In this document: piece by piece, positions 1 through 64,000 of the stretch
How positions within the stretch are numbered: the first letter of the stretch is position 1
Layout: each line of letters opens with the position of its first letter
Assembly: GCA_038248345.1 (NCBI GenBank)
Contig: JBBRXO010000001.1
Coordinates: forward strand, 32,001 to 96,000
Origin: Armatimonadota bacterium
GTDB taxonomy: Bacteria; Armatimonadota; Hebobacteria; CAIYQO01
Direction of reading: 5' to 3'
Length of the DNA stretch: 64,000 nt
The notes under the pieces: model-generated
Seen by the model: the letters and a program-made list of their open reading frames with translations, nothing else
Told to the model about the DNA's origin: nothing
Database searches by the model: none
Translations under genes and position numbers: made by a program

Positions 1-86
1 ACATCAGACATTTTCGTACTTTGTAACGAAAAATTTGGTTTTGGGTCCAATTGCTTATTGTAGATGCAATAGCAGCCTGAGGAGCC

Positions 87-1952
87 CTATTTCATTTGCG
101 CAAACCAGGCGGCCAGAGTTACGGCTGGCCAGACGTACATCCAGGTATCCCGCCGCACGGTTACATCGTCTAGATAGCAGGCGAAATATTCATCCAGTCT
201 GGCGATGTCGACGTACGCTGCCAGCCGCTCGCGTTGGGCGGCCAGCGTCGCACGCAACAGTGTTATATCCATGCTCATGGCCCCATCTACATGCGGGGCC
301 ATATCAGCCTTGCCTTTGCGCAATTGTATCGCCGGCGGCAGAATACCATGCAATGCATGACGAATTATATAGCGACTGAAGCCGTTATGGTATTTCTGCT
401 CGGGCGGCATTGCCAGACAGAACTCGACCAATCGTTTATCCCAGAATGGGTAGCGGCCTTCCAACCCAAAATTGGCGCAAACCATATCAAACGATTCAAA
501 GATCATCTGGTAAAAACCCAACGAAAGATCATTGTACTGCGCTTCACGATCAGACCAGACCCGCTGCATCTTCCGGTTGAAATCACTTTTAATCTTACTG
601 ATCTGATAACGCTTGTGCAACTCGTGGCGAATTGGGTATTTGATGCGTTTGCCATGTCCATCCGGGTTATTACTAATTAGCGCGGTAATTATCGGTTTAA
701 AACCCATCTGCCAGGCAAAACGAATGGCGTCTTTACGCCCGGTACCCCACACCGCGTAGGCCTCGCGGTAGAGTGTACGCCATTTCATCCCCAGCGCCAA
801 CTCTACAAGATACTTCTCACCGTGGCCGATTGCGTTATCACCACCGAAACCTTCCAACATCGTGCGAACACCGCAGAAACGTGCCGAAGTATATGTACCT
901 TTATGGAGATATATCGTAGTGCCGTAGTAGGGCTCATCTTGCGCCTGCTGCACATCCCAATATGCTTGATAAGGGCTAATTTCATCCATCGGCACCAGGT
1001 GCGGGTCTATCCCCCCCTGCGCTATGACGGCGTTAATGTACTCACGTTCATCACATTCCGGCAACTTGTCATATACCGCTGAGAAAGTCTGCAGTCCCCT
1101 CCCCTGCCCTTCCTGCTGTAATATATCACGCGCCATGCAGGTGATGGAGGAAGAATCGATCCCCCCGCTTAGTGCAGAGCCCAGCGGATAGATACTGCGA
1201 AGCCGGCACCGCACCGCTTCTGCAAATACCTCGCGGAAAGCGGAGCCATATTCTGCATTTGAGTTGAAGCGAATCTCCCTGCTTGGATCTAATGACCAGT
1301 ATCGCTCAACTTTAATGCCTTCGGAATTAACCGTCAAAGTACTGGCCGCCGGCAACCGATGCAACTGCTGATAGAAGCAGTCCGCTTTATCCTCAAAAAT
1401 ACATAATGACAGATATTGGGTGATCTTTTCTTCATTCAATTCACGGGGAATCTGCGGTAATGCGAGTAATCCGCGCACCTGGGTGGCGAAATAGAATTCG
1501 TCTTGTTGAAAAGCATAGTAGAATGGCTTCACACCGAAATGATCGCGCGCACAAAAAAGCTTATGCTGCCAGCCATCCCAGATTGCAAAAGCGAAGTCTC
1601 CTACCAGATGATCGGCGCATTTAGCTCCCCAGCGAACATAGGACGCCAGGATCAGCGCACTGTCGCTAACACCCTCATCAGTGAGATTCAAGCTACCGAG
1701 TAACTCGTTCCGATTATCAATCCGGGCATCTGCGGTAATTGCCAGCCGTGCTTCCGCATCATAAAAAGGAAGCGTTTCCTGCAGCGACTCTGGAGTTGTA
1801 AAAGACATCTGGTGGCCGAAACCAATTTTCCCATGAAACCAAATGCCGTTGCTATCCGGCCCACGATGCACTAATGCTTCCTGCATCATCTCCAGGTCGC
1901 GATGCAGGATGGGGCGCTCTTTAATATTATAGATGCCGGTTATCGCGGACAT
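87..1952 (-). CDS. Lasso peptide isopeptide-bond-forming cyclase (asparagine synthetase-like, C protein)
   Basis: 621 aa. AsnB-like fold with HRGPD, RDHFGVKPFYY, the ATP-binding SGGIDSS loop and RYPFWDKRLVEF. It starts MSAITG (Ser in place of the glutaminase Cys1). It follows the B2 and B1 genes and overlaps B2. Confidence 0.9.
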   Translation of the reverse strand: MSAITGIYNIKERPILHRDLEMMQEALVHRGPDSNGIWFHGKIGFGHQMSFTTPESLQETLPFYDAEARLAITADARIDNRNELLGSLNLTDEGVSDSALILASYVRWGAKCADHLVGDFAFAIWDGWQHKLFCARDHFGVKPFYYAFQQDEFYFATQVRGLLALPQIPRELNEEKITQYLSLCIFEDKADCFYQQLHRLPAASTLTVNSEGIKVERYWSLDPSREIRFNSNAEYGSAFREVFAEAVRCRLRSIYPLGSALSGGIDSSSITCMARDILQQEGQGRGLQTFSAVYDKLPECDEREYINAVIAQGGIDPHLVPMDEISPYQAYWDVQQAQDEPYYGTTIYLHKGTYTSARFCGVRTMLEGFGGDNAIGHGEKYLVELALGMKWRTLYREAYAVWGTGRKDAIRFAWQMGFKPIITALISNNPDGHGKRIKYPIRHELHKRYQISKIKSDFNRKMQRVWSDREAQYNDLSLGFYQMIFESFDMVCANFGLEGRYPFWDKRLVEFCLAMPPEQKYHNGFSRYIIRHALHGILPPAIQLRKGKADMAPHVDGAMSMDITLLRATLAAQRERLAAYVDIARLDEYFACYLDDVTVRRDTWMYVWPAVTLAAWFAQMK

Positions 1953-2380
1953 GGCTCTCCCAGGGAAATCGGCGGAAAAGAAGTAAACCCGTGGCGTGCA
2001 CTGCCCCCGATAATAATGGTTCCATCACATACTAACCAGGCGTGGGCCAACAGTTTTTTTTCCTGCGGATCTACACCAATAAGCAACTCCGAAGTGTAAC
2101 CAAAATGCCGTAAAAGTATGCCCGCCGCCAACGCCTGCGTGAGGCAAGAGGCATGCGGCACCACCCGGCTGGCAAGTACCACCATGCGGGCGATACGTCC
2201 CGGTTGCGGGCGCGTTGCCAGCGCCTGCTGCTTGTAGGTTACCTTTTTTATCTCCGAGAGATTGCGGTGAAATGGTCTACGATATAAGTTAATACGAACC
2301 TGCCAGACGATTGCGAGCGCCAGAAATAACAAGCCCCAATCCGACTTACTCAGTCGGCGCAAGCGCTGCAGCGGATTCAT
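1940..2380 (-). CDS. Lasso peptide leader peptidase B2 (transglutaminase-like)
   Basis: 146 aa with SCLTQALA (catalytic Cys), IGV and AHAWL (His) motifs; lies between the RRE and cyclase genes. Confidence 0.9.
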   Translation of the reverse strand: MNPLQRLRRLSKSDWGLLFLALAIVWQVRINLYRRPFHRNLSEIKKVTYKQQALATRPQPGRIARMVVLASRVVPHASCLTQALAAGILLRHFGYTSELLIGVDPQEKKLLAHAWLVCDGTIIIGGSARHGFTSFPPISLGEPCPR

Positions 2381-2663
2381 CGTGAACCTCTATCAATTTA
2401 TTCGTATAAAGATGATTCAGCAGCTCCTGCAAATCCTGCAGGCACTGTTCGGGGGTAACATCGAATTCAGCCATGATGGCTTGTTGCATCGCGGCCACAG
2501 TTTTACCTTCTTGAATAAGAGTCCAGGTGATGGCGCCTTCTTGATTCAATCCATAGTAAATCCCGGTGGCCAAGTTCAACATCACTTGCTCGCCGGTGAC
2601 TTCCGCCGATACCAGATCTGTGGTGGTGACAAATTTCGTTTGCAAGGGAAATTCAATTGCCAT
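2346..2663 (-). CDS. PqqD-family RiPP recognition element (lasso B1)
   Basis: VMLNLATGIYYGLNQEGAITWTLI...EFDV...DLQELLNHL is a PqqD pattern. The ATG at 2663 has a GAAGGAG RBS. Confidence 0.9.
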   Translation of the reverse strand: MAIEFPLQTKFVTTTDLVSAEVTGEQVMLNLATGIYYGLNQEGAITWTLIQEGKTVAAMQQAIMAEFDVTPEQCLQDLQELLNHLYTNKLIEVHDESAAALAPTE

Positions 2664-2697
2664 GTTTTGAAACTCCTTCTGTAAAATTACTGATACC

Positions 2698-2726
2698 ATT
2701 TTACACTAGCTAGAAGGGAAAAACAA
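2698..2726 (-). promoter_or_regulatory. Sigma70-type promoter for the lasso B1-B2-C operon
   Basis: Minus strand: TTGTTT (2726-2721), 17-nt spacer, TAAAAT (2703-2698), about 35 nt upstream of the B1 start. Confidence 0.55.
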
Positions 2727-3237
2727 TGCTACCAGCAAAAACGACCGATAATGGTGAATCGCTCATCTTCCGTGACGCCTGTCAGCGCAATATCTCCACA
2801 ATTTAGCCAACTGTGCGCAGATATCGGAGTGGACATTATGCTACCTTTGGCTATACCCGGATTTACAATGAGGAGCGGTTGCACCAATCATTGGACTACC
2901 TCACGCCAGCGATGTTGTGGAACGCATAAAATTTCTCTGCAACTAGCGCGCGAGCTTTGGGGGCTACGCGCTCCCAAACCCCGCGGCAGGATACCACCCT
3001 GCACCCAAGTAGCCAGTCAGCTCATCAGGGCGTCCTGCCCTGATGACCCTCCTGGCACTGAATATGAAATTATGGATTTAGGGGATTTAGGGGATTTGCA
3101 ACCCACCAAATTATCGTATTTTTTATGTATTGACAGAGGTGACACTTTAAAAAATGCAGTGGAGAAATCAATATTGAGACAAATCCAATCAAATTTTTGC
3201 TATACTATTTGTGATTCACTGGAAAGGAATACGTGCG

Positions 3238-4227
3238 ATGAAAGTACTTGTCACTGGTGGTGCTGGCTATATCGGCAGCACCATCTGCTCTGCCCTGGAA
3301 GATAGTGGGCATACGCCTGTTATACTAGATTCGCTCATCACCGGCTGCGAGCGATTTACGCAAGGACGGGCCTTTTATAACGGTGATATCGCCGATACCA
3401 CCATATTGGCGCAGATATTCTCCGCGCATCCGGAGATCATCTGCACCATTCATTGCGCTGCTCTCATCAGCGTGCCGGAGTCCGTGGCGCTCCCCTACGA
3501 TTACTACCATAATAATGTGGCGAAGTCGCTGGCGCTTTTTCGCACGTTGGCGCAGCATGGCTGCTCTCATGTGGTCTTCAGCTCTTCTGCATCGGTGTAC
3601 GATGATCCTGCCGATTTTATTGTCACCGAGGCATCACCATTGAACCCCCGAAGCCCCTATGCACGAACAAAATATATGATGGAGTTAGTGCTACAAGATT
3701 TCTGTGCCGCATATGAATTACGTGGCATCGCGTTGCGCTACTTCAACCCCATCGGAGCCGACCCGCAAATGCGCAGCGGTTCCTACGTGGCGAACCCCGC
3801 ACATGTGCTGGGGAAGATCATGAGTGTGGCGGCAGGCAAGGAACCGGTCTTTAACATCACCGGCACCTACTGGCCCACCCGCGATGGCAGCGGGATCCGT
3901 GACTACATCCACGTGTGGGATCTTGCCCGCGCCCACGTGCTAGCCGTGGAGCGCCTGGAGCAGCTCTTCCTAGGTGGAGAGAAGTATCGGGTGATCAACC
4001 TGGGCACCGGCCGTGGTGTAACGGTGAAGGAGCTGGTCCACGCTTTTGAAAGCGTTACCCAACAACCCCTGAACGCCGTAGAAACCCCCGCCCGCCCCGG
4101 TGACATAGCTGGCGCCTACGCCAACGCTGATACCGCCGCGGAATTACTCGGTTGGCACGCCGAACTCCCCATAGAGCGCGGCATCGCCGATGCATTACAG
4201 TGGGAAAAAGTAAAAATAGGACATTAG
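3238..4227 (+). CDS. galE: UDP-glucose 4-epimerase
   Basis: MKVLVTGGAGYIGS, FSSSA, YARTK (YxxxK), LRYFNPIGA and RDYIHV motifs; AAGGA RBS; TGC-TATACT extended -10 at 3198-3206. Confidence 0.9.
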   Translation: MKVLVTGGAGYIGSTICSALEDSGHTPVILDSLITGCERFTQGRAFYNGDIADTTILAQIFSAHPEIICTIHCAALISVPESVALPYDYYHNNVAKSLALFRTLAQHGCSHVVFSSSASVYDDPADFIVTEASPLNPRSPYARTKYMMELVLQDFCAAYELRGIALRYFNPIGADPQMRSGSYVANPAHVLGKIMSVAAGKEPVFNITGTYWPTRDGSGIRDYIHVWDLARAHVLAVERLEQLFLGGEKYRVINLGTGRGVTVKELVHAFESVTQQPLNAVETPARPGDIAGAYANADTAAELLGWHAELPIERGIADALQWEKVKIGH

Positions 4228-4257
4228 CCGGGTATCCCCTGCTACCATCCCAACAAA

Positions 4258-4288
4258 AACGGCCTCCGATAAAAAATCGGAGGCCGTT
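4258..4288. terminator. Probable bidirectional intrinsic terminator between galE and the tRNA cluster
   Basis: Perfect 13-bp stem AACGGCCTCCGAT/ATCGGAGGCCGTT between convergent genes, with A/T-rich flanks. Confidence 0.75.
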
Positions 4289-4298
4289 ATAAAAACTT

Positions 4299-4376
4299 TG
4301 GGGTGGGTAATCGGATTCGAACCGACGACCTCTAGTGCCACAAACTAGCGTTCTAACCTGCTGAACTATACCCACC
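4299..4376 (-). tRNA. tRNA-His (GTG)
   Basis: Cloverleaf with the His-specific G-1:C73 pair, anticodon GTG, GTTCGAATC T-loop and encoded CCA. Confidence 0.95.
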
Positions 4377-4397
4377 ACGAACTACCGACATTAATAT

Positions 4398-4473
4398 TGG
4401 TGCGCCCAGCAGGGCTCGAACCTGCGGCCTACTGCTTAGAAGGCAGTTGCTCTATCCGCTGAGCTATGGGCGC
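4398..4473 (-). tRNA. tRNA-Arg (TCT)
   Basis: GCGCCCATAGCTCAG...ACTGC-CT-TCT-AA-GCAGT...GGTTCGAGCCC...CCA. Confidence 0.95.
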
Positions 4474-4476
4474 AGG

Positions 4477-4551
4477 TGGAGCGGGAGACGGGGCTCGAAC
4501 CCGCGACATCCAGCTTGGAAGGCTAGCGCTCTACCACTGAGCTACTCCCGC
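4477..4551 (-). tRNA. tRNA-Gly (TCC)
   Basis: GCGGGAGTAGCTCAGTGG...CT-TCC-AA...GTTCGAG...TCCA. Confidence 0.95.
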
Positions 4552-4597
4552 CCAACTTCTTCTTTTTGCACCACTTTTCAATATACCATTTTAAAAA

Positions 4598-4674
<77 letters not shown>

Positions 4675-4687
4675 TTACGCCTTGTGA

Positions 4688-4716
4688 AGTATAACTAAAT
4701 AGCTCCTCTTCGTCAA
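4688..4716 (-). promoter_or_regulatory. Sigma70 promoter of the tRNA operon
   Basis: Minus strand TTGACG, 17 nt, TATACT, just upstream of tRNA-Pro. Confidence 0.8.
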
Positions 4717-4773
4717 CATGCAATATCTGACAATCTTTTCGGGGACTTTTTCCGCATTTTTGCTCCAGTTTAA

Positions 4774-4802
4774 TTGACGAGGTAAAAAGCGTTTGCTATA
4801 CT
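4774..4802 (+). promoter_or_regulatory. Sigma70 promoter of the response regulator gene
   Basis: TTGACG, 17 nt, TATACT, with a TGn extended -10. Confidence 0.75.
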
Positions 4803-4865
4803 CTTTATGGAAATTACGCCAATTACTTGAGTGGCGTCGGATACAGAAATGAAAGGTGCATGAAA

Positions 4866-5270
4866 ATGCCGAAAAAAGTACTGGCATGCGATGACGAGAG
4901 ACACATTGTCCGCCTTATTCAGGTTAATCTTGAGCGTGCAGGTTATGAAGTAGTCACCGCGTTCGATGGCCGTGAAGCGCTAAAGAAAATTGATGAAGAA
5001 CACCCAGACATGGTCATCCTTGACGTAATGATGCCCTACATGGACGGTTTCGAAACGCTGAAGAATATCCGTGCTAATCCGGCGACGCGAAATCTGCCTG
5101 TTATCATGCTCACTGCCAAGGCACAAGATCAGGATGTTTTTCAGGGATATTCCCACGGTGTCGATATCTATTTGACGAAACCTTTTAATCCTTTGGAACT
5201 ATTGACCTTCGTGAAACGCATCTTCACCGAAATGGAGTCAGACGAAAATGACAACGTGTACACCGTCTAA
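4866..5270 (+). CDS. Single-domain response regulator (REC only)
   Basis: ACDDE, LDVMMP (phospho-Asp), MLTA and YLTKPF motifs; no output domain. The start could be 4860. Confidence 0.9.
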   Translation: MPKKVLACDDERHIVRLIQVNLERAGYEVVTAFDGREALKKIDEEHPDMVILDVMMPYMDGFETLKNIRANPATRNLPVIMLTAKAQDQDVFQGYSHGVDIYLTKPFNPLELLTFVKRIFTEMESDENDNVYTV

Positions 5271-5472
5271 ATGTAATTCAGGTGGTTCTGCCTTTGCTCT
5301 ACTGACCGGGATAGTCCTTGCTATGAGTGCGGTTGCAGTGGTGATGGTACTGGCGCATCACCCTGGATGCACTAAAATCAATCCCCAGGAAGAGACTGAC
5401 CGACGGATTGACGAGCTGGAGAAATCAATACACAACCTGCAGAGCAGCTTCTCTGATACCGTCAAATCCTGA
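5248..5472 (+). CDS. Small membrane-anchored protein with a short coiled-coil tail
   Basis: One hydrophobic helix followed by DRRIDELEKSI; overlaps the end of the response regulator gene. Confidence 0.55.
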   Translation: MTTCTPSKCNSGGSAFALLTGIVLAMSAVAVVMVLAHHPGCTKINPQEETDRRIDELEKSIHNLQSSFSDTVKS

Positions 5473-5593
5473 CCGTACCGGTTTTATAATGGATTCCCCC
5501 GCCCTCGGTCCTTCAGCCGGGGGTGGTTTTGTTAAAATCATCCGGCAAATAGCAGAAAAACCATCCTGAAGATGCTATGAAGAATAACCTCCT

Positions 5594-6613
5594 ATGTTCT
5601 CTGATTTCAATTGGCGAAATATATGGTTTACCCCCGAAACCGGCCGCTTCCGCAGCGGGTGGCGCGTGGCAATATACTTGCTATTGGCAAGTACCTTATC
5701 CGGTATGCTCAAGGAGTTCTTTGATCTGCTCCTCAAAATCAGACCGCTCCCCTTTCCTGTAACTCCATCAATTGATTTTGCCATCAGAGATTTTTGTGGT
5801 TTTTTAGCTGCTTTTGCCGTTGGCGTATGGGCTTTGCGCGTGCTGGAGTTATTGCCCCCCCGCGCTTTAGGGGTATCGCTGGAGAAAAATACCACTCGAC
5901 GTTTTTTTTTCGGCATCGCGGCGGGGATGGCATTGATATTATGCTATTGCGTGCTGGCTTTCTTCTCGGGTAGCCTCAGCTGGGAGTTAATATCTATCCC
6001 CAGCAAACAACTGCTATATCTGGCTTTAGCGCTCACATTGTATCTTATTGTGGCCTTTTTCGAGGAACTCCTTTTCCGCGGCTATTACTTTCAAACTTGC
6101 TTACGTGCCTTTGGTTTGTTGCCGACACTGTTGGTTTCATCGATAATCTTTGCCGCTGCCCATGCCAACAATAGCAGCATCTCCCTGATAGGATATGCCA
6201 ATATTGGGATTGTGGGGATTTTTCTCGCCTTGCTCTACCTGCGGTCCGGGTCACTCTGGGCACCCATCGGTTTTCACTTTGGGTGGAATTTTGCGCAGGT
6301 ACTCTTCGGATTTAAAGTAAGCGGCATGAGCAGCATCTTCACTTCGCCGTTTAATGCACTGCCACAAAATCATCCGTGGAGCGCTCTCCTGGCTGGCGAC
6401 GGCTTTGGCCCGGAGGGTGGGATCATCTGCTCGGCCATTCTTCTCGCCGCCGTGGCCGTGGCCGCCCGTGGTCCCTGGGGCATCAGTCTCGATGATGAAT
6501 GGTGGCGCTGGCCCGATGCACAAATCAAAGCAAAAAAACCACCTGTCTGGGATTTTACTATTGGACATAGTTATTTCCAATGGAAACTACCAGCTGATCG
6601 CCGTGATGATTGA
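5594..6613 (+). CDS. CPBP (CAAX/Abi) intramembrane metalloprotease
   Basis: EELLFRG, FAAAH and HFGWN motifs; multiple TM helices. Confidence 0.85.
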   Translation: MFSDFNWRNIWFTPETGRFRSGWRVAIYLLLASTLSGMLKEFFDLLLKIRPLPFPVTPSIDFAIRDFCGFLAAFAVGVWALRVLELLPPRALGVSLEKNTTRRFFFGIAAGMALILCYCVLAFFSGSLSWELISIPSKQLLYLALALTLYLIVAFFEELLFRGYYFQTCLRAFGLLPTLLVSSIIFAAAHANNSSISLIGYANIGIVGIFLALLYLRSGSLWAPIGFHFGWNFAQVLFGFKVSGMSSIFTSPFNALPQNHPWSALLAGDGFGPEGGIICSAILLAAVAVAARGPWGISLDDEWWRWPDAQIKAKKPPVWDFTIGHSYFQWKLPADRRDD

Positions 6614-6662
6614 ACGAAAAAGATTATCCCGCTAAAATAGACATACATTTTGAGGTAAAAAT

Positions 6663-8342
6663 ATGCGATTTTCGACACTATTCGCCCCCACCCTGCGCGA
6701 GGTCTCTGCTGATGTGGAGATGACTAGCCATAAACTGCTCTTACGTGCGGGCTATATCCGCCAGCTGGCCGCTGGTGTGTACAGCTTCCTGCCGCTGGGC
6801 TGGCGCGTGCTACGCCGGGTGGAGCAGATCGTACGCGACGAAATGGACGCCGCCGGAGCACAGGAGTTACTTCTCCCTACCCTGCACCCGCAAGAGCTGT
6901 GGGCGGAGAGCGGGCGCGAGGCACGAATGCAGGATGTGCTGCTGGCCACTAAAGACCGCAAGGGGGGCATCTTCTATCTGGGCCCCACACATGAAGAGGT
7001 TATCACAGACCTGGTACGCAAGAACATCAAGTCATATCGCGAATTACCGCTGACGCTTTATCAGATCCAGACGAAGTTCCGCGACGAGCCGCGCCCCCGC
7101 GGTGGGCTGGTGCGCACGCGTGAGTTCATCATGAAGGATGCCTACTCCTTTGATCGGGACGCGGAAGGGCTGGATAAAATCTACCAGCGGATGCACACCG
7201 TGTACCTGAGTATCTTCGCTAAATGCGGGCTGGAGATAACCCCGGTGGCGGCCAGCGGCGGGGCTATCGGCGGCAAAGAGACAGTCGAATTCATGTTGCT
7301 GACCGATGCGGGCGAGGACAGCATCCTCATCTGCCCGGAGTGTGGCTATGCCGCCAACCAGGAGATTGCAGACTTCAAGCCGGTAGACAACGCCAGCATG
7401 GAAGCGCCAGCGGCACTAGCCAGCGTGGATACCCCTGATACTCATACCGTACAGCAGGTGTGCGAGTTCCTCCATACCAAAGCGGAGAAGCTGCTCAAAA
7501 CGCTCATCTATATGGCCGACGGCAAACCGGTGGCGGCGCTCATTCGCGGCGATCAGGAGCTGAATGAGGGGCGTTTCCGCGTGCTATTAGGCGCTGATAC
7601 GCTGGAAATGGCCACCCCGGAGCAGATTCTGGCGGCCACCGGCGGGCCGGTAGGCTTCAGCGGCCCCGTAGGGCTGAATATCCCCATCTATGCCGATGAA
7701 GAGCTAAGCGGGATGACTAATCTTATCACCGGGGGCAATGCGAACAATCTCCATCTGACCAATGTGAACTGGACCGACGTCAAAGGGGAAATCACCTGGG
7801 GGCGGCTACGCTTCGCTACTGCCAGTGACTCCTGCGCGTGTTGCGGGGCCGCATTCACCGAGCGACGCGGAATGGAGCTGGGGCATATCTTCAAGCTTGC
7901 CTACAGCATCAGTGAACCACTGAAAGCCATATTCGCCGATGAGGACGGCAGCGAAAAGACGGTGATCATGGGGTGCTACGGTATCGGCGTCAGCCGTATC
8001 CTCGCCGCAGTGGCGGAGGTGAGCAATGACGATAACGGCATCATCTGGCCGAAGAGTATCGCGCCCTACCAGGTAATTCTAATCGTCGCCAACACCGCCA
8101 ATGAGGAGCAACTGGCGCTGGGCGAAAAGCTTTACGCTGAGCTGCAAGCCGCCGGTATTGAGGTACTCTTTGATGATCGGGCGGAGCGTGCGGGGGTTAA
8201 ATTCAAAGACGCCGACCTCATCGGCATCCCCACGCAGGTAGTAGTGGGCAAACTGGCCGGGGAGAACAAAGTAGAGTTCCGCGACCGCGCCACCAAGTCG
8301 TCCGAGGTAATTGGGGCGAATGACGTAGTCGGGCGGGTATAA
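6663..8342 (+). CDS. proS: Proline--tRNA ligase
   Basis: LGPTHEE, KFRDEPRPRGGLVRTREFIMKDAYSF, MGCYGIG and FKDADLIG; INS editing domain present. Confidence 0.97.
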   Translation: MRFSTLFAPTLREVSADVEMTSHKLLLRAGYIRQLAAGVYSFLPLGWRVLRRVEQIVRDEMDAAGAQELLLPTLHPQELWAESGREARMQDVLLATKDRKGGIFYLGPTHEEVITDLVRKNIKSYRELPLTLYQIQTKFRDEPRPRGGLVRTREFIMKDAYSFDRDAEGLDKIYQRMHTVYLSIFAKCGLEITPVAASGGAIGGKETVEFMLLTDAGEDSILICPECGYAANQEIADFKPVDNASMEAPAALASVDTPDTHTVQQVCEFLHTKAEKLLKTLIYMADGKPVAALIRGDQELNEGRFRVLLGADTLEMATPEQILAATGGPVGFSGPVGLNIPIYADEELSGMTNLITGGNANNLHLTNVNWTDVKGEITWGRLRFATASDSCACCGAAFTERRGMELGHIFKLAYSISEPLKAIFADEDGSEKTVIMGCYGIGVSRILAAVAEVSNDDNGIIWPKSIAPYQVILIVANTANEEQLALGEKLYAELQAAGIEVLFDDRAERAGVKFKDADLIGIPTQVVVGKLAGENKVEFRDRATKSSEVIGANDVVGRV

Positions 8343-8424
8343 CGTAGCATGGGCACATAGCGGGTAATGACGAATCGTCGGTGGGATCGCGCGATTATTC
8401 AGGAAGACGTTCTCATATCGTACT

Positions 8425-8612
8425 GTAGCCCGCGCCCGCCGTAGCGCGTTGCTGTCAGAACAGCTCTGACATTCTTTACCTGCCCGGCTATCTCTCGATA
8501 ACCTGCCTAAAAACGGACGGAGTCAACGGAATATGCGGAGCTGGGTTTTTATTTACCGCTCATGATCATTACAAATACGCGCCACGGCGGGCGCGGGACG
8601 CCTGCGTTCCCA
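8425..8612. repeat. REP-like inverted repeat pair
   Basis: GTAG-CCCGCGCCCGCCGTAGCGCGT (8425-8449) and its inverted copy ACGCGCCACGGCGGGCGCGGG (8577-8597; 20/21 match), then GGGACGCCTGCGTTCCCA. Lies between convergent genes. Confidence 0.6.
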
Positions 8613-8616
8613 AGGA

Positions 8617-9078
8617 TTACACACTCGCTTTGCCCACCGGTTTGCCGTTGTGGAGTATCGCTTGGGGGGGAAGGCTTACTCCCAGGTAGGCGGTCATCTC
8701 ATCATCTTTGGCAATGGTGAAGATAACGCGGCCGCTGTCGCTGCGGAGAAAGACGTACTCGGCTTTGCTCTCACGTTTGCCAGCGCGGGCTTTGCGGGTG
8801 GAGTGCGCCGCGCCGCGATAGACGCAGGTGAACATCTCGCCATCATGCAACATAGCCGAGTCCGGCTGCGCCATCCAGTTATGCTGGAAGCGCTGCAGGA
8901 TAAATATTGATGCCTCCGGCTGTAAGGCCAGCAAAGCGCGCTCATGCGCCGGGGTGGCCCCGGCGATATGCGCCAGATCGATGCGCAGATCTATCTCGTG
9001 GTAGGTATTCTGTTCGGTAACCCGAAAGCGGCACCCATCTACCGACAATACCATCCCGGTGGTCAATTCAAATGTCAT
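8617..9078 (-). CDS. Hypothetical protein (weak DUF4178-like pattern)
   Basis: 153-aa ORF with an AGGA RBS; the family resemblance is by eye only. Confidence 0.55.
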   Translation of the reverse strand: MTFELTTGMVLSVDGCRFRVTEQNTYHEIDLRIDLAHIAGATPAHERALLALQPEASIFILQRFQHNWMAQPDSAMLHDGEMFTCVYRGAAHSTRKARAGKRESKAEYVFLRSDSGRVIFTIAKDDEMTAYLGVSLPPQAILHNGKPVGKASV

Positions 9079-9173
9079 TTTATTTCCTAACGTGGGTCAC
9101 ATCCAAAGCCCAATAAAATGGCGCAAGGCAGGTGCCCAATGTGAGTTACATATTAGATATCGTATAGTTACGA

Positions 9174-9199
9174 CGTGGGCACAAGCCCTGTGCCCCTAC
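9174..9199 (-). repeat. GTAG-type REP palindrome
   Basis: Minus strand reads GTAGGGGCACAGGGCTTGTGCCCACG: a GTAG tetranucleotide plus a GGGCACA/TGTGCCC stem. Confidence 0.6.
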
Positions 9200-9301
9200 T
9201 ATTCTACCGGTGCGAAGGATGGCCTGCAAGAGCAACCTCCACCAATTTCCTATTTTCTACCTGCTATTTGCTACAAAGCTAGTGTTTCCACTTTAAGATT
9301 A

Positions 9302-9310
9302 TGATATAAT
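9302..9310 (+). promoter_or_regulatory. Extended -10 promoter element of ftsH
   Basis: TG-A-TATAAT about 40 nt upstream of the ftsH start. Confidence 0.55.
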
Positions 9311-9349
9311 ATGACTTGCCTTGTTTGTTAAGGTTGTATTCTGAGGAGG

Positions 9350-11224
<1,875 letters not shown>

Positions 11225-11275
11225 CCAGGACGAGGGACTTAGACCAGCTTAATCAGGCGCTGCGTCAGGCATTAT

Positions 11276-11305
11276 AAAAGACCGGGATAAATGCCCGGTC
11301 TTTTT
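11276..11305 (+). terminator. Intrinsic terminator after ftsH
   Basis: AAAAGACCGGG...CCCGGTCTTTTT hairpin with a T tail. Confidence 0.75.
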
Positions 11306-11404
11306 CCTTAGCTCATGTTCACATTAAGCTAATATTCGCTAGCTAGCACGCCTTGCATTTGCTATACTATAGTCACAGATTTCTATCAATAGTTGAGAGC
11401 TGAT

Positions 11405-12175
11405 ATGCCTGAGTTTGATCTCACAAATTTTTCTACCGAAGAACGTGCACAAATTGCGTTGCTGGAACCGGAACGCATGCCACAGCATATTGCCGTCATC
11501 ATGGATGGCAATGGCCGCTGGGCCACGCGGCAGGGTCTCCCACGTGTCTTTGGTCACTCGGCAGGGGTAGAAAGTGTGCGGGCAATGTTCAATGCCTGTG
11601 ACGATCTGGGCATCCGATATATTACCCTCTACAGCTTCTCCACCGAAAACTGGTCACGTCCCGCTGATGAAATTGACGCGCTGATGAATCTGATTGATAT
11701 GCAGATGCGCTCCGAAGCGGAACATCTGCACCGCAAAAATGCACGTATCCGTCAACTAGGGCGAGTGGAAGGTTTGCCGGACATGCTGGTGGAGACGCTC
11801 CGCTATATTGAGGAGCTGACGAGCCAAAATACCGGTATCACTATTCAGTTCGCAATTAATTACAGCGGACGTGCTGAATTGCTCGATGCGGCGAAGAAGC
11901 TCACTCGTGCAGTAATTGCGGGCGAAGTAAATCCGGAGACACTGTCCGAGGAAGACCTGGCCGCAGCGCTCTACCGACCTGATGTGCCCGATCCTGATCT
12001 GGTGATCCGCACCGCCGGGGAGATGCGCGTGAGCAACTATCTGCTCTGGCAGATTGCATATTCTGAATTCTGGGTAACTCCGCTCTTCTGGCCGGAGTTC
12101 CGCGCACCACACCTGCTGGAAGCGTTGCTGAATTACCAGCAACGCAAGAGGAAATTCGGGGGAATATCAGCCTGA
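11405..12175 (+). CDS. uppS: Undecaprenyl diphosphate synthase (isoprenyl transferase)
   Basis: HIAVIMDGNGRWA, YSFSTENW and PDLVIRTAGEMRVSNYLLWQ motifs. Confidence 0.95.
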   Translation: MPEFDLTNFSTEERAQIALLEPERMPQHIAVIMDGNGRWATRQGLPRVFGHSAGVESVRAMFNACDDLGIRYITLYSFSTENWSRPADEIDALMNLIDMQMRSEAEHLHRKNARIRQLGRVEGLPDMLVETLRYIEELTSQNTGITIQFAINYSGRAELLDAAKKLTRAVIAGEVNPETLSEEDLAAALYRPDVPDPDLVIRTAGEMRVSNYLLWQIAYSEFWVTPLFWPEFRAPHLLEALLNYQQRKRKFGGISA

Positions 12176-13089
12176 TGCTCCGTAAACGAATTGTGGCCGC
12201 CTTGTTTGGCTTGCCGTTAATCTTTGTTTCGCTCTACTTTAATTTCTACCTGCGTGCGCACGGTAGTGTCGATGACTGGCCCCTTTTCGTCATCCTGATG
12301 GTTATTGGCGGCGCTAGCAGCTGGGAAGTTGCCAATGTAGTGCGCAACCGCTTCCCCGGCGCCAGCCTGTGGAATGGCCTCTATACGGCACTCCTCATCC
12401 CCTTCGTCGTCCACGCTATACGAGTACCGGAGGTATTCCCCGGAATTGTCGCAACCAACACCTCCCTCAGCGGCGCGGCAATACTAGTTGATTCTCTCGG
12501 CGCTACCGCAATGATCATGCTGCTTTTCCTCGGTGTCTGGGGTGATATTGAAAACCGTGGTAAAGATGGCATCAAAGAAAACCTGTGGATCATCAGCGGC
12601 GGGCTTTATATTGGCATTAACATATCGTTTATTCTGCTATTACAAGGGATGCTCTACCATGAACTCGGTGTAGCGATGCTCTTCATACTCGTCTTCGGGC
12701 TAGATACTGCAGCCTATTTCGTGGGCAAGCGGTTTGGTGGAATTAAACTATTCCCGAAATTAAGCCCGAAGAAAACTGTGGCGGGCGCGGTAGGCGGATT
12801 GATATTCGCGACGCTGATAGCATCGTTATTCCCCTTAATTCCGGCGATTGAGCGCTATGTACCCGCTTTTTCCATGCATATCAATTGGCCGCAAGCAATG
12901 CTCATCGGGGTAATCATCGGCATTATCGGGCAAGTAGGTGATCTGCTTGAATCGCTTTTCAAACGCTGGGGCGGGGTAAAGGACAGCGGCGCCGCTCTAC
13001 CCGGTCATGGTGGCTATCTGGATCGTTTTGATAGCCTCTTCCTGGCAGCTCCGGTATGCTATTTTCTTTTCATGGGGTTGGTCAAATAG
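12175..13089 (+). CDS. cdsA: Phosphatidate cytidylyltransferase
   Basis: SPKKT and GDLLESLFKRWGGVKDSG...PGHGGYLDRFDS motifs; TGATG overlap with uppS. Confidence 0.93.
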   Translation: MLRKRIVAALFGLPLIFVSLYFNFYLRAHGSVDDWPLFVILMVIGGASSWEVANVVRNRFPGASLWNGLYTALLIPFVVHAIRVPEVFPGIVATNTSLSGAAILVDSLGATAMIMLLFLGVWGDIENRGKDGIKENLWIISGGLYIGINISFILLLQGMLYHELGVAMLFILVFGLDTAAYFVGKRFGGIKLFPKLSPKKTVAGAVGGLIFATLIASLFPLIPAIERYVPAFSMHINWPQAMLIGVIIGIIGQVGDLLESLFKRWGGVKDSGAALPGHGGYLDRFDSLFLAAPVCYFLFMGLVK

Positions 13090-13126
13090 CATCTACTCTA
13101 CAATAATCCTGCAAAGGGGCAATGAC

Positions 13127-13858
13127 ATGGCATTATGCGAGATGAAATATAACAGCAGTTCGCTGCAGAAACAAACTGGGATGTACGTGGTCATCCCCGA
13201 CGGGCAAGGACCATTCCGCGTTGTCTATCAACTGCATGGCCTCTCGGATGATTACAGCATGTGGTTACGGCGCACTAATATTGAGCGCTATGCCGAGAAT
13301 TACGGTTTAATGGTGGTCATGCCCGACGGCGGGCGTTCCTTCTATTCAGATATGGTAAACGGCACTGGCAACTATGAACAGCATATGCTGGAAACAGTGC
13401 AACTTGTTGACCGCATCTTCCCCACCGTAGCTGATGCCAGCGGACGCGCTATTGGCGGTCTCTCTATGGGTGGCTACGGTTGCATGAAGCTCGGTCTGAA
13501 ATACCCTGAAATCTTCAGTTCTATCGCTTCCCATTCCGGCGTATTGGATTTGAAGATGAATGAGGCCAAAGGCTTCGGCTGGGAGTTCAACGCCATCTTC
13601 GGCGAGAAACTTAGCGCGGAAAATGATTGTATGGCGTTGGCGGCACGGCCAACGGTGAAGCCGGCGATCTACTTTGATTGCGGGGTAGATGATTTCCTGA
13701 TCGAGAATAATCGCATTTTCCACAAAGAATTACTTAAGTTAAAGATCGAACACACATACCATGAATATCCCGGCGCTCACGAATGGGATTTCTGGGATAC
13801 GCATGTGCAGGAGGCATTCGCCTTCCACCTGGAACACCTGGGGAAAGTCACGGAATAA
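13127..13858 (+). CDS. Alpha/beta hydrolase, putative esterase (tributyrin esterase/FrmB-like family)
   Basis: LHGLSD, nucleophile GLSMGG, DCGVDD and GAHEW motifs. Confidence 0.85.
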   Translation: MALCEMKYNSSSLQKQTGMYVVIPDGQGPFRVVYQLHGLSDDYSMWLRRTNIERYAENYGLMVVMPDGGRSFYSDMVNGTGNYEQHMLETVQLVDRIFPTVADASGRAIGGLSMGGYGCMKLGLKYPEIFSSIASHSGVLDLKMNEAKGFGWEFNAIFGEKLSAENDCMALAARPTVKPAIYFDCGVDDFLIENNRIFHKELLKLKIEHTYHEYPGAHEWDFWDTHVQEAFAFHLEHLGKVTE

Positions 13859-13860
13859 CC

Positions 13861-14823
13861 ATGGGCAATAAACGCGCCATCGACTGGACACTGGCGGACA
13901 TCAAAGCGCTCCTGTCATCCAAGGAACAGGAGAACCTGATGCTGGAGTATAAATCCTCGCTGGCGATCGGTGAATGGACGGACTCCAAGCGCGATGAACT
14001 AGCGAAAGACCTGTGCGCCTTCGCCAACTCCGCGGGCGGCATCATCGTCATCGGAATCTGCGAAGAGAACCATCGCCCGGCGATAATCGACAGCGGCGTG
14101 GACACCTCCAAAGCCAGTAAAGAGGCAGTAGAATCGGCGCTGCAGGCGCGCATATCGCCACGCATTGATGACCTGACTATCAAAGAGATTCCTAACCCCG
14201 AAGCACCCGGCTTCTCGTACTATGTCTTTGGGATACCGCGCAGTCTGCGTGCCCCGCATATGTGCAACTCGTTCCACCGCTACTACAAACGCTATAACTT
14301 CGAGTGTGTGCCGATGGAACACTACGAGGTGGAGGATGTGCGCCGCCGTCAAAGTGAACCCGCGCTGAACTTCACCTGGGAGTGTCGCCACGAAACGTTA
14401 CCCAGCGGTGAGGAGATCGCCGCACTCTATGCCGGAGTGCATAATATGGGCAGCGTCACCGCGCAGGACGTACTGGTGCGCCTCTACCTGCCCCGCTGGG
14501 CGGTGCAGGATCATAACTGGGAGGCTGATGGCGTGTCACAGCACCAGGAGACCAGTTACGAAGGCATCGCCATGCACCGCTACGATGTTTATTTGCGTGA
14601 CAGCGCCGGCCCCATCCCCATCTTCCCCCACGACGACCAACCATACCTGATCACCTTCGATCCCACCTGGAACCGCCGCAACTTGCAACTGGTGAATCCA
14701 GCAAAAGCAGGGGGTGCCGACCACCCCGGCACCCACATGATAATACAACTCTTCGCCGTGAACATGCGTATGAAGCGCATAGAAATCCCCCTGACGGCAG
14801 TATGGAGTAGGAAACAACGGTAG
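13861..14823 (+). CDS. Schlafen/AlbA_2-domain protein with a beta-rich (Ig-like) C-terminal domain
   Basis: ENLMLEYK (ExxxxExK), KDLCAFANSAGGIIVIGI and PHM...YYKR; C-terminal VHNMGSVTAQDVLVRLYLP. Confidence 0.8.
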   Translation: MGNKRAIDWTLADIKALLSSKEQENLMLEYKSSLAIGEWTDSKRDELAKDLCAFANSAGGIIVIGICEENHRPAIIDSGVDTSKASKEAVESALQARISPRIDDLTIKEIPNPEAPGFSYYVFGIPRSLRAPHMCNSFHRYYKRYNFECVPMEHYEVEDVRRRQSEPALNFTWECRHETLPSGEEIAALYAGVHNMGSVTAQDVLVRLYLPRWAVQDHNWEADGVSQHQETSYEGIAMHRYDVYLRDSAGPIPIFPHDDQPYLITFDPTWNRRNLQLVNPAKAGGADHPGTHMIIQLFAVNMRMKRIEIPLTAVWSRKQR

Positions 14824-14828
14824 GATTC

Positions 14829-15026
14829 CAGGAGTATCGTTTATAGCGCCCGTCCTGTTCGCCCAGCCGTGAACGACTGGGCTAGCGGGCTACGCCGATC
14901 GTCCTTCGGGTGGGGACGATTGCCCTTAACCGTCCCACCCGAATGGTGATCGGCCGAAGGCCCTCCAGCTAGGTCGTTCATGGCCAAGCTAGGGAGGACG
15001 GCTCGTCAATAAAAACGATACTCCTG
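14829..15026. mobile_element. MITE (non-autonomous element, 198 bp)
   Basis: Perfect 14-bp TIRs CAGGAGTATCGTTT / AAACGATACTCCTG. Flanking direct repeat GTAGGATTC (14820-14828) / ATAGGATTC (15027-15035). Nested internal palindrome; no ORF. Confidence 0.8.
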
Positions 15027-15038
15027 ATAGGATTCCCG

Positions 15039-15545
15039 TTATCTCCCCTTATGCGCCTGTGCACATGCTACATACTCGCGTGAGTTCTCAGCAATATGTG
15101 CCTGCTGTTCGGGAGTTAGCTGTTTTAGCACTTTGCCGGGGAGGCCTACTACCAGGCTGCCGGGGGGGATGATCATATTCTCACGCACCAGGGTACCGGC
15201 ACCCACCAGGCTCCCGGCGCCCACCACCGCGCCATTAAGAACAATGGCACCCATACCGATGAGAGCGCCATCTTCGATGGTGCAACCGTGGATTACGGCG
15301 TTGTGACCGATGGTGACATCCGCGCCGATGACACAGGGGATATCGGGATCGACGTGAATGCTGGCGTTCTCCTGCACGTTGCTGCCACGGCCAATGGTAA
15401 TAGTGGCCATATCGCCGCGCACGCAGGCGCCATACCAGATGCTGACATCCTCACCCAGCACCACATCGCCGATGACAGTGGCGGTAGGGGCGACGAAAAC
15501 TGACTCAGGCATCGCCGGAGTAGTGACGTTAAATTTTATGGGCAT
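15039..15545 (-). CDS. Gamma carbonic anhydrase family (hexapeptide repeat) protein
   Basis: VIGDV, VRGD, SNVQEN, TIGHNAVIHGC and IGMGA motifs. Confidence 0.9.
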   Translation of the reverse strand: MPIKFNVTTPAMPESVFVAPTATVIGDVVLGEDVSIWYGACVRGDMATITIGRGSNVQENASIHVDPDIPCVIGADVTIGHNAVIHGCTIEDGALIGMGAIVLNGAVVGAGSLVGAGTLVRENMIIPPGSLVVGLPGKVLKQLTPEQQAHIAENSREYVACAQAHKGR

Positions 15546-15554
15546 GTTTTTACC

Positions 15555-17081
15555 TCAATAATTAAAATTGACGGAGTTGCGCTGAAAGTCTCCCACCCGT
15601 GCGGTGCCGTTTATTATCTCCACATGCCGCCGATCGAGGTGGCGGGCGTCGGGCCAGTCGTTCATCCTATCGTTGGTGATAATTATCGCCCCCAGTCGCC
15701 GGGCTTCTTTAATGAGCGTCTCATCTGCGCTGGTGCCCGCCTCGGTCATGATGATATCACCACGCTCTACGAGTTGCAGGAAGAGGTCGGGATTATCGAT
15801 CTGGTGCGGCAGACTGGCGTCAGCGTAGATGAGCACTGGAAAGTAACCCTCGGCCCAGGCGGACTGCTGCACCTGCCCTAGATATGCCAGTCGCGCCCGC
15901 TTATCTTTATTCATGTTGGCGACGTTGCTCCCATCAATCAGCGCAGGGCGCAACGGGCCGCGCAGCACCGCCTCGGGTATTTGCACTCGCGCCAGCTCTG
16001 CCAATGCTGTGCGCTCCAACGGGGCGGTGAGACGTGTGAGCGCATCACGGATCTCATCCACCACCTTCTGGTTGTTACTGACAAAGGCAGCTTTAACCTG
16101 GCGTAACGGGTAGCTCTTCTTCCCGCGTGTGGTCGGAAGTTCGATTGCCGGTTCCGCTTTCTTTGCCGCTACCTTCACTACTGGCGTCACTGCTACAGCA
16201 GCTACTTTTCCACTGGCGGAGGATGACGAAGGTGATACCGACAGCTCTAACCCCCGTTGCAACAGCGCGATAGCTTCGGCCACCACTTTAGCAGCTGCAC
16301 TATTCAACGCTGCTGGTGCAGCAGGCTGTGAAGACTCGGCAACTTTCTTCTCTGCCGCGCGCAGTTGTTTACGCAACTCCTGCGCCTCTTCTTCGGCCTT
16401 CTTCGCGCGGCGCGTCTCTCGTTCCAGCTTCTCCTTGGCAACCTTCGTCGCTTCATTCAGCTTCCGCTGGATCTCCTCACTATGCTTTTCGGCTATTGTG
16501 ATGGCATTTTTCTGTCTATCAATCTCGGTTCGTTGTTTAGCCAGCTGCTGCTGCGTCTCCAGCAGTTGCTTTTGCAACGTGACGATCTGCGCACGAGCGG
16601 CGACATCATTTGCTTGGGACGGTAAAGATGAAAAAACAGGTTTTTTTACTAGCGGCGCTGCCGATATAACTTTCACCTTATCCAGCTTTTCTGCCCAGAT
16701 GACCACCTCATCGCGAGCGTCACAAAGAAGTGCAAAACGTAGCGTCGCCTCACCATGTTCGGTAGCTAATGCTGACAACGATTCCCCGTCGACGATAAAT
16801 TCGTCAGACTCCAGCGTCGCCAAGAGATCAACATTGGCTTCATCCCAAATCTTCCGCAACTCCTGTGCCATCTCCGGTAATTTTCCGAGTTCCTGCTTCA
16901 GGCGCGTGCGAATCACCGGATTCTTCAGCGAGTTATCCCGTACTGTGAAACCGTGGAATATTGTTTGGGCGAAGAGAGCATCACCCTTGATGAACTCCAG
17001 CAACACCCGCGGAGGCAGGCTATCGAGGAGCGCGGTAATCTGGGCAGGAGTCATCTTATCGGCATTGGCATCTGCATTCAT
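15555..17081 (-). CDS. Coiled-coil protein with a C-terminal NYN/PIN (Zc3h12a-like) ribonuclease domain
   Basis: Long Q/E/K coiled coil; C-terminal ALIDGSNVA, ADASL, ADETLI and IITNDRMND acidic motifs. Confidence 0.75.
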   Translation of the reverse strand: MNADANADKMTPAQITALLDSLPPRVLLEFIKGDALFAQTIFHGFTVRDNSLKNPVIRTRLKQELGKLPEMAQELRKIWDEANVDLLATLESDEFIVDGESLSALATEHGEATLRFALLCDARDEVVIWAEKLDKVKVISAAPLVKKPVFSSLPSQANDVAARAQIVTLQKQLLETQQQLAKQRTEIDRQKNAITIAEKHSEEIQRKLNEATKVAKEKLERETRRAKKAEEEAQELRKQLRAAEKKVAESSQPAAPAALNSAAAKVVAEAIALLQRGLELSVSPSSSSASGKVAAVAVTPVVKVAAKKAEPAIELPTTRGKKSYPLRQVKAAFVSNNQKVVDEIRDALTRLTAPLERTALAELARVQIPEAVLRGPLRPALIDGSNVANMNKDKRARLAYLGQVQQSAWAEGYFPVLIYADASLPHQIDNPDLFLQLVERGDIIMTEAGTSADETLIKEARRLGAIIITNDRMNDWPDARHLDRRHVEIINGTARVGDFQRNSVNFNY

Positions 17082-17185
17082 ACGTCAAGTATAGCCCTTT
17101 TTCGGCGCACTCTCAATAATTAAGAGGGATAAACTGCCATTTGTGGAATATTTACAGTACTTCAGCAACAGGAATGACATTCATT

Positions 17186-18097
17186 ATGAGTAAACAAGAC
17201 TATTATGCATTACTAGATGTACCGCGCACGGCCACCGCAGCGGATATCGTCCAGGCTTTTCGCAGCAAAGCTATGGCGCTGCATCCTGACCGCAACAAGG
17301 ATAATCCAGATGCAACAAAGCTTTTCAAGCTTGTCACGCAGGCTTATCACACCTTGACTGACCCGGTACTGCGCACAAAATATGATGCGTCGCTCCCTGT
17401 GGAAATTGTCGCCCCCGCGCGCATCAGCTTCACTATTGCAGAACTGTGGAAGATAACCGGCAAGCTCTACCTTGATCGCTCAACCAGATACACCAAGGCC
17501 GTGGACGCTCTGCAAAAGAGCATCCCAATTGTTATCGATGAAGATTCAGGGGTATTGATTGTCGGATTTGAACCGGTAAATGCCATGTATATCGGCTATC
17601 TGGAATCATCAGAGACACACAATACAGTGAAGGCGATCCTTACGGAAGTATACGGAAAATCACTCGATTTCCGTATTATCACCGGAACCACGCTGCTGGA
17701 CTATCAACAATTGAAAGATGCGGAGGGCAGGTTGGCAAAACGCCAGCAAAGCGGCAGCATCGACAGCAAAATATTGGGAAAAGCTCCTGTCAGCTCCACT
17801 CCAGTCACCACTCTCCCCGTTTCTACCCCACCAGGAAATTGGGCGGAGCTCCAAGAATCAATCGCGGCGGCGTGGACAGCTACCCAACTTCGTGAATTCC
17901 CCCAGATAAAAGCGGCATTCGCGCTAAAGCAACTCCCCGCTTTGATACAACTGGAAAAGCAAACCGAAGTATCCGAACAGCAGGCAGAAGTACAACGCAA
18001 AGTAGCCCGCATCCTCAAACAAATCGCCACCCTGGCCGGTATCGACGCAACAGTTCTGGCAATGGAGTACGTGCAGTATAAGTCGAGGATAATTTAG
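17186..18097 (+). CDS. J-domain (DnaJ-like) protein with an uncharacterised C-terminal region
   Basis: DYYALLDV, HPD motif, AYHTLTDP...YD; no zinc finger or G/F region. Confidence 0.85.
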   Translation: MSKQDYYALLDVPRTATAADIVQAFRSKAMALHPDRNKDNPDATKLFKLVTQAYHTLTDPVLRTKYDASLPVEIVAPARISFTIAELWKITGKLYLDRSTRYTKAVDALQKSIPIVIDEDSGVLIVGFEPVNAMYIGYLESSETHNTVKAILTEVYGKSLDFRIITGTTLLDYQQLKDAEGRLAKRQQSGSIDSKILGKAPVSSTPVTTLPVSTPPGNWAELQESIAAAWTATQLREFPQIKAAFALKQLPALIQLEKQTEVSEQQAEVQRKVARILKQIATLAGIDATVLAMEYVQYKSRII

Positions 18098-18520
18098 GTC
18101 TTTAGGACGGAGTTATAATGTCGTCATTCAAAGAATTGCTGGTTTGGAAGCAGGCGATTTGATTAGCCAAAGAGTGCTATATATTTACACGCACATTTCC
18201 CAAAGAAGAATTGTATGGTATGACCAGTCAAATCCGCCGAGCTGCAGTTTCAATTCCGGCCAACATTGCCGAGGGTAGCGCCAGAGGGACGCAGAAGGAT
18301 TTCGCTCAATTTCTTCATATAGCGCAAGGTAGCCTCCGAGAATTAGAAACACACTTGCTACTCTGTATTGAGATAGAGTTAGTCAAAAAAGAATGTCTCA
18401 TCCAAATATTTGAGCATATTGAATCTGTATCGATATTACTTCGAAAATTAATCAATTCAACACAAAAGTAGGTCTGTTCGCAACTAAAATCGCGAACAGA
18501 CCTAAAGACCTAAAGACCTA
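18093..18520. repeat. Inverted 8-mer tandem arrays flanking the four-helix bundle gene
   Basis: TTTAGGTC-TTTAGGAC upstream (18093-18108); GACCTAAA x2 plus GACCTA downstream (18499-18520); perfect 13-bp hairpin at 18469-18504. Confidence 0.75.
18118..18471 (+). pseudogene. Four-helix bundle protein (23S rRNA IVP / Avd-like family) with an in-frame TGA at codon 15
   Basis: MSSFKELLVWKQAI*LAKECY...FPKEELYGMTSQIRRAAVSIPANIAEG...IAQGSLRELETHL; GGAG RBS; TGA at 18160-18162. Confidence 0.8.
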
Positions 18521-19117
18521 TCTTGATTTTTTCTTCTTCTCGCGACGTGCTTTCTCGCGTCGCATGCGAATTGCGCTCACTCTAGGCTCAATTGATTCTA
18601 TCAGCTCAGTCAATTGCTCTTTGAATTCTGCTACGTTGGCGGGTTGGCCCATTTGTCCGCCCGCTTCCTTCAGCATGGAGGCCAGCATGGGGTCAGAGCC
18701 GGAGAGCGCCAGCGCTTTGTTGGCTGCAGAGAGGGCCTCGGGTAATTTGCCCGCAGATTGCAGAAAATTAGCTCGCATAAAGAAGATGTAGGCACTGTCC
18801 GGTGCATGTTTCATCACACCTTCAAAACGCGCTAACGCTTCCTGCTTACGTCCGGCCTGTAACAAACCGGGGAGATTCTTTAACTGACTTTCCTGCTTCT
18901 GGTAGTATTTATTGAATTTGTAGTATTGGATAAGCGGTTTCAGTCCGATATAGAGAAAGATACCCAAACCGATGAGAATGACGAGGAATATTCCCAAACC
19001 GAGAGCACCCCATGTATGGATGAGCGCATACCCGCCCCAACTTATCAAGCCGAGGACAACAGCGGCGGCCAAGGCCGTTAAAGTAATAATCGCCCAACGT
19101 GGCAGACGTGACTGCAT
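18518..19117 (-). CDS. Membrane protein with TPR-like repeats
   Basis: Two N-terminal TM helices, then a TPR-like pattern (EALARFE...APDSAYIFFMRA...EALSAANKAL). Confidence 0.7.
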   Translation of the reverse strand: MQSRLPRWAIITLTALAAAVVLGLISWGGYALIHTWGALGLGIFLVILIGLGIFLYIGLKPLIQYYKFNKYYQKQESQLKNLPGLLQAGRKQEALARFEGVMKHAPDSAYIFFMRANFLQSAGKLPEALSAANKALALSGSDPMLASMLKEAGGQMGQPANVAEFKEQLTELIESIEPRVSAIRMRREKARREKKKKSR

Positions 19118-19188
19118 ACTGGTAATCCACCTTCTGAATTTAATAAGAAAATTCGCAGCAACGACTGCGCTTGAACATTATACACGAA

Positions 19189-20394
19189 TCAGGCATCTTC
19201 CGGCGATATTTGCTTTGCTGCTATTTCGCCAAGGATCGTATCAGCTACCTCGTAAATAGCATCAGTATTCTTAATCCGCTTCATCTGCTGCTTCATCTGC
19301 TGATAGGAGTCGGAATTATTGAGCAATTTCGCGACCAGCCCGGGCAGTTCTTTATAGCTGGTATATGCCTGCGCTACCCCTTCGCGCACGGCAAATTGCA
19401 GATTGCCCAGTTCCTGAGGCATGGGGGTAGATACGTGGTCGAGTAGCATCGGTAATTCCTTGATTACCGCCTCCATGATAAAGCCGGGGCCGGGTTTGGC
19501 GATCATCATATCTGCCGCCGTCATCAACTTGGCAACTTTGCGCGTGAAACCATAGACGCGCATACGCCCGCCCGAGCAGCGCGAGAGTAGTCGCATCTTG
19601 CGCTCCAGGCTCTTATTCATACCGCAAATTACCAATAATTGCATGGGGAGATCACTCTGCAATAACTCTTTCACCGCGGCCTTAGTTTTGCGCGGGATAG
19701 CCATGCCCCCCATTGAAATCAATATCGTAAAGATGTCCGGTTTCAACCGAAGTTCCTGCCGACACTCAGCTTTTGTGGTAGTATCCATAAAAAAGGCTGG
19801 CCCCACGGCAAATCCGGGATGTACGACTATTTTCTCTTCCGGCACGCCAAAGGTAATCATCTGCGCTTTAGCCATATCGGTGAAAGTTATGATCTTTGTT
19901 GCCTCGGCATTGGCCCAGCCTTTGAGGAAATTATTGGTCAGATCAGTGCAGACAATGACGTAGGGCACGCGCCCATACCAGCCCAGCTCTTTGAATGCCT
20001 TGAGTAGCGCATGATTGACAATTGGATGAACAGATACCACGATATCCGGTGCTTCTGCCTGCAACGCTTTGACAATATTTTTAATTGCATTAGGGAAGAA
20101 TGGCATGATCGCTTTTTCCGCATGCAGTGCATTCAGCAACGTCATTCCCGGACGGGCATAACGTGGGCTGGCTTTAAGCATCAGGTTATAGCTGTCGTAG
20201 AGCATCGTTACCGGCTTGCTTCCACTGGCTACTGCGATGTTGAACAGGGATATTTCATACTTCCCGGGGTGACGCTCATTTATCGCCGCTTCGATGGCCC
20301 GTGCCGCGCTCAAATGACCACCGCCGGTATTGGCGTACACTAATACAATCTTTTTCTTCTTTATTGCTGTCAGCTCTGAAGTAATCTCTGTCAT
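19189..20394 (-). CDS. MGDG synthase / UgtP-like diacylglycerol glycosyltransferase (GT28)
   Basis: TGGGHLSAA, VSVHP, VCTD, ICGMN, AKPGPG and PQELGN motifs. Confidence 0.85.
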   Translation of the reverse strand: MTEITSELTAIKKKKIVLVYANTGGGHLSAARAIEAAINERHPGKYEISLFNIAVASGSKPVTMLYDSYNLMLKASPRYARPGMTLLNALHAEKAIMPFFPNAIKNIVKALQAEAPDIVVSVHPIVNHALLKAFKELGWYGRVPYVIVCTDLTNNFLKGWANAEATKIITFTDMAKAQMITFGVPEEKIVVHPGFAVGPAFFMDTTTKAECRQELRLKPDIFTILISMGGMAIPRKTKAAVKELLQSDLPMQLLVICGMNKSLERKMRLLSRCSGGRMRVYGFTRKVAKLMTAADMMIAKPGPGFIMEAVIKELPMLLDHVSTPMPQELGNLQFAVREGVAQAYTSYKELPGLVAKLLNNSDSYQQMKQQMKRIKNTDAIYEVADTILGEIAAKQISPEDA

Positions 20395-20446
20395 TTCAAC
20401 TTTACCTTCATAGGTATCAGTAATTGCATAACATATTGAATTCAGA

Positions 20447-20598
20447 CCTGGGGCGGTGCCCCAGGCTATCGAATGTTTGCCCTTCAGGCAAAGTCCGATC
20501 CGATAAATATAATTTTTACAGCCTCAAAGCAAGCATGTTATGCACAATATACCATTCCATTGTGATTGCCTGAAGGGCAATAGGTCGATAGCCTAGGG
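20447..20598. repeat. REP-like inverted repeat pair
   Basis: CCTGGGGCGGTGCCCCAGGCTATCGA..TTGCCCTTCAGGCAA and its inverted copy TTGCCTGAAGGGCAA..TCGATAGCCTAGGG. A related TTGCCCTGAAGGGCAA lies near 52876-52891. Confidence 0.65.
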
Positions 20599-20674
20599 AC
20601 TGATTGGATGCGAAACATTAAACCTAAGGGTTTTACAACTAGCTCTTTCATAGAATTTTACCCGATAATACACT

Positions 20675-20708
20675 AACGCGCGCGGCAGATATGGCTACCG
20701 CGCGCGTT
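20675..20708 (-). terminator. Hairpin downstream of the HEAT-repeat gene (probable terminator)
   Basis: AACGCGCGCGG / CCGCGCGCGTT stem about 20 nt past the stop codon. Confidence 0.55.
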
Positions 20709-20729
20709 GAGATTCATGCCTTAGAAATA

Positions 20730-22190
20730 CTATTTTTTTATCCCGGCATGTAATGCATAATATAACAATGCTTCCCGAGCCGCCATGGCCAGGGTGGCAT
20801 TACTCCCGGTTGCCAACACGCGCAAGCTATTACGCCGCGTCTGGGAGGCAAGGCGCGCCAAGCGAGCTGATGCTGATATTGCCGCTGCGCGCACATTGTC
20901 CGGCTGTGACTTGTCATCGGATACGGCCACACTCCAGATAGTCTGGGGGATATTCATCGCTGGATTCAGTGTCGGCTGCATGGCACACCACCTTATCGCC
21001 GCAATTCGTACTCTTTCGGTGGTATTGGTATTGCGGATCAAAAGCAACATCTGCTGTTGCAATTTAGTCTGGGCACCATCACTAATGACATTAAGACTCT
21101 TCATTGCCGCCAGTTGTTCAGCTTCATTACCATTGAGTGATTCCATAACATATGCCTGACTGGTATCAGTTTCTAATCCACCCAGCGCCTGTATGGCCAA
21201 TGGGTCTTTCTTCATCAACATCTGGTAAATATTAATTCCGCCCGCCATGTCACCCGCCGAGCCGAGAGCCAAAGAAGCGCGGGTACGAGTGGTAGCATTG
21301 GGGAAACGTAATTGCGGGGTGAAGCGAATCGATATCTCACTCGAAGCGCCCAGTTTATCCAGCGCACGGGCCAAATATACTGTCTGTTCGGTGTCTGCAT
21401 TATCCATTGCTTTCAACAGGTCAGGAACAATGCGAGTATCGCCCAAATCACCCACCACTTCGATAGCGGTGTTCGCTAATTTCCTGTTATCACTTTTGAT
21501 CACCAGCATGAGCGCATTAAGTAAGGATTTGTCGCCGATGACGCGTGCCATGTTGACGGCATCAATCAGGTTAGTAATATGATCCGGGGTCGCTTTGGCA
21601 TCAGTCAGGTTACCCTGCGTTACCGGGTCGTTGAGCAATACCCCTTGCAACAAACCTTTTGCGCGCTGATCGCCCGCTTCAGTGAGGGCGAGCAAGGAAC
21701 GAAATTGCCCATCTCGATACTGCTGCATGAGCACAGACTGCTCAATCTGCGCGAGGAGTATCCTATCCTCTTCGAACCAGTAGGTGGCCCAAGTATGATA
21801 AGCCTTCTCGGCATCCAGATATTTCCCATCGGCCAGCAATGCGCGAATCTCAACTTTTGTCATGATCGTATGTTTCTGCGCGACGATTACCGTGGGAGTT
21901 TTGACGGGAGGGAGTTTAACAACCCCCGGCGGGGTGCCGGTACCTGCTGGTGGCTGTGTAGTTACGGGAGTGCCACCCCACCCTGTAGGGTCTACCACTG
22001 GATTGGTGGAAGGATCGACTACCACTGGTTCCACAACAGGTGTTTCTACCACCGGATCCACAACCGGTGTTACTATTTCCACCGGATCAGCAGTAACGTC
22101 AGCGGTAACATCCTGGGCCAAGACACCAGAACTCGCCAAAAAGCTCGCTAGTCCGAGCACCATACACCAACCGGTAATTCTCTTTGACAT
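20730..22190 (-). CDS. Exported HEAT-repeat protein
   Basis: Signal peptide (VLA-Q), a P/V/T-rich linker, then HEAT-like units (AIEVVGDLGD, LARALDKLG, RASLALG, VRAAAI). Confidence 0.7.
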   Translation of the reverse strand: MSKRITGWCMVLGLASFLASSGVLAQDVTADVTADPVEIVTPVVDPVVETPVVEPVVVDPSTNPVVDPTGWGGTPVTTQPPAGTGTPPGVVKLPPVKTPTVIVAQKHTIMTKVEIRALLADGKYLDAEKAYHTWATYWFEEDRILLAQIEQSVLMQQYRDGQFRSLLALTEAGDQRAKGLLQGVLLNDPVTQGNLTDAKATPDHITNLIDAVNMARVIGDKSLLNALMLVIKSDNRKLANTAIEVVGDLGDTRIVPDLLKAMDNADTEQTVYLARALDKLGASSEISIRFTPQLRFPNATTRTRASLALGSAGDMAGGINIYQMLMKKDPLAIQALGGLETDTSQAYVMESLNGNEAEQLAAMKSLNVISDGAQTKLQQQMLLLIRNTNTTERVRIAAIRWCAMQPTLNPAMNIPQTIWSVAVSDDKSQPDNVRAAAISASARLARLASQTRRNSLRVLATGSNATLAMAAREALLYYALHAGIKK

Positions 22191-22314
22191 GAGATAATCT
22201 CCTTGTGTCTGTATTTACTATCTAAAATCTATTTACGACGTGAGCCGTGTATTTTCCTTCATCAGGAAGAATATTTACATATTATACACTTTTGGGATGT
22301 TTTTGACCAAAGTG

Positions 22315-25300
22315 TTACTCACAGACCGGAGCCGCAGGGCATTGCTCCCGATATGGGCACCGGGTGCAGATATGACCCGGCGTAGGATGGTAATCCTCGG
22401 CACGGATTCCGGAGGCGGCGCTCCGCATTATCCCGCGTGCCTCCTGCAACATCTCCGCTGTCACCGGGTAATCCCGTACTTTGCATGTTGCCTCCTCACC
22501 TTCCAGAAATATCAATGATACCGTGGTGGGGGTTACCCCCAGGCAACGCTGTACCCCCAGCGCATAACTTCCCACCTGGCGGTAGAAATGCGCGGAAGGG
22601 TAGCCAGTTTTATAGTCGTATATACGCCACTCGCCCGCACTCTTTGCCAGTACATCAATGATACCAGGGATGTAGGCATCACCTTCCCGCATGAGGAAAC
22701 GTTGTTCACGCAGTAGTTGGGCGCTTGCCAGCTGATCGTATACTGGTGAAGCATTTAACCGCAACAACATCGCCGAAAGCTTGGTACACTCCATCTCAGA
22801 CGCCTCCCGTTTATCCTCACGTTCAATAAATGCGAGGATACCCTCCAATTGCGCTGCTGCAGGAGAGGGGAATTCCAGTAATTGCAGCACCCGGTGCGCC
22901 AGCTTTCCGTACTCTGTGTGGTCAAAATCCTCCGGTTCCTTTTCACTGGCCTTGATCTCCTCCACCACCGGGGGCAAGCTGGTGCGCGCCATCGCTCCCT
23001 GGCGGTCGAGCAGGTAACGGTACCAATATTGCCGGGGACAATCGTGGTAGCCCAGCGCCTTGTTTACCCCCACGCGCAGCGGGCCATTTTGTTTCTCCAA
23101 CGATAGCGGCTGTGTCCGTGCATATACCTGCTCATATTGGGCCAGCTTGTCATACGAGAGTATCACCGGCAGTACATCACCTGCGAGGATAACATCGGCA
23201 TAATCATCCCACAGCGTAGGCTCTAATAAAGGAGGAACCAGCTCTATCGTTTCCCGCAAGGTGGTCTGGCCCCACAGATGTATCGACCATTGCTTCCCTT
23301 CAAAGGTTACCTGCAGTACCGTATCGCATTCCGTTGGCTCCTCAACCCCCAGCGCCATTTTGAGTAGATTAATATAGCAGGAGGTGCCCTCTTTCTTTAC
23401 CCAGTTGCCACTAATGATCAGCTGTTCCTTCGCCCGGGTCATCGCCACGTAGAGCAGTCGCTCCTCTTCACGCTTCTCCAGTTCTGTTCGCCGTTTAAAT
23501 TCCTCATCATAGTGTGCCGGTGACTTCATCTCATCATCAGGAGTGGGAATCTTCGCCGTTACTTTTCCATCATGTGTCAACAGGAAGACATCCGTACAAT
23601 TGCGCTTCGCCCGCCCGGCATCTGCCAGGAAGACTACCGACGCCTCCAACCCCTTGGCCGCGTGAACGGTCATCAAGCGCACCACGTTGCTGCCCTCCAC
23701 ATCCAGCGGGGCAGACGCCTCGCGTGGGCTGACTGTGCTTATCTGCGTAAGATAACTCTGGAAAGCGGACAAGTCGAATATCCCACGCGATTGGAAATTT
23801 GCAGCGATATCGCGCAGCTTCTGCACATTGGCATAGCGCTGCTCGCCCCCCTCCCCCGCCAGCAATACCTCGCCATATCTTGTACGCGCTAAAATTATAT
23901 CCAGCAGATCCAACGGCTGCCCAGCGGACTGCGCTGACTGGAGTTCACAAACCAACGCCTGAAACTTCACCAGCGCCCGGGCATCTCCTGCTTCAATGGC
24001 CGGTAGCTCATTAACACGAATAATATGCTCCCAGAGCCGCCCAAAGGGCCGCCCTTGTGGAGTATCCTGCGGATAAGCACAGCCCAATTCCCACTCAGTC
24101 CAGTCGCGGCTCAGCCAGTAGAGCGTCTCGGCGGATACCCCTACCAGCGGAGAGCGGAGCACCTCCGCCATGGTGGAGTCATCACTAGTGTTGTCCAGCA
24201 CGCGCAGTAGCGCCAGCAGATCCTGCACCTCGCGCGACTGATAATAACCCTTGCCGCGCACGGTGTAATACGGGATACCCGTCTCACGGAGTGCGCGTTC
24301 GTAAATATCAATATTGCTGGCGGAGCGGAAGAGCATGATCACATCGCGATAATCTGTTGAAACTGCGGTAAGTTCACCTTGTTCTTCCGCTCTCCCCGTC
24401 AATTGTAACGGCTGCGCGCCGATTCTGCCGGTAATTTGCAATATCCGCCGCGCAATCCACGCCGCTTCCCGCTCGCGCATCATCTCGGCTGATTCCTTAT
24501 CTTCGGCGGCGAACCACGCTAACTCCACTGCCGGTTCATCTTTGGTATTAAACGCCGCCCCAGCATCCAGCGCCTCATAATGGAATCCTTCCCCCAGTGC
24601 CTGCTCGCGCCATATCGACGAGAAGATGGCGTTGATTGGCTCCAATACCTCCGGGCGTGAGCGATAGTTGGTGTGCATCGCTACCCGCAGCGCCTTGTCA
24701 TCCGGCTGTTTTAGCACATTTTGCTCGTGCCCGAGGAAGACGCTGATGTCGCTGCCGATGAAGCCGTAAATCGCCTGCTTCACGTCCCCGACCACGAACA
24801 GATTGCCGACACCACTCAACGCACGCACGATATCGAACTGCAGTGGGTTGGTGTCCTGGAATTCATCCACCATTACCTGTCGATATTTTCCCTGCAGGTA
24901 GGTGCGCGTGTCATCGTCTGTCTGCAGCAGTTTCCGCGTCAGCAACAGCAGGTCCTCAAAATCCAGCAGCCCCTGCTCTTCTTTAGCATAATTGAAGATA
25001 TCAGCAAAACGCTGTAGCAGTACGGTAAAGGCGGTGAGGTATCCAGTTGCCAGCACACTGAGCATCGCCGCCAGCCACTCACCGTAGGCTATCTTTAATG
25101 CGTCACGGCGCTCTTTGGCAGTATCCTTGGGCCCACCAGTGCCGGTAAAGGCCGACAACGCCTGCGATGCTCTGCTGTACTCGTCCCAGGATATCTCCTC
25201 AGCAGAAGTATTAAACAAAGACTCCAGCGATGCCAACGCCACTGCCATCTCGCGCTTTTTTGCTTCCCAATTCGGGGTACCCGAAAGCGCCAGATAATCC

Positions 25301-25902
25301 TCAATGCTTTTTTTTGCGTTCATAGCAGCAATAACTGGCGAAATCACCGTATCGGGAGTGATGGAAGCGATCTCCAAACCACGTGTGCGGGCATTGCGAT
25401 AGATGTTCAACAGCCCGGCGCGCAGGTCATCCTGCCGGTAATCAAGCAGCAAGCGACCTAGCTCCATCTTCTCAAACGGGTCGTTACTCTCCCACAGATC
25501 ATTGAATACCTGGTCGAGGGATTCCTCCTGCAAAGTCTGTGTCTCGGCATCATCCAACAGGGTGAAGTTTGGGTCTACTCCCGCCCGCATGGCGTGTTCG
25601 CGGAGCAAGCGCTCGCAGAAGGCATGCAGTGTGCCGATAGGGGCGCGCGGGAGTTTGCGGCGTTCTGCAATGCGTCCGTCTGCTTCCAGCCGCCGGGCTA
25701 TTCGCTCGCGCATCTCCTGCGCCGCTTTGCGCGTAAAGGTGAGCGTGAGTATCTGGTCGGTGGTGAGCTTATCCCCTTCCAACAGACGAAAGTACCGCTC
25801 GGTAAGCACGCGCGTCTTGCCTGACCCCGCCCCGGCAGAGACGAGGATCATCGGGACATGCGCGCCTATCGCAGCTACCTGTGCATCGTTGTAATTGGGC
25901 AT
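22315..25902 (-). CDS. addA: AddA-like UvrD helicase with a C-terminal PD-(D/E)xK nuclease
   Basis: AGAGSGKT, VDEFQDTN, VGDVKQAIY, NYRS, MTVHAAKGLE and YVAMTRA helicase motifs; nuclease GIID...DYKTG. Confidence 0.8.
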   Translation of the reverse strand: MPNYNDAQVAAIGAHVPMILVSAGAGSGKTRVLTERYFRLLEGDKLTTDQILTLTFTRKAAQEMRERIARRLEADGRIAERRKLPRAPIGTLHAFCERLLREHAMRAGVDPNFTLLDDAETQTLQEESLDQVFNDLWESNDPFEKMELGRLLLDYRQDDLRAGLLNIYRNARTRGLEIASITPDTVISPVIAAMNAKKSIEDYLALSGTPNWEAKKREMAVALASLESLFNTSAEEISWDEYSRASQALSAFTGTGGPKDTAKERRDALKIAYGEWLAAMLSVLATGYLTAFTVLLQRFADIFNYAKEEQGLLDFEDLLLLTRKLLQTDDDTRTYLQGKYRQVMVDEFQDTNPLQFDIVRALSGVGNLFVVGDVKQAIYGFIGSDISVFLGHEQNVLKQPDDKALRVAMHTNYRSRPEVLEPINAIFSSIWREQALGEGFHYEALDAGAAFNTKDEPAVELAWFAAEDKESAEMMREREAAWIARRILQITGRIGAQPLQLTGRAEEQGELTAVSTDYRDVIMLFRSASNIDIYERALRETGIPYYTVRGKGYYQSREVQDLLALLRVLDNTSDDSTMAEVLRSPLVGVSAETLYWLSRDWTEWELGCAYPQDTPQGRPFGRLWEHIIRVNELPAIEAGDARALVKFQALVCELQSAQSAGQPLDLLDIILARTRYGEVLLAGEGGEQRYANVQKLRDIAANFQSRGIFDLSAFQSYLTQISTVSPREASAPLDVEGSNVVRLMTVHAAKGLEASVVFLADAGRAKRNCTDVFLLTHDGKVTAKIPTPDDEMKSPAHYDEEFKRRTELEKREEERLLYVAMTRAKEQLIISGNWVKKEGTSCYINLLKMALGVEEPTECDTVLQVTFEGKQWSIHLWGQTTLRETIELVPPLLEPTLWDDYADVILAGDVLPVILSYDKLAQYEQVYARTQPLSLEKQNGPLRVGVNKALGYHDCPRQYWYRYLLDRQGAMARTSLPPVVEEIKASEKEPEDFDHTEYGKLAHRVLQLLEFPSPAAAQLEGILAFIEREDKREASEMECTKLSAMLLRLNASPVYDQLASAQLLREQRFLMREGDAYIPGIIDVLAKSAGEWRIYDYKTGYPSAHFYRQVGSYALGVQRCLGVTPTTVSLIFLEGEEATCKVRDYPVTAEMLQEARGIMRSAASGIRAEDYHPTPGHICTRCPYREQCPAAPVCE

Positions 25903-25917
25903 ATATTACTTACTCAC

Positions 25918-26520
25918 TCAGCTCAATCCCAATTGTGCTGCCGTTATCGGCCCGGGCCGCAGAATACATGGTGGTTCTACTGCACAGTTCAGCACGGTGG
26001 AGGCCATGCCACCGGGGCAGGTGCCGCCATCGAGGATGTAGTCAACATCATCACCCAGCTCCTCGGCGACCCAGGTGGCGTTATCGGGCGCGGGGCTGCC
26101 GCTTCGATTAGCGCTGGTGGTTGCCAACGGGCGGGCGGCCAGGTGCAGCAACTCGCGGGCGATGTTATGGTCGGGGATGCGCAGGCCCACAGTGCTACCC
26201 CCTCCCAATACCAGCTCTGGTAGTTCCGGGCGTGCGGGAAGGATAATTGTAAGCGCCCCGGGCCAGAATTTCTCCATCATCTCTAATGCATAGGGCGTGG
26301 CGCTGGCCGCCGCCAGGCTCCATTGCGATGCAGCGGCAAGCATGACAATGAGCGGCAGGTGCGCCGGACGCCCTTTGATGGCGTATATCCGTCGCACCGC
26401 CTCTTCATTGCACATATCACACGCCAGACCGTAGACGGTGTCGGTGGGGATCGCCACCACGCCACCATCTCGGACTATGCGCGCTGCTTCTTCAACGGAT
26501 TTTCCGATGTTGTTCGGCAT
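25918..26520 (-). CDS. tsaC: L-threonylcarbamoyladenylate synthase (Sua5/YrdC/TsaC)
   Basis: PTDTVYGL, KGRP, FWPGALT, TSANRSG and LRPGPI motifs. Confidence 0.9.
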   Translation of the reverse strand: MPNNIGKSVEEAARIVRDGGVVAIPTDTVYGLACDMCNEEAVRRIYAIKGRPAHLPLIVMLAAASQWSLAAASATPYALEMMEKFWPGALTIILPARPELPELVLGGGSTVGLRIPDHNIARELLHLAARPLATTSANRSGSPAPDNATWVAEELGDDVDYILDGGTCPGGMASTVLNCAVEPPCILRPGPITAAQLGLS

Positions 26521-26527
26521 TTACCTT

Positions 26528-27490
26528 CTACGCCCAGTACGCCGCACCGGGCTGCTCACTGATAATGCAGTTCTTCACGAACCATACTGCTTTGCGGAAG
26601 CCTTCGTCGATACTCATCAGGCTATCTTCATGCTCGATGGAGAGTGCGCCGTCATAGCCCACCATACGCAGGTTGCTGACGATATCCTTCCAAATGGTGG
26701 CAGGATGTCCATAACCAGCAGTGCGGAAGACCCAGGAACGATGAATTTCATCGGCATAGTTCTTCGTATCGAGGACACCATTAGTCAAACAATTGATATC
26801 GTCGATTTTGCAGTCCTTCACATGGAAGTGGAAGATACAATCGCCCAGGGCACGGATGGCGTAGACCGGGTCAACGCCCTGCCAGAAGAGATGACTGGGA
26901 TCGAAGTTAACGCCAATGTTCTTACCGCAGGCATTGCGCAGACGTAACGCCGTCTCGGCGCTGTACACCATAAAGCCGGGATGCATCTCCAGCGCCACGC
27001 GCACGCCCTTTGACTCTAACATGGCATTCTGCTCTTTCCAGTATGGGATAGCGACTTCATTCCACTGGAAATTCAGGATATCGGTGAAGTCATTTGGCCA
27101 CGGACAGGTTACCCAATTGGGATACTTCGCCCCAAGCTGGTCACCCGGGCAACCTGAGAAGGTTACTACGGTGTCGATCCCAAGCATGGAAGCCAGCTCC
27201 ACCGTCTTTACAAAGACATCATGGTCTTTCTTTGCTAATTCTACATTGGGATGCAACGGGTTACCGTGACAACTCAAGGCGGAAATAGTCAAACCTCGAT
27301 CGGTGATCAATTTATGCCATGCCAACGCCTTGCTCTTGTCGGCAACCAGCTCATCCAATGGGCAATGTGCGCCCCCTGGATATGCGCCGGTGCCGATCTC
27401 AATAGCCTCGCAACCGGTCTCCACAATGTAATCCAGTGCTTTCTCCAACGGTAACTGGCTGAAGAGCACCGCGAATACTCCAACTTTCAT
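26528..27490 (-). CDS. Sugar phosphate isomerase/epimerase (xylose isomerase-like TIM barrel)
   Basis: LEMHP, NFDPSHL, HVKD and SIEHED metal-binding motifs. Confidence 0.85.
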   Translation of the reverse strand: MKVGVFAVLFSQLPLEKALDYIVETGCEAIEIGTGAYPGGAHCPLDELVADKSKALAWHKLITDRGLTISALSCHGNPLHPNVELAKKDHDVFVKTVELASMLGIDTVVTFSGCPGDQLGAKYPNWVTCPWPNDFTDILNFQWNEVAIPYWKEQNAMLESKGVRVALEMHPGFMVYSAETALRLRNACGKNIGVNFDPSHLFWQGVDPVYAIRALGDCIFHFHVKDCKIDDINCLTNGVLDTKNYADEIHRSWVFRTAGYGHPATIWKDIVSNLRMVGYDGALSIEHEDSLMSIDEGFRKAVWFVKNCIISEQPGAAYWA

Positions 27491-27645
27491 TTTTCATCCT
27501 CCCGTATTTTGCCCAAATGAGACTGGGCGTTTATTTCTAGCGTTATTCCATAGTTACCAGCAACACCATACTAAATCCTGCAATTATCTCCTTTTTTGTG
27601 AAACTTTTTCTGATTTACTGGTATAATTTGTTGGTGGTAGAAAAA

Positions 27646-28794
27646 ATGCGACTATCCGCGCTACTGGTTTTAATAATAATAGGCATATCTGTGTGGGCGG
27701 CGGAGAATAAGCCTCCCGCACCCCCGCCAGTTGCGACCCTTACCGCCATGTGGAGCGACGCACAATTTACCGGCATTGAAGAGGTAGAGGCGGAGATTTT
27801 GCGTCTGACTAACGATGCCCGCGCCAGACAGCGTTTACCGGCATTGTCCCTCGATGCTAGATTGCGCGCGGCAGCACGGCAGCATAGCCAGGAGATGGGC
27901 AACAAAAACTATTTTGAGCATAATTCACCGGAGGAGAACTGGCATTCACCCGCGCAACGCTGCTATCTGGCGGGGTTTTGGGGCCAGCTGACGGGAGAAA
28001 ATATCGCCGCTATTCAAATAGCAGGTATCATGACGCCAGCTTGCGAACAATTCCCCACCCCACTGGCAGTGGCGCAACGGCTGGTGGAAAACTGGCTCAA
28101 TTCTCCCCCGCACCGCAAAAATATCATGGATAAAGATTACAAACTACTGGGGGTAGGAGTAACCCTTAAAGATGATCAAGTGTTGGCCACCCAGGAGTTC
28201 GGCAAGGAGCTGGCCACTATTGAAAAGGCAACACTTACCCCCTACACCGGTGAGCAAATTGTTGTTGACTTTAAAATTAAGGCGACAACCGGCGCCGAGA
28301 TAAAACTATGGGTGAATCAATCCTATCGCCAGACCATAATCGCCCCATCGAAGGAGTTCACTGTCTCTACTATGCTCCCACGTCATGCCGGAACTATTCC
28401 TTGTGCGTTTTCCGTGGGCAACATGGCCGCTTTTCAAACTCTGGTTAACACCGATCTCCAACTACCTACGGTAACGTTGGACACCTATTTCGCCGATCCG
28501 GAGATCAGCTTTCAAAAGGGCAGCGTATCAGTGGAACTGGTGACTGGTTTGAAACTGCAGGTTACAGGCCACTTACCGCCGGGGCAAGGGGCTGTAGCTA
28601 TCACCAATTACAAAGAACTGATGCTAAACCTGACCCCTGACCAGACCAATAATATGGACTTCACCCTTGTGCTGCCGCAGAGTAACAAACCCTACCGCAT
28701 CGGCATCTTCCGTGGCAACATCGGAGAATATCTGCTCTTTGTTGATACCAGTAAGCCCCTCATTGAAGCGTTCCAGGGACGCCCGCTGGTGTGA
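27646..28794 (+). CDS. Secreted CAP (SCP) domain protein
   Basis: Signal peptide; TNDARA, AARQHSQEM...YFEH, GENIA and WLNSPPHRKNI motifs. Confidence 0.85.
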   Translation: MRLSALLVLIIIGISVWAAENKPPAPPPVATLTAMWSDAQFTGIEEVEAEILRLTNDARARQRLPALSLDARLRAAARQHSQEMGNKNYFEHNSPEENWHSPAQRCYLAGFWGQLTGENIAAIQIAGIMTPACEQFPTPLAVAQRLVENWLNSPPHRKNIMDKDYKLLGVGVTLKDDQVLATQEFGKELATIEKATLTPYTGEQIVVDFKIKATTGAEIKLWVNQSYRQTIIAPSKEFTVSTMLPRHAGTIPCAFSVGNMAAFQTLVNTDLQLPTVTLDTYFADPEISFQKGSVSVELVTGLKLQVTGHLPPGQGAVAITNYKELMLNLTPDQTNNMDFTLVLPQSNKPYRIGIFRGNIGEYLLFVDTSKPLIEAFQGRPLV

Positions 28795-28862
28795 TAGCGC
28801 ACACAAAACGACCGCCCCACACTAAAGCATGAAGGCGGCCGTGTCATCTCCACGATACTGGA

Positions 28863-30857
28863 TTACTCTACAACTACCATCTGATGATAATTCAACTCCG
28901 GCACGGTGGTCTTCAATATGCCGTCCGCTATAGTATACGCCAGGTCAATGCCTTGCGGCGCCAGATATACCCGTTTTGGCTTGGCAGTGGTGCGTAGCTT
29001 TACTTCTACATTGTATACCGGCAGAATATCCTCGATGACTTCGATTCCCTCGCCGCGTTTCACCGGGCTGGCGTAAAGCAGATGCACGATAGTACGCTTC
29101 TCCGCAACCTGGTACATCACCGTCTGCACACCCTGTGCAGGCAAGGAGGTGGTGAGTGTTGGCGCTGGCAGCAACGTCCTCAGACCATGCAGGACGATAT
29201 CGCGCAGGACATTCTGTCCTTTTTTGGCATATAAATCGAAGACCGGGAAAGCGCAGTAGACGGTATTTGCCGTGCTCACCATCGCCGCTCCGGCAGCTTC
29301 CATGGTATTGGGCGCATGCTGATGCGAGCAGAAATGCAACAGATCGCGATTGAAGAAGGGATGCTGTAATTCTGCCAGCACTTTCCCAGTCTTATTGGTG
29401 ATATCTTTGGCTGGTGAATACATCACAAATGCTGCATCTGCCCAGTTGGCCAGCTCAAAGTTCGGCACGATATATTCGGGAGAGAAAGCGCTCTCTCCTT
29501 GATATTTCACGCCAAAATCCAGCGTGAAGGCTTGTCGCTGACTATCAAGTGCGCTCTCCCACGTGGCGAATATCTTTCCTCCACCGGCGAGATATTTCTC
29601 CAATTGTGCTTGCAATACGCCATTAACTGGAATAGCGTCTGGCAAAATCAACAATTTATATTTGCTTAAATCACTCGATGAATCCAGCACATCGTACAAC
29701 AACCCACCTTCCTGCAGAATACGCACCACACCTGCGTCAGATGCGCCGGTAAAAGCGCTGGGGCCGGTTTGCGCATCATGGTTGGTGAAGGCCTCTAGCG
29801 AGAAGACTCCGATATCAGCGATGCTGGTGACGCCGCTGCACCATGCCTCCTTCGCTTCCACCTCGGCATAGGCAGCACCGATGAGCGTGTAGGTGGCTTT
29901 GTCCAACTGACCGTACGGGTGCATCTGGTCGCCCACCGAGATTTTCGCGCCGTTGGCCAGGGACAATGCCGTCTCATAGCGCAACGCATTGGGATGCTTG
30001 TAGCCGCCGAACTCGCCCCAGGAAGTGTGGAACTTGCCGGTCATGCCCAGGAACTCAAAGCCCAATCCCTGCACGTACCGTGCTGATAAGGGGAAGTGGT
30101 CATAGCCCCAGCCACCGGTGGGTAATGATTCCAACTCGAAGTGATGAGTATTTAAGAAGGCTAGCTCGCGGTCGCCACGGGCTATATGCCCGCCATTATG
30201 GAAGACGCGCACGTTCGGCTTAATAGCATGGACGGCAGCGTTGATCCGCCGAGCATAATTAATATAGGTTTCGCGCGCCAGCGTCATCTGATCTTCTTTA
30301 TTGCGTGGATCCATGCCACGTTTCATCATCTCACGGTAGCAATATTGGCAACAACAATCGCGCACGCCGACGATATCGAAAAATAAACCTTCAAAGAGGT
30401 CATACCGGCGTACCACTTCTTCCGCCTGTTCAATCAGGTAATCCAGATAAGGCGACCGCATGCAGAACTCATGATAGCCAGCATCCAGCCAGCCGGACCA
30501 GGAGTAACCGCCGTTGGGTAGCATCCGCAGCCACTCGCTGTGGGTGCGCGACAACTTCTCATCAAGCCCAGCGGAGATGTAGACGGGGGTCTGCACACCG
30601 ATCTCATGCGCGGCTTCGATCATCTCCCCGGTAAGGTCCAAGCCGTGCTTCAAAGTCGGGTGTGTGGCGCCGTTCGCCACTGCAGTCGGGTGGTATGACC
30701 AGCCGTGGTGGCATTTACTAAAAATGGTGATGGAGCTGACGTGCCCCAATTGCAACATCTGCTGAAAATGCGCCTTATCCCAATCTTTCCCTACCCCCGG
30801 TATAGCCTCAGAGGTGTGGAAGTCAAGGTGAATCTGACGAAAAGGTAATTGATCCAT
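28863..30857 (-). CDS. GH151-like alpha-L-fucosidase / hypothetical glycosyl hydrolase with a beta-galactosidase trimerisation domain
   Basis: RQIHLDFHT, FSKCHHG, GLFFDI, ELESLPTGGWGY and MTGKFHTSWGEFGG motifs; no signal peptide. Confidence 0.75.
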   Translation of the reverse strand: MDQLPFRQIHLDFHTSEAIPGVGKDWDKAHFQQMLQLGHVSSITIFSKCHHGWSYHPTAVANGATHPTLKHGLDLTGEMIEAAHEIGVQTPVYISAGLDEKLSRTHSEWLRMLPNGGYSWSGWLDAGYHEFCMRSPYLDYLIEQAEEVVRRYDLFEGLFFDIVGVRDCCCQYCYREMMKRGMDPRNKEDQMTLARETYINYARRINAAVHAIKPNVRVFHNGGHIARGDRELAFLNTHHFELESLPTGGWGYDHFPLSARYVQGLGFEFLGMTGKFHTSWGEFGGYKHPNALRYETALSLANGAKISVGDQMHPYGQLDKATYTLIGAAYAEVEAKEAWCSGVTSIADIGVFSLEAFTNHDAQTGPSAFTGASDAGVVRILQEGGLLYDVLDSSSDLSKYKLLILPDAIPVNGVLQAQLEKYLAGGGKIFATWESALDSQRQAFTLDFGVKYQGESAFSPEYIVPNFELANWADAAFVMYSPAKDITNKTGKVLAELQHPFFNRDLLHFCSHQHAPNTMEAAGAAMVSTANTVYCAFPVFDLYAKKGQNVLRDIVLHGLRTLLPAPTLTTSLPAQGVQTVMYQVAEKRTIVHLLYASPVKRGEGIEVIEDILPVYNVEVKLRTTAKPKRVYLAPQGIDLAYTIADGILKTTVPELNYHQMVVVE

Positions 30858-31068
30858 GGTAGCTCTCCCAATTTTCTATCTTTTTTTTTTTTGCTGATAA
30901 CCAACATGCAGCAATAGCAAATTCGCCACTGTACCAGTGTATACCTTTTCGTATCTCCTCTATTCAGGAATAACTTTTGAAATAACCTCCATAGAGCCAG
31001 AATCATTGACAAAAAGAAAGAAAAGCGTTACTTTCAGCCAGGATATAGTTAAAAAAATGGGGGTTGCC

Positions 31069-34000
31069 ATGTTTGACTCTTTGTTCTCTGCCGTTGGGCG
31101 ATATGTTTCCCACTGGCCAGTGATCTTGCTACTGCTACTAGCACCGGCTGTTTGGAGTGCGGAAGGGGCGGCGGTATTCCAGCCGGAAGACTATATCGTC
31201 GTCTCCGGCGCTACTTCCCCGCGCGTGGCCTATGCTGTGCGCCAGGAGGGGGGGGATTTCCTCCTCGCTCTTGAAGTGCAGCCCCTCGCCGCTGACGGTA
31301 CCGGTACATCGGTAAACGTAGGCGTTGCCGCGGCACAAACACTGTTGCTTACAGATGCCGACGCTACCGTCACCCGCGGGAAGGAGATGGCGCTTTACCT
31401 CTTCACTGTACCCGCGACGAAAATTGTTACTAATGATGCGGACTGGGCGCGACTGCGGCTGGGTATAGCCGTTGCCTGGGGTGGCGGAGCGCTGGGAGCC
31501 GACCGCCAACGCGAGCGCTATTTGCATTTAAACAGCGCTTCCGCACATGCCGGGTTGTCAAAGAACAAACTGGATTGGGCACCGTTAGATTTGACGGAAT
31601 ACGCCACACTGATCGCGGATCGAAAAAGCCGCATCACTATCAATTTTACACAGCCGATGGACGGCAAAGCCAGCATCATCATTGAGGACGCAAAGGGAAA
31701 CCGCATCCGCAACCTCATTTCCGGGCAATCATTCAGCAAGGGCAAGCACAACGTGGTGTGGGATGGGCTGGATGAGCAGGGCAACGTGGTCGCACCCGGT
31801 GCCTTCCTCTGGCGCTCTATTAATCATCCGGGCATTACGCCAGATTATCAATTCGCCTTCTGTAACGACGCTGGCCCCAATCACAGCTGCTTCAACGCCG
31901 CAACAGCAAGTAAAGACCTGGTCTTCTTTGGAGCACCGATCACTGAAGGTGGCTATGCGCTGATGAGCATTGATGCAACGGGGACAGTGCAACAGACCTT
32001 CAGACCGCTGATGGGCACTGGCATTGAGAAGGTGGCGCTGGCCGTCGATGACCAGTACCTGTATGTGGCACATGACGGTAGCCCCTGGGGTAATACCCCG
32101 ATCAAGTTATTATCCATCACCCGCTTCAACCTGAAAAACGGCCAAAGCGTTGATTTCCCCGGCGGCAAACGATATGTCGAAATCAGCAACCGGCCTACAA
32201 AAGATGGTAAAATGCTTGACTTGGGAGGTTTAGCCTATCTGGACGGTAAGCTCTACTTGAGCAGTCGCCTGAATAATGCCCTGCTCGTATTGGATGCAGC
32301 CACCTGCGCAAAGGTCAGCGAGATAAAACTCGATGCTCCTGGCACGCTATGTGTAGACGGGAAGAACCTCCTCGCTGTCGCTGGCGCCACCGTCACCCGA
32401 GTCGATCTGGTGAAAAACGTAGTGACCACCATTGTCCCTGCCGGGATCATCTCTCCACAGGGGATCGCAGTGGATGCCAAGGGTACCATCTATATAAGCG
32501 ACAGCGAAACGAACACGGTGAAGGTCTTCACCGCCACTGGCGAACTGGTAAAGACGCTGGGCAAGCCCGGTGGTCTCCTCGCCGGCCCCTACGATTCTGA
32601 ACGCATGGTAAACCCGCGCGGGTTGGCTATTGCACCCAACGGCTGGCTGTGGGTGACAGAAGAACGCTGGACACCCAAGCGCTACGTGGCATGGGATACG
32701 GCTACCGGCAAAGTAGCAGCGGAGAAATTCGGCCCCACCTCCTATGGCGCCGGTGGCGCCGGTTTCGACAGCGCCGATGCTTCTAATTGGGTCGGGTTGG
32801 GCACACAGTGGAAGCTGGATATCGCCAAAAAAACAGCCGTACCGAAGAGTGTACTGGGCTCCGCTTTTGGCGCGACGCACTACAAATACTTACATAAGGA
32901 CGGACGCACGTTCCTCATCGGTTTTAGCGGCTACACCACTATAGGCGAGTTGCTCCCCGACGGCTCGGTGAAAGACCTGGCCTGCATCGCCTCTGTCCAC
33001 CGCTTTAGCTTCGGTATGGACTGGAACCCACCGCAGGCATTCATCGACGCCTTCAATGCCGCGTATCCGACGCGCATAGGTAAGCATAGCGATAAAGGCC
33101 CCGGCATGTTATGGGTGGATAAAAACGGGGACGGGAAGATGGATGCAGACGAGTTCACCTTCTCCACCGCTGTTGATAACTTTGCTGGAGCGTATTGGGG
33201 CCATGACCAATATGACCTGACGCTACGCTTGCCCGCCATGGTGAAGGGTAAGAGCGTGATGGCTGTAATGAAACCGGATGGATATTACCCCGGCGGCGCT
33301 CCTAAATATCCGACACTAAATGAGGCCTGCCTGGCTGGCATTCCCATCTCTCTTGGATACTGTGAGGTGGAAACCACCGTTGATCACTTTGGCAACTTAT
33401 TGGTTAATTCCGATCCTAATATGACCAGCTTCGCGCCGGACGGCACCTTGCGCTGGACCTTCCCTAACCGCTGGACAAACGTCCAAGGCTCCCAGCAGGC
33501 TCCGTTACCGGAGACTGGCGTAATGCAAGGAGCGCTCTTCTTCCTGGGTACAGCACCGCTGGACGATAAAGCTGATGTCTTCATGATGAACGGCAACCAT
33601 GGCCGCTTCTATGTGCTCACCTCAGACGGCTTCTACCTGGATGAAATGTTCAAGGATGTGCGGCTGGGCGGTGCTTGGGACAACTACATGATCGGCGGCG
33701 AATGCTTCGGCGGGTTCTTCGGCAAAGCAGCAGACGGCAACTATTACCTGCAAAGCGGAGGCATAGAATACCGCATCTTCAAATTGAACGGTCTGGATAA
33801 GGTGAAGCGTGCGCAAGGAATGCAGTGGGTTACAGCGGCGCAAGTAGCGGCTGCAGAACGCAGCCGCATGAAACAGGTAGTGGCCACCACTGATCCGAAA
33901 ACAGCGGAGATCATGACAGCGGCAAAAGCGCCAAAGATCGGCGACAATGACAACAACTGGCCAGCTGCCCCCACCGCACGTTGGGTTAAAGGGCAGTACA

Positions 34001-34581
34001 CCGTCGATACTCGCGTCTCCTACGATGCGGAAAACCTGTATCTTAATTACCTGGTGAAGGATCCTTCGCCATGGAAGAATACCGGCCAAGACTGGACAAT
34101 GCTCTTTAAAACCGGTGATTCCATTGACATGCAGCTGGGCACTAATCCAGACACCAACCCCAGCCGCACCGGCCCTGTTCTAGGTGACCTGCGCTTACTC
34201 ATCGCGCCGTTCAATGGCGAGAACATCGCTGTACTTTACCAGCACCGCCTCCCCGCGGCAACAGATGGCGTAACCTTCACTAGCCCGTGGCGCAGCGAAC
34301 GCGTGGATTCGGTGAAGCGCCTGACCACCGCACGTATCGCCGTGAAGGTTGAGCGCGGCCAGTATCGTGTCGAAGCCGCCATCCCGCTGGTCGAGCTTGG
34401 TTTCAAACCAATCCCCGGCAAATCATATAGAGTTGATTTCGGTGCCCTTGGCGGCGACGACGACGGGATGATTACCCTGCTCCGCGCTTACTGGTCTAAC
34501 CAGTTCACCGGGCTGGTGAACGATGTACCGGGAGAGATCATGCTGACACCAACGGCATGGGGAACAGTGGAGTTCAAGTAA
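31069..34581 (+). CDS. Large secreted protein: FlgD-type Ig domain, NHL beta-propeller and C-terminal CBM9/DOMON-like domain
   Basis: Signal peptide; GNRIRNL...VVWDGLDEQG (FlgD); PQGIAVD...IYISD and NPRGLAI (NHL); YDAENLYL...D...GDSID...VEAAIPL (CBM9-like). The start is uncertain. Confidence 0.7.
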   Translation: MFDSLFSAVGRYVSHWPVILLLLLAPAVWSAEGAAVFQPEDYIVVSGATSPRVAYAVRQEGGDFLLALEVQPLAADGTGTSVNVGVAAAQTLLLTDADATVTRGKEMALYLFTVPATKIVTNDADWARLRLGIAVAWGGGALGADRQRERYLHLNSASAHAGLSKNKLDWAPLDLTEYATLIADRKSRITINFTQPMDGKASIIIEDAKGNRIRNLISGQSFSKGKHNVVWDGLDEQGNVVAPGAFLWRSINHPGITPDYQFAFCNDAGPNHSCFNAATASKDLVFFGAPITEGGYALMSIDATGTVQQTFRPLMGTGIEKVALAVDDQYLYVAHDGSPWGNTPIKLLSITRFNLKNGQSVDFPGGKRYVEISNRPTKDGKMLDLGGLAYLDGKLYLSSRLNNALLVLDAATCAKVSEIKLDAPGTLCVDGKNLLAVAGATVTRVDLVKNVVTTIVPAGIISPQGIAVDAKGTIYISDSETNTVKVFTATGELVKTLGKPGGLLAGPYDSERMVNPRGLAIAPNGWLWVTEERWTPKRYVAWDTATGKVAAEKFGPTSYGAGGAGFDSADASNWVGLGTQWKLDIAKKTAVPKSVLGSAFGATHYKYLHKDGRTFLIGFSGYTTIGELLPDGSVKDLACIASVHRFSFGMDWNPPQAFIDAFNAAYPTRIGKHSDKGPGMLWVDKNGDGKMDADEFTFSTAVDNFAGAYWGHDQYDLTLRLPAMVKGKSVMAVMKPDGYYPGGAPKYPTLNEACLAGIPISLGYCEVETTVDHFGNLLVNSDPNMTSFAPDGTLRWTFPNRWTNVQGSQQAPLPETGVMQGALFFLGTAPLDDKADVFMMNGNHGRFYVLTSDGFYLDEMFKDVRLGGAWDNYMIGGECFGGFFGKAADGNYYLQSGGIEYRIFKLNGLDKVKRAQGMQWVTAAQVAAAERSRMKQVVATTDPKTAEIMTAAKAPKIGDNDNNWPAAPTARWVKGQYTVDTRVSYDAENLYLNYLVKDPSPWKNTGQDWTMLFKTGDSIDMQLGTNPDTNPSRTGPVLGDLRLLIAPFNGENIAVLYQHRLPAATDGVTFTSPWRSERVDSVKRLTTARIAVKVERGQYRVEAAIPLVELGFKPIPGKSYRVDFGALGGDDDGMITLLRAYWSNQFTGLVNDVPGEIMLTPTAWGTVEFK

Positions 34582-34587
34582 GTCATT

Positions 34588-34618
34588 AATCGGTCAGATC
34601 AACATGATCTGACCGATT
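34588..34618. other. Intergenic stem-loop within the operon
   Basis: Perfect 13-bp stem AATCGGTCAGATC/GATCTGACCGATT with no strong U tail; may be an mRNA stabiliser or a partial terminator. Confidence 0.55.
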
Positions 34619-34642
34619 GAACAAATAGATGGAGGAATTAAT

Positions 34643-36358
34643 ATGTATTACTACCGCACACTTCTCGCGCTAATTGCGCTCATCATGGCGCTACCTGCCT
34701 TCGCCGCGATCCGTTGCGATGGCATTCTCGGCAACTCCGGTGAAGAGGGGGCGACACTAGTGCGCTTCGCACCAGCAGGAGCGGCGGGCATGGGCGTCGC
34801 CTATGATCGCTTCGGTTCCCTATGGGATCGCGCCGGGGACGGGCAGTTGAACTGTTATGCGGTGGATGGCCGGTTGTTAGCGACGTATAAAATACCACTC
34901 GGCAACGCCGGCTGGAACAACCAGCATCAGTTGGCGCTGGTAGGCGATTTGCTGGTGCTCTGCATGCAGGGTAAACTCTACACCCTCCCCGTCACTGCTC
35001 CGGCTGGCACAGAGGCTAAGCTGCTGAAGTGCGCAGCGGAGCGCATATCGTTCAATGCGGTGCAGGGAAAACTGGCAATCTACAATAAAGGTACACTCTC
35101 CTTGGTTGACCCCACAACCAGCGCAACAACACCAGTTTGCGAGATAACAGGTGGGGCCATGTGGATAGATATGGACGCCGACGGGGCGATTTATACAGTG
35201 GGCGGCGATTGGAAGTTGCATAAGTACGTCGCTGGCAAGGAGATCACTGATGGCTGGCCGAAAGCCGCACCCGGCGAGCGCCCGCAAGTGATCGACGACG
35301 CCTGGTTCGGTCACACCTGGCATGGTACCATCAAGCGCTTTACCACGACACTGGAACCAAATCCTGGCGTGGTACTTGGTGGCGCCTCCGGTTCTTTCCT
35401 CGGACACCTCGATCAGAACTCAGAACTGAACAAAGGCTGCGGTATGGCGAAAATCCATGACGACCTCTATGCAGTCTCCGGCATTGGTGGTATATTGCAG
35501 CTACTGAAGTGGGATAATGAGAAGCGGCAGATGACCGTCATCCGCCGTATTGGTTCAATTCCCGCGTGCCAGGGTTTGGGACTAGATCGTGCTGGCAACG
35601 TCTGGTGGTACGCCGGTTCGTGGAAATGGAACGACACCCCCGATGCGCCATTGCGCAACGGCGTTAACGCCCCGGATTATCCCGGTGTAAGCCAGGTGGT
35701 AATGCTGGATAACGACATGATGGTCGGTGTTGGCTGGTTATGGGGTTTGCCCAACTTCTATTCTGGACGTCTCACCGGCGAGGTGGCTGGCGACCGTAAA
35801 GAATGCACCCTTGCAAAGAATGCCATCGGTTCCGCCGTCTACCGCCAGGACGGGAAATTGACAATGTTAGTGGTCAATAAAACGGGGGGCGCCGAGGCTT
35901 ATACCATCAACAATGAAGGTCGCTTCGTCGTCGACGTTGGCCCGGTAACGCTGACCACTGCCACCCCCGTGATAGAGTGGACGACGTTGGCAATGCAAAA
36001 CGCTGACACCTTACTGGGGGCCGCCGACGGCCAAGTGATTGTCTTCGCCCGCGATGGAAAGAACTGGAAAGAAATCCGCCGCTGGCAGAATTGGGGAACG
36101 ACCGACACCGACAAATTCGGCGGAAAAATCTATCTTACCTCAGATGCTGGCCGCCTCTGGGTTTCCGACCGCGAGCGCCATCGCGTACTTGCTTTCAACC
36201 TCGCCGACGAAAAGCTTATCACTACTTTCGGTACTACCGATACTCATGGCGATGACCTGGTGAGCTTGACCAATCCAGAAGTAATAGCCGCCCGTGACAA
36301 TCGAGCGGTAGTATATGACCAGGGTAACCAACGCCTCGTAAAGCTGGCGATCGACTAG
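34643..36358 (+). CDS. Secreted beta-propeller (NHL-like) hypothetical protein
   Basis: GGAGG RBS; signal peptide (AFA-A); LWVSDRERHRV and VYDQGNQRL motifs. Confidence 0.65.
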   Translation: MYYYRTLLALIALIMALPAFAAIRCDGILGNSGEEGATLVRFAPAGAAGMGVAYDRFGSLWDRAGDGQLNCYAVDGRLLATYKIPLGNAGWNNQHQLALVGDLLVLCMQGKLYTLPVTAPAGTEAKLLKCAAERISFNAVQGKLAIYNKGTLSLVDPTTSATTPVCEITGGAMWIDMDADGAIYTVGGDWKLHKYVAGKEITDGWPKAAPGERPQVIDDAWFGHTWHGTIKRFTTTLEPNPGVVLGGASGSFLGHLDQNSELNKGCGMAKIHDDLYAVSGIGGILQLLKWDNEKRQMTVIRRIGSIPACQGLGLDRAGNVWWYAGSWKWNDTPDAPLRNGVNAPDYPGVSQVVMLDNDMMVGVGWLWGLPNFYSGRLTGEVAGDRKECTLAKNAIGSAVYRQDGKLTMLVVNKTGGAEAYTINNEGRFVVDVGPVTLTTATPVIEWTTLAMQNADTLLGAADGQVIVFARDGKNWKEIRRWQNWGTTDTDKFGGKIYLTSDAGRLWVSDRERHRVLAFNLADEKLITTFGTTDTHGDDLVSLTNPEVIAARDNRAVVYDQGNQRLVKLAID

Positions 36359-36371
36359 GAGGTCAAAGAAT

Positions 36372-38015
36372 ATGTCCAGAACAATCAAAATATTGTTTGT
36401 AATAGCTTTGTTTCTTGTGTCCGTCTCGGTCTTCGCAGCAAATGCTGAAATTGACGCCAACGTCCCCAGCTGTTTTATTAAGGACGGCGACCGGGTTGGC
36501 TTCTTTGGTGACAGCATCACCGAAGCCAAGGCTTACGGCATTCTGACGGAGCAGGTCTTCCGTCATTTCCATCCCGACGCGAAGGTCACTTTCATCAACA
36601 ACGGGCACAGCGGTATGCAGCTTGCTGGTACCACTATCGAGATGGTAACCGCTGGCGATCCGAATGTGGTTACCATCATGATGGGCATGAACGATGCCAT
36701 CAACGCATCCTGGAGTCGGGGCAAACCCATGGCGCCGGTTGTCGCCGCTTATAAGGCCAAAATGAGCACGCTGGTAAGCGAACTCAAAGCTAAAAATATC
36801 GAGGTCATCATCCTCACCCCGACGTGCACCGACGAGACGGCATCCTTGAGCAGTTTCTATCTGGACGGCACGCACTTGCTGCTGATCGAATTTGGTAAGG
36901 CCTGCATAGAGGTGGCTAACGAGAAATCGGTATACTGCGTACCCGTCCAGGCAGAGCTGGAAGCTTACGAAGCCGCACTACCGCCTCCGGTGGTACTTCG
37001 ACCAGACGGCGTACATCCTAACGCACGCGGCCACTACCAGATCGCCCGTTCAATATGGAAACATCTAAACTTTGCTGGTTCCTTGGCTGGCGGACGCTCG
37101 GTCATGACAGCACCGCCGCAACTGGATATTAATCTGGCGCTGGCCACAAATATGCTGCCCGCCGAAGCAGAAGCGCTGGAGTTCACCATCACGACACCTA
37201 AACCAGCACCAGCAACGGTAACCTGGAACCTGGGCCTGACCCGCGGCACTGAAACTTTGAACCTGACCGGTAAGGATACCTGGACGTTAAAACTGCCCAA
37301 AGGTGCGCTCCCCCAGGTCGCTGGCAAATCAGTCAACCTGGTGCTGGACATCGAAAGCCAGGGAACCCATCAGGAGTTTGTCGTCGACGTCTTCCGCAAA
37401 ATGGTAATCCATGGTAAGGATGGCGCGGCTTCCGGCACCATGACGGACACGAAAGGTACCCAGATATGCTCCTATCTCTTCCGTAAAGAGGGAAAGACAC
37501 TGGTTGTCGAGGTAGCCGTAAAGAAGAAGGAACTATTCCAGACCAATAATGATATTTGGCCGTGGGGTAGCGGGGATGCCCTGACTCTCTACCTGGACAT
37601 CCGCAAAACTGCCAACCTGAGTGGCCTGGGCTTTGATGGCAATGTCTATCAACTCTGGTTCAAGCCGCAGGAAAAGCCGTTTTTCTCCCCGGGATTCCAT
37701 CCCTACTCTGGTAAGCATCTAACAAACATGGCCACGGACTATGGTACCAGGACTGCTGATGGTTACAAAGTCGGCCTGCTGCTCTCCGGCTATGTTAGCA
37801 TAAAAGAACACTTTGACGCCTCAGACCGCGACTTCATCGGGTTCGACCTCCAGGTAATCACTGCCGAAGCCATTGGCAAGCAGACCTGGAACAGCCTGCT
37901 GAACAGCGACCGCCAGAACTTCCTCTTCCCCGGAGTCTTCGCCATCGCCGACCTTTATGGTAAGCTGCCCGGCGATTCCGTCAGCACTGCCAGCATCTTT
38001 CCTGATAACCTGTGA
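36372..38015 (+). CDS. Secreted SGNH/GDSL hydrolase (possible carbohydrate esterase)
   Basis: Signal peptide; GDSIT, GHSG, GMND and DGVHP blocks; beta-rich C-terminal domains. Confidence 0.85.
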   Translation: MSRTIKILFVIALFLVSVSVFAANAEIDANVPSCFIKDGDRVGFFGDSITEAKAYGILTEQVFRHFHPDAKVTFINNGHSGMQLAGTTIEMVTAGDPNVVTIMMGMNDAINASWSRGKPMAPVVAAYKAKMSTLVSELKAKNIEVIILTPTCTDETASLSSFYLDGTHLLLIEFGKACIEVANEKSVYCVPVQAELEAYEAALPPPVVLRPDGVHPNARGHYQIARSIWKHLNFAGSLAGGRSVMTAPPQLDINLALATNMLPAEAEALEFTITTPKPAPATVTWNLGLTRGTETLNLTGKDTWTLKLPKGALPQVAGKSVNLVLDIESQGTHQEFVVDVFRKMVIHGKDGAASGTMTDTKGTQICSYLFRKEGKTLVVEVAVKKKELFQTNNDIWPWGSGDALTLYLDIRKTANLSGLGFDGNVYQLWFKPQEKPFFSPGFHPYSGKHLTNMATDYGTRTADGYKVGLLLSGYVSIKEHFDASDRDFIGFDLQVITAEAIGKQTWNSLLNSDRQNFLFPGVFAIADLYGKLPGDSVSTASIFPDNL

Positions 38016-38190
38016 GCAGGAGTGAAACACAATGATCAATGGGATCGTTTTTGAGTAAGCCGATTTTGAGTTTATCGCTTTGGGGTCGTTCCCGAAGCGG
38101 TAAACTCATGCTTAGCTACAAACTAACCCATAGAGCCGATATTAAAAAAATCAAAAGAATAGCAGTAGAAATATTTACACAATCATGAGC

Positions 38191-38889
38191 CTAATCAGTT
38201 ATCACCCCACGGCATCGAGGATAATTGGTACAGCCATAAAAAGTATTCCCCTTGTTTTCCCCTTTGGTTACGGTTCGTAATACCATCTGATCACCACATT
38301 TCGGGCATTTCGGCGGGATAGCTTGTGCTGGGGCAACTTTCGTTGTCAACGGGGACGCTGGAGCAGACACCAGTGGCCTGGAAGGATTTACCCGTTGAGT
38401 AGCTACTGGTGCTGCAAGTAGTGCTCTGATCTTCCTACCTATTTCATCGGGGTTATATCCGCGTTGCGCCGGGATGCGTAACAGAGGTAGATTCGCTGCT
38501 TTAAAAACTTGATTCAGGAACTCGTCTTTCCCCTTCTGGCTATCCTTGGCGTGGCTAGCGTCATCGAGTTCAATCCCCAGCAGTGGTTTCATCGTCTGGG
38601 GATGGCAAAGCAAAAAATCTATGTGACGTAATGCGATACGATTGAATGCCCCTCTGTTCTCATTGGAGCGCTGCACGAAGAATAGATCGGCGAGACGTAC
38701 TTTCGTCACCACGACAGCATCGCTACCGAGGGTATTCCTTAGCACATGATACAAAGATATCTCCGCTGCAGATAAAAAATCATCCCTGACGAGATATGGG
38801 AAGGTGACCGCGGCCTTTTTCTCCGAATTGCCCATGAATAGTTGGATCAGCAGGCCTAAACAGCCTGAATTTTCATCAGAAGATGCCAT
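38191..38889 (-). CDS. DUF2726 protein with a C-terminal topoisomerase-type C4 zinc ribbon
   Basis: FLSAAE, KVRLADL, HIDFLLC, IELDDASH...KD and CPKCG...FYGCTNYPRC. Confidence 0.85.
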   Translation of the reverse strand: MASSDENSGCLGLLIQLFMGNSEKKAAVTFPYLVRDDFLSAAEISLYHVLRNTLGSDAVVVTKVRLADLFFVQRSNENRGAFNRIALRHIDFLLCHPQTMKPLLGIELDDASHAKDSQKGKDEFLNQVFKAANLPLLRIPAQRGYNPDEIGRKIRALLAAPVATQRVNPSRPLVSAPASPLTTKVAPAQAIPPKCPKCGDQMVLRTVTKGENKGNTFYGCTNYPRCRGVITD

Positions 38890-39106
38890 ATCACAATCCT
38901 TTATTCTGCTTCCCTTACTATTCGACAACACGGTAAGCAATATCCTGCAACGCTCCTAATTTTCTCCAACAAAATTAGCTGATGAAATTATCAACAGCGC
39001 TGGCTATCTACACCTCGAAGTGGCGAAAGCCTTATGCCACGGTAAAGCAGATACCAAGTGGGCACGAAATCAGTGGATACGATTACGAAATGAAGAGGCC
39101 CGACTA

Positions 39107-39841
39107 TCACCCCAAACAAAGAACAACATTAACCACATGCTGGGCATGGTCATTATCTACCAGACCCAAGTAGACCAGGTATAAGCCGGCGGCCAGCACG
39201 ATAGCCCCACTTAGGCGCCAGATTAGCAGACGGTAGCCGCGTTGTTCCAGCGTCTCTACCAGTTTGCGCGCCCTGGTCATGGCCACGGCGACGAACATGA
39301 TGGCGAGGCCGGTGGTGAGGGCGTACAGGGTAAAGAGCGCCGCGCCCAGCACCGGGCCGCGCGCGCCACTGGTGAGTGCCAGGTAAATGGGGATATTTGT
39401 CGGGCAGGGGATAGCCATGCTCATCACCCCCAGCATGAACATCGCGCTGAAGGTACCGGCATGCGCCAGCTTCACCTCTTCACCGGTATGGCAATGCTCG
39501 TTACAGAGGTGATCAATCGCGTGGTGTACCGACAGTGGGCGTATCAGGAAGATGATGCCACTGACAACCAGCAACATTCCCATGCCCAGCTCAATATAGC
39601 GGTGCAATTATTGGGGAACGTGATCAATCAACCAACCGAGTATCAGGCCACCCAGCAAAGCCGTGACGACCATACCTAGGGTGAAGAATGCTGCCACCTT
39701 CAGCATCATCTTCGTCTTCATGCCTCCCAAAGCAAAGGGAAGAAGTACCAACCAAGAGTGCCCGTGGGGAGTTAAACCGTGGAGCAGGCCCCAGAATATA
39801 GCCAAAAAAATGAGACCGAGAATGTCTCCAGGAATATACAT
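39107..39841 (-). pseudogene. Ni/Co transporter-like (RcnA/UreH/DsbD_2-type) membrane protein interrupted by an in-frame TAA
   Basis: ORFs 39608-39841 and 39107-39607 are in the same frame and separated only by TAA. Motifs: GLLHGLTPHGH, His-rich loop, IPCP. Confidence 0.7.
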
Positions 39842-39919
39842 TAGTATTTACCTTCCGAATGGTCTTTCGGCGATTTACACACGGGGGCGTCAAAAGCCTT
39901 CTGTACCGATCATTTCGCG

Positions 39920-41326
39920 TTATTTCCCCACACAAAAACGGGAGAAGATCTCCGCAATTACTTCTTCGCCGGTGTCATCACCGGTAATTTCGCCCAGCGC
40001 CATGGCAGACTCACGCAGGTCAACTGCCAGCAGCTCTTCCGTGCCGCCTTCTTGCAGCGTTGCCAGCGTACGCGCTAACGCTTCGGCACCCCGGCCAGCT
40101 GCTTCATGCTGCCGTTCGGTAGCCAGCGCCGGTGAGGAGATTATTACCTCGTCACCCAGCAACATCCGCCGTAATGCTGCCTGCAAGCTTGGCAAACCCG
40201 CACCCGTGAGCGCTGAAACATACTCAACAGGCGTGTTATCATACGTACGAATCACTTCTTCCGTCAAGACGACGGGCAGGTCGGCCTTGTTTACCACCAA
40301 CAAATGCGGGCGATTTTGCACCTGTTCCAGCAACTGTAGATCCTCTACAGAGAAGGGCTGGCTGCCATCACAAATCAGCATTATCAGGTCGGCGCTGGCC
40401 AGCGAGGCACGACTGCGGGCGACGCCGATCTTCTCCACCACGTCATGTGTGTGGCGGATGCCCGCGGTGTCCACCAGCCGCACCGGGATTCCGCCCAGAT
40501 CGTAACCCTCTTCAATAACATCACGCGTGGTGCCCGGAACATCCGTGACAATGGCGCGCGCCTCGCCCAGTAAAGCGTTGAGCAAACTGGATTTACCGGT
40601 GTTAGTACGGCCGATCAACGCCAGCACCGCACCCTCGCGGAGCAATTTGCCGCGCGTGTAGCTCGCGGTCAACTTATTCACTTCCGCACTTAACGCTGAA
40701 AGCTCGGTATATACCTCCTCCGTGGTGAGGAAAGTGATATCTTCTTCGGCGAAATCTATCGCCGCTTCAATAGATGCCAACAAGCAGATAATGCGCCCGC
40801 GAATTTCCCGTACCTGCATTCCCAGCGCCCCGGCCAGCCGGGTTTGCGCGGCGCGCAGTCCGGCGTCGGTATGGGCGCGGATTGTGTCCATTACCGCTTC
40901 GGCCTGGGTGAGGTCAATACGCCCGTTAATAAATGCCCGCTGGGTGAACTCCCCCGCCGCCGCCGGAGTCACCCCCAGGTGATAGAGCAGCTTGAGTATC
41001 TCGCGTAGCGGTTCGCGCCCACCATGCGCGGATATCTCCACCACATCCTCACGCGTGTAACTGTGCGGAGCACGCATCACCGAGAGTAAAACCTCATCGA
41101 TGATTTCACCACTCTCAGGATTCACTATATGCCCGTAATAGAGCCGATAAGGGGCAGGATTTGCGAGCGCACTGCCGTCAGCACGCCGGAATAGTTGCTG
41201 CGCAATCGCTACCGCGTCGGTGCCTGATATTCTGATAATGCCAATGCCGCCTTCTCCTACGGGGGTGGAGAGGGCGGCAATGGTATCGGGATCAGGAATC
41301 CATGCGTCATCAGTTGATCGGTCCAT
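39920..41326 (-). CDS. mnmE: tRNA modification GTPase MnmE
   Basis: DTIAALST, GRTNTGKSS, PGTTRD, DTAG, NKAD and C-terminal FCVGK. Confidence 0.95.
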   Translation of the reverse strand: MDRSTDDAWIPDPDTIAALSTPVGEGGIGIIRISGTDAVAIAQQLFRRADGSALANPAPYRLYYGHIVNPESGEIIDEVLLSVMRAPHSYTREDVVEISAHGGREPLREILKLLYHLGVTPAAAGEFTQRAFINGRIDLTQAEAVMDTIRAHTDAGLRAAQTRLAGALGMQVREIRGRIICLLASIEAAIDFAEEDITFLTTEEVYTELSALSAEVNKLTASYTRGKLLREGAVLALIGRTNTGKSSLLNALLGEARAIVTDVPGTTRDVIEEGYDLGGIPVRLVDTAGIRHTHDVVEKIGVARSRASLASADLIMLICDGSQPFSVEDLQLLEQVQNRPHLLVVNKADLPVVLTEEVIRTYDNTPVEYVSALTGAGLPSLQAALRRMLLGDEVIISSPALATERQHEAAGRGAEALARTLATLQEGGTEELLAVDLRESAMALGEITGDDTGEEVIAEIFSRFCVGK

Positions 41327-41639
41327 CTTCCTCCCGCATTAATAACAATGCCTCTTGGATGGAGAAGATACACATGCCATATTGATCCTCTAACCAATCG
41401 CGAACATCGAGAATCTCCTCATCATAAGTGATGAAGTATGGCGGTTTGCAATGTCGCAACGAAGTAATCGCAAACTGTCGTACTGAACTGGGAATTCCAG
41501 GCTCACGTTCCATGTCCTGCAATCCGAGGCGTTCCAATTCCAGTATTCGCTGCTCCAACAGCGCGGACGGTGGTGCTGGGTAATTCGCACACTGGTCGTG
41601 TAAAACCATCTGTAAATCTAGAGTTTTCAGTTTTTCCAT
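41310..41639 (-). CDS. Hypothetical protein
   Basis: 109-aa ORF with AAGGAGG/AAGGA RBS; overlaps the mnmE start. Confidence 0.55.
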   Translation of the reverse strand: MEKLKTLDLQMVLHDQCANYPAPPSALLEQRILELERLGLQDMEREPGIPSSVRQFAITSLRHCKPPYFITYDEEILDVRDWLEDQYGMCIFSIQEALLLMREEDGPIN

Positions 41640-41834
41640 GTCCTTCGCCTCCTTTCGTTAGTATTTAAAACGATCTCCGTCACCGTTTCTGTCATATTTT
41701 TTTGCTATTCTCTTATATACCATATATTCGGTAACATCAACCGTAACACCTTCTTCTTACCCTATGTATAATACGATTAAACTGCTACGAAGTTGCTGAA
41801 GATTAAGAATCATTAATAAACAACCAGTACTATG

Positions 41835-43037
41835 TCAGACAAGTCGCACATATAAATTCCCCGGACGCCGCTGTACCAGACCCTTCAGTTCCAACATCAA
41901 TAAAGCAGCATTCACCTTACCGGCGGGCAAGCTGGTCTTCTCGGCTATATCATCTACGTGGCGGGCAGTGGAGTTAAGCTGATTCAATACAGCTTCTTCT
42001 TCGGGCGGCAATGGGGGGAGTGGTTTCGCCGCAGGCGCAGGCGCCACTACGGGACGCCGTTTCGGTTTTGGTGTGGGTGCTTCCGGCACAGGTATGCGTG
42101 TCTCTTCCACTGTTGCCAGGGCATCCCAATCCGGCCCGGCCAGCGGGGTGGTAGCAGGACGCGAGGGGGCGATGCCCAGGGGTAACTCCTCCAGGATGTC
42201 CTCCACGGACATCACCAGCTTGGCGCCGTTGCGAATCAACTCATGGGTGCCGCGGCTCTGCGGGCTGTCCATCCCGCCCGGCACGGCGAAGACCTCCCGC
42301 CCCTGTTCGGCGGCGTGGTCGGCGGTGATGAGCGCACCACTTTTTATGGGTGCTTCCACTACCACTACTCCCAGTGAAAGTGCGCTGATAATGCGGTTGC
42401 GTATCGGGAAACTGATCTTCGTCGGCGGCGTACCCAATGGATATTCACTCACGATTGCACCGGCAGCAGCAATACGCGGGTAAAGGCCAGCATTCTCCGG
42501 TGGATAGATGTAATCCAGCCCACAGCCGAAGACGGCGATGGTACGCCCACCCGCCCGCAATGCACCCTCATGTGCTGCCGTGTCGGCCCCCAGTGCCATA
42601 CCGCTAATGATGGTGATACCTTGTTTCACAAGCCCCGCAGCCAGCTCTGACGCCGCATGACGCCCATAGGGGGAGGCGCTGCGCGAGCCGACGATTGCCA
42701 CCGCGCGAGCGTCCGCGGGCAAATAGGTGCCTTTGATGAAGATGACACCCGGGGGATCGCTTATTGTGCGCAGTCGCGCCGGATAATCTGTATCAGTGAC
42801 GCCGTACATATGGATTCCCAGCTTTTGTAACTGGGCCAGCTCATTGCTGAAGTCACGCCCGGCGACCTTTAATAATCGCTCAGCTCCCTCGCGGGTTAAT
42901 TTACAATTCAGCGCCCAATCACGCGGTGAGGCGGCAAAGATCGCCTCCGGCCGCTGGTAAACCTCCAGCAGCCGCATTATCGCCCGCGCTCCCAACTGCG
43001 CCGTCGCCAGCGCGTACCAGGCATTTTTCGCATCCAT
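41835..43037 (-). CDS. dprA: DNA-processing protein DprA
   Basis: YPARL, AIVGSR, ISGMALG, FPIRNRIIS, VVEA and KSGALITA motifs; C-terminal winged helix LLMLELKG. Confidence 0.95.
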   Translation of the reverse strand: MDAKNAWYALATAQLGARAIMRLLEVYQRPEAIFAASPRDWALNCKLTREGAERLLKVAGRDFSNELAQLQKLGIHMYGVTDTDYPARLRTISDPPGVIFIKGTYLPADARAVAIVGSRSASPYGRHAASELAAGLVKQGITIISGMALGADTAAHEGALRAGGRTIAVFGCGLDYIYPPENAGLYPRIAAAGAIVSEYPLGTPPTKISFPIRNRIISALSLGVVVVEAPIKSGALITADHAAEQGREVFAVPGGMDSPQSRGTHELIRNGAKLVMSVEDILEELPLGIAPSRPATTPLAGPDWDALATVEETRIPVPEAPTPKPKRRPVVAPAPAAKPLPPLPPEEEAVLNQLNSTARHVDDIAEKTSLPAGKVNAALLMLELKGLVQRRPGNLYVRLV

Positions 43038-43117
43038 TATTCATAAATTCGTGCTAGCCGGGAGAAATCCTTTTTTGCACTCTCAAACAAGCCCAGTCCA
43101 GAGCTGCATATTCCTTC

Positions 43118-43182
43118 AACTCTGGACTTGGAACTTGGCCTGTCCGCCATAGCCTGGAGGGCGAAGGCGGAAACTTGGAACT
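43118..43182. repeat. Heptamer (AACTTGG) tandem array carrying a 33-nt palindromic insert
   Basis: AACTCTG-GACTTGG-AACTTGG-[CCTGTCCGCCATAGCCTGGAGGGCGAAGGCGGA]-AACTTGG-AACT. Confidence 0.6.
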
Positions 43183-43185
43183 ATT

Positions 43186-43944
43186 TTACGCCAATCCGCG
43201 TGCTTTCAAGTTGGCCATGCTGATAGCGACGCTCTCCAACGGCGAATGATTTTTGCAGTCATCCTGTTCTACGATGAACCATTCGGTGCCCGCAGCCGCA
43301 GCGGCCGGGAGGATACTGTCCCAATTAAGGATTCCCTCGCCGAATTCCGCGAAATTCTGCTTGTCAGCCGCCATATCTTTGATGTGCAATAACGGCACGC
43401 GTCCGGTATATTTCTGTACTTCGGCAGTAGCGTCAAGGCCGGCGCGGGTGACCCAAAATAGATCCAGCTCATTTAGCGCCAGCGTTGGATCGGTATTTTC
43501 GGCCAGCAATTCCATGCCCGTCTTGCCATCGAAAACCTGATACTCGAAATCATGGTTGTGGTAAGCCAGTCCCAGACCAGCGGCTTTCAACACTATCGCG
43601 TACTCATTGATGCTACATGCTGTCTTAATCCAGGCTGCTGCTGAATTACGAATATCGTCAGACAAATAGGGAATGACGACATAGGGATTGCCAAGTTCTA
43701 AATGGTATTCAATCACCTCGTTGATATTTTCCGCCAGTTGATCAATACCGGTATGCGCCCCGCAAGTGCGCATGTTCAAGTCTTCCAACAGACTTTTCAA
43801 CTCTGCTGCTGGCAGATTGCCGAACCCTGCAAACTCTACACCGGCGTAGCCAAGTGCCGCGACTTTTTTTAACGTGCCGACGAAATCGGAGGATGTCTCG
43901 TTTCGCAGGGTATACAACTGCAATCCGATAGGAATATTTGTCAT
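43186..43944 (-). CDS. Sugar phosphate isomerase/epimerase (TIM barrel)
   Basis: IGLQLYTLR, GYAGVEFAG, YHNH, ELDLFW, HIKD and IVEQD motifs. Confidence 0.85.
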   Translation of the reverse strand: MTNIPIGLQLYTLRNETSSDFVGTLKKVAALGYAGVEFAGFGNLPAAELKSLLEDLNMRTCGAHTGIDQLAENINEVIEYHLELGNPYVVIPYLSDDIRNSAAAWIKTACSINEYAIVLKAAGLGLAYHNHDFEYQVFDGKTGMELLAENTDPTLALNELDLFWVTRAGLDATAEVQKYTGRVPLLHIKDMAADKQNFAEFGEGILNWDSILPAAAAAGTEWFIVEQDDCKNHSPLESVAISMANLKARGLA

Positions 43945-44033
43945 TGTTCTTCTCCTTCAACGAGGGTCATTAGCCCTCAACAACTATATCTTCTCTCTTA
44001 ACCACTATGTTCCTTCTTGCTGGCAAAAAAATA

Positions 44034-45191
44034 CTAGCATCCCTTTTCCAGGCATTCTGCCGAAAACCAGGTGGTTATCTGGCATTCAGCGGGGCTGCCG
44101 AATAATATCCGCCCCTGCAGCGAAAACTCAACCAGTCCGACAAGGATTTCACGGCTCAGGGGGGACATCTGTTTATGTGCGCAAGGACTTTCGTTGGAAT
44201 TGCTCAGCTCGATGCAAATCAACCCCTCTTCCTGTTTCATTTTTATCAACGGTTGGCATGGATGGGGACAATTGGCAATACATTGAAAGATATGCACTAC
44301 TAGTTCTGTTAACACCAGCGCCAGGTATATTGATCGGCTCTGATTGATAAGCACTTCGGAATCAGCTTGCATCAATCGGCTGGTGATATTCTGCTGAAAA
44401 AGTGAGGAGATGGAGCTGATGATACCACTGGATAATTCGCTGATCTCAATACATCCGTCTTTATCCTGCAATACCAGATTATATACCAAGGTCAGGCTTC
44501 TGATGCGCGCCAGGGTGATGATCAAGCGATCGCGTTCACCGGTGGATGCCTGCATCATCTCCATCTCCAGCAGGGCACAAATAATGGCCATACTATTGCG
44601 CACCCGGTGATTCAACTCCGCCCACATTCGTTGGCGTTCTTCAGCACTGATAGCTGTCGCTGGGTCGGTGACGCTACGGGCCAATGCCAGGGAAAACATA
44701 GACGATAGTTGCACAATTACCGCGTTATCCTGCGCCGTAAATCGACTGCGTTTGGTGCGTAATAGCGCCAGCGTGCCGAGAGTTAGGCCATCATTAAGCA
44801 GGGAAACCTCGCAGAGATATGGGATGCCGCGGGCATTAAGCAGCGCCATATACGGGCTATTGGCGTCACGATAGCTGAAAATGCGAAATGCTACTTTTAT
44901 CTCCCGGTTCACCTGCGGAGCAGGCATCACCTGGAGCAATTTCGTCAGTATTTCCGCCGGCGGCACTGGCCAACCGATGATCTTATCCGGGGTGGGCGAA
45001 CCAGTGAGCCAGAGAACCGCTAGCTGGCAATCGGAGGCGTCCAAAACCGCGCGCAGTCCGCGCTCAATAATTGTCTTGCGCTCCACTACCCCAATCAACT
45101 CATGGGCGACTGAATTAAGCGCCTGAGATAGGCGATTTGCAGATGCGGGCACCGCAGACACAGTTGCGGATATCTCCGGGCTGCTGTCCAT
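44034..45191 (-). CDS. GAF plus HisKA_2 protein with a degenerate HATPase domain
   Basis: GAF-like region (LGTLAL...RFT); H-box ELNHRVRN intact; N, G1 and G2 boxes not recognisable. Confidence 0.7.
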   Translation of the reverse strand: MDSSPEISATVSAVPASANRLSQALNSVAHELIGVVERKTIIERGLRAVLDASDCQLAVLWLTGSPTPDKIIGWPVPPAEILTKLLQVMPAPQVNREIKVAFRIFSYRDANSPYMALLNARGIPYLCEVSLLNDGLTLGTLALLRTKRSRFTAQDNAVIVQLSSMFSLALARSVTDPATAISAEERQRMWAELNHRVRNSMAIICALLEMEMMQASTGERDRLIITLARIRSLTLVYNLVLQDKDGCIEISELSSGIISSISSLFQQNITSRLMQADSEVLINQSRSIYLALVLTELVVHIFQCIANCPHPCQPLIKMKQEEGLICIELSNSNESPCAHKQMSPLSREILVGLVEFSLQGRILFGSPAECQITTWFSAECLEKGC

Positions 45192-46357
45192 TATACCGGG
45201 TTGACCGGGCTGCCATTGATGCGCAGCTCGTAGTGAAGATGCGGCCCGGTGGATTGTCCGGTGCTGCCGACATTACCGATGAACTGCCGAGAACTAACGG
45301 TCTGCCCTTCGCGGACACCGATAGACGACATATGCCCATAGAGGGTGACACGGTTATTGCCGTGGTCGATCATCACGCAGTTGCCATATCCGCCTCGCCA
45401 GGAGGCGCAGATGACGACGCCAGCGCCCGCCGCATAAATAGGGGTGCCACTGGGAGCGCCGATGTCCACGCCCGTGTGCATCTTATATACATGCAAAATA
45501 GGGTGCATCCGCATCCCGAAGGGGCTGCCGAGGCGGCCATTGCAGGGTAAATTCCCGCTTATGCTGGCATTGCCACTATAGCGCACTCCGCCGCCACCAG
45601 ATTTGGCCATATAGGCGCGTCGTTGTAATTCTGCAGTGATACTATTACTGGCATCCTCTTCTTTTTTTAAATCGGCTTCCGCAATCTTGGCATCAACTTG
45701 CACGGCGTTCAATTGTACGGATACCTGATTGCGTTGCTGGGTGGTACGCGCAGTTATCAGGGCTAGATTGGCACGCGCCACCTCGGCTTCATTAGTCCTT
45801 TTCTCTACCAATGATACTTGCTGGGCCACGGCATCCTGCTTGGTTTTTAGATCAGCCAGTATTGCTTTGTCGCGATCCATCAGGAATTTGGCTAGATTCG
45901 CTCGCTGCAAGAGATCGCCGAAATCTTTGGAGGAGAGCAACAAGTCCATATATCCCTGGTCACCGCGCTCATAGATATGCACAAGCCGCGCTTTTGCTTC
46001 GGTACGTGCTTCTTCAAACTGCGTACGCACTGTTGCTAATTCCCGATTAGCCTGCTGCAATTCGTACTGAGCCCGCTGAAAGACTAACGTCGCCGCCTGC
46101 AGGTCATTCTTTTCCGCATCCAAGCGCGTCTGCACTGCGTTCAATTGTGACTGCGTCTGTGCCTCTTTGGCATGTAAGGCGTCTATCTTCTCCCGTTTCG
46201 CGTTCATGCTATTCTGAATAGCAGCACGCTTCTTTTGCAGCTCCTGCACCGAGGATGCGCCATAGAGCAATGCCGGGCCTAGCAGCGCAAAGATGAGTGT
46301 CAAAACAACTATCTGCGCTGGACGGGAATTAGTTTTTATCATATTCATCGGTATCAT
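45191..46357 (-). CDS. Coiled-coil M23 peptidase (peptidoglycan endopeptidase)
   Basis: Signal peptide, long coiled coil, and HTGVD, YGHMS and STGPHLHYE motifs. Confidence 0.9.
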   Translation of the reverse strand: MIPMNMIKTNSRPAQIVVLTLIFALLGPALLYGASSVQELQKKRAAIQNSMNAKREKIDALHAKEAQTQSQLNAVQTRLDAEKNDLQAATLVFQRAQYELQQANRELATVRTQFEEARTEAKARLVHIYERGDQGYMDLLLSSKDFGDLLQRANLAKFLMDRDKAILADLKTKQDAVAQQVSLVEKRTNEAEVARANLALITARTTQQRNQVSVQLNAVQVDAKIAEADLKKEEDASNSITAELQRRAYMAKSGGGGVRYSGNASISGNLPCNGRLGSPFGMRMHPILHVYKMHTGVDIGAPSGTPIYAAGAGVVICASWRGGYGNCVMIDHGNNRVTLYGHMSSIGVREGQTVSSRQFIGNVGSTGQSTGPHLHYELRINGSPVNPV

Positions 46358-46476
46358 TATCTCCTACAAAACCATTCGGTTCTATCGGTTATCATGGGTG
46401 TAACCACACCACGATGAGTTTACTATACCACTGGAGCGAGTAGTCTGCAACATTTCGAGGATTATTGCGCAACGAA

Positions 46477-47469
46477 TCAAAAATGTGTGAACCCCCACGG
46501 AAGTTCAGTTTCCCCGTCTACGGCGCTCAACAAGAGCTCACTGCTCGCTGTCATTACCCCGATCCGGGTCACCTCCAGCGGTGCCAGCAAGGTGCGTAAT
46601 TCGGCTTCGGCATCGGGGGAAGCGGTGAACATCAATTCAAAATCTTCTCCGCCCGTAAGAGCAAGTTTCAGTGGATCACCAGTGTTCAGCCAGCTACAGG
46701 CCTTGTTTACTACCGCAGCTATCGGGATTGCCTGCGAATCGATGCTAACCCCCACCCCGCTGGCGCGGCACATGCGGTGGATGTCCGTGGCCACACCATC
46801 GCTTAGATCCATCATCGCCGAGACTAATCCACTACACGCCAGCGCGCGCCCGGCGGCAAGTCGGGGTATGGGGCGAAGTTGCCCGTCCACGGCATTCGCC
46901 ATCTCAATGGGTATTTCACGCCCTGAATCCAGGAGTTGCAGGCCAGCGGCAGCACGACCGAGTGTTCCGGTAACATACAGGGCATCGCCGGCGCGGGCAC
47001 CAACGCGGGTGAGCATTTCATCTGCCGCTACCCGGCCATGTACTGTCAGACTCAACACCAGCGGGCCGCTACTGCGTACGGTATCGCCACCGATGATATC
47101 CACCTTGGCTTCTCTTGCTAATTCCGCCATGCCGGTGTAAATCTGTTCTACCATTTCGGGGGTCACCGAATTCGGAATTGCGATAGCGATGACAGCATCA
47201 GTAGGAGTGCCGCCCATGGCGGCGATATCGGAGAGGTTCTGCGCCAACGCCTTCCACCCCAAAGCGGGCAAGTTGCGCCAGCTAAGGCGAAAATGGACAT
47301 CTTCCATGAGCATATCAGTAGTGATCAGTAATAACTCGCCAGCAGGCAAAGCCACCGCGGCGGCGTCATCCCCTATACTAAGGTATGTATGCTCTACTAC
47401 CGGCAGCAACTTGGACAGGCGCATGATCAGCGCGTCCTCACCGGAACTATCGTTGTCACGCGTGGCTAT
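46477..47469 (-). CDS. thiL: Thiamine-monophosphate kinase (probable ATA start; first in-frame ATG at 47424)
   Basis: GDDAA, TTDML, NLSDIAAMGG, GGDT, DLSDG and GGEDFEL motifs. The conserved N-terminal GEDALI lies upstream of the first ATG. Confidence 0.9.
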   Translation of the reverse strand: MATRDNDSSGEDALIMRLSKLLPVVEHTYLSIGDDAAAVALPAGELLLITTDMLMEDVHFRLSWRNLPALGWKALAQNLSDIAAMGGTPTDAVIAIAIPNSVTPEMVEQIYTGMAELAREAKVDIIGGDTVRSSGPLVLSLTVHGRVAADEMLTRVGARAGDALYVTGTLGRAAAGLQLLDSGREIPIEMANAVDGQLRPIPRLAAGRALACSGLVSAMMDLSDGVATDIHRMCRASGVGVSIDSQAIPIAAVVNKACSWLNTGDPLKLALTGGEDFELMFTASPDAEAELRTLLAPLEVTRIGVMTASSELLLSAVDGETELPWGFTHF

Positions 47470-47915
47470 TGTTTTGCCTCTGGTCCCAGATAAACGATCT
47501 TCCAGACGCCGTTAGTCTCTTTCAGATACATGCGGATACTGCCCTCAAAGCCGACGGAGGCAATGCCGGAAGGACGATCAATACTGGGGCCATTCTGGTC
47601 AAGCTTCAATGTAGTCAATTGCTTGTTCGTCCATTCATATTTGTTGGTACGAGAAAAGGCCGCATCCGGGATGATTGCCCCACCCTGGCAGTTCATATTC
47701 GTCAGCCTGCCATTGGCGGTTTTGACAATGGTAATAAACGCCGGGTCAACCAGTTTTTCCACCGCGGCGCCATCTTCATCTTTCACCGCTTGCGTAAAAC
47801 TGCTAATTACTAATACCGCTGGTTCTTTTTTTACCGCGTTAGAGGAAAACATAGCAAACCCCACCGCCACCAGCAAAATAGCTCCGAAAACAACAACAAT
47901 AGTCCATGAACGCAT
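47466..47915 (-). CDS. Hypothetical membrane-anchored or exported protein
   Basis: GGAGG RBS; N-terminal hydrophobic helix; NTF2-like end (LKETNGVWKI). Confidence 0.65.
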   Translation of the reverse strand: MRSWTIVVVFGAILLVAVGFAMFSSNAVKKEPAVLVISSFTQAVKDEDGAAVEKLVDPAFITIVKTANGRLTNMNCQGGAIIPDAAFSRTNKYEWTNKQLTTLKLDQNGPSIDRPSGIASVGFEGSIRMYLKETNGVWKIVYLGPEAKQ

Positions 47916-48059
47916 AATAGATCCTCCACTAGATGATCGCTACGACTATTATAGCGCAAACCGGCGTATACGGGGAATATGGGGAGCAGCGGAATGTTGT
48001 TGCCATGCGCGTATGACAAATGGCACACGTTATGTTCTAATACTAGCGAGGTTGAAGAT

Positions 48060-48365
48060 ATGAGCGCCGTTGCTACAAAAACAGAACGATTGTCCTGCCG
48101 GATAACCCCCGAGCATAAGCGTTTGCTGGAGCATGTGGCCGCCCGGCACGGGATGAACGTGAGCGATTACTTCATCACATTGGCAGTTGAGTATGCAAAC
48201 CGTGAGTTGACCGATGAACTTGTCATCAGGGTTCCGCGTGCAGAATGGGATAATCTGTTAACTTCATTGGAATCCGGCTCTGGCCCCAATGAGAAACTCA
48301 AGGCCGCTGCTCGTGAATTTGCCGCTGGCGCTTTTGATGGTGATGTATATCATGCTCCAGATTGA
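48060..48365 (+). CDS. DUF1778 ribbon-helix-helix antitoxin (TacA/AtaR-like)
   Basis: KTERLSCRITPEHKRLLE..A...G..VSDY...PNEKLKAA; overlaps the GNAT gene. Confidence 0.85.
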   Translation: MSAVATKTERLSCRITPEHKRLLEHVAARHGMNVSDYFITLAVEYANRELTDELVIRVPRAEWDNLLTSLESGSGPNEKLKAAAREFAAGAFDGDVYHAPD

Positions 48366-48846
48366 ACGCCTTGAGGTTGCCCGCCATGATCGGAAGTCAT
48401 TCGATTGCGGACAGCCGTCATTGAATACCTTTCTAAGCCAGTACGCTCGACAGTTTGGTGAGAAAAACGTTGGGGTGACCTGGGTTGCCGTTGATAATGC
48501 AGCGCCAGCAAAAATTATCGGTTACTACAACTTGAACGACGGCGCACTAATCCCTGATGACTTGCCACTGGCTAATAATGCGCTTCCACAAGTACCTATC
48601 ATACTGCTGGGGCGTCTGGCGGTAGACCAGACCGCCCAAGGAAGGGGAATAGGGCGTATGTTACTCCTGCACGCCTTGCACCACGCCCATTACTTCTCTA
48701 CCCAAATTGGCGTCCATGCCGTAGTTGTCGATGCACTGAACGATAGTGCCCGCGATTTCTATCAACAATACGGCTTTCAGCCCCTCCCCAACAACCCATT
48801 CCGCATGTATCTGAGCATATGCGATATAGCGAAATTGGACTGGTAA
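48352..48846 (+). CDS. GNAT toxin (TacT/AtaT-like acetyltransferase)
   Basis: HDRKSFDCG...LNTFL, LGRLAVD, QGRGIG, VVDA and FYQQYGF motifs. Confidence 0.85.
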   Translation: MLQIERLEVARHDRKSFDCGQPSLNTFLSQYARQFGEKNVGVTWVAVDNAAPAKIIGYYNLNDGALIPDDLPLANNALPQVPIILLGRLAVDQTAQGRGIGRMLLLHALHHAHYFSTQIGVHAVVVDALNDSARDFYQQYGFQPLPNNPFRMYLSICDIAKLDW

Positions 48847-48904
48847 TTTCCCTCACTGGGGGCGCACGCTCCCAGCGGGCCCCGTAGCAAGGGCCGTTGT
48901 CTTA

Positions 48905-49063
48905 GAACCATGATTCGCCTGATTAGCGGATTGGCATGAAGATCATGCCTCTGCTATTGAATAGCGCATCGTTGAGTGTAGGAAAAACCATTACTGCTGA
49001 GGCCATCCAATGGTGATGACAAATAGCACAGCAATAATCCTTTAATCGGGCGAATCAAGGTTC
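48905..49063. repeat. 28-bp imperfect inverted repeat pair with a non-coding spacer
   Basis: GAACCATGATTCGCCTGATTAGCGGATT (48905-48932) vs the reverse complement of 49036-49063, GAACCTTGATTCGCCCGATTAAAGGATT (24/28 match). Confidence 0.6.
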
Positions 49064-49232
49064 AGGCAAAATGAACCGCTTCCCCTTTCTGTGTCCTCTG
49101 TGCCTCTGTGTTGAATAATAATCACATTCAACCAACATCTAGCAGGAATCTCCCTCCCGCTGTCGTAATTATAGAGTTATAAGCATTTTAACCGGGGAAA
49201 ACAGCCGGTAAATAAACATTCGGGAGGATATT

Positions 49233-50729
49233 ATGCGTACTACCCCTATCGGCATCGCCATGCTCAATGACGAACGCCCGCACGTGTTCAAAATCAACAA
49301 CGAAGCCAACATGGTTGTCGTTAACAAGTGGGCGGATATTATCCGCGCCAATGTGAAGAACATTGACGGCAGCGCGCCGGAGATCATCATCGGCTCGCAG
49401 ACCATCAACAACCCCATCGCCGCGCAGAAGGTGGGCGAGGAGCTGGTGCGCGCCGGTTGCCGCTCTATCATCATGTGCTACAACGTGTGGGATTACCCCT
49501 ACCTGGCGTGGCCCTTCATCAACACCGTGGGCAAGGACAAGCCCATCCTCTCGCTCTCCAACAACAACGGCGAGTTCCCCGGCAATGTCGGCCTGCTCGC
49601 CTCGGACGGCGCATTGCGCCAAGGTGGCGTGAAGACGCACCGCATCGTCGGTGACATGGATGACCCCGGTACCCTGTCTGAAGTCTTCGACTGGGTACGC
49701 GCCGCACAGGCCGTCACCTGTATGAAGAACGAGGTCTACGGCTCCTACGGCGCGCACAGCATGGGCATGGAGACGGGGTACTTCAACCTCTCCGGCACCC
49801 AGAAAGTCCTTGGCACCACCCTCTACAGCATCGACCAGTATCAACTGGTACTGATGGCCGAAGCTATGCCCGCAGCGGAAGTCAAAAAAGGTATGGACTG
49901 GCTCAAAGAGATGCTGGGTGACCGCATCCTCTGGGACGGCGATGTCCTCACCGAGGAAACGTTGGGGCGCCAAATCCGCATCTACCTGGCCATGAAGCAG
50001 CTCAATGAAGAGTACGGTTTCGGTTCCTGCGGCCTCAAAGGCCAGCGCGAACTCACCGAGAACTACACCCTCGGCGACATTCCCGAGATGTTGATGAACG
50101 ACCCCTACGACTGGTTCGGTCCGAAAGAGCCTATGGTCTGCGCCACCGAAGCTGACGCCAACGCCGCCCTTACCATGCAAATGCTCAAATATGTCACCGG
50201 CGGACTCCCCGGCCTCTTCATGGACGTACGTCTCTATCTGCCGGAACTTGGCATATGGGACTTCTGCAACTCCGGCAATCATGCCTCGTGGTACGCTGAG
50301 CGCAGCTTCGATCCGAAGGAGAACTTCAAGAAGATTACCTTCCACCCGGCGCTGAAATATTACTTTAAAGCTGGCGGCGCTTCCATGTCCTTCGACGCCA
50401 AGCCCGGCCAGATGACCTTCGCCCGGCTGGGTTTCTACGACGAGAAGCCATTCATGTATATCACGCTGGGCGACGTCATGGAACTGCCCGCCGAGAAGCG
50501 CGCCGAAATCAACGCCAGCACCAACCCAACCTGGCCGCATGTACATGCCAAGCTGGGCGGCACCATCGACGATTTCATCACCCTCTTCCCAGCCAACCAC
50601 ATCCAGGCCGCCCCCGGTGACCTGGTGCGCCCGCTGACGCAAATCTGCGAGATCACCGGCATCACCCCCATAATCGTCGGCGAAGGCGCTGACAAACGCA
50701 TCGCCCCGATCTGGGAACGGGTGAAATAG
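49233..50729 (+). CDS. L-fucose/L-arabinose isomerase family protein (FucI-like)
   Basis: SMGMETG, KGQRELTE, EMLMNDPYDW, ATEAD, CNSG, TFARL, PTWPH and ANHI motifs; GGGAGG RBS. Confidence 0.8.
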   Translation: MRTTPIGIAMLNDERPHVFKINNEANMVVVNKWADIIRANVKNIDGSAPEIIIGSQTINNPIAAQKVGEELVRAGCRSIIMCYNVWDYPYLAWPFINTVGKDKPILSLSNNNGEFPGNVGLLASDGALRQGGVKTHRIVGDMDDPGTLSEVFDWVRAAQAVTCMKNEVYGSYGAHSMGMETGYFNLSGTQKVLGTTLYSIDQYQLVLMAEAMPAAEVKKGMDWLKEMLGDRILWDGDVLTEETLGRQIRIYLAMKQLNEEYGFGSCGLKGQRELTENYTLGDIPEMLMNDPYDWFGPKEPMVCATEADANAALTMQMLKYVTGGLPGLFMDVRLYLPELGIWDFCNSGNHASWYAERSFDPKENFKKITFHPALKYYFKAGGASMSFDAKPGQMTFARLGFYDEKPFMYITLGDVMELPAEKRAEINASTNPTWPHVHAKLGGTIDDFITLFPANHIQAAPGDLVRPLTQICEITGITPIIVGEGADKRIAPIWERVK

Positions 50730-50781
50730 ACCTAACCCCCATCCCCTTCCCGGCGCGGGAAGGGGTGCCGGGGGGTTAGGT
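50730..50781. repeat. 52-bp GC-rich palindromic element after the fucI-like gene
   Basis: ACCTAACCCCC..CCCCTTCCC-g...-GGGAAGGGG..GGGGGTTAGGT. Confidence 0.65.
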
Positions 50782-50825
50782 AATCTTCCGGCATACGTCC
50801 TACATTGAACATTGAACGTTAAACA

Positions 50826-52016
50826 TTGAACAATAACACCCCCGACACCCCCCCATACGGCGAAACCACCCGCGCTATCCACGCGGGGCAGGAGCCTGAC
50901 GCTGCCTTTGGTGCGCTGGCCACGCCTATTTATCAGACGGCATCCTTCGCCTATGACTCGGTGGAGCAGGCCATCGCCCGCTCGGTGCATCTGGAGGAGG
51001 GTTACAACTACACGCGCGTGGCCAACCCCACTATCGATGCACTGGAGCATAAACTGGCCGACCTTGATGGCGCCGAGGAATGTATCGCCTTTGCCAGCGG
51101 CATGGGAGCAATTGCCGGGACCTTCCTGGGCTTATGCGGCTCCGGCGATCATGTTATCTGCGGAGTAAATATCTACGGGGCGACACAAGGGCTGCTCACC
51201 ACCGTACTACAACGTTGGAACCTGCAGGTTACCTTTGTCGATGCGCGCGAACCGAGTAATATCGCCCGCGCCATCGGCCCGGATACCCGCCTCATCTACC
51301 TGGAAAGCCCCTCCAATCCCAGCCTGCAACTGGTAGACCTGGTGGCGGTGGCGCAACTCGCGCACGACCGCGGCATCATCAGCGTCATCGACAACACCTT
51401 CGCCGGGTCATCAAATCAGCAACCCCTCAAGCACGGCATTGATGTCGTCATCTACAGTGCCACCAAGTATATCAGCGGGCACGGCGACACCCTCGGCGGG
51501 GCGGTGCTGGGCAATGCACACCAGCTGCGGCGCATCCGCCAGGCGCAGATTCTGGTCGGCGCTACCATCAGCCCTTTTAACGCCTTCCTCTTATTACGGG
51601 GGCTGCAGACGCTGCCATTACGCATGCGCCAGCATAATGCCAACGCCATGGCTGTGGCGCGCTGGCTGCAGGCGAACCCGGCTGTGCCCGAGACCATCTA
51701 CCCGGGATTAGAGAGCCACCCGCAGCACGAGCTGGCGAAGACGCAGATGTCCGGCTTTGGCGGCGTAGTCTGCTTTGATATGGGCAATGATGACGCCGCC
51801 CGCGCCGTGCAGAACGCCACCAAACTCATCACCATCGCCAGCAGCCTAGGCGATGTAAAGTCGCTCATCTCGCAGCCAGTCCACTTAAGCCACCGTTACC
51901 TTACTCCCGAAGAGCGCAAATTCGCCGGCGTCACCCCTGGATTGGTACGTCTCTCCGTTGGGCTGGAGGATGTGGAGGATATCATTGCTGATCTGGATGG
52001 GGCGATAGGTTCCTAG
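50826..52016 (+). CDS. PLP-dependent Cys/Met metabolism enzyme (methionine gamma-lyase / cystathionine gamma-synthase family)
   Basis: TRAIHAG, YTRVANPT, FASGMGAI, ESPSNP, DNTFA, SATK (PLP Lys) and RLSVGLE motifs; TTG start. Confidence 0.9.
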   Translation: MNNNTPDTPPYGETTRAIHAGQEPDAAFGALATPIYQTASFAYDSVEQAIARSVHLEEGYNYTRVANPTIDALEHKLADLDGAEECIAFASGMGAIAGTFLGLCGSGDHVICGVNIYGATQGLLTTVLQRWNLQVTFVDAREPSNIARAIGPDTRLIYLESPSNPSLQLVDLVAVAQLAHDRGIISVIDNTFAGSSNQQPLKHGIDVVIYSATKYISGHGDTLGGAVLGNAHQLRRIRQAQILVGATISPFNAFLLLRGLQTLPLRMRQHNANAMAVARWLQANPAVPETIYPGLESHPQHELAKTQMSGFGGVVCFDMGNDDAARAVQNATKLITIASSLGDVKSLISQPVHLSHRYLTPEERKFAGVTPGLVRLSVGLEDVEDIIADLDGAIGS

Positions 52017-52061
52017 TTCCTAGTATATTTCTAAGTCGAAGGCAAGGAAAGGATTTATCTC

Positions 52062-52796
52062 ATGGATCACTTCGCCCAACTAGCGGCAACATACGACATA
52101 CTCATCGACTGGCCCACCCGGCTGGCGCGGGAGCGTCCATTTTTCGCCGGGCTTATCGACGGCAGGGACAAAGTGCTGGATGTCGGCTGCGGCACCGGGC
52201 ACCATTGCCGCATGTTCACCGAGTTGGGCGCAGAAACGCTGGGAATTGACCCCAGTGCCCCGATGCTGGAGCAAGCGCACGCTCTCACCAGCCGGGATAA
52301 TCCGCGCTTTCAGGCAGGTGGGCTAGGCGATATCGCTCTGCTGGGCGAAAAGTTTGATCTCATCACCATCATCGGCAATACCCTCTCCTACGTCAGCGCG
52401 GCCGCCATGCTGGTACGCACATTACGCAGTGGATTTAAAACGCTCGCTCCCGGTGGGTGCCTAGTGACACAGACCATCAACTATGACCGGCTACTACTGG
52501 AAGGCAACCTACGCTTCCCCCTCATCGCCCGCCAACACGAAGGGGCGGACTACCTCTACCTGCGCGAATACCGCCTGCTAAAAAAACGTGCCGAATTCAC
52601 CGTCCAACGCCTGAACAACGCCAGCGGCTGGAGCTACGAACTAGAACGCAGCACCCACTACCCCATCAGGAGCACCCGCCTGGCTACAATGGCCCTGCGT
52701 GCAGGATTCAGTAAGGTTAATATCTATGGCGATTATGAACGGGGGGAGTTTAAGGCGGAGAGTTCCGGGAGTATTATTATGGTGGCGGCGAAGTAG
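52062..52796 (+). CDS. Class I SAM-dependent methyltransferase
   Basis: VLDVGCGTG, GIDPS, FDLI, GNTL and LAPGG motifs. Confidence 0.85.
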   Translation: MDHFAQLAATYDILIDWPTRLARERPFFAGLIDGRDKVLDVGCGTGHHCRMFTELGAETLGIDPSAPMLEQAHALTSRDNPRFQAGGLGDIALLGEKFDLITIIGNTLSYVSAAAMLVRTLRSGFKTLAPGGCLVTQTINYDRLLLEGNLRFPLIARQHEGADYLYLREYRLLKKRAEFTVQRLNNASGWSYELERSTHYPIRSTRLATMALRAGFSKVNIYGDYERGEFKAESSGSIIMVAAK

Positions 52797-52941
52797 GTTA
52801 TCAGAAAGTACTCCCTAACCCACCGAGCTGGTGCCAAATTTAATACGCGCTGATGCGGGTAAATACCATTCAATATTGCCCTGAAGGGCAATTACCCCCA
52901 AACCGTTTATGTTACAAACGATCTGGGGGTTAGGTATACTT

Positions 52942-55083
52942 TCAGCATCCCCCGCTATCATCCCCGTTGCTCAGCTCATCCTGCGATGTCGGGGTTGTTC
53001 TACCTGGCTGCAGCATAAAGCTCTTCGTCCAGTCGGGCATCGCCGGGGCGGTGCCTTTCAGCAGCATCTCCTGCCACGCTTCGTCGGTAAGGCGGTTTTC
53101 GCTGGGTTGCTGGAATTCATAGTAGCTGAAGGTCGCGCCGCGGGTGAGCACCAGTTTACCGCGGAAGGGTACCACCACCCATATCTCCGCCGCTTTTCCT
53201 ACGCCTTCTTCCAACACCTCGTCATTATATGTATGTACATCAGCGACCAGCGCCATGTTGCGGTCGGTGTTATTGGTAATATCCCACCATCCTGTATTGC
53301 CAGTGGTACCACTGGCAATCTGTATAATGGTAAGGGTCAGTGATTCCATGGTGCCGCCGTAGCGTTCCAGTTGCCGAAGTTCATCAGCCGACAAATCTTC
53401 GTTACGCAGTTCTTTACGCGAGGCCACAGCGAGGAAATCTACCAGATCGGTGAATGTATTGAATTGTTCTGCCAGCTGCCCGCCATCTTCGACGAGTTGC
53501 CGGGAAACTAATCCCTCTTTATTGTATTTCAGCAACCAGGAGAGCCGCTCATATAGTTCCACCTGCGGTTCTACATATCCCGGACGCGGTGGCGGTGGGG
53601 TATCTTCACCATCGCCACATTCCGCTACTACGCTTTGTTTGGCATAAAGGAGGGTATCGTGGCGCAATTCAGTCCAGCTCCCCAGGAAGGTGACCAGCGA
53701 TTTATCCTGCCACGCCTGGTTGCGCATGAAGGACGGGTAGCCATCCCCCACCGGCGTGTTCAGCGGTTGCAGGCAGTACATCCAGCCGTAGTAGAGGTTC
53801 TGCTTCCAGTCATCCAGCGTGAGGGCGGCTACTTCTTTTTGTAGCTTGGCGCGTTGTTTGAGGTAATTCTCATATTTTGGCTGTTGGTAGGTGTTATCCA
53901 GCAGATCCGCTGCACGGGTGTTGCCCAGCACCGCTGGGACATCCAGCCCCATCGGGAAGCCGCGTTTAACATCCTCAGTCCCCACTTTGGGGTGTACCAG
54001 CTCCTGCAGATAGCGGGAGTCGGGGATAAAACGTTGCCCCATGAAGCGGAACTGCTGCCCCTGCACGCCGCCTTCCAGCCAGTTGTAGTTGGCGATGCCC
54101 GGCCCGGCGACCTCCGCTTGCACCAGCTTGCGGAATTCGTCAATTTTGGCGGCATCATCAAAGCGGCTGAATTCACCCGCGCCGAACTTCTTCGTAATGA
54201 GCGGCAACAACTGTGTGTAGGCGATGTCGTCGGCTTTGCCCACGTAGAAAACGGTGGGGTCATAGAGTCGCGCCCACAGGAAGGCGGCGTTGCCATTATA
54301 ATCCAGTTGCTGGCTGATTGTGAGCGCCTGCAACACCGGCATCATGTTCTCTTCGACCGTTGCCTTGGGATCGGGGCGCATATTCATCGGCACCAGCCCG
54401 TACCACATCATCTGCTTGAAGTAGAGTTTGAAGTCCTCCGAACGGGTGTAATGTCCGCGTGGGACGAACTGGCTGTAATCCACCTGCGCTCCGGTGAGAC
54501 CTGGCCCCCAGGTATTATGCGCCTCGATGCGGGCGATCTCTCTGGCGGCCAACGCACTCACTTCATCGGGCAACTCTGGTTTCATCCCGGCGAGCAATAG
54601 CGGCACAGCGAAATAGGCGCTATTGCGGGTGAACGCCGTCTTCAGGCGCGCATTTTTCTCGTTGCTTAGTGCCCACAGGTTCTCCGCCAGCATGATTTTG
54701 CTCAGCTCCTTCACCGCCCGCATCAGCTTCTCTTTTTCCAGATAACGCAGTGTGAAGTCGTAGAAAACATGGTAGGTGTGCAGCACCGAGTCGGTGGTGA
54801 CGAAGGTGGGGATCTTCTGGTAGGCGTTGTTCTCGTAGACGTAGAACAACTGCTCGTCCACCGTGGGGCGCGCTAGAAAGCCATTCCCGCTGAGGAGTTT
54901 TTGCTGCTCAGCGGTGAGTTTCGGCAGAATTTTAGCGTTCTCCACATTACCCAAATCCGCTTTCACGGTATAAGGTGCCACCTTCGCCTCGACGGGCACC
55001 GGTTTGTACACCGAGGTGCCGAAATTCTGCCCCATTGCCACCACCGCACCCACCAGTGCGCAAATAATTACTACCACTCGCAT
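52942..55083 (-). CDS. DUF3160 domain exported protein
   Basis: FVTTDSVLH, DYSQFVPRGHYT, FMGQRF, WTELRHDTLLYAKQ, GYVEP, ADVHT and SYYEF motifs. Confidence 0.85.
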   Translation of the reverse strand: MRVVVIICALVGAVVAMGQNFGTSVYKPVPVEAKVAPYTVKADLGNVENAKILPKLTAEQQKLLSGNGFLARPTVDEQLFYVYENNAYQKIPTFVTTDSVLHTYHVFYDFTLRYLEKEKLMRAVKELSKIMLAENLWALSNEKNARLKTAFTRNSAYFAVPLLLAGMKPELPDEVSALAAREIARIEAHNTWGPGLTGAQVDYSQFVPRGHYTRSEDFKLYFKQMMWYGLVPMNMRPDPKATVEENMMPVLQALTISQQLDYNGNAAFLWARLYDPTVFYVGKADDIAYTQLLPLITKKFGAGEFSRFDDAAKIDEFRKLVQAEVAGPGIANYNWLEGGVQGQQFRFMGQRFIPDSRYLQELVHPKVGTEDVKRGFPMGLDVPAVLGNTRAADLLDNTYQQPKYENYLKQRAKLQKEVAALTLDDWKQNLYYGWMYCLQPLNTPVGDGYPSFMRNQAWQDKSLVTFLGSWTELRHDTLLYAKQSVVAECGDGEDTPPPPRPGYVEPQVELYERLSWLLKYNKEGLVSRQLVEDGGQLAEQFNTFTDLVDFLAVASRKELRNEDLSADELRQLERYGGTMESLTLTIIQIASGTTGNTGWWDITNNTDRNMALVADVHTYNDEVLEEGVGKAAEIWVVVPFRGKLVLTRGATFSYYEFQQPSENRLTDEAWQEMLLKGTAPAMPDWTKSFMLQPGRTTPTSQDELSNGDDSGGC

Positions 55084-55085
55084 GA

Positions 55086-56132
55086 TCAGTCTCCTTTTTT
55101 CTTTTCAACAACGTCTGGCAATGAAATGCTATGCCAGCCCCCCGTCCACCACCCGGCCAGATGGGTATCATCCAAGCGGGTCAGCTCATCCAATGACGGC
55201 GGGGCCTCCGCCAACGTCGTCAAGTGGTAGTTGTCTCCATCGATATTCAAGCGCCAGGCAAGTGCTTTGCCGGTAGTGTCATGACCGAAAAGAAGCACCA
55301 GCGAATCAAAGGCAGTGATTGCCACCATTCCCGCCACGCTCTCGGTAGTCCAGTCGCGCACGTAGCCGAACTGTGCCGGGGTGTAGCAACTCAGGCCGTT
55401 GCCGCCGTCGGCGGTCACCTCCAGCGCCACCATGCACCAGTTGCCGTCCATACGCTGGTCGCAATGCACGACATCAAGGTAGGGACGTGATAAACGTGAA
55501 CCCAGCCAGCGTTTCTCAACGACGCCATTTTTCCACGCATAAAGGAACATGCAATTGTGTGCAAAATTGGCGAAGGCCGTACTTTTATAGGTGGCAACCG
55601 CCAGCCGCTCCTCCCCCGGCACCGCCGCCCACCAGAGTTTCCATGGACGGTAGGCCGCTGGGATATCCACAACCACTGCACAAGTGAATTCATGCTCCCA
55701 GTTCGCCTGGTAGAGAACGCCATTTACCGGTACAGGAGTCCCGGGATCGCCGGTGAGCGCCACCGCCGCTGCTTTCCCACCACGAGCAGGTAGAAGCTGC
55801 AAAATAGGTGCCGGGAAATCCCCAATTTTAAGCAGCGTATTGCTGGTGAGATCAAAGCGGAAAAGCTGCTTCCCCTGTGCAACCAACAATGCAGCGCCAT
55901 CGAAAAAACTTCCCGCTTTGACTAGTGAGTCTTTTGCGACAGGAAGTGTAATTAAATCGGTAAATGCTCCGTCCTTCACCGACGCCAGCCGCAGCATATC
56001 GCTATCATGGGCTGCGATGAGGGTAATATCATGCTCCTGCCAAACGACAACATGAGACGCACCGGCAACAAATACTTGCAGGCCAAATAGTAGCATCATA
56101 CTTACGAGAAGAACATGGAAGCCAGCACGCAT
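55086..56132 (-). CDS. Exported hypothetical protein, operonic with the DUF3160 gene
   Basis: Signal peptide; WLGSRLSRP motif; ends 2 bp before the DUF3160 start. Confidence 0.65.
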   Translation of the reverse strand: MRAGFHVLLVSMMLLFGLQVFVAGASHVVVWQEHDITLIAAHDSDMLRLASVKDGAFTDLITLPVAKDSLVKAGSFFDGAALLVAQGKQLFRFDLTSNTLLKIGDFPAPILQLLPARGGKAAAVALTGDPGTPVPVNGVLYQANWEHEFTCAVVVDIPAAYRPWKLWWAAVPGEERLAVATYKSTAFANFAHNCMFLYAWKNGVVEKRWLGSRLSRPYLDVVHCDQRMDGNWCMVALEVTADGGNGLSCYTPAQFGYVRDWTTESVAGMVAITAFDSLVLLFGHDTTGKALAWRLNIDGDNYHLTTLAEAPPSLDELTRLDDTHLAGWWTGGWHSISLPDVVEKKKGD

Positions 56133-56316
56133 AATACGAGCCTTTCATCACCATGAATTTACATACAATTATAGCATAATGCGGTATAGATTATGGGGTG
56201 ATTGTTGAGTTATTACGACAATGTAGGATTCCCTTTGTGAGAAAATGATTTTCCTCGGACCGCTTGTTGGTGGGGCAGGCCAATGCGGAGATTGACGTTC
56301 CCAGGGGAACCTTACC

Positions 56317-58950
56317 CTATTTCCTCCCCCGTGCCTTCTTCTGCAGCTGCGCCAGCATATCCAGCGCTTGCCGCGGGCTGAGGTCATCTACATCCAGGTC
56401 CTTAAGCTCTGCTACCACCGGGTGTTCCGACACCTCGAAGAGGGTTAGTTGTGTTTTGGGCATGGGGGGAGGGATGGTGGCGTGTTTGGTCTCTAGGCCG
56501 CGCGCGCTTTCGGCTAGCTGGTCGTTTTCTTCCAGCGAGTGCAGCACTTGCTGGGCGCGTTCCAGCACTGGTTGCGGCAGGCCGGCGAGCTTGGCGACGT
56601 GGATGCCGTAGCTGCGGTCGGTGCCGCCGGGGACTATTTTGCGCAGGAAGACGATATTGTCGGCACTCTCCTTGACGGCAATACGGTAGTTGCGCGCGCG
56701 CGGGAGGGTGTTTTCCAGCTCATTTAACTGATGATAATGGGTGGCAAAGAGCGTCTTGCAGCCCAGCCGGGGTGACTCATGCAGGTACTCCGCCACTGCC
56801 CAGGCGAGGGAGAGGCCGTCGAAAGTGCTGGTTCCACGGCCGATCTCATCTAGCACCACCAGGCTCTGCCGGGTGGCGTTGTTGAGGATATTCGCCGTCT
56901 CGGTCATCTCCACCATGAAGGTGGACTGCCCGGTAGCCAGGTCGTCGCTGGCCCCCACACGGGTGAAAATCCGATCCACCAGCCCGATGACCGCCTCATC
57001 AGCCGGCACAAAACTGCCCACCTGCGCCAGCAGCGTGATGAGCGCCACCTGCCGCAAATAGGTGGACTTGCCCGCCATGTTCGGCCCAGTAAGGATGATC
57101 AGCTGTTCATTCTCGGTGTCCAGTTGCACATCATTAGGCACAAAACGCTCGCCCGCCATGGTCAGCTCCACCACCGGGTGGCGGCCATTAGTGATATTCA
57201 GCGACTCATCTGTCGTCACGGTGGGACGGGTATAACGGCGGCGGGCGGCCACCTCGGCAAAGTTGCCCAGCACGTCGATCTGCGCCACCAGCCGCGCCAG
57301 CCCCTGCACCCGCGTCGCCTCCGCCGCCACCGTCTCGCGCAGTGCCGTGTAGATGTTAAACTCCAGCGTCTTCAGCTTATCTTCCGCGCCCAGCACCAGC
57401 GCCTCATACTCTTTCAACGCTGGGGTGATGAAACGCTCCGCGTTGGCCAGTGTCTGCTTACGGATGTAGTCCGCCGGGGCCAGGTCAATATTGGTGCGGC
57501 TCAGTTCGATATAATAGCCAAAGACGCTGTTGTAGCCCACCTTCAGCGTCCTGATGCCGGTGCGCTCGCGCTCGCTGGCCTCCAGTTGCGCGATCCAACC
57601 TTTGCCTTCGGTGGCGGCGGAGCGCAACTTGTCCAGTTCGGCGTTGAAGCCCTTGAGGATCATGCCACCCTCGCGCACCGATACCGGCGGGGCCTCCACC
57701 AGCGCGGCGGTCAGCTTTTCGCGCAGGTCATGCAGCTCATCCGCCCCCTCCACCATAATCTGCAACGCTGGGGCGGCGCCCGCCAATAGCGCTAGCAGAC
57801 GTGGCACGACGGTGAGCGAGTCACGAAGTTGTGCCAGATCACGTGCGCTGCCGGTGCCAGTGGCAGCACGGCTAAGCAGCCGTTCCAGATCGTGAATGTT
57901 ACGCAACTCCGCCCGCACGTTGTCGCGTAGCACGTCATCGGTGCGGAAGGCGGAGACGATCTCCAAGCGCTTGTTGATATCATCAACGGAGAGCAATGGC
58001 GCAAGCAGCCACTTCTTCAACAGCCGTGCTCCCAGCGATGTACACGTCTCGTCCAGCACCCAGAGTAGCGAGTTGGCGCGCGCGCCATCGCGCAATGAGG
58101 CCACCAGCTCCAGATTGCGCCGGGTACTAGCATCGAGGAGCATCAGCTCATCAAGTGAGTAAGTGGTAATGCCGCGGATCTGCCCGACGGTGGTCTTCTG
58201 TGTCTGTTGCAGGTAGCGTAATAATAACCCGGCAGCCTCCACCGCCAGCGGTTTATCATCACAGCCGAAGCCGCGCAGCGAGGTGACGCCGAAATGTTTG
58301 GTGAGGGTCTCGGTGGCGCTCTCCCACGCATAGTCGCTCATATCCGGGGAGTTCACCGAGGCGCTGGAGCGTGCGCGCAGCTCCGCCATCAACTCTTCAT
58401 CCTCGGTGAATTCTATGGGGAGGAGAATCTCCGACGGCTGCAGGCGCGACACTTCCTCTAGCATCATCTCCCGCGCGCGCTCCCCGCTCACCTCGGTGAT
58501 GGAGAACTCGCCAGTGGAGCAGTCTGCCACTGCGATACCATAACCACGGGCGGTATGCAGCGCCAGCAAGAAATTGTTGGAACGCTCATCCAGCAGGTAA
58601 TCCTCCGTCACTGTGCCCGGCGTTATGATACGCGTCACGTCGCGCTTCACCAGCCCCTTGGTCAGCTTGGGGTCTTCCATCTGTTCGGCGATAGCTGCCT
58701 TATGACCAGCCGCGAGCAGGCGCGCCAGATAGCGGTCGATGGCATGGAAGGGGACGCCCGCCATGGGCATCTTCTGCCCGCGGACATCGCGTGCGGTGAG
58801 AGCGATCTCCATCGCTTTCGACCCAATAACGGCATCCTCGCCGTATAATTCATAAAAATCGCCACAGCGAATCAGCAGCAACACATCCGGGTATTGCCGT
58901 TTCATCTCCTGATATTGCCGGAACATCGGGGTCAAGCCGTCATTTATCAC
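56317..58950 (-). CDS. mutS: DNA mismatch repair protein MutS
   Basis: TPMFRQY, GDFYE, GRHPVVE, TGPNMAGKST, DEIGRGT, FATHY and SYGIHVA motifs; probable GTG start after GAGGAGG. Confidence 0.97.
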   Translation of the reverse strand: MINDGLTPMFRQYQEMKRQYPDVLLLIRCGDFYELYGEDAVIGSKAMEIALTARDVRGQKMPMAGVPFHAIDRYLARLLAAGHKAAIAEQMEDPKLTKGLVKRDVTRIITPGTVTEDYLLDERSNNFLLALHTARGYGIAVADCSTGEFSITEVSGERAREMMLEEVSRLQPSEILLPIEFTEDEELMAELRARSSASVNSPDMSDYAWESATETLTKHFGVTSLRGFGCDDKPLAVEAAGLLLRYLQQTQKTTVGQIRGITTYSLDELMLLDASTRRNLELVASLRDGARANSLLWVLDETCTSLGARLLKKWLLAPLLSVDDINKRLEIVSAFRTDDVLRDNVRAELRNIHDLERLLSRAATGTGSARDLAQLRDSLTVVPRLLALLAGAAPALQIMVEGADELHDLREKLTAALVEAPPVSVREGGMILKGFNAELDKLRSAATEGKGWIAQLEASERERTGIRTLKVGYNSVFGYYIELSRTNIDLAPADYIRKQTLANAERFITPALKEYEALVLGAEDKLKTLEFNIYTALRETVAAEATRVQGLARLVAQIDVLGNFAEVAARRRYTRPTVTTDESLNITNGRHPVVELTMAGERFVPNDVQLDTENEQLIILTGPNMAGKSTYLRQVALITLLAQVGSFVPADEAVIGLVDRIFTRVGASDDLATGQSTFMVEMTETANILNNATRQSLVVLDEIGRGTSTFDGLSLAWAVAEYLHESPRLGCKTLFATHYHQLNELENTLPRARNYRIAVKESADNIVFLRKIVPGGTDRSYGIHVAKLAGLPQPVLERAQQVLHSLEENDQLAESARGLETKHATIPPPMPKTQLTLFEVSEHPVVAELKDLDVDDLSPRQALDMLAQLQKKARGRK

Positions 58951-59194
58951 CAGTGAAGTTTCCTCCTCGCTTATTGTAGGGTAAGCAGGCAAGCACGTCA
59001 AAGGAAAAGTCAGTCTTTGAGGCCGCCTGATGATTGAAATAGTGAGATATCGGGTATAAGATTGATAATTGTAGAATGATATTTAGAATAATCTTGACAT
59101 CTGATTTACAAGACTATTACAGTCATTGCAGTTATGAGCAATCATTTCTCTTGGTGTAGTAGTAGTAGTAATTCCAGTTCATCTGGAGGTCTAT

Positions 59195-59560
59195 ATGTTC
59201 TCGTTGGATACACTACCAGATTTGTTGTTTTTTTTCTTTTCTCGGTATATGGCCGTTTTTTCGATGCTTACCGCATTAATCTATGTATCTATCGCCTATG
59301 CACGCACAAGCAAATTCGCCGCAGTACGTGATGGCCTGACCTATATAGCGGCAATTGCCGTACTTGGCGTCGTGCTTCTGTTCATACCGAAAGAAAATTA
59401 TTTCTTCATTTGGCAGATGGTACTCTGGTTCACCTTCACCATGCTTCTGGTTCTGGAAATGCTCTGGTTCGCCTACCTGTTGGTGTCGTTAATGGATCTG
59501 GCAAAAATCGCCGCACATCGGCACGCCAACCAAAATAGCTCCCGCATAAAAGACCACTAG
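59195..59560 (+). CDS. Small integral membrane hypothetical protein
   Basis: GGAGG RBS; about three hydrophobic helices. Confidence 0.55.
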   Translation: MFSLDTLPDLLFFFFSRYMAVFSMLTALIYVSIAYARTSKFAAVRDGLTYIAAIAVLGVVLLFIPKENYFFIWQMVLWFTFTMLLVLEMLWFAYLLVSLMDLAKIAAHRHANQNSSRIKDH

Positions 59561-59761
59561 GCCACAAATCCCAAGCTTCCGACAAAAAATCACTTTTAAT
59601 CTCCTCAATAATTTATCAATTGTGCGGAAAATCTGCCAATCATTGCTAATTTTTGCCAATTTTTGTAGACTTCGTATTTATTTTACGTTATAATGTAGCT
59701 AACTTCTTTACAATGTGCAGGATATATTGGCGTGTTGGAGGATGTTAATACGGAGAGTTTT

Positions 59762-60694
59762 ATGACTGGCACAAAATCATCGTTGATAAATAAATTGACG
59801 ACGATGTTAACTATTAGATTATTTGAGGAAAAAGTGGACGAGCTATTCGCCGCTGGGGAGTTGAAGGGCACCTCGCATCTGGCCGCGGGCCAGGAGGCAA
59901 CTGCAGTTGGAGCATCTTTCGCGCTAAACAAAGATGACTATGTCACTTCCAACCATCGGGGGCACGGCCATTTTATCGCACGCGGCGGCAGGCCAGATAG
60001 AATTATGGCGGAGTTGTTCGGTCGGGAGACTGGTTACTCCAGTGGGCACGGTGGGACGCAGCATATGGCTGACTTTTCGCTGGGCTTCTTGGGGATGAAC
60101 GGCATCACTGGTGGTATGCTCCCTATCGCTGTAGGTGCGGCATTTTCTGCCAAGTATCATGGGGATAATAAAGTTTCCTTGGCCTTCTTCGGCGATGGAG
60201 CCAGTAACCAGGGGACATTCCATGAGTCGATGAACCTGGCCGCCTGCTACCGCTTGCCGGTAATCTTTTTTTGTGAAAATAACCTGTATGCCATGAGTAC
60301 CCCGGCACGTGAGATGGTGAGTGTGCAAAACATCGCCGACCGTGCTATAGGATATGGTATGCCGGGTATCACGGTAGACGGCAACGATGTAGATGCCGTT
60401 TTCGCCGCCACGGCGCAAGCTGTGACGAGAGCTCGACAAGGAGAAGGACCGACCTTGATCGAGGCAAAAACCTACCGTATATTGGGCCACTCGCGCGGGG
60501 ATTTGCGCGTGTATCGAACGCGAGAGGAAGAGGCAGAATGGGCGACACTGGATCCAATAGCCCTTTATTCGCAGAAGCTTCTCACGCAAGGAGAAATTAC
60601 CGAGAATGCTTGGGTGCATCTGCGTGAAGATACGCAGCGAATCATTGACGATTCAGTTGAATTTGCTCGCAGGAGCGCGGTAGTGGTGGGATAA
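59762..60694 (+). CDS. TPP-dependent dehydrogenase E1 alpha subunit (PdhA/AcoA family)
   Basis: GQEA, NHRGHGH, GDGASNQG...ENN (TPP motif), VDGND and TYRILGHS motifs. Confidence 0.9.
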   Translation: MTGTKSSLINKLTTMLTIRLFEEKVDELFAAGELKGTSHLAAGQEATAVGASFALNKDDYVTSNHRGHGHFIARGGRPDRIMAELFGRETGYSSGHGGTQHMADFSLGFLGMNGITGGMLPIAVGAAFSAKYHGDNKVSLAFFGDGASNQGTFHESMNLAACYRLPVIFFCENNLYAMSTPAREMVSVQNIADRAIGYGMPGITVDGNDVDAVFAATAQAVTRARQGEGPTLIEAKTYRILGHSRGDLRVYRTREEEAEWATLDPIALYSQKLLTQGEITENAWVHLREDTQRIIDDSVEFARRSAVVVG

Positions 60695-60866
60695 GGAAAT
60701 CCCGCATGCAGGATGTAACTAGAAATAACGCGGTGTAGTCTTTGCTATTTGCCACGGTACTTATGCTGTCTTTCCGCATGTTGTACGTGAATATTTACAA
60801 TTAGCAGTACCAGAACCTGGATGAGCATTTCCCCGTATGTATACCAGGGAAAAAAGATAGGAGAAA

Positions 60867-62000
60867 ATGACCATGAAAAACCCAATTCGCATCGAGCCTT
60901 CCATTTGGGAAGGTGACACCAGAATGCCCGCCTCCTGGCGCGTGCTCGCAGGACTACTACGTGGCGACTCACTGGGGCAAGCTGATCTGCGCAACCGAAC
61001 CGGTCTCAGCCATCCAGTAATCGTTCAACAGGTCGCACAGCTTCGTCGTGCTGGGCTGATCACATTCGGTGCACCAATCAGCGGCCAGCCCGGTCGTCCT
61101 CGCGTACCGATGACCTTCAATTGGAATTTCCGTCGCCTGTTGGCCGTGGAAGTTCATTCCTCCGGCATCACCGTGCAGGCTACTGACCTGCGGGGCGAAC
61201 TGCAGGGAAGCATCAGCACCGGCACCATCGCCGAATGGTCGACTGAAGGCATCAAAAAAGCGATCATCAAGGCTGTACGCACTGCTATCCGCAGTAGCGG
61301 CTCTCCCTTCGCAGCTATTGGCATTGTCATCCCAGGCATCATCAGCGCTGACCATCAGGTCGCTGTCAGCTGCCTCGACGTTGCTGACTGGGCTGATGTT
61401 AACCTCGGCGAAGAGCTCACTGCCGAATTCAACATCAAGGTACTATTAGAGAATGATGCTAACGCTCTGGCGTTGGCCCTGGCCTCTAACCCCGATGAAG
61501 ATACCGACAGTATCCTTGCCATCAGCATGCGCCAACAGGTGCAAGTAGGCCTGGGCATGATCTTCAATGGCCGGGTAATTCGTGGCATACACGCTGGCTC
61601 CTTTGGCAACACTCCTGTCGAAAATGGAACATTGGAGACTCTGCTACGCGCCAGCCGCACCGATGAAGGCAAACGCAATGATGCGTTAGTCGCACTCTTC
61701 GACAAAATCGCTGACCTGGTCACCGCTATCAACCCGAAAAACCTGGTGATGCAGGGCGATGATCGCTGGTCTGAAGATGATCTCACTATCCTGCGTGCTA
61801 CCCTGGAAGCTCGTTGCTACGCTCCGGCATTCGCTGATCTGACATTGGAATACCGCCAGAACGCTCCTATTGAAAGCCTGACCGGTATCACCAGCCTGCT
61901 CTCCGACTACGTACTCAACCTGGAAAATGGATTGATTACCAGTTGGAGCGTAACTGAACAGCCAGCTGCTGCCGCCAAGCGCACCCCTTTCATCCGCTAA
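60867..62000 (+). CDS. ROK family transcriptional regulator
   Basis: N-terminal HTH (TGLSHP), GRPR, TDLRG, IGIVIPG and LENDAN motifs. The ExGH/Cys zinc motif is absent. Confidence 0.8.
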   Translation: MTMKNPIRIEPSIWEGDTRMPASWRVLAGLLRGDSLGQADLRNRTGLSHPVIVQQVAQLRRAGLITFGAPISGQPGRPRVPMTFNWNFRRLLAVEVHSSGITVQATDLRGELQGSISTGTIAEWSTEGIKKAIIKAVRTAIRSSGSPFAAIGIVIPGIISADHQVAVSCLDVADWADVNLGEELTAEFNIKVLLENDANALALALASNPDEDTDSILAISMRQQVQVGLGMIFNGRVIRGIHAGSFGNTPVENGTLETLLRASRTDEGKRNDALVALFDKIADLVTAINPKNLVMQGDDRWSEDDLTILRATLEARCYAPAFADLTLEYRQNAPIESLTGITSLLSDYVLNLENGLITSWSVTEQPAAAAKRTPFIR

Positions 62001-62021
62001 TAATATGATGAGAGGATAATG

Positions 62022-62064
62022 AAATACCGGAGCAGGATATTTTACCTGTTCCGGTATTTTTTTT
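62022..62064 (+). terminator. Intrinsic terminator after the ROK gene
   Basis: AAATACCGGAGCAGG...CCTGTTCCGGTA followed by T8. Confidence 0.8.
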
Positions 62065-62100
62065 GAAATTTCATTTCCCATTGCTTTACTGGAAGTAGCT

Positions 62101-62144
62101 ACAGTTCACCCCCGGTACATATAAAACGTCCGGGGGTGAACTGT
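62101..62144 (-). terminator. Hairpin after the last gene (probable terminator)
   Basis: Perfect 15-bp stem ACAGTTCACCCCCGG/CCGGGGGTGAACTGT. Confidence 0.6.
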
Positions 62145-62151
62145 CTAAGGA

Positions 62152-63999
62152 CTAGTTTTGCAGACTGAAGAAGAGGACATCCGCCAATGCGGCGCTGTCT
62201 TCACCTTGCCAGGTTTTATGGTTTACTTCAGTTGTCGCCGTAGGAGCTACCGTTTTAGGCTCCTTTGGCGCTTGCGGTGCCGGTGCGGTGACACCGGCGG
62301 CGTTCTTCGGTGGTGTCGGAGGAGTTACCGGCTTTACTACCGGTTTGCCACCGATGGTCAGCTTTTTCGTCAGCACATTCCCCGCTAGATCCTTCACCTG
62401 CAGGGTGAGCTTATGCTCTCCGCCAGTGAGGGTCACCTTGCCATCCGGTGAGATCAGCAATACCCACTCTTCTTTGGAATTAAAGATGCCATCTTCAGCG
62501 ACCAGCGCGATCCATTGACCATTATCGAGTTGGTAGCGCCCACCTACGATTGTGCAGAGGTTATCCTCCACATTTAAGCGACTCACCTCGTCCCAATTCG
62601 CTACATTATCCGCTACATCAATTACTGGCGGAGTATTGTCGATAATGAACGGAGTTGAGATACTCTCGGCTGCTTTGGCATCTGTCGGTTTGGCGTATTT
62701 ATCGCTGGCAACGATCTTTAAGCAATAAATACCGTCAGCAGCTTTTTTGGTATCCCACATAAAGTTCGGCACGAAGGTCTCGGTTTTGCTGGTGGATTCC
62801 TCTGAGGTAGCGGATATCCCGTCCGGACTGTCGGTGCTTGTCTCGCCATTAGGTTCATTCTCATTTGATGTGTCACTGCTGGCATCAGGATCAGCCGTGA
62901 CTTCTGCATCGTCAGGTATTGCGTCGACATTGTTAACATCAACTTGCTTGGTAATATCTGCCTTCGCATGCTTGTTGACTTTACCCGCTTTAGGATCAAC
63001 TGGCGACTTGACAACAGTTGTGGCGGGTTTCGGTTTCGGTTCCGGCTTCGCCAATTTCACTTCTACCGGTACCCAAGTTTTGCCATCATCGCTGGTGGAG
63101 AATACAGTGTAGACGACTTTGTCGCCATCAATATCACGCCCCATCCATCTAACGTTATGCTTCTCATGCCAGATACTGCCCGCTGGGACGGTAATCATAA
63201 CGATCGGTACATTGTTCAACGGCAGGTAATGAACTTTAACGAAGTCCATATTGGGTGATGCTGCTCCGGTACCTGTCAGAGTAACACGCAGCTGTGAATT
63301 AGGGGCAGGAGCACTGGTGAGCGTGTCGCCATCTTTGCCGATGAGCGCAAAGTTGCTCCATGTTTCATCCGGGGTTGCGGTGAGGCCACCACGTGTCTCC
63401 ACGACAATCTGCTGTTTATCTTTGACCGTCGAACGAATCTCAACCTGACCCCATTTGGAAACGGAAGGTACGGTAAGGACGTGTGAAATAAAGGTTCCGC
63501 TTGTGCGCGGTTCCATTTTCAATACTTGCGAGGGGGCTGAAGTTACTGCAAAGAGCTCACCCTTCGCTGACACAGCCATGGCATTGACCATAATAGATTC
63601 TGGCCCAACGGAAGCGTTCTCGTCGGTACCGTCGCGCAGATCCTGTCGAGCATAGACGGGGATAACCACCGGTTCTACATCCATAGGTTTTTCGATGCAG
63701 TACAATCCGCCGCCTGGTGAGCTACTGGCATACAGGACTTCGCCGATCATCTTTATGTCGGTTATTGAGTCTTCATTGCCAATTCCGCGCATAATAACTT
63801 TGCGTGTTCCATTAGGCAACACGCGAGAGATACTGTTATTCGAGGCAGAACCGATGAAGAGCGTCCCGTCAGCCGCAACCAGCAGGCTGGCAACTGGGCC
63901 TTCACCCTCACATACTGCTTCCAGGTATCCTTCTTTATTGAGCCGATAGACCTTTCCGCGTGGTGAGGTCGCAAGGTAAAGAGTTTTGCCCGGCCCCGC
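62152..63999 (-). CDS. Large beta-propeller/Ig-like protein, 5' end outside the window
   Basis: The frame stays open to the window edge (LYLATSPRGKVY, LFIGS). ETRGG...PDETWS, WDTK..ADGIY..KIVASD and IDNTPP motifs. Confidence 0.7.
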   Translation of the reverse strand, partial: AGPGKTLYLATSPRGKVYRLNKEGYLEAVCEGEGPVASLLVAADGTLFIGSASNNSISRVLPNGTRKVIMRGIGNEDSITDIKMIGEVLYASSSPGGGLYCIEKPMDVEPVVIPVYARQDLRDGTDENASVGPESIMVNAMAVSAKGELFAVTSAPSQVLKMEPRTSGTFISHVLTVPSVSKWGQVEIRSTVKDKQQIVVETRGGLTATPDETWSNFALIGKDGDTLTSAPAPNSQLRVTLTGTGAASPNMDFVKVHYLPLNNVPIVMITVPAGSIWHEKHNVRWMGRDIDGDKVVYTVFSTSDDGKTWVPVEVKLAKPEPKPKPATTVVKSPVDPKAGKVNKHAKADITKQVDVNNVDAIPDDAEVTADPDASSDTSNENEPNGETSTDSPDGISATSEESTSKTETFVPNFMWDTKKAADGIYCLKIVASDKYAKPTDAKAAESISTPFIIDNTPPVIDVADNVANWDEVSRLNVEDNLCTIVGGRYQLDNGQWIALVAEDGIFNSKEEWVLLISPDGKVTLTGGEHKLTLQVKDLAGNVLTKKLTIGGKPVVKPVTPPTPPKNAAGVTAPAPQAPKEPKTVAPTATTEVNHKTWQGEDSAALADVLFFSLQN

Positions 64000-64000
64000 T

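Follow-up and report, generated by a model that had tools for sequence, protein, structure and literature searches.

Positions 13861..14823 (plus strand) of the window, by which we mean the whole 64,000-nucleotide stretch of Armatimonadota DNA analysed here, contain a gene (P0001) for a 320-amino acid protein that joins a Schlafen/AlbA_2 nuclease domain to a predicted Ig-like domain. A Schlafen plus Ig-like architecture was published in 2026 as that of a phage-sensing, tRNA-cutting defence protein, so the protein is likely a new member of the known class pSlfn5, which comprises RorSlfn5 of Raoultella ornithinolytica and 231 other proteins (Perez Taboada et al., Nat Microbiol 2026; PMC13056530). 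On balance, we think that it probably works as pSlfn5 proteins do. Several features of its inheritance and genomic setting also fit a non-immune role, and they are weighed below.

The gene and its nuclease domain

The frame +1 open reading frame (ORF) around the gene spans 13783-14823 and closes with a TAG codon (14821-14823). Translation from the ATG at 13861 gives the 320-amino acid product, and the resulting N-terminus agrees with the starts of orthologues in alignment. A search of the source genome with the protein as query found a single copy.

Residues 24-152 (13930..14316, plus strand) match the Pfam SLFN_AlbA_2 domain (PF04326; E = 3.8e-15, profile positions 1-117 of 118) with 56.9 bits, compared with a gathering cut-off of 25.3 bits. 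This was the sole Pfam domain found; no ATPase was identified, as the preliminary description of this DNA had stated, nor any other domain. The same description reported an intact ExxxxExK motif, and this can be placed as the predicted catalytic motif E24-x4-E29-x-K31 (ENLMLEYK, residues 24-31; 13930..13953, plus strand). In 41 aligned orthologues, E24 is present in all 39 sequences that cover the position, residue 29 is acidic in all 41 (26 E and 15 D), and Y30 and K31 are likewise found in 41/41. The motif E-x4-(E/D)-x-K is reported to be catalytic in both pSlfn proteins and SLFN11 (PMC13056530). A further motif noted earlier, KDLCAFANSAGG, occupies residues 49-60 (14005..14040, plus strand); A53, F54, A55, N56, G59 and G60 are invariant in the 41 sequences, and a PDB profile search aligns this stretch with Schlafen 8 and SLFN5 chains. 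The most conserved segment of the protein is residues 127-163 (RSLRAPHMC...YKRYNFECVPMEHYEVEDVRRR; 14239..14349, plus strand), which takes in the last part of the nuclease domain as well as the linker helix: its mean column conservation is 0.93, and it is also kept in the distant family A4 (see below).

Residues 1-137 of the AF2 model were compared with solved Schlafen structures using VIA-align. The matches have Z scores of 7.9 (7fex, SLFN11), 7.8 (7lrd, SLFN12), 7.7 (7zel) and 7.5 (7q3z, SLFN5), values in the middling range of the method that support the HMM match but do not stand by themselves; superpositions cover 120-125 residues with an rmsd of 3.2 Å. The modelled nuclease lobe thus appears to resemble the Schlafen fold. 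Two stretches of the model have pLDDT values below 50: the catalytic motif region (residues 26-36), which is poorly modelled, and residues 131-156, despite their high conservation.

The C-terminal domain

The preliminary description had recognized a beta-rich, possibly Ig-like C-terminus of approximately 130 amino acids. The domain is instead approximately 155 amino acids in length (residues 167-320; 14359..14820, plus strand). The AF2 model is all-beta over residues 167-320 and predicts the domain with confidence: pLDDT block means over residues 171-320 are 69-95 (mostly near 90). The best Foldseek matches are integrin alpha ectodomains (E = 4e-4 to 1e-3), and the other top matches include a cohesin and ApaG (overall E = 4e-4 to 2e-3); VIA-align gives Z scores of 8.0-8.2 to the receptor-binding domains of C3 and alpha-2-macroglobulin. 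The Foldseek comparison had been proposed earlier as a check on the fold. The three analyses together give a predicted Ig-like beta-sandwich rather than an HTH, which, with the intact and conserved catalytic motif, upholds the original description of the architecture. The N-x-G-x3-A-x2-V-x-V-x-L pattern that had first suggested this fold is present as N195-M-G-S-V-T-A-Q-D-V-L-V-R-L208.

Within the clade, mean pairwise identity over 820 pairs is 76% for the nuclease domain versus 57.5% for the C-terminal domain, and column conservation in the wide family is 0.63 versus 0.26. The sensor is more variable than the nuclease in published pSlfn proteins as well (PMC13056530). Three segments of the C-terminal domain (residues 191-211, 240-262 and 294-305) nonetheless reach a conservation of 0.83-0.86, and a P-I-x-P-x-D-(D/E)-Q loop is retained even in the TIR fusion described below. 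Together, these segments and the loop indicate more conservation than a fast evolutionary arms race would suggest.

A word search with residues 163-320 returned only orthologues, and an alignment search with the C-terminal domain among 7996 scored candidates returned only a TIR protein, P0220. In the ESM Atlas, the best cluster (0.91) has no family assignment and one cluster (0.81) bears PF04326; we treat these as leads only.

The TIR protein (P0219; also P0220, annotated as 'hypothetical' by NCBI) is encoded next to priA in genome G204, at L038:4215-5291. It has a TIR_2 domain (Pfam E = 5.2e-20) in place of the Schlafen domain, and is therefore a different effector at a different locus with a homologous C-terminal beta-sandwich: an hhalign comparison of the two C-terminal domains gives a probability of 96.9% (E = 1.4e-10, 149 columns), and both contain the loop P-x-x-I-x-P-x-D-(D/E)-Q. 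The best PADLOC matches of the TIR protein are Argonaute-associated TIR models. The fusion was found in one of the 401 genomes of the phylum that were searched, and in that genome no Schlafen version was found. These observations raise the tentative idea, to which we give rather less than an even chance, that the C-terminal domain is a portable trigger sensor, joined within one family to two different immune effectors: a Schlafen RNase in most members and a TIR NADase-type domain in this genome. The same cue could then lead to tRNA cleavage in one case or to NAD depletion in the other, with the Schlafen version held in a housekeeping operon beside an esterase gene throughout the divergence of the family.

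Relationship to pSlfn5

The preliminary description had left the sensor domain unassigned. That label no longer applies, as the combination of Schlafen and Ig-like domains is that of the published pSlfn5 class (PMC13056530), and a protein listed in this class is homologous to ours. The listed protein is encoded at NZ_CP036124.1 87047-88036 (a pSlfn5 entry in Supplementary Table 2 of PMC13056530). BLASTP matches its ORF with an E value of 1e-14, and hhalign matches it to the alignment of our Schlafen family with a probability of 96.8% (E = 2.5e-10, 187 columns, 13-206). This alignment passes through the linker and ends after the first strands of the C-terminal domain. The remainder of the C-terminal domain is linked to the listed protein only by way of a wider family, A4, which the listed ORF matches with a probability of 98.9%. 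Our family aligns from end to end (probability 100%, 299 columns) with 37 proteins of approximately 300-350 amino acids; loci in other phyla supplied 14 of these, and a metagenome protein search the other 23. When the C-terminal domain is compared with distant Schlafen-Ig relatives on its own, hhalign gives a probability of 98.5% (E = 3.4e-15).

According to the published report, the pSlfn5 Ig-like class was itself assigned by structural homology, and the Ig-like domain of RorSlfn5 likewise resembles integrin ectodomains (PMC13056530). The strings 'Armatimonad', 'Fimbriimonas' and 'Chthonomonas' do not occur in Supplementary Table 1 of that report, which does not imply that the clade is absent from its catalogue.

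Distribution and genomic neighbourhood

We identified 40 full-length orthologues with 53-64% identity, all in a single Armatimonadota family, where they occur in 7/12 genomes. The gene was not found in the other five genomes of the family, three of which are 89-99% complete. At the corresponding site in two of these (G133 and G204), the esterase gene is followed directly by phosphodiesterase, X and ThiG genes, while the order in G058 is esterase-Schlafen-phosphodiesterase; the two sites are thus empty. The gene is dispensable, and the presence/absence comparison suggested earlier shows that it is not universal at its locus. In a tree of the esterase, the deep nodes are unresolved, and the lineages without the Schlafen gene require two changes if the best tree is taken, and one or more if only well-supported branches are counted. 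The protein had no match among 50,697 phage records, and none of the 53 records from a plasmid search covered 80% of the query. Among the sequencing-run matches listed, there are four DNA runs, from two studies, and no RNA run.

The esterase gene (PF00756, E = 6.4e-24; 13124..13858, plus strand) is the conserved upstream neighbour. Its TAA codon (13856-13858) lies two bases before the Schlafen ATG, and uppS (11393-12175) and cdsA (12175-13089) precede it, in keeping with the arrangement first described. With only 2 nucleotides between the esterase stop codon and the Schlafen gene, the latter is probably co-transcribed with uppS, cdsA and the esterase gene. A promoter scan of 11200-15200 found promoter-like sites at the level of shuffled sequence (5 versus 3.7), and a terminator scan of the same region found no plus-strand terminator-like site after the Schlafen gene. 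Directly after the stop codon is a palindromic repeat of approximately 200 bp (14824..15038) that belongs to a genome-wide family, with 65 matches in its own genome. It has a predicted folding energy (MFE) of -120.8 kcal/mol (z = -9.65), and an Rfam search of 13000-16000, the repeat included, returned no family. The repeat is not part of the gene and may act as a terminator.

The esterase gene lies 1-21 nucleotides upstream of the Schlafen gene in the window and in 5/6 relatives. It is also upstream in six of eight metagenome contigs, the other two having less than 250 nucleotides of upstream sequence. The esterase-Schlafen order is kept across five genera as the outer flanks vary; uppS and cdsA were considered as part of this unit and rejected, since they are found beside the pair in the window alone. 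Pairwise identities of the Schlafen protein and the esterase are correlated (r = 0.90, 45 non-independent pairs), with means of 65% and 61%, respectively. To judge from these comparisons, the gene is apparently inherited in a stable, vertical manner.

PADLOC and NCBIfam returned no match to the Schlafen protein itself; the PADLOC result says little, as the library dates from 2023 and predates the pSlfn5 paper. We also scanned 69 neighbouring ORFs with PADLOC (25 from window positions 87-27490, 41 around five orthologues and three at the TIR locus). Most matches are generic and at the level of single domains: FtsH matches IetA, an AddA-like helicase matches GajB, and response regulators also give matches. 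Two matches depart from this: the TIR protein and an Mrr-like fragment located approximately 5.5 kb from the Schlafen gene in one relative. This restriction-type fragment is the one defence-type neighbour across six Schlafen loci (1/5 orthologue loci). The 25 window ORFs (87-27490) include no specific PADLOC neighbour, which bears out the earlier remark that the gene is not in a defence island: its flanks are housekeeping genes (proS-like, ftsH, uppS, cdsA and the AddA-like helicase). Among distant Schlafen-Ig relatives, 7/18 scanned loci have strong PADLOC neighbours and sit in defence islands; these neighbours are a type IIG RM, PDC-S05, PD-T7-4, AriAB, a type VII retron, a UG10 RT and PDC-S31.

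Proposed function

The Ig-like domain of RorSlfn5 recognizes a phage tail assembly chaperone, and this binding leads to manganese-dependent cleavage of the tRNA anticodon arm; the protein is reported to be mainly a hexamer (PMC13056530). Such cleavage triggered by a phage protein, and protection against phages, are known for RorSlfn5 only. We infer by homology only that the Armatimonadota protein would share RNase activity, a tRNA substrate, metal dependence, triggering, oligomerization and an effect on phages. In the mechanism that we favour, a phage protein captured by its Ig-like domain would activate the nuclease, which would then cut tRNA anticodon arms in a manganese-dependent manner. 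Cleavage would in turn stall translation and lower phage yield.

The co-divergence with the esterase and the single defence-type neighbour across six loci leave room for a non-immune role. We consider it possible, but unlikely, that this is a domesticated Schlafen, in which a chromosomally fixed RNase or nucleic acid binder is expressed from a housekeeping operon and its Ig-like domain responds to stress or another conserved cue from the cell. The tight correlation of Schlafen and esterase identities, a gene order that is stable over five genera while its outer flanks change, the scarcity of defence-type neighbours and the strongly conserved motifs of the C-terminal domain all fit such a role. 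The pSlfn5 report also allows for it: 30.4% of pSlfn genes have no defence neighbours, and non-immune roles are considered possible for pSlfn proteins outside defence neighbourhoods (PMC13056530). Against domestication, the gene is dispensable, being unfound in 5/12 family genomes with two clean empty sites; the same C-terminal domain occurs on a defence-associated type of TIR protein; and distant homologues with both domains lie in defence islands at 7/18 loci.

An improbable alternative is that the esterase is a functional partner in a two-gene system; it might, for instance, synthesize or degrade a small-molecule signal, or bind to the Schlafen protein. Both genes share a strand and lie close together in the window and in 5/6 relatives, the esterase is upstream in 6/8 metagenome contigs, and the differing outer flanks between genera suggest that the two genes travel together or are retained together. 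However, esterase orthologues (56-58% identity) occur in four genomes in which the Schlafen gene was not found (G133, G196, G204 and G228), and G244 (91% complete) has the Schlafen gene with no esterase found at E <= 1e-20. The association is also specific to the clade, as this esterase lies within 6 kb in none of 20 distant Schlafen-Ig relatives, and the pSlfn5 proteins described in the literature work as single-gene systems (PMC13056530). Most likely, the esterase has been a neighbour for a long time and does not belong to the system. We regard as more improbable still a catalytically silent AlbA_2 protein that serves as a DNA- or RNA-binding regulator. Relatives carry database names such as 'AlbA family DNA-binding domain-containing protein' and 'ATP-binding protein', and the motif region is modelled with low confidence; yet the acidic and lysine residues of the motif show either no change or only conservative replacement across all orthologues, which argues for selection on catalysis, and Pfam finds neither a DNA-binding HTH nor an ATPase domain.

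If the favoured pSlfn5-like function holds, a class of Schlafen tRNases with an Ig-like phage sensor extends to the uncultivated phylum Armatimonadota. The occurrence of the same Ig-like domain on a TIR effector is natural evidence for sensor modularity across effector classes; the modularity described in the pSlfn5 report comes from sensor domain swaps that were performed between orthologues only (PMC13056530). The vertically inherited clade in a stable operon with one defence-type neighbour in six loci represents either a defence gene missed by context-based discovery or a Schlafen taken over for a non-immune role.

Comparison with known Schlafen proteins

The human proteins SLFN11, SLFN12, SLFN13 and SLFN5 have in common with the Armatimonadota protein the nuclease-lobe fold and the E-x4-E-x-K motif, but they are several times larger, with two lobes, a linker and helicase domains. 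Sequence likeness to solved Schlafens is marginal: the best PDB profile match is to Schlafen 8 (E = 0.0016). CbCash, a CRISPR-associated Schlafen and tRNase effector (PDB 9ylu; PMC13462974), is likewise a prokaryotic Schlafen fused to a sensor, and its profile match is weak (E = 0.061). The Cash sensor is described as a Csx15 Rossmann-like domain with cA4 as its ligand and a role in type III CRISPR (PMC13462974), whereas the protein described here has a predicted Ig-like sensor and no CRISPR genes nearby.

The closest counterpart is pSlfn5. Like its members, the Armatimonadota protein is a single polypeptide of approximately 320 amino acids with no ATPase, in which a Schlafen nuclease with the E-x4-(E/D)-x-K motif is joined to a predicted integrin-like Ig beta-sandwich and is more conserved than that sensor. 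It differs in being confined to one Armatimonadota family and in being stably linked to an esterase gene with which it co-diverges. The pSlfn5 group also has a defence score of 0.69, compared with one defence-type neighbour (the Mrr-like fragment) across six loci here; in the published account, proximity to defence genes is typical of the group and does not define it (PMC13056530).

The Schlafen gene and its product

The Slfn open reading frame spans positions 13783-14823 of the window in frame +1, and its ATG at 13861 gives a 320-residue protein, P0001, whose N-terminal residues line up with the starts of all orthologues in an alignment of 41 sequences (A1). The motifs named in the preliminary description were all found in the translation: ENLMLEYK at residues 24-31, KDLCAFANSAGG at residues 49-60 and, in the C-terminal part, N195-x-G-x3-A-x2-V-x-V-x-L208. 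The gene does begin 2 bp past an esterase gene, as had been noted (esterase TAA at 13856-13858). SLFN_AlbA_2 is the sole Pfam domain (residues 24-152, E = 3.8e-15; score 56.9 bits, cut-off 25.3); neither PADLOC (2023 library) nor NCBIfam gave a match to P0001. Motif column 24 of A1 is E in all 39 sequences covering the position, column 29 is E or D in 41 of 41, and Y30 and K31 are present in all 41.

With P0001 as query, no match besides its own gene was found in its own genome. This genome carries a further four complete AlbA_2 ORFs, 380-578 aa long (L178, L179, L180 and L181, on contigs C25, C6, C89 and C18), probably with architectures different from that of P0001, and two short fragments. 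A search of sequencing runs for the locus gave no RNA run.

Directly 3' of the Slfn stop codon lies a palindrome of approximately 200 bp (14824-15038; RNA minimum free energy -120.8 kcal/mol, z = -9.65). The element resembles MITE or REP repeats: its repeat family has 65 matches across contigs of the same genome (68-97% identity), and an Rfam search of the region returned no family. In L098, a contig with an 86%-identical orthologue, there is no DNA similarity past nt 14805, so the repeat is absent after that gene. Two genes downstream of Slfn, at 15555-17081 (reverse strand), is a gene for a protein of 508 residues whose long, charged middle is coiled-coil-like and which ends in an NYN (Zc3h12a-like) RNase domain; at 18211-18471 (forward strand) lies the gene for an 86-residue member of the 23S_rRNA_IVP four-helix family. 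Neither protein has a PADLOC match. The products of three adjacent genes at 87-2699 (reverse strand) are an asparagine synthase-like protein, a transglutaminase-like core and a PqqD protein, a trio typical of lasso-peptide biosynthesis.

Predicted fold and conservation

The AlphaFold2 model built on A1 has a mean pLDDT of 77.3, with low confidence at residues 26-36 and 131-156. Residues 167-320 are all-beta in this model (10-residue block means of 69-95, mostly near 90). The Ig-like C-terminus of the preliminary description is thus borne out as a predicted beta-sandwich, and not as a helix-turn-helix or another non-Ig fold, although the domain measures approximately 155 residues instead of the 130 given there. 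The top Foldseek matches in the PDB are integrin alpha-chain ectodomains (E = 4.4e-4 to approximately 1e-3), followed by a cohesin, ApaG and other Ig-like sandwiches. An independent structure search matched the C-domain to complement C3, alpha-2-macroglobulin receptor-binding domains and other beta-sandwiches (Z = 8.0-8.2), and the N-domain to the nuclease domains of SLFN11, SLFN12 and SLFN5 (Z = 7.5-7.9), values in the middling range by the tool's own scale. These matches to a predicted model show an Ig-like sandwich and a Schlafen-like lobe, and no specific subfamily.

Mean pairwise identity within the clade is 76% for the nuclease domain versus 57.5% for the C-domain (A1); the corresponding column conservation across the wide family is 0.63 versus 0.26. 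The C-domain is a mosaic of conserved segments (residues 191-211, 240-262 and 294-305; 0.83-0.86) and variable ones (164-190, 212-239 and 263-293; 0.52-0.61). The most conserved stretch of P0001, residues 127-163 (window 14239-14349; mean column conservation 0.93), is conserved in distant relatives too, and contains an invariant H133 and a near-invariant C135. It is also the worst-predicted part of the model, with residues 131-156 below pLDDT 50; we speculate that it may order only in an oligomer or on substrate.

Distribution and genomic context

Some match to A1 (E ≤ 1e-5) was found in 31 of 301 phylum genomes, but full-length matches occur solely in the window's own family: its own genome and six of 11 others. 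Universal conservation at the locus, named beforehand as evidence against a defence role, is not what was found, as five of the 12 family genomes are without a match: G133 (99% complete), G196 (96%), G228 (89%), G187 (same genus, 77%) and G204 (78%), the last without the Slfn form.

A PF00756 esterase (13124-13858, forward strand, in the window) lies 1-21 nt upstream of Slfn, in the same orientation, in the window and in five of six relatives. It also precedes full-length orthologues on six of eight metagenome contigs (one a duplicate of a genome already counted); the other two have less than 250 nt upstream. The outer flanks of the pair vary: uppS-cdsA-esterase-Slfn in the window, MraW-TIM-barrel-esterase-Slfn in G083 and G236 of genus g3 (the last three genes in G258) and RelA-esterase-Slfn-phosphodiesterase in G058. 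G244 has DUF480-Slfn-phosphodiesterase-X-ThiG without the esterase, and G133 and G204 have esterase-phosphodiesterase-X-ThiG without Slfn, with approximately 70-95 nt between the first two genes. The phosphodiesterase, a PF01663 type I phosphodiesterase/nucleotide pyrophosphatase, is directly downstream of Slfn in G058, G244 and two metagenome contigs (L035:6296-7537, reverse strand; L033:8877-10109, forward strand; also L104 and L105), and directly downstream of the esterase in Slfn-less G133 and G204; it marks the shared site.

Of the 12 family genomes, 10 have an esterase orthologue, and in four of these no Slfn gene was detected; the two genes can therefore occur apart, and Slfn is dispensable at a conserved site. 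Across 10 loci, Slfn and esterase pairwise identities (means of 65% and 61%) correlate with r = 0.90 over 45 non-independent pairs, which points to probable long co-inheritance and not recent transfer. The esterase tree is compatible with one loss, two losses or a gain for the Slfn-less lineages. This esterase was not found within 6 kb in any of the 20 distant relatives.

The 69 ORFs put through PADLOC comprised 25 from window 87-27490, 41 in the surroundings of five orthologues and three at the TIR locus described below. Matches were mostly domain-level (FtsH to IetA, an AddA-like helicase-nuclease to GajB, response regulators, RelA), apart from one Mrr-like fragment approximately 5.5 kb from Slfn in G083, in agreement with the earlier placement of the gene outside a defence island. 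For distant relatives the scan covered 18 of 20 loci, one of them in part, and 150 of their 167 ORFs with a length of 130 aa or more. Seven of the 18 loci showed strong, specific matches among the neighbouring genes, several of which are right next to the Slfn gene: a type IIG RM enzyme together with PDC-S05 and PDC-S04; PD-T7-4 together with a type I REase; AriAB; a DUF3800 protein together with a type VII retron RT; a UG10-like RT; PDC-S31; and an AbiLi/AriA-like ATPase. The wider Slfn-Ig family is thus often in defence islands, whereas the clade of P0001 is not.

A TIR fusion of the same domain

Beside priA in G204, L038:4215-5291 (reverse strand) encodes the 358-aa P0219, with an N-terminal TIR_2 domain (residues 18-151, E = 5.2e-20) whose best PADLOC matches are Argonaute-associated TIR models (E = 2.5e-15). 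Its C-terminal part is homologous to the P0001 C-domain (hhalign 96.9%, E = 1.4e-10, 149 columns), and both contain a P-x-x-I-x-P-x-D-(D/E)-Q loop. The C-domain profile (A2) matches eight of 401 phylum genomes, all in the same family (seven Slfn fusions and one different protein); profile searches including these genomes found no non-Slfn protein with this C-domain besides P0219. This is natural evidence that the beta-sandwich is a module able to serve different effector domains.

Family membership and probable function

A word-indexed search of 5.8 billion proteins with P0001 yielded 951 candidates, of which 72 reached E ≤ 0.001. Forty of these (P0002-P0041) share 53-64% identity with P0001 and cover 88-100% of it; those that carry names, few in number, come from Armatimonadota MAGs, and mean column identity in A1 is 68%. 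A HMMER scan of 1.84 billion cluster representatives gave 6724 proteins at E ≤ 0.001 (1872 at E ≤ 1e-10); most of the best 150 are approximately 300-340 aa long, and the match covers their first 160-270 residues. A wider alignment, A4, comprises 37 proteins of approximately 300-350 aa (14 from loci in other phyla, 23 from the HMMER search).

Perez Taboada et al. (Nat Microbiol 2026, PMC13056530) describe 5,930 prokaryotic Schlafens in 55 architectures, with the nuclease domain conserved more than the sensor and 30.4% of genes without a defence neighbour. Their pSlfn5 class, the Ig-like fusions, has 232 members (3.9%) and a defence score of 0.69. RorSlfn5 guards E. coli against T5: its integrin-ectodomain-like Ig-like domain binds the T5 tail assembly chaperone, upon which the protein makes a Mn-dependent cut in the tRNA anticodon arm, and trigger specificity moves with a swapped Ig-like domain (PMC13056530).

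We somewhat favour the same mechanism for P0001, close to the single-gene anti-phage tRNase first proposed: binding of a phage protein by the Ig-like domain would lead the nuclease to cut tRNA anticodon arms with Mn2+, and translation and phage yield would drop. Each functional step is inferred from homology, and the analysis itself shows the architecture, the motif conservation, the homology, the dispensability of the gene and the modular sensor. A domesticated, non-immune role has perhaps one chance in four, as the context is stable, co-diverging and largely defence-free. That esterase and Slfn form a two-gene system is improbable, since each occurs separately, and a silent nucleic-acid-binding protein is less probable still given the invariant catalytic residues. 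What merits further work is the setting, linked to an esterase and inherited vertically, together with the fusion of this sensor to a TIR domain.

The comparison with pSlfn5 runs through L087, a Bacillus mycoides plasmid ORF (NZ_CP036124.1, 87047-88036) listed as pSlfn5 in Supplementary Table 2 (PMC13056530) and also among our tblastn matches. It aligns to P0001 by BLASTP (E = 1e-14) and to A1 by hhalign (96.8%, E = 2.5e-10, 187 columns), crossing the linker and reaching the C-domain's first strands. The alignment of A1 to A4 is end-to-end (100%, 299 columns); A2 aligns to the C-terminal part of A4 (98.5%, E = 3.4e-15, 146 columns) and L087 to A4 (98.9%). This places P0001 in a widespread Slfn + Ig-like family with published pSlfn5 proteins among its members. 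The sensor, called unassigned in the preliminary description, therefore has an assignment; the structural inference made there is right and anticipates the published class. The catalytic-motif columns of the P0001 orthologues are likewise those of prokaryotic Schlafens, E-x4-(E/D)-x-K, as given by Perez Taboada et al. (PMC13056530).
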